A stretch of 15,236 nucleotides of DNA from positions 895,013 through 910,248 of the forward strand of contig CAJINV010000015.1 in NCBI GenBank assembly GCA_905178155.1. The letters run 5' to 3'. This stretch comes from Amoebophrya sp. A120 (Eukaryota; Protista; Dinoflagellata). Every line of letters begins with the position of its first letter. Positions within the stretch are counted from its first letter, which is position 1. Below the pieces are notes generated by a model. That model was not told where the DNA came from and did not search any database. It saw only the letters and a program-made list of their open reading frames with translations. This document shows positions 1 to 15,236 of the stretch, one piece after another. A program made the position numbers and the translations under genes.

Positions 1-220
1 CCCGAGGGCCATCTTCACACACATACAAATTTCTCAGGTTCTGGCTACCGTACAACATGCTAGGGCGGGGCCGATACATAAAATACCGCCCGCCCAGCCT
101 CAGCCTTGGCTCACAGGCTCGCAAGACTGCTGCTGCCCGGGCATACATTTTTATTTTAGAGACCAAAGTTAGCATCACAAGTTCCAATTCTTCCAGACCC
201 AGACATTTTTGCATTTGATA
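1..220. mobile_element. Introner family B, partial (left end outside the window), in the PAN/Apple-like gene
   Basis: Right terminus ttccagacccagacatttttgcatttgata is nearly identical to the end of 5392-5653. Confidence 0.85.
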
Positions 221-1156
221 CGTGGCAATGTCACTACCCCCGATCGCGAGGGAGTTGAACTCGTTGCACGCCCCGCCCCACACCGCGGGGCAAACGCGGC
301 CCTTCAGCTGACACTGATCTAAGGAGTGCTCCTGCCAGTGACTCCCACTTTCCTCTGTACAGCCAGCAGAAAAAAGATCGCACCAGCCCTCCGTTCGGTC
401 TGTTCGTGTGGTGAAGGTCGTGCAGCCGTCCGTCATGGCGCACAGGTACCGGCACTCTTCCTTGGAGTAAACTCGGTCCGAGTAGAAACCAACCCTTTTG
501 TCCCGCCACTCTTTACAACCTTTCGCGACTCCGGGGCAATTTGCGTCGCTGTCGAGCAAGGGGGTCTCTTGTTGGTCGATGCACTGTGCCTCGTTACGCT
601 GCAGTGTGTAGTAGGGGTAGTCGTGATTGCCGGCCTGCAACGCCGAGGTCGTCGCCAGCGTTGGGTCAACTTGGCATCCAGCCCGGTAAAAAATGCAGTT
701 GATATTATGTGTCGCCATCGGAACAATCCCGAACGCAACGCACCCGGAAATGGCCCGACACTGAGTGTCACAGGACCGTAACGTCTCGGTAGCGGTGTTC
801 GTCCGCGAAATCTCATAGGTGGCACTGCTTTCGTCGCACCCGCCACCCCGCTCCGGTAAACACAACGGGTTGAAAAAGGGCTCCAGGGAAAAAGCAGCAT
901 GAACCAGAGGGAGGTGAAAGTAGGAGGAGCTATTTTTCTTTTCGACTAAAAACAAAAAGCAGCGGAAGAACAAGATGAACAACAAACACGGAGCGAGAAG
1001 AGAGTAGGAAAAATGAAACGCATGTAGTTTATTTCGCTTTGATATTTTCGCAGTTGTCCCGGCGGCACTTCCCGTCCTCGTCGTTCTCGTTGCCCGGCAC
1101 CTAAGCAACAAGCGAACATGTGTTCTTGACGATGAAACATTCAACATCGTCAACAT
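221..1156 (-). CDS. First exon of a Cys-rich PAN/Apple-like repeat protein with an N-terminal hydrophobic segment (gene continues past the left edge)
   Basis: Missing from the ORF track because the frame has no stop inside the window. It is open from ATG 1156 (upstream in-frame TAG at 1187-1189) into the introner at 1-220. Translation includes the hydrophobic SLLAPCLLFILFFRCFLFLV and two repeats with PAN/Apple-like Cys spacing: LRSCDTQCRAISGCVAFGIVPMATHNINCIFYRAGC and SKEECRYLCAMTDGCTTFTTRTDRTEGWCDLFSAGC. Start codon uncertain. Confidence 0.72.
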
Positions 1157-2170
1157 GATCGTATTCTGCTCGTGCTGACGGTGCAGCTACATCCTTTTCA
1201 CAGAGGACTACTTTCACGAACGACTACTCGAGGAATTAGTATCTGCGAAAGCAATTCGAATTCTGCTTCTAAACAAACTTTGTTTAACAAAGCCTCTACG
1301 AGAAAGCAAATAAACACTTTTTCTACGCGTACCTAGGTAGTTGGTGCGAAGTAGCACTTTGTTTCCCCGAAGAACCACTTCAAAAATAGAATCTCCACGA
1401 AAAAGAAAGAGCTCCTGCATTCATGATCTTCACATCGGCAATTTGGATTTACGTCGGGGAAGTGTATGAATATCAAACGAATGAACTACGACGCAACAAA
1501 AAAAGCCGCACAGAAGTGTGCAAACTTTTGAGATTTGGAGTAATGGAAAGCGCCTCGTCGACCGAAAGCCGCCGAGGCAGCAGGGAAAAATACCGAAAGA
1601 AATCATGATCAACCATATTCCGGTTATTAAGCGGTAATGAAGTAGCGATGGGAAAAGCAAAAGTCATGCAGAAGCAACTTCAACACAGCACCATCGCATG
1701 ATGGGGTTGCAGCCCCAAGAATCCTGCTTCTTCCTGTTTCATAGACCAGACTGAAAACGCCGGTATTAAGCAGTTCTCCCCAACATACTTCATGAAAAAA
1801 AAAGAAGGTCCTCAACGTCTACTGCTCGCCCCTAGGGCGCGTCATGGAGTTTTTCGGTCTTTTGGACGGCTTGCAAGCCACTGAAAGAAGTTCCAGTTCG
1901 CATTACATACATGATAGTTCTTTTCTTTGCACGATAATTGTCTTCACGTATTTTCAAGGTGGTTTTTCCAGCTACGGTTCGATTTTCGATTCGATTTCTA
2001 CTTGAAACAAAATTACAGCTCAACTTCAAGGTGAAAGTAGGTACTTAAAATGAAAAAGTGATTCTGTTCTTGTTGGATGTTACGCTAACGGTTACGGAAA
2101 AATCGCAAACTCCTACTGCTGGGGCTGTTGATTACAGTACATACTTACTGCAGCACCCAAGTAGACTGCC

Positions 2171-2299
2171 ATCAGCTCCACTCCCGCTCCATGAGGCCAT
2201 TCTGAATGTCCCAATCAGCTCCACTCCCGCTCCATGAGGCCGTTCTGAATGTCCCGATCAGCTCCACTCCCGCTCCATGAGGCCATTTTGAATGTCCCA
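2171..2299. repeat. 3 x 43-bp tandem repeat spanning the KAP stop codon
   Basis: Units 2171-2213, 2214-2256 and 2257-2299, consensus atcagctccactcccgctccatgaggccattctgaatgtccca, with 1-3 differences between units. Confidence 0.95.
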
Positions 2300-5200
2300 C
2301 TCGAGATTCATCTGGTTAAAGTACCCCCCGCCTGCTCCGCCTGCATTCATTATCCAATGTAAAAACGTCCCCACCCCATAGTCAAGATGAGGATTCGGCT
2401 AGACAAATCCACAAGTTTTGCATGTTTTGCATGACAAATGTGCAACGTGGACTCGTAGTGTAGTGCTGTTTGAGGTACTTAGTTCAGCAGCATCACAGAT
2501 CCAGTATACCAGGCTGATTGGAGCATGACAAGTTTCAAAACTACGCGAATAAAAGATGCTTGCCATGGGGCTGCGCATGAGAAACATTCTCAGCATGCAG
2601 ATTTGCACTACAACTATGGGGTGGGGATGTTTTTAGATACGATATTCATCCCCAGAGAGTTCTCTACCTCCCACGCCTCCCCGGTTATTTGGGAACTCGG
2701 ACTATTGGAATTGCTTCCGAATTGGTTGTTGAACGTATGTCCGTTCATGTTACCGAATCGATTATGCAGCCCGTCAACATTGTTCTCGTAGTCCTCGTCT
2801 TCCCCAATTCCAATGATGCTCGTCTCGTGATTCAGCATGGAAATCTCCAAAACCCACTGGTTATTGTGCGACTCGAACTTCAGGCCCTTGATCCGCTCCT
2901 GCCAAGTGGTCTGCCACAAGGGGCTGGTGGACGCGTTGGAAGAAGAGATTAGCGACAGCGTGTCGAGCGTTTTCCGCGCTTGGTTCTTCACGGCAAGAGA
3001 CTTGTGGTTCAGCGCGTCAATGACGTAGGGAATGAGCTGCTGGCTATGCATTTTTGCGAAAGTATCGGTATCGCACTCGTCTAAATCGCATGACAAATTT
3101 TTCCAGAAGGAGAATCGGGCTCTGTCATGCTGATTCAGGTAAAATACCTCCAGATCTGTATCTGTAATGCAAGACTGCCATCTATACATACGAGTACGAA
3201 GATCATACTTTTGCAATGCATAGTGGTCCTCCTCTAGCAGAAACTCTCGAATCTCGTCCTGCAACGACATGCATTCGAAGGCGAACAGTAAATGGAGGAT
3301 GATACCTATCGCACGAAAAAAGTGTTTCACTGTAAGGATTTTGCAACTTTTGCATCACAAGTTTGTTCCGCATGACAGAGAAAATTTGCCATGCGGAATT
3401 CCTAGGGGAAAACACAGCTACAAATCCATTGTCTTGCATGTGTGGCAAGGCAAATGCTTCTCAGATACATTTTCTGCATTACAAGTTTACAGCGAAACAG
3501 TTTTTTCTTGCGATAATATCGTCGTCTTCCTGCTTCTCTACCAGCAATTCGATCAACGTCGACAGCAATTTCGGCTTATCCTGTGCAAAAGTATCGTACT
3601 CGTATAAATGCAAGTCTTGCATTACAAATCTTGTTTCCAAGGCAAATCTGCATTACAAATTTTATTTCTCACGCGGAGGAAATTTGTAATGCATTTATAC
3701 GAGTACGATACTTTTGCAATGCATACGGCTCCAGCGCTAACATATGAACTGCAAAAGTATCGCTATCGCACTCGTATAAATGCATTACAAATTTCCTCAG
3801 CATGAAAAATAAAATTTGTAATGCGGGTTTGACTTGAGAAACAAATTTGTAATGCATGATTGCAATACGAGTACGATACTTTTGCAGTTCATATAACAGC
3901 TGCGACGCTTCCTCGTTTTGCGCAATCAGTTGGACTACCAATACGGACTCGAGCACGAGGTCGTCCTCCGAGAACCCCACGACGAGGAGTCTGTGTAGCA
4001 CGTCCACCAACCCGTAGTCGGGCGAGATCAGTTCCGCCCAGGGCACCGGCGGGATCGACGGGTCATTGTTGGGCAGGTCCAAATTCGCAAGTAAGCCGAC
4101 GACCTCGAGCAAGAGATCCGGGTCTTCCAGTTGTGCAATACAAATTTCCCGTACATGTACAAAATGCATCACAAACTTCGCTAACTTTGAGTGTCAAACT
4201 TGTCATGCTGACTAAAGATTGAAGGCAAGTTTTGTCATGCAGAGACAACATTTGTACGTGCACAGGAAATTTGCTGTGGATACCAGTTGTGCGAGTTTCA
4301 TTATCTCGTGCAGCCACCGAGACATGCGGACCTGGAGATGAACTTGCGAGGATGTTGTTAAACTTAGCAGGTTGATGCAACGAACTATCTGATGATCACG
4401 TCCGAACAATGAATGCAGCATGTTGACAAAAGAAATCGCCTTCTTCAAGAATCAGTGTATATTTACCTTATGTATTATACCTGATCACTGCACAGCAATC
4501 GCTGTACCAATTCCCTGACCTTCTGGTGCGAGCACACGTAGCGTATTACCTTGCACAGCATGGGGTCGCGCGTTTTCAGCAAGCGTAGGATGAGCTGCGG
4601 AAAGAGAAAATCGACCTGCCCGTTGTTGCGGTGGAGCTGGCACACAACCATGAGCTCCGCCGCTCTACTGTGCATTGCAAATTTGTCTGGGTCTGGAAAC
4701 CTGTGATGCAGGCCAGTGAATACGAAGCTCTCTGTAATGCACCGCGAAGCATGACAGGTTTTTTCGTCGCGCTGCGTTGCGTATTCCGCGCAAGAAAGTG
4801 CGCTTTTGCATGACAGGCAAGAGGAGCTCCTGTTTGTGGCCGCGCAACACAGAGTCAAGAGTCATGCCAGACAAGCATGACAAGCTTGCACTCTCACAGA
4901 CCCAGACATATTTGCAGTCGATATCTACTGTGCAAAGACAAGTTCACCAGCAGGCAGATCAGGTCCTTGCCCACGCGGTTTGGGTCCGGAAAGTGAATGG
5001 TGAGTTGCAGCAGCATATGCATTGCAAAAGTGTCGAACTTCTCGTAGTTGTAATAGCATTTGTGCATTACAAGCTCCTCCCTTAAGCTGAATCCGCATCA
5101 CAAATTTCACTCCTCATGCTGGGCAAATGTGTAATGCAATTTTTTTTTTTTGTTGCGATGCTTTTGCAATTCATACAGCATCAGCATGCAGTCTTGGTGG

Positions 5201-8200
5201 TAGGTCAGCAGCGATTTGCACCGGTCGTCTTTGGTGAACTGGTAGAGGAGTTTCAGGACAATTTGTCGGAAGGGCGGGTGCTTCAGCAAATCCACCAACT
5301 GCTGAAAAAGTTCCCCGGACTCCGCCAGGGCGGACCGGACACTATCCTCAAAACTCAGGTTGAAAAGCACTTTCAGCGAGAGCAACGCGATTATCAACCG
5401 CAAACGTGTCTGGGTTTGGAAGGTCACAACTTGTGATGCTGTCTGTGGATTCTAAAAAAATTTGCATTGCATGACCAGCAAGAGGGGGCGGGTTTTTCCT
5501 ACGCGGAGAGGGCATTTCTCATGCGGTAGAGGCATCACAAAGCCCTCTAAAAATCTGCGACGCTACGGCATGCATCACAGACATCATGGCCCGTGGAAAA
5601 TATGCATGACAAATCTAGAAATCTTCCAGACCCAGACATTTTTGCACTTGATAGCGATAAAAGCAGACTGATGTTGGGCGAGTTGCACCTGTTTTTGTGT
5701 TGATGTTGGCGGCCTATAATATATATACTTTGTCACAATGGAAAGGAATGGGAATCTGAATCGGAGTTATTTCAGCAATAGAATATTAACGGGCCTTGTT
5801 CATGATCAGCGTTTACCCTCCGATGCGCTAATATCCGCACGCTTTGACTTTTTGCGTGCCGGCGCATGATTTAGATTCAAGCAGCAACTTTTTTGACTTT
5901 TATCATACCAGCCTGGGCACGATCCTCGTTTCTGCCATGACTTCCTTGTTTTCTTCAAAAATTGTCAACTTCTTCAAAATATCCTGTGCAAAAGTATCGT
6001 ACTCGTATAGATGCATTTCCTCAGCATGAGAAATAAAATTTGTCATGCGGATTTACTTTAGGAAAAAAATTTGTAATGCATTGATTGCAATACGAGTACG
6101 ATACTTTTGCACAGAATACAAAAACAGCAGGGCGACGTAGAGCAGCTCTTCCATGTTTCGGTCTAACAAGGCACACAACATTTTCACGAGTCCCCGATTC
6201 ACCATCTTCTTCTCGATGAAAATATCCTCTGCTATATCGCAAGAAAAAACTGTTATTTCACTGTAATGCAGAAAATGTATCTGAAAAGTGTTTGTCTTGC
6301 CACATATGCAAGACGAAGGATCTTTAGCTTTGCTTTCATCCCTTAGGAATCTCGCATGGCAAATTTTCGCTGTGATGTAGAGCAAATTTGTGATGCAAAA
6401 CTTGCAAAATCCTCACAGTGAAACACTTTTTCCGAACGATATGCTAAATTCAGCAAGATGTGCAGCGCAGTGTGGAGGAGTTTGTTCTGTTTCAATACTT
6501 GTACCTGGTATTTCTTCTCTTCCTTTTCCGCTTTCACTTTTTGCTGCGAGAAAGAAGTGCTAGCATCTTGCTGCTGGTTGTGGGAGTGTCAGGATTGAAA
6601 TCGTCGAAGTTGAAATAGTTTGCGATGCATAAAATGCTAGACGCAAAGTGCCTGTCTTGCAGAACAGGCAACTGAGGCCGATTATAAGCCTGTTTGGGGT
6701 GTGAGATAGAGCTGCCAAAATAGCATGACAAAAGCAGTCCTCTCTGCTCAAACAGCACGACAAATTGGATTTCTATGCTGCCAAAATTTGTCATGCGCCA
6801 CTTGCAAACTGGGCTCCAGCTGGTATCGCTTTGTTGCATTTGCAGACTATTTCAACTTTGAGGATTTCGATCCTGACACTCCCATACTGGTGGTCTACTC
6901 CACCGGGTGGAACATTTTGGCCGGTGTTCAAAAACGGCAGGATGTATTGTTCCCGCTCCTGCGTTGTCCTTTGCAAAAGTATCGTACTCGTATCGTATTG
7001 CTATCATGCATTACAAATCTTTTTGCTATAGGTAAATCCCCATTACAAATTTTATTTCTCATGCTGAGGGAATTTGTCATGCATTTATATATACGAGTAC
7101 GATACTTTTGCAATGCATATGCGTCCGGATTGCGTATCTTTTCGATTCGTACTCCAATATCCTGAGACTCGAGTCCCCGCATTGGAAGTTCTATGGATTC
7201 CAAAAGTATCGCACTACTCGTATAAATGCATTACAAATTTCCTCAGCATGAGAAATAAAATTTGTAATGGAGATTTGCCTTGGGAACAAGATTTGTAATG
7301 CATGATTGCAATTACTACGAGTACGATACTTTTGCACAGGGTAAGTTCCCGAGCACTTGGTGAAACACCGGAAACGCGGAGAAGCACAGTATGAACTGCA
7401 AAAGTATCGCACTCGTAGTAATTGCATTTATGCATTACAAACCCGGCTCCCAAGGCCAATCAGCATGACAAATTCCATTTGTCATGCTGAGCGAATTTGT
7501 ATTGCAATCACAACTACCAGTACGGTACTTTTGCAATGCGTACACAGGAAGATGCAGCAAATCGCGGTGGACAGATCGTGCGATTTTTTGTAGTTCTCCT
7601 TCAGTTCTCGCGACAAAATCGGCATCAAAGACTCGTTATCAAATGCAAAAATGTCTGGGTCTGGAAACTTGTAATGCTAAAAATGAATGATAGACGCGCC
7701 GCAATACGCAGCTATGGATGACAAATTTTGTGGCTGCCATGTCTTACGTATTCCGCATGGCAAACTGCCTTTTCGCATGACAGTTAAGAGGGCTCTTTCG
7801 TGCCTATGCAACACAGATTCTCGAGTCATGCCAGACAAGCATGACAAACTTGCGTCCTTCAAACCCAGACACTTTTGCAATTGCTACTCGTGGTTCGAGA
7901 TCAATTCCAAATTTCGTGGCTCCAAGCACACCCGGAGGATGGACTTCGCGCCCTTCACCTTCAGTGGCAGTTGTTCTTCGTAGAGCAAGTCCGAGTAGTC
8001 GTCCAGTTCCGCCCAACTGGCCGGGGTATCAAGGTGAAAAATGCCCCCACCCCCGAACTTGGGAGCATTTGTATTGCAAACCTTTCCAAATGAAACACTC
8101 GCCCTCTTGCATCTATCAGCATCACGGATTTGTTCCAATCGTGAACAATAGCAAAGATTTGCATTGCAAAAGACGCCAGCAAGAGTGGCGCTTGTCATGC

Positions 8201-9131
8201 AAGCGATGCGATACACGCCTCGAATCTGCATCAGAAAGATTCATTTTCATACTTCTTTCATGCATGACAAAAAGTTTTCATTTGGAAACTTCGCATCACA
8301 AGTTTTTGCGACTTTGGGGGTGGGGGCATTTTTCACTATAATACGGGGGCAGGATGGTTTCCAGCACGGAAAGCACCGGCGGGGGTGGGATTGGCCCCGA
8401 CGGCATCATGTTCTGCTGCTGCATTTGCGCGTTCTTCTGCTGCAGCATCGACCTGACATCTCCTCGGTCTGCGGTGCGACTACGGCTGCTGCTCGGGCGC
8501 GCCGCGTTTGGATTCGTTGCCGTGGAAGAAGATGTCGGCCCGGTGCCTATCCTGTGTAAAAACGTCCCCACCCCATAGTCAAGGTGGGGATTTTGCAACA
8601 CAAACCTAGAAGTTTTGGGACTCACGCATCACAAATAGCAGTCCGTAGTGTAGTGCCGATTAGCAAGGACACACGCATCACAAATCCATCTGCTTATCCT
8701 GGTTACAGCATTACAAATGCCAAAACACGACTAGAAACGCCTCTCATGGAGATACGCATTACAAATGTTCCTGTCATTGCAAATCTGCATCACAACTCTG
8801 GTGTGGGGACGTTTTTACAAATGATAGTGCCGGGGTAAACGCCTGAAACAGCTCCAGCACTCTGTCCGCCACCGCCTCCGGTCGTTTCTCGGGCCATTTC
8901 GTGCAGTAGTCTTTCCACCTCGTTGACTTTCGAACTGGGGATGTATTTGCATTTTTCCACTACCTCCGCCGCCAGGTCGGTTATATCTGCTTCGGCAAAA
9001 TCCCGTGGCAGGCGCATTTTCTTTTTCTTGATCTCTCCGCCGGACTCGTAGACTGCAACGATCGCGTACTCCTCATAGTCGATTTGCAGGTCCTTCAACC
9101 GCTTTTTCGAAGAGCTACTGGAAGATGTCAT
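2258..9131 (-). CDS. KIFAP3: Kinesin-associated protein (KAP3/KIFAP3/FLA3 homologue; armadillo-repeat accessory subunit of kinesin-2), 21 exons, 881 aa
   Basis: Exons (upstream TSD copy counted as exon): 9131-8827, 8542-8344, 8021-7887, 7631-7543, 7384-7344, 7186-7120, 6959-6887, 6573-6442, 6229-6119, 5974-5909, 5688-5654, 5386-5176, 5010-4924, 4663-4481, 4331-4283, 4126-3894, 3737-3726, 3571-3516, 3301-3223, 3039-2645, 2345-2258 = 2646 nt, ATG to TGA, no internal stop. Motifs are collinear with KAP3 as I recall it: LAAEVVEKCKYIPSSKVNEVERLL; ELDDYSDLLYE; LSRELKENYKKS; KQNKLLHTALHILLNLAED; LFLKKLTIFEENK; LFNLSF; LLEVVGLLANL; EDDLVLE; LIELLVEKQEDDDI; WQERIKGLKFESHNNQW. Confidence 0.93.
2351..2644. 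mobile_element. Introner family C (KAP intron 20)
   Basis: TIR tatccaatgtaaaaacgtccccaccccatagt / actatggggtggggatgtttttagatacgata; TSD ttcat 2346-2350 and 2645-2649. Confidence 0.92.
3045..3222. mobile_element. Introner family A, diverged (KAP intron 19)
   Basis: TIR tatgcatttttgcgaaagtat / atacttttgcaatgcata; imperfect TSD ctggc/gtggt; removal joins EEDH to QLIPY. Confidence 0.85.
3307..3515. mobile_element. Introner family E (KAP intron 18)
   Basis: TIR tatcgcacgaaaaaagtgtttcactgtaa / ttacagcgaaacagttttttcttgcgata; TSD atacc/atatc; reverse-complement homologue of 6235-6441. Confidence 0.92.
3577..3725. mobile_element. Introner family A (KAP intron 17)
   Basis: TIR core tgcaaaagtatcgtactcgtataaatgca at both ends; TSD cggct 3572-3576 and 3726-3730. 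Confidence 0.93.
3743..3893. mobile_element. Introner family A (KAP intron 16)
   Basis: TIR tatgaactgcaaaagtatcg / cgatacttttgcagttcata; TSD taaca 3738-3742 and 3894-3898; opposite orientation to 3577-3725. Confidence 0.93.
4132..4282. mobile_element. Introner family G, single copy here (KAP intron 15)
   Basis: TIR core caaatttcccgtacatgtacaaa / tttgtacgtgcacaggaaatttg; TSD ccagt 4127-4131 and 4283-4287. Confidence 0.88.
4332..4480 (-). other. Canonical GT-AG intron (KAP intron 14)
   Basis: Donor CAG|GTATAA contains an in-frame stop; acceptor CATCTCCAG|GTC gives SDQVRMSRWLHE. An alternative in-frame acceptor at 4389 cannot be excluded. No TIR or TSD. Confidence 0.7.
4669..4923. mobile_element. 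Introner family B (KAP intron 13)
   Basis: TIR core tgcaaatttgtctgggtctg / cagacccagacatatttgca; TSD tctac 4664-4668 and 4924-4928. Confidence 0.92.
5016..5175. mobile_element. Introner family A, diverged (KAP intron 12)
   Basis: TIR tatgcattgcaaaagtgtcg / cgatgcttttgcaattcata; TSD cagca 5011-5015 and 5176-5180. Confidence 0.9.
5392..5653. mobile_element. Introner family B (KAP intron 11)
   Basis: TIR tatcaaccgcaaacgtgtctgggtttggaag / cttccagacccagacatttttgcacttgata; TSD gcgat 5387-5391 and 5654-5658. Confidence 0.92.
5689..5908 (-). other. Canonical GT-AG intron (KAP intron 10)
   Basis: Donor CTG|GTATGA, acceptor CACAAAAACAG|GTG; joins IVPRL to VQLAQHQSAFIALL. AT-richer than the exons; no TIR. 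Confidence 0.85.
5980..6118. mobile_element. Introner family A (KAP intron 9)
   Basis: TIR tatcctgtgcaaaagtatcgtactcgtat / atacgagtacgatacttttgcacagaata; TSD caaaa 5975-5979 and 6119-6123. Confidence 0.93.
6235..6441. mobile_element. Introner family E (KAP intron 8)
   Basis: Ends tatcgcaagaaaaaactg / cactttttccgaacgata; TSD tgcta 6230-6234 and 6442-6446; removal restores LLNLAED. Confidence 0.93.
6579..6886. mobile_element. Introner family F, single copy here, about 50-bp TIR (KAP intron 7)
   Basis: tgtgggagtgtcaggattgaaatcgtcgaagttgaaatagtttgc versus the reverse complement of the right end, tatgggagtgtcaggatcgaaatcctcaaagttgaaatagtctgc; TSD ctggt 6574-6578 and 6887-6891. Confidence 0.93.
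6965..7119. mobile_element. Introner family A (KAP intron 6)
   Basis: TIR core ttgcaaaagtatcgtactcgtat; TSD tgcgt 6960-6964 and 7120-7124. Confidence 0.92.
7192..7343. mobile_element. Introner family A (KAP intron 5)
   Basis: TIR core caaaagtatcg / cgatacttttg; TSD agttc 7187-7191 and 7344-7348. Confidence 0.92.
7390..7542. mobile_element. Introner family A (KAP intron 4)
   Basis: TIR tatgaactgcaaaagtatcgcact / agtacggtacttttgcaatgcgta; TSD cacag 7385-7389 and 7543-7547; removal restores IFLCFSAF. Confidence 0.92.
7637..7886. mobile_element. Introner family B (KAP intron 3)
   Basis: TIR tatcaaatgcaaaaatgtctgggtctg / caaacccagacacttttgcaattgcta; TSD ctcgt 7632-7636 and 7887-7891. Confidence 0.92.
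8027..8343. mobile_element. Introner family D (KAP intron 2)
   Basis: TIR core gtgaaaaatgcccccaccccc at both ends; TSD cgggg 8022-8026 and 8344-8348. Confidence 0.93.
8548..8826. mobile_element. Introner family C (KAP intron 1)
   Basis: TIR tatcctgtgtaaaaacgtccccacccca / tggtgtggggacgtttttacaaatgata; TSD gtgcc 8543-8547 and 8827-8831. Confidence 0.93.
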
Positions 9132-10605
9132 GGTCCGTCGTGTGATGGATCTTCCAAGAACCGGATAATTGATTCCTCCCGCCGAGCTGCAGTACCGCTA
9201 GCGCCTGTCGAGACGGTAAGTACTTCTACAGCAGCTCCTTTGTAGTGAATACGCGCTGGCCGACGTGTAAGAACTAATTCTTGCGTCGCGCGGCTCCGTC
9301 TGAACGCCTTGCCGTCTTCATTCGCCCGGAAGATGAAGAACCAGCGACGGCACGTCTACTACTTCCAGCCGAATTTCCTAGAAAAAACATGCACTTATAC
9401 AAAACTGGTCGTCCCACTCTATTGTCACTCTTCTGCCGCTCTCGGCTGCTCTCCGAGAATCATACTTAGCTGAAAAAGAACGGCAACTCAACAAAACTCG
9501 CGAAAGAAGTATGACCACCTCTTACGAGCACGCTCAGGACCAGACCGGAGGTGATACAAGGGTGCAGCTCTCAACCAACATGGTACGCAGAAAAAAAAAG
9601 AAACCAAAGTAGCCTACACACGTATAATCACACGTGCGGTACACCGAGATGAAGCGCCTGCGCACTCAAGAAACTACACAGCCTGCGCGTGAGGAGGACG
9701 GCTGCAGCTCCCGCACCAGCTCCTGAGTGTGAGAAGTTGTATTCTTGAATCGATGAGCGTGAGAGTCGTACAACCAGTTTGCCAAAAATAACCTTTCGTT
9801 CTGTAGCTGCAATAGTGTCAGAAGTACTAGCAGGTTCAGTGTGCCGCGAATTTTTGCACCGTTCGTGTTCGTATGTTGAATCTTCCCGCCAACAGAGATT
9901 TGGATTTCTTTTGGCGTACAAGTCGCTTGCCGTAACAAGCGCGTCCTGCCGTGACTAATACAGAAAGCAAAGGAGTACTGTGGCACCGTAAACGTGATTT
10001 ATTTTTGAGAAATAGTCTTCCATAGGGTTCAAAATTAGTAGGACATTGCACAACTCAGCTGGTCTTCAATTCTAATTTTTCAGGGGCGTAGAAATTGGTA
10101 ATGCTTGTTGTTTTTGAAAGAAAGCTCTTGAATTGGATCTGAAAATGTAACAAAATTTTTCCGATAATGTAAATGTATGAAGTGAGAAGCACTACGTCAA
10201 TAGCAAAATGTGTAAAGCGTAAACGTAAAGTTGTGAACAATTAAATTGTACACGTCAATGACTGAAGATAGCACAAAACAAAGTTATACGAGAGTTCGAT
10301 GTTTACAAAAAAAAATACTTTAAACGACAGTTTGTTTTTGCACGACCCTAAATAACCACCACATGATTTTTTCATTCCTTTTTCAACCGCCTCTGTGTAA
10401 GAAATTTTGTCGATCTTATTTCAACTCAAATCACAGTCATGTTGCGAAATGATATCACTTCCCCAGAACTTTTCGCACCTCCGCTCCGCCTCGTTCCACC
10501 TCATCTTGTTCCAAAACACCATCTTCATCCCCGCAGATAAAAGAAAAATCTTTCACGCGGAAATGAAAAGGTGAATAAAACTCCACATCGTCCCCCACCG
10601 CGTTT

Positions 10606-13539
10606 TTAAAACGGCTTCTGCAGCGCGTCAACGATGCCGCTGGCCGCTTGCATGACGCGGGCCTGGGTGGCCTCGTATGAATTACAAAAGTATCGTACTC
10701 CTCGTATAAGCGCATTACAAATTTTCTCAGCATCAGAAATAAAATTTGTCATGCGGATTTACCTTGAGAAAAAAAGTGTAATGCACGATTGCAATATGAG
10801 TACGATACTTTTGTACAGGATACCTCGTGCGTCCGAGCGAACTCTTCCTGCTGCTTCTGAATGAAGGCAGAGGCCTCCGCTTCGGCCGCAGCCTCCAGCT
10901 GCTCCGGAGTCAGCAGTTCGCCCGTGATCCGGTCGGCAATGGAGATCTCGGCCTCACCCTCGGCCGTGATGGTGGTCTTCTGCAGAAAGGTATGCAAGAA
11001 AAAAACTATGTGAGTGTAAGTCTGTGATGCTGAAAATGCAAAGCTGTATACACGTGTCATGCTGGATGTGCGTGGTCGTAGACTACTTTCATACGTGTTT
11101 TCACATGCTAGCTGCGCATCACAGGTTTTCCCTGTAATGCAAAACGAATTTGTGATGCTGCCCTTTCTACAAGGTTACACTGACACAGTTTTTTTCCTGG
11201 ATAAAAGGCGCTGGCACCTCCGGCCCGGGCGGCGGCCTGCGCATTGGCATTCATCCGGCCCCCGCCGCGGCCAGACGCTGCGGCATGCGCATTCGCGTTG
11301 GCCGCAGCAACAGCCTCGTCGTCGCCGTCCCCAGCCGGGATGGTGTTCACACCACCCTGCGACAGGATGCCGACTTTCACCCGTTCGTTGACTTGGTCGT
11401 AGTTTCCACGCATGTCCTATCCTGAGCAAAAACGTCCCCGCCACCCCAGAATCAATTGTCATGCAAATCTGCATGCAAAAAAAGTTTCTCATGCGGGAGC
11501 TTCGCAATCGCATGAGAATCGTTCTCAAGTCGTGTTTTGAAGTCTGTGATGCTAGAATCAGCACGATATGCTAGATCAGTGATGCTGCTGGACTAGCTCA
11601 ACAGGATTACATTCACCGAGGACAAACTTGTCATGCGAAACAGCCAAAGCTGGCTGATTTGTCTAGTAGATTTCCTATCTTGACTATGGGGTGGGGAGGT
11701 TTTTGCTCAGGATATGTCCGCGTTCTTCATGACCTGCTCGGCGGTTTCGGCTTGCATCTTCATGGCGACAGCCGTTTGCTTATGCATTGCAAATATGTCT
11801 GGGTCTGAAAGGATGCAAGGTTTGTCATGCTTGGCCGGCATGACTCTTAGCTCTGTGATGCATGAGCAGGAAAAGAGCCCCGTGGGTGTTATGCAAAAAC
11901 GCAGTTTGTCATGCGCAAAGCGAAAGACATAGCAGCTCAAAAACTTGTCATGCTTGGCCACGTATTGCAGTCGTGCATCCACTATTCACTGCTTTGCATG
12001 ACAACTTTCCAGACCCAGACATTACATTTGCAATGCATATTGCTTCGCCATCAGGTCCAGCAGCGCGGCGTAGTTGTGGTACTGCTCGGATCAAAGTGAA
12101 AAAAGCCCCCACCCCATATCGGAAACGGAAGATGCGCGAATTTGTGATGCTGTATTTGAGTACACAAATCGACTTGTATTGCTAGAAGGCCAAGCGACGA
12201 AGCTGCGGCCTAAATTGCAGGCAGTCTGTCATGCTGTTCCCCACTTCCAGTTGCCTCCTGCCATCCTGGAGCTGCAAGGCTTTCCCACGCTAGGCAGCAC
12301 TACAGTCCACCGCATCTTCTGGCTCTGCCTTCTAGCATCACAAGGCTGATTTGTGACCACAAATCTGCATCACAGATTTTGATTTCCTTTTTGATATGGG
12401 GAGGGGGCATTTTTCATTGCCATAGCTCCGCCGTTTGCTGCAGCACCACCGCCTCACTGCGAAGGCTGTTTTTTTTATTGGTGAAGAAGCAAAATTTCTT
12501 CTGATAGGTACCAGCGCGATTTTGCATAATTGCACTTTTCCTTTTTCTTCATCTACATTTTCTACCAAAACGAATGAATTCAACTGATTCAGATGATGGC
12601 GATCATCCCTGGCCCTGCTTGCAGACGCACAGAGAAGCTGCAGAGTCTTATTCTTAGTATAGTAAGTACTCATATTTTATTCTTCTTTTGCACATTATGT
12701 ATGAAACCAAACGAAACACTGAAATTTTATGGGAAAAAAAAGTACATTTTGGCGGACATGACAATTTTTTTGTGCATGGCTTGCAGGTTCTTCGCTTGCA
12801 GGTGGTTCATCTTGGCCACCTTTTCCATCTGTATCCCGCGTAAAAACTACGTCCCCACTCCAAGTCCAAAGTTCTTGGAATGCAAATCTGCATGCTCAAA
12901 ATGTTGTTTCATCTCATGCGGAGGTGTAGACCCATGATGCGACGCACTTCCTAGTGCCGTTTTGATAAATTTGCGATGCTCGCAGCCGAGTGCTGGTGTG
13001 CTAGATCTGCATATGTGATGCTGCTGCACTAGCTAAAGTTATCAAGACGACTACATTGCGACGTCGCGCCCAAGTAGTTTGTCATGCGCAACAACCAAAG
13101 CTCGTTGATTTAGATTTTTCTAGCAGATTTTCCATCTTGACAACTGCAACGCGAAGGAGGAAATGGGGACGTTTTTACTCCAGATAATCAGCTTGGCCGC
13201 ATCGTCCCCCATGGCAGGGAGCTTCTTGCCTTTGCCGACGGGCGCGCCGGCGCTGGCGGACGCGGAAACCTCGACCTCGGTGTCATCGTCGCAACAAGAA
13301 GAAGAACTGGCGAAGGAGCCATCGTTTTCCGAGGAATACGAAGCACTCGATTCGGCCGACGAATCGGATTTCGTCTCCTGCTTGGTCGCCTCCTTGGCCA
13401 GGAAAGAGGTCGAGGAGGGAACCGCCGCCGCACCAGCAGTGCCCTCGGTTTTGAACGCCGAGGCTTCGCCCGAGGTCAGGCAAAAGTTGGTGGAGACGAG
13501 GAGCTTCGCTCCGGCCAGGACCTTGGCTTTGTACAACAT
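10606..13539 (-). CDS. Hypothetical Ala/Ser-rich protein, possibly secreted, 8 exons, 338 aa
   Basis: Exons 13539-13187, 12826-12746, 12465-12425, 12083-12040, 11775-11715, 11412-11204, 10985-10823, 10670-10606 = 1017 nt, ATG to TAA. The frame is restored across 6 introners and one GT-AG intron: MLYKAKVLAGAKLLVSTNF...AAKLMEKVAKMNHLQAKNLQAMHKKIVMSAKILRSEAVVLQQTAEQYHNYAALLDLMAKQTAVAMKMQAETAEQVMKNADMRGNYDQVNERV...SAFLQKTT...SAFIQKQQEEFARTHEATQARVMQAASGIVDALQKPF*. No family recognised. Confidence 0.8.
10676..10822. mobile_element. Introner family A (gene 2 intron 7)
   Basis: TIR core tacaaaagtatcgtactc; TSD cctcg 10671-10675 and 10823-10827. Confidence 0.92.
10991..11203. mobile_element. Introner, family E-like (gene 2 intron 6)
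   Basis: TIR tatgcaagaaaaaaactatgtgagtgtaa / ttacactgacacagtttttttcctggata; TSD aaagg 10986-10990 and 11204-11208. Confidence 0.9.
11418..11714. mobile_element. Introner family C (gene 2 intron 5)
   Basis: TIR tatcctgagcaaaaacgtcccc / ggggaggtttttgctcaggata; TSD tgtcc 11413-11417 and 11715-11719. Confidence 0.93.
11781..12039. mobile_element. Introner family B (gene 2 intron 4)
   Basis: TIR tatgcattgcaaatatgtctgggtctg / cagacccagacattacatttgcaatgcata; TSD ttgct 11776-11780 and 12040-12044; opposite orientation to 4669-4923. Confidence 0.93.
12089..12424. mobile_element. Introner family D (gene 2 intron 3)
   Basis: TIR gatcaaagtgaaaaaagcccccaccccatatc / gatatggggagggggcatttttcattgccata; TSD gctcg/gctcc. 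Confidence 0.88.
12466..12745 (-). other. Probable canonical GT-AG intron (gene 2 intron 2)
   Basis: AT-rich; donor AAAAT|GTACTT and acceptor AAAAAAAACAG|CCTT give the in-frame join MSAKILRSEAVV. No TIR. Confidence 0.68.
12832..13186. mobile_element. Introner family C (gene 2 intron 1)
   Basis: TIR tatcccgcgtaaaaactacgtcccca / tggggacgtttttactccagata; TSD atctg/atcag. Confidence 0.88.
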
Positions 13540-14401
13540 GATAAACGATGATGTAGTTCTGCTGGCTTTTCTTCTGCTGCTTGGTGTTTGTTTCTCGTTG
13601 TAAGTAGCTTCAAAAAGAACCTCGAGTCGCGTCGTGGTCGATTTTTGATTCGAGCGTGAAAGTTGTGACTGGTTTTTAAACTTCTCGATCGTGAAATTTG
13701 TTCTTTCGCCGATTGTAGCTGTTGTGTTTTAGGTTCGTATGTCGTATTCGTACTTATGTTTTGATGATAGATAGGGGTAAACAGAGAAAGAGATGCTGCT
13801 GGAGGAGGAGAGTAGATTTATTGTTCAGAAGATGAACCACAAGAAGCATCAGTTTCAAGTACAGCCGAATAATATTGGCATCAAACTAAACCGAGAGCTA
13901 CCAGCACCTGCACTAGTAGTGCTGAATACTAGCACAATTTCGACCGACGAAACATCAGCCGAGGCTGTGCCAATTTGGCTCTGCTGCGTACGATGAAACA
14001 AGGCACTGGCGCACGATGTTGCTGCTCACAGACACAACTTCTGTATGAACAACGCCGGAACCGATTTATGTAGAGCAGGACGATTCAAACAGTTTCTTCG
14101 TTGCACGATTTCGCGGCCGCTCCAGCGGTATTGCTGAACGATAACGACGAGAATTTGTTCGTTTACGATATTTTTTGCGCACGATGAAACCGAGATGTTG
14201 CCAATACGACAAGCGCTAATGGGACGACCGACCATGGAAGTGTCTGTGAAGAGTGCAAGTAGGACCGATTTTTTCTCGAGGTTGCGAACCGACGCAAACG
14301 TAAGTAGCCTCAGAAACAAAAATATGTTCCTAGTTTGTAGGTGCTTTGTAGAAGTTGCCTAATATTACTATGTCATTCTAGTAAGTACTACTTCAAAGCG
14401 C

Positions 14402-15107
14402 TCACATCGACTGAACTCGTCCTGCTTGCTCTTGCAGGAGGTTGTCAACAAGTATAAAGTTGTGACGCGCAAAATCATTCTCGCTGCGCAGTTGGCACCG
14501 CCGGCTGGATATTCGTATTCCTTTTTTCGCTAGATATTCCTCAAACTCAGTTGCGGATTGGATACTGCTTCTCAGATGGAAGACATTCGAATTTCTCTTT
14601 GAGGCGGCGTTATGATCGTGACTTTCACCAGAAAAAAGTTCTTCGAACCATGCGTCTAGAAGTGCGACTGGCAAAAACATCTTGTCACCGTCAAGGACAA
14701 GAGCACTAGTAGAGAAGTCGGAGCTGCTCGACGTCTTGCTCCCAACAAGAGCATTCCGGGTGATCAGTCCTGGTGTTGGGTTTCTCAATTGCACTATGTT
14801 TCGCACACTATCCTGCACATCCTTCACCATGGCCTGAAGGTTCTGGCTCTTCTGCAGCTGAAAGGAGGTAGTTGATGTTGTAGAGCGAGACGTCTGATTT
14901 CGATGAGAATTTGCTGGAACTAAATCTAGTTCCGTCAGATCCCTTGTCAGTGCCGCGGAGGGAAACAGGGTGAGGGAAGAGAAGGAATCGAGCAGGTAGC
15001 AGGACGCAGCTTCCGTAGAGGACTTTTGTGATTGTACTCTACTTCCCAACCGCTTGCTGATGCTGGCCTCGTATTCATCTTGGTGGCTGTAGTTATTCCC
15101 ATGATGA
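14402..15107 (-). CDS. Probable last exon of an unknown gene entering from the right edge
   Basis: The 215-aa ORF 14402-15049 starts at TTG, but the frame stays open upstream (HHGNNYSHQDEYEASISKRLGSRV...) to a candidate introner at 15108. Same strand as the neighbouring genes. No recognisable domain. Confidence 0.5.
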
Positions 15108-15234
15108 TCTGGTAACCAAATGCGTGCGCGCGCGCGCGCAGAGCGCGCGCCGGCCCACGAAGCCGGCGCGCGCGCTCTGCGCGCTTGCGATATTGCTTAG
15201 CAAACGCAGCGCGAAGGCAGTTGCCGTTACCATA
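15108..15234. mobile_element. Candidate GC-rich introner of a distinct family, with an internal hairpin
   Basis: Ends tctggtaac / gttaccata are inverted repeats. Internal arms 15134-15154 and 15162-15184 are complementary. The right TSD is cut off by the window edge. Confidence 0.5.
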
Positions 15235-15236
15235 TA

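Follow-up and report, generated by a model that had tools for sequence, protein, structure and literature searches.

The closest described system is that of the introners of Amoebophrya A120 itself (Farhat et al. 2021, PMC7789003). As described there, they carry inverted repeats of 8–20 nt, with TAT followed by seven variable positions and AAA, and direct repeats of 3–5 nt (5 bp in the legend of Fig. S19) that overlap the exon–intron borders. They lack coding capacity, mix with GT-AG introns within one gene and are predicted to form a hairpin; their mechanism of removal was left open, with a second route or a modified spliceosome as the proposal. A120 introners with terminal inverted repeats (TIRs) and integrase-like ORFs are reported by Gozashti et al. 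2025 (PMC12130899). Both this class of elements and the question of its removal are five years old, and we found no follow-up literature since Farhat et al. 2021 that settles how A120 removes these elements.

The non-conventional introns of euglenids, as reported, also have non-GT-AG ends, an end-joining stem, repeats resembling target-site duplications and a probable MITE origin, and coexist with GT-AG introns (PMC12501133, PMC11282704). They need a CDG/CH'G core located 3 nt and 5–6 nt from the cuts, and circular excision has been reported for Euglena (same sources). In Fritillaria borealis, the authors attribute the removal of MITE-derived non-GT/AG introns to an altered U2 spliceosome; these introns prefer the dinucleotides AG-AC and AG-AT and a TAC target (PMC13326754, PMC11282704), whereas the junction bases of the elements studied here are free. 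Among transposons, IS3EU/GingerRoot termini are described as mostly TA..TA and sometimes, in GingerRoot, TG..CA, the latter type resembling 4 of our 24 complete elements; their duplications are usually 6 bp rather than the 5 bp seen here; those of Ginger2 are 4–5 bp (PMC10045372).

Anatomy of the elements and their host genes

The window, that is the whole stretch of Amoebophrya sp. A120 DNA analysed (15,236 nt), contains 25 TIR elements, of which 24 are complete (139–355 bp) and one is cut by the window start. They lie in three minus-strand genes that also carry three GT-AG introns (Table 1). The gene for KAP (kinesin-associated protein) holds 18 elements and two GT-AG introns, gene 2 six elements and one GT-AG intron, and gene 3 the partial element. 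A sequence-only reading of this DNA had likewise counted 25 elements in three genes and assigned 18 of 20 KAP introns to the TIR type. A strict detector for TIRs with a 5-bp repeat gave 21 matches in the window and 0–3 in each of 20 shuffles, and a loose TIR detector gave 57 against 10–15 in five shuffles. Clustering of the TIR-trimmed cores resulted in four multi-member families (A–D, 17 of the 24 elements) and seven singletons within the window, a threshold-dependent count that differs from the about seven families of the earlier reading. Each of the families A, B, C and D is present in both orientations.

Table 1. Elements, canonical introns and genes of the window (dup., 5-bp duplication; end variants in transcript sense).
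Feature	Position	Strand	Remarks
TIR element	1..220	-	cut by window start; transcript-5' end and one dup. copy visible
Gene 3, first exon	221..1156	-	312 aa; 312/312 identical to P0008
KAP/KAP3 gene	2258..9131	-	881 aa, 21 exons
TIR element	2351..2644	-	family B; perfect dup.
TIR element	3045..3222	-	dup. copies differ at positions 1 and 5; in frame, stop-free if retained
TIR element	3307..3515	-	family D; 3' dup. copy changed at position 2; L001 empty site has 5' copy
TIR element	3577..3725	-	family A; absent in L001
TIR element	3743..3893	-	family A, opposite to 3577; absent in L001; in frame, stop-free if retained
TIR element	4132..4282	-	ACA 3' end; absent in L001
GT-AG intron, KAP	4332..4480	-	donor GTAT; common to L001
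TIR element	4669..4923	-	family C; ACA 3' end; common to L001
TIR element	5016..5175	-	family A; absent in L001
TIR element	5392..5653	-	common to L001
GT-AG intron, KAP	5689..5908	-	donor GTAT
TIR element	5980..6118	-	family A
TIR element	6235..6441	-	family D, opposite to 3307
TIR element	6579..6886	-	singleton; ACA 3' end
TIR element	6965..7119	-	family A; ACA 3' end
TIR element	7192..7343	-	family A; TAC 5' end
TIR element	7390..7542	-	family A; TAC 5' end
TIR element	7637..7886	-	family C; TAG 5' end
TIR element	8027..8343	-	singleton
TIR element	8548..8826	-	family B; sole GC-AG reading (crossover after base 1, outside 2–4 bracket)
Gene 2	10606..13539	-	338 aa; identical to P0007
TIR element	10676..10822	-	family A; sole GT-AG reading (crossover after base 4)
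TIR element	10991..11203	-	singleton
TIR element	11418..11714	-	family B, opposite to 2351 and 8548
TIR element	11781..12039	-	family C, opposite to 4669 and 7637
TIR element	12089..12424	-	ATC 3' end; dup. copies differ at position 1 (synonymous)
GT-AG intron, gene 2	12466..12745	-	donor GTAC
TIR element	12832..13186	-	family B; dup. copies differ at position 2; public model has 5' copy's base

The elements have the features of MITEs, namely TIRs, a duplication of fixed length, single-copy empty sites and no transposase. Their longest stop-free stretch is 104 codons, and no transposase gene was found within the window. An Rfam scan of the window at gathering thresholds and a search of viral contigs with the 20-nt TIR pattern gave no matches, and one metagenome scan yielded one locus from 263 candidate stretches.

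When every element was removed together with one duplication copy, the KAP product was identical over 881/881 residues to the public A120 model P0002 and matched the Pfam family KAP (PF05804, E = 3e-115), in agreement with the intact protein claimed earlier. The same scarless removal in gene 2 gave a product identical to P0007 over 338/338 residues, for which Pfam offers no family below E = 0.06. Gene 3 encodes a 1232-amino-acid Cys-rich protein that runs on beyond the window, with a weak PAN_4 match (E = 0.0015) below the curated cut-off. All three proteins are thus 100% identical to Amoebophrya sp. A120 public models (P0002, P0007, P0008). Together with ends that fit the motif of Farhat et al. 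2021, the duplications, the families and the non-canonical junctions, this identifies the elements almost certainly as the published A120 introner class, in line with the sequence-only reading, which had named Amoebophrya introners, and on the published description (PMC7789003) there is no difference in kind. The class and the phenomenon are therefore already published for A120. The present analysis adds the polymorphism, the presence of both orientations, a bracket for the crossover (after duplication base 2–4) and a polarity between 5' and 3' ends. In the parts of Farhat et al. 2021 consulted, we did not find both-orientation families, allelic presence or absence, bracketing by mismatches, end polarity or the octamer described below, although figures S19–S25 may bear on these points.

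The 5-bp duplications are perfect in 20 of the 24 complete elements, and the crossover falls inside them. The four imperfect ones (3045, 3307, 12089 and 12832) contain five mismatches in 120 positions, which, we infer, is within the expectation from the 7% fourfold divergence to L001, the KAP allele of a relative; selection keeping the copies identical was therefore rejected. No base exceeds 10/26 at any duplication position. In transcript sense the ends are exactly TAT...ATA in 16/24 elements, the variants being four ACA and one ATC 3' ends, two TAC starts and one TAG start. The earlier description of 5-bp duplications without consensus was thus borne out, with small corrections for the TAT...ATA-type ends and for the imperfect copies.

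Across 26 elements, the 5' end has T1 in 26, A2 in 26 and T3 in 23, and A at positions 11–13 in 25, 25 and 26. In tests that are post hoc, small and borderline, a TA start was found at the transcript 5' ends of 26/26 complete and both half-visible elements as against 21/26 mirrored 3' ends (Fisher p = 0.051), and tip mismatches of the TIRs in transcript sense were A.C in six cases and G.U in none (p = 0.03), suggesting that the tips behave as read sequence and not as selected pairs. All four TG-type ends are on the 3' side. G is not enriched at the putative intron position +1 (11/28 versus 28% background, p = 0.13).

As the sequence-only reading had reported, sliding within the duplication permits a scarless GT-AG reading in one element (10676) and a GC-AG reading in one other (8548), so that a U2-type GT/GC donor with an AG acceptor can be read in 2/24 elements and in none of the rest. 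Element 11418 also permits GA-AG or AT-AC.

Predicted folding (20 °C, 15 shuffles per sequence) was far better than that of shuffles for 24/24 elements (z −3.5 to −14.6) and no better for 3/3 canonical introns (z +0.6 to +1.0). The TIR stem is best paired at positions 9–14, and a GCAAA-like stem lies at TIR positions 9–13 behind the TAT tip, unlike in Euglena. Selection on RNA structure was not detected in the stem body, and TIRs pair for transposase reasons alone: G.U was not favoured over A.C (13 versus 10, p = 0.68), and in the two elements shared with L001, 19/21 substitutions fell at paired positions compared with 389/495 (p = 0.27), showing no avoidance of pairs.

The only shared internal motif is the octamer GCATNACA; read as double-stranded DNA, 78/79 of its copies in the window and 15/15 in L001 lie inside elements. 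It flips with the element, each strand version being absent from 3–4 of 24, and was therefore rejected as a branch site. No strand-fixed internal motif and no common AG end, branch or pyrimidine signal was found across the 24 elements.

Allelic variation and the need for exact removal

The span shared with L001 comprises 299 codons and seven window elements. Five of the seven are missing from L001, each empty site consisting of one duplication copy; two are shared, and L001 carries three elements of its own. In the same span there are 29 base changes and one amino-acid change, and 10/137 fourfold sites differ. The elements are therefore insertions that vary between alleles, and purifying selection acts on the gene that holds them; a pseudogene, which would have undone the earlier reading, was rejected on this ground. 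They are also recent and multi-copy, which again distinguishes them from the euglenid introns.

The elements have to be removed precisely. When retained singly, 22/24 break the reading frame or end it early (16/18 in KAP), and the public transcript-based models equal the scarless product at KAP and gene 2. The removal very probably occurs at the RNA level, on the basis of these models and the account of Farhat et al. 2021 (PMC7789003).

Crossover register and candidate removal routes

P0002 is reproduced only with a crossover after duplication base 2, 3 or 4, and P0007 requires at least base 2. The mismatches of element 3045 set the upper bound (base 4 at most), taken from a single junction of a public model that was built with BLAT, and the mismatch of element 3307 sets the lower bound (base 2 at least), which the L001 empty site confirms independently of the annotation. 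A crossover after base 4 gives an intron start of N followed by UA(U/C/G), similar to the local canonical donors GUA(U/C). Aligners such as HISAT2 and BLAT may choose one among several equivalent positions for such junctions. The N-T starts in 9/9 of the top A120 motifs in Table S4 of Farhat et al. (PMC7789003) fit base 4 but may reflect this choice of the aligner, and were rejected as proof of the register. We consider it rather probable that one fixed register applies to all elements.

In the reading we prefer, small non-coding transposon copies have inserted into exons in either orientation. An integrase-like DDE transposase acting in trans would have mobilised them, as suggested by the TA..TA and occasional TG..CA ends and the shared octamer. 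The element would be removed from the pre-mRNA along with one duplication's worth of sequence, the predicted terminal hairpin acting as a ruler that replaces GT and AG. The TIR stem would join the ends in one register for all, with the crossover after base 2–4 and most likely base 4. The intron would then start N-U-A-(U/C/G), fitting the canonical G-U-A-(U/C) donors from +2 to +4 while +1 is left free, and would end 4 nt past the stem without AG.

Spliceosomal catalysis of the removal is slightly favoured, and we see about an even chance that one relaxed spliceosome performs this hairpin-registered excision. The transcript 5' ends resemble the local donors (GTAT, GTAT, GTAC). Table S6 of Farhat et al. 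lists one PRP8, one SF3B1 and one U2AF35 besides U1-70K, U1A and U1C (PMC7789003), a set that fits one machine better than two, and Fritillaria offers a precedent of a U2 spliceosome that copes with an intron set of which 95% is non-GT/AG (PMC13326754). Against it count the missing enrichment of G at +1 and the lack of a common AG, branch or pyrimidine signal; a stable stem spanning +2 to +20 would also make the donor and the branch region inaccessible to U1, U6 and U2.

A separate non-spliceosomal machine, a hairpin-guided endonuclease with an RNA ligase as proposed for the euglenid introns, releasing circular or linear introns, is possible but less probable. It would account for removal that is blind to orientation, for free junction bases and for strong end-joining hairpins on either strand, and the U1 snRNA is reported as not detected in A120 (PMC7789003). 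However, the U1 proteins are retained (PMC7789003), no such enzyme has been identified, and in one of the allowed registers the 5' ends agree with the local spliceosomal donors over positions +2 to +4. In Euglena introns, a paired core reportedly sits at a constant distance from each cut, and the downstream exon begins with a purine (PMC12501133). The Euglena code (5'-N3 CDG ... CH'G N5-6, then R) and its CAG/CTG core are absent from our elements, the only echo being a purine at duplication base 5 in 20/28 (p = 0.04 one-sided, post hoc).

Excision from DNA in transcribing nuclei, leaving one duplication copy as for the internal eliminated sequences of ciliates, is unlikely. In its favour, scarless removal restores the sequence of the pre-insertion allele, the direct repeats are suited to repair by microhomology, and the elements start with TA, as ciliate internal eliminated sequences do. 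Nevertheless, the elements are kept in both DNA assemblies, the window's and that of L001, and a cut at the DNA level gives no reason to expect ends that are polar with respect to the transcript strand. Farhat et al. moreover mapped transcript contigs of the dinospore stage on the genome and took junctions from RNA-seq (PMC7789003).

That an ordinary spliceosome uses nearby GT-AG pairs, be the ends edited at the RNA level or not, is very improbable. A frame-keeping pair lies within 20 nt of 14/24 elements; 10676 has a scarless one, and at 6579 a pair deleting 4–5 residues even scores slightly better (+4.5/+4.8 bits against a profile of four homologues). By contrast, 10/24 elements have no such pair, and of the 9 KAP elements that do have alternatives, 7 score lower on the profile with each one listed; the use of nearby GT-AG pairs was rejected as a general rule. 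The public models follow the scarless junctions, and editing is reported at only 4% of A120 intron ends (PMC7789003).

An origin of the junctions in template jumps of reverse transcriptase, from one direct repeat to the other across a hairpin, the genes being pseudogenes or the elements retained, can practically be dismissed: hairpins with short direct repeats are a setting of such artefacts (PMC8240250) and the published junctions derive from cDNA, but most KAP elements break the ORF if kept, and the protein is conserved between alleles with different element sets.

Taken together, we lean towards an A120 splicing route guided by a double-stranded stem that joins the ends and by fixed spacing, and not by a linear code, be it a spliceosome no longer bound to G+1 and AG or a second, non-spliceosomal cut-and-ligate machine that acts on the same pre-mRNA as the ordinary one. 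This supports the second route or modified spliceosome of the sequence-only reading, which is the proposal of Farhat et al. 2021 (PMC7789003) and not a new one. The imperfect duplications and the TG-ended copies could make the exact register readable from existing RNA-seq, the TG-ended copies provide a testable strand rule, and a transcript with both intron types can serve as its own control when inhibitors or lariats are studied. If such a stem-reading route exists, a transposon landing anywhere in an exon, in either orientation, would be removed scar-free. Hairpin-registered, signal-free excision, if real, would explain why tens of thousands of insertions into exons can be tolerated, and would show to what extent intron recognition can depart from GT-AG.

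Elements, reconstructed proteins and a relative's allele

Elements were detected as 5-bp direct repeats around inverted ends, followed by a looser pass, and imperfect cases were set by hand. Across the whole window there are 24 complete elements (139-355 bp) and one truncated by the window start, in agreement with the 25 elements in three genes counted by the sequence-only reading. The strict detector found 21 structures in the window versus 0-3 in each of 20 shuffles. Every element sits within exons of the three minus-strand genes, and three canonical GT-AG introns are interspersed among them. The same reading had described TAT...ATA ends, which is true of most elements: read along the transcript, they begin with TAT in 21/24, TAC in 2/24 and TAG in 1/24, and they finish with ATA in 19/24, ACA in 4/24 and ATC in 1/24. 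The 5-bp duplication indeed lacks a consensus across the window elements and is perfect for 20/24; in the four elements starting at 3045, 3307, 12089 and 12832 its copies are unequal.

The class was described in the same genome by Farhat et al. 2021 (PMC7789003), in line with the earlier reading's statement that such introners had been described in Amoebophrya, with 29,850 A120 introner copies in 1,954 families, a terminal inverted repeat (TIR) motif of TAT + 7 + AAA and direct repeats of 3-5 nt. Gozashti et al. 2025 (PMC12130899) report A120 genes carrying tens of such introns. The IS3EU/GingerRoot elements are similar in their TA..TA and occasional TG..CA ends but differ in having 6-bp rather than 5-bp duplications (PMC10045372).

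One KAP exon is a 100% match to the public protein P0002 (881 aa, recorded as Amoebophrya sp. A120), and genes 2 and 3 likewise match the A120 proteins P0007 and P0008. After the GT-AG introns and every element, plus a stretch equal to one duplication, had been taken out, P0002 was recovered at 881/881 positions and P0007 at 338/338. P0002 is a Pfam KAP protein (E = 3e-115), and the claim that scarless excision restores an intact 881-aa KAP holds. For the public A120 models, transcripts were placed by BLAT owing to non-canonical splice sites (PMC7789003).

Features of the window and of L001, the KAP allele of a close relative
Sequence	Position	Strand	Feature
Window	221-1156	minus	Gene 3, first exon; Cys-rich protein, weak PAN/apple-like match, A120 paralogue P0009 70% identical; a possible parasite adhesion protein
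Window	2171-2302		43-bp unit, three in tandem; the array takes in the stop codon of KAP (2258-2260) and 3' UTR sequence
Window	2258-9131	minus	KAP gene
Window	4332-4480		GT-AG intron common to L001
Window	9378-9400	minus	23-nt GT...AG stretch that begins with a GTAT donor and precedes the start codon of KAP; may be a very short intron of the 5' UTR or an acceptor for trans-splicing
Window	10606-13539	minus	Gene 2, 338 aa, no known family
Window	14405-15109	minus	About 235 stop-free codons without elements, weak HeLo match only (E = 0.05); probably a piece of a fourth gene
Window	15126-15185		Perfect inverted repeat, GC-rich, about 20 bp around a loop of 7 nt; differs from the TAT-type elements
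L001	462-609		Private insertion
L001	1720-1864		Private insertion, in frame and stop-free
L001	1937-2007		Private insertion

A metagenome scan yielded L001, 2007 bp of a close relative's KAP gene. Over 898 coding bases it shows 29 base differences from the window, with residue changes at 1/299 and differences at 10/137 fourfold sites. Seven window elements fall within its span, of which two are common to both and five are missing from L001, which carries one duplication copy at each of the five empty sites. Three further elements of the same stock, one truncated by the contig end, are private to L001. Because empty and filled sites occur in near-identical KAP genes, the elements are polymorphic insertions, with both alleles encoding the same protein. 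A gene caller read through the second private insertion, resulting in the chimeric database protein P0001, and similar artefacts may contaminate protein collections. Aligning window and L001 opens gaps in 18 of about 160 columns of the common GT-AG intron, and in 3 and 2 columns of the two common elements, which span about 280 columns apiece; judging by these two, the elements may be less tolerant of indels.

Exact removal and the position of the crossover

Leaving a single element in place disrupts or prematurely terminates the reading frame in 22/24 cases, while 3045 and 3743 (elements are labelled by window start) can be read through. Scarless positions are compatible with GT-AG in 1/24 and GC-AG in 1/24, just as the one reading of each claimed earlier, and with GA-AG or AT-AC in 1/24. 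Cryptic usage of other GT-AG sites is unlikely: a frame-keeping pair within 20 nt of both ends is absent for 10/24 elements, and for the nine KAP elements with GT-AG nearby the alternatives, scored against a four-homologue profile for the first four listed per element, were worse in seven, equal in one and better by less than 5 bits in one. Exact removal of the elements is needed.

The crossover, the point within the duplication where the product passes from the upstream to the downstream copy, can be bracketed from unequal copies. At 3307 the L001 empty site is identical to the upstream copy, and a change at base 2 of the downstream copy would alter a conserved Asp; base 2 is therefore supplied by the upstream copy. 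At 12832, P0007 likewise takes base 2 from the upstream copy, and at 3045, P0002 has base 1 of the upstream and base 5 of the downstream copy. If one register applies to all, these three elements place the crossover after base 2, 3 or 4; a single annotated junction sets the upper limit.

A crossover after base 4 would make every intron start N-T-A-(T/C/G); the canonical donors in the window are GTAT, GTAT and GTAC. TA starts 26/26 complete 5' ends versus 21/26 mirrored 3' ends (p = 0.051), TG-type ends lie at the 3' side in 4/4 cases, and mismatches at the tips are A.C in six cases and G.U in none (p = 0.03). By these small, post hoc tests, the element ends are polar in the transcript sense. 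G was not enriched at the putative +1 (11/28, p = 0.13). Table S4 of Farhat et al. lists N-T starts in 9/9 top A120 motifs and TT in 9/9 top motifs of A25, the TIRs of which begin TTA (PMC7789003). Both sets of motifs would put TA at +2/+3, but the listed starts could instead reflect the aligner's choice among equivalent positions.

Orientation, folding and a shared octamer

Clustering after TIR trimming grouped 17/24 elements into four families, and in the window every family has members pointing along and against the transcript (A 4 vs 4, B 2 vs 2, C 2 vs 1, D 1 vs 1). Compared with their dinucleotide-shuffled versions (15 per element, 20 °C), all 24 elements fold much more stably (z −3.5 to −14.6), and the predicted folds pair the ends on either strand; the three canonical introns show no excess folding. 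Within the TIRs, positions 1-3 and 9-14 pair well and positions 4-7 poorly (12-15 of 26). Two results speak against selection on RNA structure: the stem body shows no surplus of G.U relative to A.C (13 vs 10), and substitutions in the two elements common with L001 do not avoid paired positions (19/21 vs 389/495).

The octamer GCATNACA is present in 24/24 elements, across otherwise unrelated families, and 78/79 copies in the window and 15/15 in L001 lie inside elements. Its 72 bases in the two L001-common elements hold 0/21 of the substitutions, numbers too few to test. The orientation of GCATNACA flips together with the element, which would suit recognition as double-stranded DNA rather than a branch site; the octamer is a candidate for the sequence that one common transposase binds.

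Removal mechanism

The analysis established the anatomy of the elements, their insertion and orientation, the requirement for exact removal and the bracket on the crossover. Farhat et al. did not find U1 snRNA in A120 and left the mechanism open (PMC7789003), and our search of the freely accessible literature returned no paper settling it for A120.

We propose that an integrase-like transposase would mobilise the elements and that a single relaxed spliceosome would excise them, with the stem serving as a ruler; we give this mode of excision roughly even chances. It is in keeping with the single PRP8, SF3B1 and U2AF35 genes and the retained U1 proteins of A120 (PMC7789003), and Fritillaria offers a consistent precedent (PMC13326754). 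The main rival is a non-spliceosomal excision route like that of Euglena, which we consider possible but less probable than the relaxed spliceosome. Excision from the DNA is unlikely, as is an artefact of reverse transcriptase. Removal at the RNA level is taken from Farhat et al., who report 66,565 A120 introns with at least three junction reads, 65% of them non-canonical (PMC7789003).

The phenomenon is real, striking and already known, and the value of this window lies in the tests that it makes possible.

Follow-up and report, generated by a model that had tools for sequence, protein, structure and literature searches.

Introner elements of Amoebophrya sp. A120 are removed together with one target-duplication copy and carry end letters polarised along the direction of transcription

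MITE-derived non-canonical introns were reportedly described in Fritillaria borealis by Henriet in 2019. Transposon ends act as splice sites there too (bioRxiv 2025.08.15.670264; PMC11282704), and the U2-type spliceosome was shown to be necessary for these introns (bioRxiv 2025.08.15.670264). In Fritillaria 88% of the unambiguous introns have a penultimate A and U1 is conserved, whereas the Amoebophrya elements show no preference for any 3' dinucleotide, and a U1 was not found in A120. The nonconventional introns of euglenids likewise combine an inverted-repeat hairpin, duplication-like border repeats and non-canonical ends (PMC11282704). These introns reportedly leave as circles without a lariat and have Y|R borders (PMC11282704), whereas the Amoebophrya elements prefer no border letter and carry conserved letters similar to those of a GTA donor. 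In Yarrowia, Trichomonas and Giardia (PMC2483917), and also in Entamoeba invadens (bioRxiv 2022.06.08.495308), the branch A is held at a distance of about 6-8 nt from the 3' end. All four retain a strong ACTAAC-type motif and AG, whereas Amoebophrya has only a candidate A, with neither the motif nor AG.

In Amoebophrya A120 and A25, non-canonical introns make up about two thirds of the total, and their mode of splicing was left open (PMC7789003). The introners of A120 and A25 (Farhat et al. 2021, PMC7789003) show the same TAT repeats, seven variable bases, AAA, 5-bp repeat and RNA-supported removal as the elements analysed here. In that study no clear splice signature was found, the border was drawn as unknown or variable and the ends were not oriented by transcript; the present analysis differs from it in proposing a register that is fixed and in finding that three letters are polarised. 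All 18 of the top non-canonical boundaries in its Table S4 have T as second base, which may reflect aligner preference, and the A25 repeats start with TTA (PMC7789003). The U2, U4 and U6 snRNAs are present in A120 and U1 was not found (PMC7789003). TIR elements of A120 with integrase-like frames are described in PMC12130899. The placing of the element borders and the polarisation of three end letters along the direction of transcription are likely new relative to the 2021 paper.

The window, the whole stretch of 15,236 nt that was analysed, carries two host genes rich in such elements (Table 1). The spliced KAP model is identical over its full length to a public protein labelled Amoebophrya sp. 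A120 (P0001), and its product matches the Pfam KAP family with E=3e-115. The elements are known introner elements, that is, non-canonical introns of Amoebophrya sp. A120. Their architecture is that of short transposons inside genes, with TAT...ATA inverted repeats and a 5-bp target duplication. As in the A120 introners, whose terminal inverted repeat is defined as TAT, seven variable bases and at least three A, positions 11, 12 and 13 are A in 24, 24 and 25 of the 25 window 5' ends. The direct repeat at the borders, 3-5 nt in A120 introners, is a perfect 5-mer in 20 of 24 window elements. Relatives were found in the compared loci for 22 of 24 elements, which thus belong to repeated families, and an Rfam search of the window gave no match. 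At 5 of the 7 window elements checked against locus L035 an empty site holds one 5-mer (the other two elements are shared), indicating that insertion creates the target duplication, as for a MITE. Element orientation is random. The closing repeat of the element in 1..221 is absent within the window, and this element runs past the window edge.

Table 1. Genes and introns of the window (window coordinates; aa, amino acids)
Feature	Position	Strand	Element and ends	Joint and other evidence
KAP (kinesin-associated protein 3) gene, 881 aa	2258..9131	-		18 element and 2 GT-AG introns
Host gene, 338 aa, function unknown	10606..13539	-		6 element and 1 GT-AG introns; RNA joints, open frame
Element intron, 5' end only	1..221	-	TATC start at 220 after G	no joint listed
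Element intron	2347..2645	-	2351-2644; perfect duplication ATGAA	joint skips 299
Element intron	3041..3223	-	3045-3222	joint 3040-3224; P0001
Element intron	3303..3516	-	3307-3515	joint 3301-3516; empty site in L035
Element intron	3573..3726	-	3577-3725	empty site in L035
Element intron	3739..3894	-	3743-3893	empty site in L035
Element intron	4128..4283	-	4132-4282; 3' end ACA	joint skips 156; empty site in L035
GT-AG intron	4332..4480	-	donor GTATAA	joint 4329-4479
Element intron	4665..4924	-	4669-4923; 3' end ACA	common to L035
Element intron	5012..5176	-	5016-5175	empty site in L035
Element intron	5388..5654	-	5392-5653	joint skips 267; common to L035
GT-AG intron	5689..5908	-	donor GTATGA	joint 5686-5907
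Element intron	5976..6119	-	5980-6118; 5' end TATT	RNA joint
Element intron	6231..6442	-	6235-6441	RNA joint
Element intron	6575..6887	-	6579-6886; 3' end ACA	RNA joint
Element intron	6961..7120	-	6965-7119; 3' end ACA	RNA joint
Element intron	7188..7344	-	7192-7343; 5' end TAC	RNA joint
Element intron	7386..7543	-	7390-7542; 5' end TAC	RNA joint
Element intron	7633..7887	-	7637-7886; 5' end TAG	RNA joint
Element intron	8023..8344	-	8027-8343; 5' end TATT	RNA joint
Element intron	8544..8827	-	8548-8826	RNA joint
Element intron	10672..10823	-	10676-10822; sole GT...AG of 24 in inferred register	RNA joint
Element intron	10987..11204	-	10991-11203	RNA joint
Element intron	11414..11715	-	11418-11714	RNA joint
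Element intron	11777..12040	-	11781-12039	RNA joint
Element intron	12085..12425	-	12089-12424; 3' end ATC; duplication GGAGC/CGAGC	joint 12083-12425
GT-AG intron	12466..12745	-	donor GTACTT	joint 12465-12746
Element intron	12828..13187	-	12832-13186	joint 12826-13187

RNA-like contigs, all from one sample and of an RNA nature that is only guessed, omit the element plus 5 nt, i.e. one duplication copy, at 22 of 24 window elements. All 20 single joints skip exactly this length, and one double joint (3576-3894, with 7 letters between) fits the introns 3573..3726 and 3739..3894, which enclose an exon of 12 nt. For 4665..4924 and 5012..5176, where joints are not listed, removal is implied by the contig coordinates and P0001. 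The same contigs skip the GT-AG introns and miss 1017-1524, which speaks against removal at the DNA level. In the raw-read runs X11 and X12 repeat copies were covered and exons were not.

The position of the cut was read from diverged duplications, whose two copies differ and so bracket it. The window RNA joints permit a cut 1, 2 or 3 nt before TA, and P0001 matches the spliced model only with a cut in this same range. The duplication ACCAC/GCCAG of element 3045-3222 excludes that the cut lies at TA or 5 nt upstream of it; GATAT/GGTAT (3307-3515) and CTGAT/CAGAT (12832-13186) each place the cut within 0-3 nt before TA. An intron starting at TA is excluded by element 3045-3222 and P0001, and an intron with penultimate A, cut 4 nt before TA, by the joints at 3307 and 12832 and P0001. 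TA as the target duplication in Tc1/mariner style, with the last TA exonic, was rejected because the duplication measures 5 bp and lies outside TA, and the RNA skips the element plus 5 nt. In the related genome, the Rab1 P-loop lysine at L018:1183 requires a cut at most 2 nt before TA, and a His at L041:496, common to the A25 orthologue P0005, requires a cut at most 1 nt before TA; L067:238 agrees with a one-base register and L067:1036 weakly opposes it. Codon-likelihood and GC-direction tests were uninformative on the register. From these few cases we infer that the intron consists of the last base of the first duplication copy, the element and the first four bases of the second copy, so that its first base would be the one that precedes TA (N-U-A, similar to the GTA donors of the window) and its last the sixth past the conserved A, placing this A at -7. 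The one-base register comes from single cases in the related genome, read from conservation and not from RNA, and is assumed to be the same for all elements. It supports the proposals of the earlier note that TA could be +2/+3 of a donor whose +1 is relaxed, and that a constant distance separates the 3' cut from the A without a need for AG. If the cut fell 2 or 3 nt upstream of TA, or if its place varied among elements, TA would not be +2/+3 and A not -7. The window RNA alone is compatible with such a cut, as are the variable borders drawn in 2021 (PMC7789003) and, weakly, L067:1036. However, L018:1183, L041:496 and L067:238 oppose it, as do the elements that have lost TA, since 4 of the 5 elements without 5' TA follow G and thereby gain GC or GT donors (p=0.017; two low-confidence calls), and we regard it as highly improbable.

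A recount of the window ends agrees with what had been read from them: all 25 transcript-5' ends begin with TA (TAT 22, TAC 2, TAG 1, with TATT at two ends), all 24 visible 3' ends keep [G/C]A at -4/-3 (ATA 19, ACA 4, ATC 1), 10 of 25 elements follow G (p=0.16) and the donors of all 3 RNA-confirmed GT-AG introns are GTA. Polarity within the window alone is modest, with p=0.008 in a 2x2 test on the placement of 10 changes, the split being chosen afterwards, and p=0.05 to 1 for single end positions. In an independent set of 438 elements from the related genome, not used to frame the idea, the transcript-5' end has 1/2/13 changes at end positions 1/2/3 and the 3' end has 9/7/4 (p=5.6e-4; permutation p=1e-4; p=1.4e-3 in a strict set of 373 elements), and the polarity claimed for T(+2), A(+3) and A(-7) holds. 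It tracks transcription and not element orientation, as the score falls to -2 when ends are oriented by element and both element orientations show polarity. The polarity is strong on plus contig strands (21:2) and weak on minus strands (8:5, p=0.29), where 16:5 is reached only when the window is added. Other parts of the earlier reading were not upheld. Invariance is not strict, with 3 exceptions at TA and 4 at A among the 438 elements; [G/C] is not supported as part of the signal, position 4 being unpolarised (18 vs 26 changes); and G is not enriched at the base before the element (111 of 433, about 131 expected). No +1 base is required, and neither is a 3' dinucleotide: AG is not enriched as a target at the 3' end and no other dinucleotide is preferred.

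As argued before, the polarity is not explained by a transposase that binds both ends alike, nor by simple pairing of the stem. Stem mismatches at positions 4-20 on the transcript strand comprise 299 G.U and 291 A.C, and RNA stem wobble is not supported as its cause. Selection on splicing would explain it. Context-dependent, transcription-linked mutation or chance could instead be responsible, given the few events (36), the weak minus-strand subset, an ACA rate higher in the window (4/24) than in the set (7/438, p=0.0015) and an internal site (see below) that could be a strand-specific hot spot. Against this stand the replication in data not used for framing and the directions of change, which are opposite at neighbouring sites: sense A>G is free at end position -1, whereas it is sense T>C that is free at -2 and +3. 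In the A-run strand bias is absent (14 vs 14). A single strand-biased mutation cannot produce this combination, and we consider a mutational or chance origin very unlikely. An apparent bias at duplication position 5 (p=0.004) disappeared with a wider background (p=0.17), and selection to keep both duplication copies alike was dismissed since the 109 of 2195 pairs that differ (5%) are near what we would expect from drift at two sites.

When compared with known intron classes, the elements match the U2 type in part. Given the inferred register, U at +2 and a purine at +3 occur in 25 of 25 window elements, with 1 and 2 exceptions among the 438, and U2-type GT...AG or GC...AG ends in only 1 of 24 window elements and 4 of 402 in the loci. 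They are not of U12 type (RTATCC in 3 of 24, no 3' preference, minor snRNAs reported absent), nor of the Fritillaria type, for which the required register is excluded and the penultimate A is among the freely changing sites.

We propose that these short inverted-repeat transposons are removed by a relaxed spliceosome with an N-U-A donor and a positional branch A at -7, an explanation to which we give about even weight. Any base followed by U-A would be read as donor, the A lying seven bases upstream of the 3' end would be the candidate branch point, and distance would set the 3' cut. The proposal is favoured by the T in second place at the Table S4 boundaries, the TTA starts of the A25 repeats, the presence of U2, U4 and U6, and the short fixed branch distances of Yarrowia and the other species named above. 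Because the TAT...ATA end is symmetric, both signals are present in either element orientation, and the tolerance of elements in both directions would be accounted for. In a stronger form, to which we give slightly less than even weight, a spliceosome lacking U1 and needing no terminal G would cut before N-U-A, branch at a lone A and ligate six bases on by distance alone. Every TAT...ATA transposon bordered by a 5-bp duplication would then be a perfect intron in either orientation.

The removing machine could also be structure-guided, non-spliceosomal or a second machinery that cuts 1 nt upstream and 4 nt downstream of the hairpin and religates, with U+2, A+3 and A-7 as enzyme contacts. Every element does fold as a hairpin (z=-9.6 for 5980-6118), U1 was not found, AG and a G at +1 are absent as signals, and euglenid stems likewise lie nearer the 5' than the 3' end (PMC11282704). 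However, G.U is not preferred over A.C in the stems, positions 4, 5 and 7 pair only at chance level, the letters that are conserved agree with the GTA donors of the window, and loss of TA accompanies G at +1, which makes such a machinery rather unlikely. A spliceosome with the N-U-A donor might also branch elsewhere than at A-7, the hairpin or U5 setting the 3' cut. Among the three constraints A(-7) is weakest: 4 of 438 elements lack it, where about 10 changes would be expected (p=0.036 Poisson, 0.059 binomial), and no branch-point consensus surrounds it, yUnAy occurring at 149 of 439 3' ends vs 133 when flipped, with no orientation bias. When GT-AG introns of the loci were predicted de novo for a branch logo, 1 of 3 known window introns was recovered and the predictions were set aside. 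Yet the three largest families hold no other A that is better kept on the transcript-3' side, and the one significant internal column is a loss, not a keeping, of A at -21; branching elsewhere thus seems unlikely.

Under the relaxed-spliceosome proposal, with its fixed register and three selected letters, introns should start with the base that precedes TA and branch at A-7, and their terminal bases should be irrelevant. The two terminal intron bases are thought to be checked in the spliceosome active site (bioRxiv 2025.08.15.670264); if the spliceosome is responsible here, both would be dispensable in a living organism. The proposal would also provide a rule for re-annotating element borders and explain the harmlessness of a symmetric transposon end in both orientations. 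Should the U1-less form with N-U-A and a lone A be true, no splice code more reduced would be known, and this code would be the cause of tens of thousands of intron gains. As separate observations, one family has a strongly polarised internal site at repeat position 21, which counts against the proposal, and the direct repeat is lengthened to 10 nt at 4132-4282 and to 11 nt at 4669-4923.

On a list rebuilt from inverted and flanking repeats, the window holds 24 whole introner elements (139-355 nt) and one further 5' end, all in minus-strand genes, and the end counts of the earlier note were all correct. The elements read TAT[G/C]...[G/C]ATA and are flanked by a 5-bp direct repeat, which is perfect in 20 of the 24. 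In L035, an orthologous stretch of a related genome that is 93-96% identical to the window, five of seven window elements checked correspond to an empty site with a single 5-mer and two are in common; two insertions are private to L035. The empty sites with one 5-mer show that the 5-bp repeat is a target duplication and that the elements are mobile. A motif resembling GCAT(T/C/G)ACAAA recurs many times inside the elements of otherwise unrelated families (20 times in one orientation) and is likely a binding site for the transposase or a host factor. The elements themselves are known: the accessible text of Farhat et al. (2021; PMC7789003) describes repeats that start with TAT, seven bases and AAA, reports that U1 was not found and leaves the intron borders unknown.

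Removal from RNA was followed in RNA-like contigs from one sample, presumed to be RNA, in which GT-AG introns are skipped too. The first joint listing gave 15 of 58 joints, representing 10 single elements, one double joint, two GT-AG introns and two repeat artefacts, and the second gave 11 joints (10 elements and one GT-AG intron). Exactly the element plus 5 nt was lost at 20/20 single joints; the double joint, a single case, surrounds a 12-nt exon. Elements 4669 and 5016 are not among the joints listed, and the spliced model fits the contig coordinates at 6/6 checkpoints. The spliced gene encodes a KAP protein identical to the public Amoebophrya sp. A120 protein P0001. In the raw-read runs X11 and X12, window exons are without coverage.

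Features of the window other than the element list
Position	Strand	Feature	Observation
189-220		Element end	About 90 X11 reads carry an end of the same family with different flanks, indicating a copy elsewhere retained in RNA
220	minus	Single 5' element end	Interrupts the open frame at 222-1140
222-1140	minus	Open frame	PAN-domain match weak (E=0.003, below cut-off)
1017-1524			Absent from RNA-like contigs
2171-2302		43-nt unit, three times in tandem	Overlaps the KAP stop codon
3045, 3743, 5016, 7192, 7390	minus	Members of the 150-nt family
3727-3738	minus	12-nt exon between two element introns	Retained in RNA contigs; neither insertion present in L035
4127-4136/4283-4292, 4664-4674/4924-4934		Direct repeats at two of four ACA ends	Continue into the element to 10-11 nt, so that the end looks like a copy of upstream exon sequence; among 268 locus elements, extensions are of 2 nt at most
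14402-15196	minus	264-codon stop-free frame	RNA-like contigs cover 14510-15099

Within the window, the 10 end changes divide 0/5 and 5/0 (p=0.008), a split picked after looking, with single positions at p=0.05-1. For an independent sample, metagenome contigs were scanned once with a 22-nt repeat motif, yielding 134 loci (L001-L134; 687 kb). Positions 1-4 were ignored in placing the element ends; 772 candidates gave 620 resolved and 526 unique elements outside the window, and an earlier end finder made one match in 212 kb of shuffled sequence. A codon model applied outside the elements supplied the transcript direction and was correct for 22/22 window elements. Excluding 79 elements with unclear coding context left 447 oriented elements, from which 8 with at least two changes in the three terminal bases and one orthologue of a window element were dropped (n=438). 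In this larger sample the asymmetry persists: repeat positions 1/2/3 are changed 1/2/13 times at the transcript-5' end and 9/7/4 times at the transcript-3' end (p=5.6e-4 by Fisher's test; strict set, n=373, 1/0/11 vs 4/7/4, p=1.4e-3; random flipping of elements, p=1e-4). The ends described as invariant do have exceptions, 1 and 2 at the TA and 4 at the 3' A, and the [G/C] at position 4 is not a polarised signal (18 vs 26 changes). T+2 and A+3 change clearly less often than the three free sites do on average (binomial p=0.002 and 0.008), and the 3' A is held less firmly (p=0.06; p=0.013 adding the window).

The polarity was expected to follow the transcript, and it does so rather than the element (score 22 vs -2), being present in both element orientations (226:196). 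A point against is that by contig strand the score is still 16, because plus-strand genes divide 21:2 and minus-strand genes only 8:5 (p=0.29; 16:5 including the window). This minus-strand result would speak for mutation or chance as the origin of the polarity. One strand-biased mutation is excluded as the cause by opposite site patterns, since sense A>G occurs 8 times at -1 and once at position 2, and sense T>C 9 times at position 3 and once at position 1, together with 14 vs 14 changes in A-runs; we regard mutation or chance as very unlikely. Stem pairing was likewise rejected (G.U 299 vs A.C 291; pairing at positions 4, 5 and 7 does not exceed that of shuffled ends). The polarity is very probably due to selection: insertions losing U+2, A+3 or A-7 would be spliced badly and purged, and retention would be harmless for only 12/402 elements.

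The position of the cut relative to the TA was narrowed with diverged duplications and coding sequence. Four window elements with diverged duplications place the intron start 1, 2 or 3 nt before TA, given one common register, and P0001 is compatible only with these starts. In a Rab1-like gene (L018:1183), the P-loop lysine, which is essential, is kept only if position 3 of the duplication is taken from the upstream copy, and in a peptidase-like gene (L041:496) the upstream letter at position 4 is needed for a His in common with the A25 orthologue. Comparison with the protein P0003 suggests that the downstream copy's position 4 is the changed letter at L067:238. Together these leave one base before TA. 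P0003 points weakly the opposite way at L067:1036, a poorly conserved spot, and another register seems highly improbable. We are largely confident that the intron reads N-T-A-T...A-T-A-N-N-N-N and that the held A lies at -7, an arrangement in which the idea of TA as +2/+3 of a donor survives. At L029:13999-14267, taking position 5 of the duplication from the upstream copy gives an in-frame TGA and from the downstream copy TGG; this fits the register, but weakly, since stop codons are reported to be translated as residues in another Amoebophrya (PMC11453091, accessible part). T is second in all 18 top boundaries of Table S4 of PMC7789003, as far as accessible, which fits the register but may be aligner choice. 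L001:2873-3123, which lost the A at -7 and has the duplication AGGTG, can be read in a different register as an exact GT-AG intron; 16/402 normal elements offer a register of this kind, making it an anecdote.

Enrichment of G at +1 found no backing, with 10/25 window elements preceded by G (p=0.16) and no preferred base at +1 in the loci. Among five elements that lost the 5' TA, including one of the 8 dropped elements and one of the 79 without clear coding context, 4/5 are preceded by G, reading GC or GT (p=0.017). The idea that the 3' cut lies at a fixed distance from the A rather than at AG also survives, in agreement with the absence of any preferred 3' base and with GT-AG in only 4/402 elements in this register. 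A-7 would then be a putative branch point, with the 3' cut set by distance. No consistent branch motif (consensus yUnAy) surrounds A-7 in the loci elements. In the accessible text, Yarrowia, Trichomonas and Giardia (PMC2483917) and likewise Entamoeba (bioRxiv 2022.06.08.495308) are described as placing their branch points by an A at a set position close to the 3' end, making -7 a workable distance, but here the A stands without a motif. N-U-A matches the three local GTA donors, so the machine is probably the spliceosome; U2, U4, U6 and, in A120, U5 are reported present (PMC7789003, accessible text). A hairpin-guided second machinery is doubtful, and a branch elsewhere is rather unlikely. The whole model, an N-U-A donor with a putative branch at A-7, has about an even chance. 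The proposed splice rule is new: neither this register nor this polarity is set out in the accessible text of PMC7789003 or of reviews repeating it (PMC11282704, PMC11453091, PMC12787238, PMC12130899, PMC12621601); the logos in Fig. 3 of PMC7789003 may already hint at it.

An additional polarised site was found at repeat position 21 of the 150-nt family, where a T in the 5' arm faces a G in the 3' arm 52 times and the reverse occurs 8 times (arms separately, p=1e-4 and 3e-4), the sole such pair among 147 columns. The search motif held the T variant, yet both strands were scanned. The other two families tested had no internal site polarised in this way, and a general wobble effect was rejected (117 vs 100 once position 21 is removed). 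Either U is needed at +22, or A is harmful at -25, where we might guess at a competing branch A, or the site is a strand-specific hot spot. The window members of the family show the same trend (4 vs 1).
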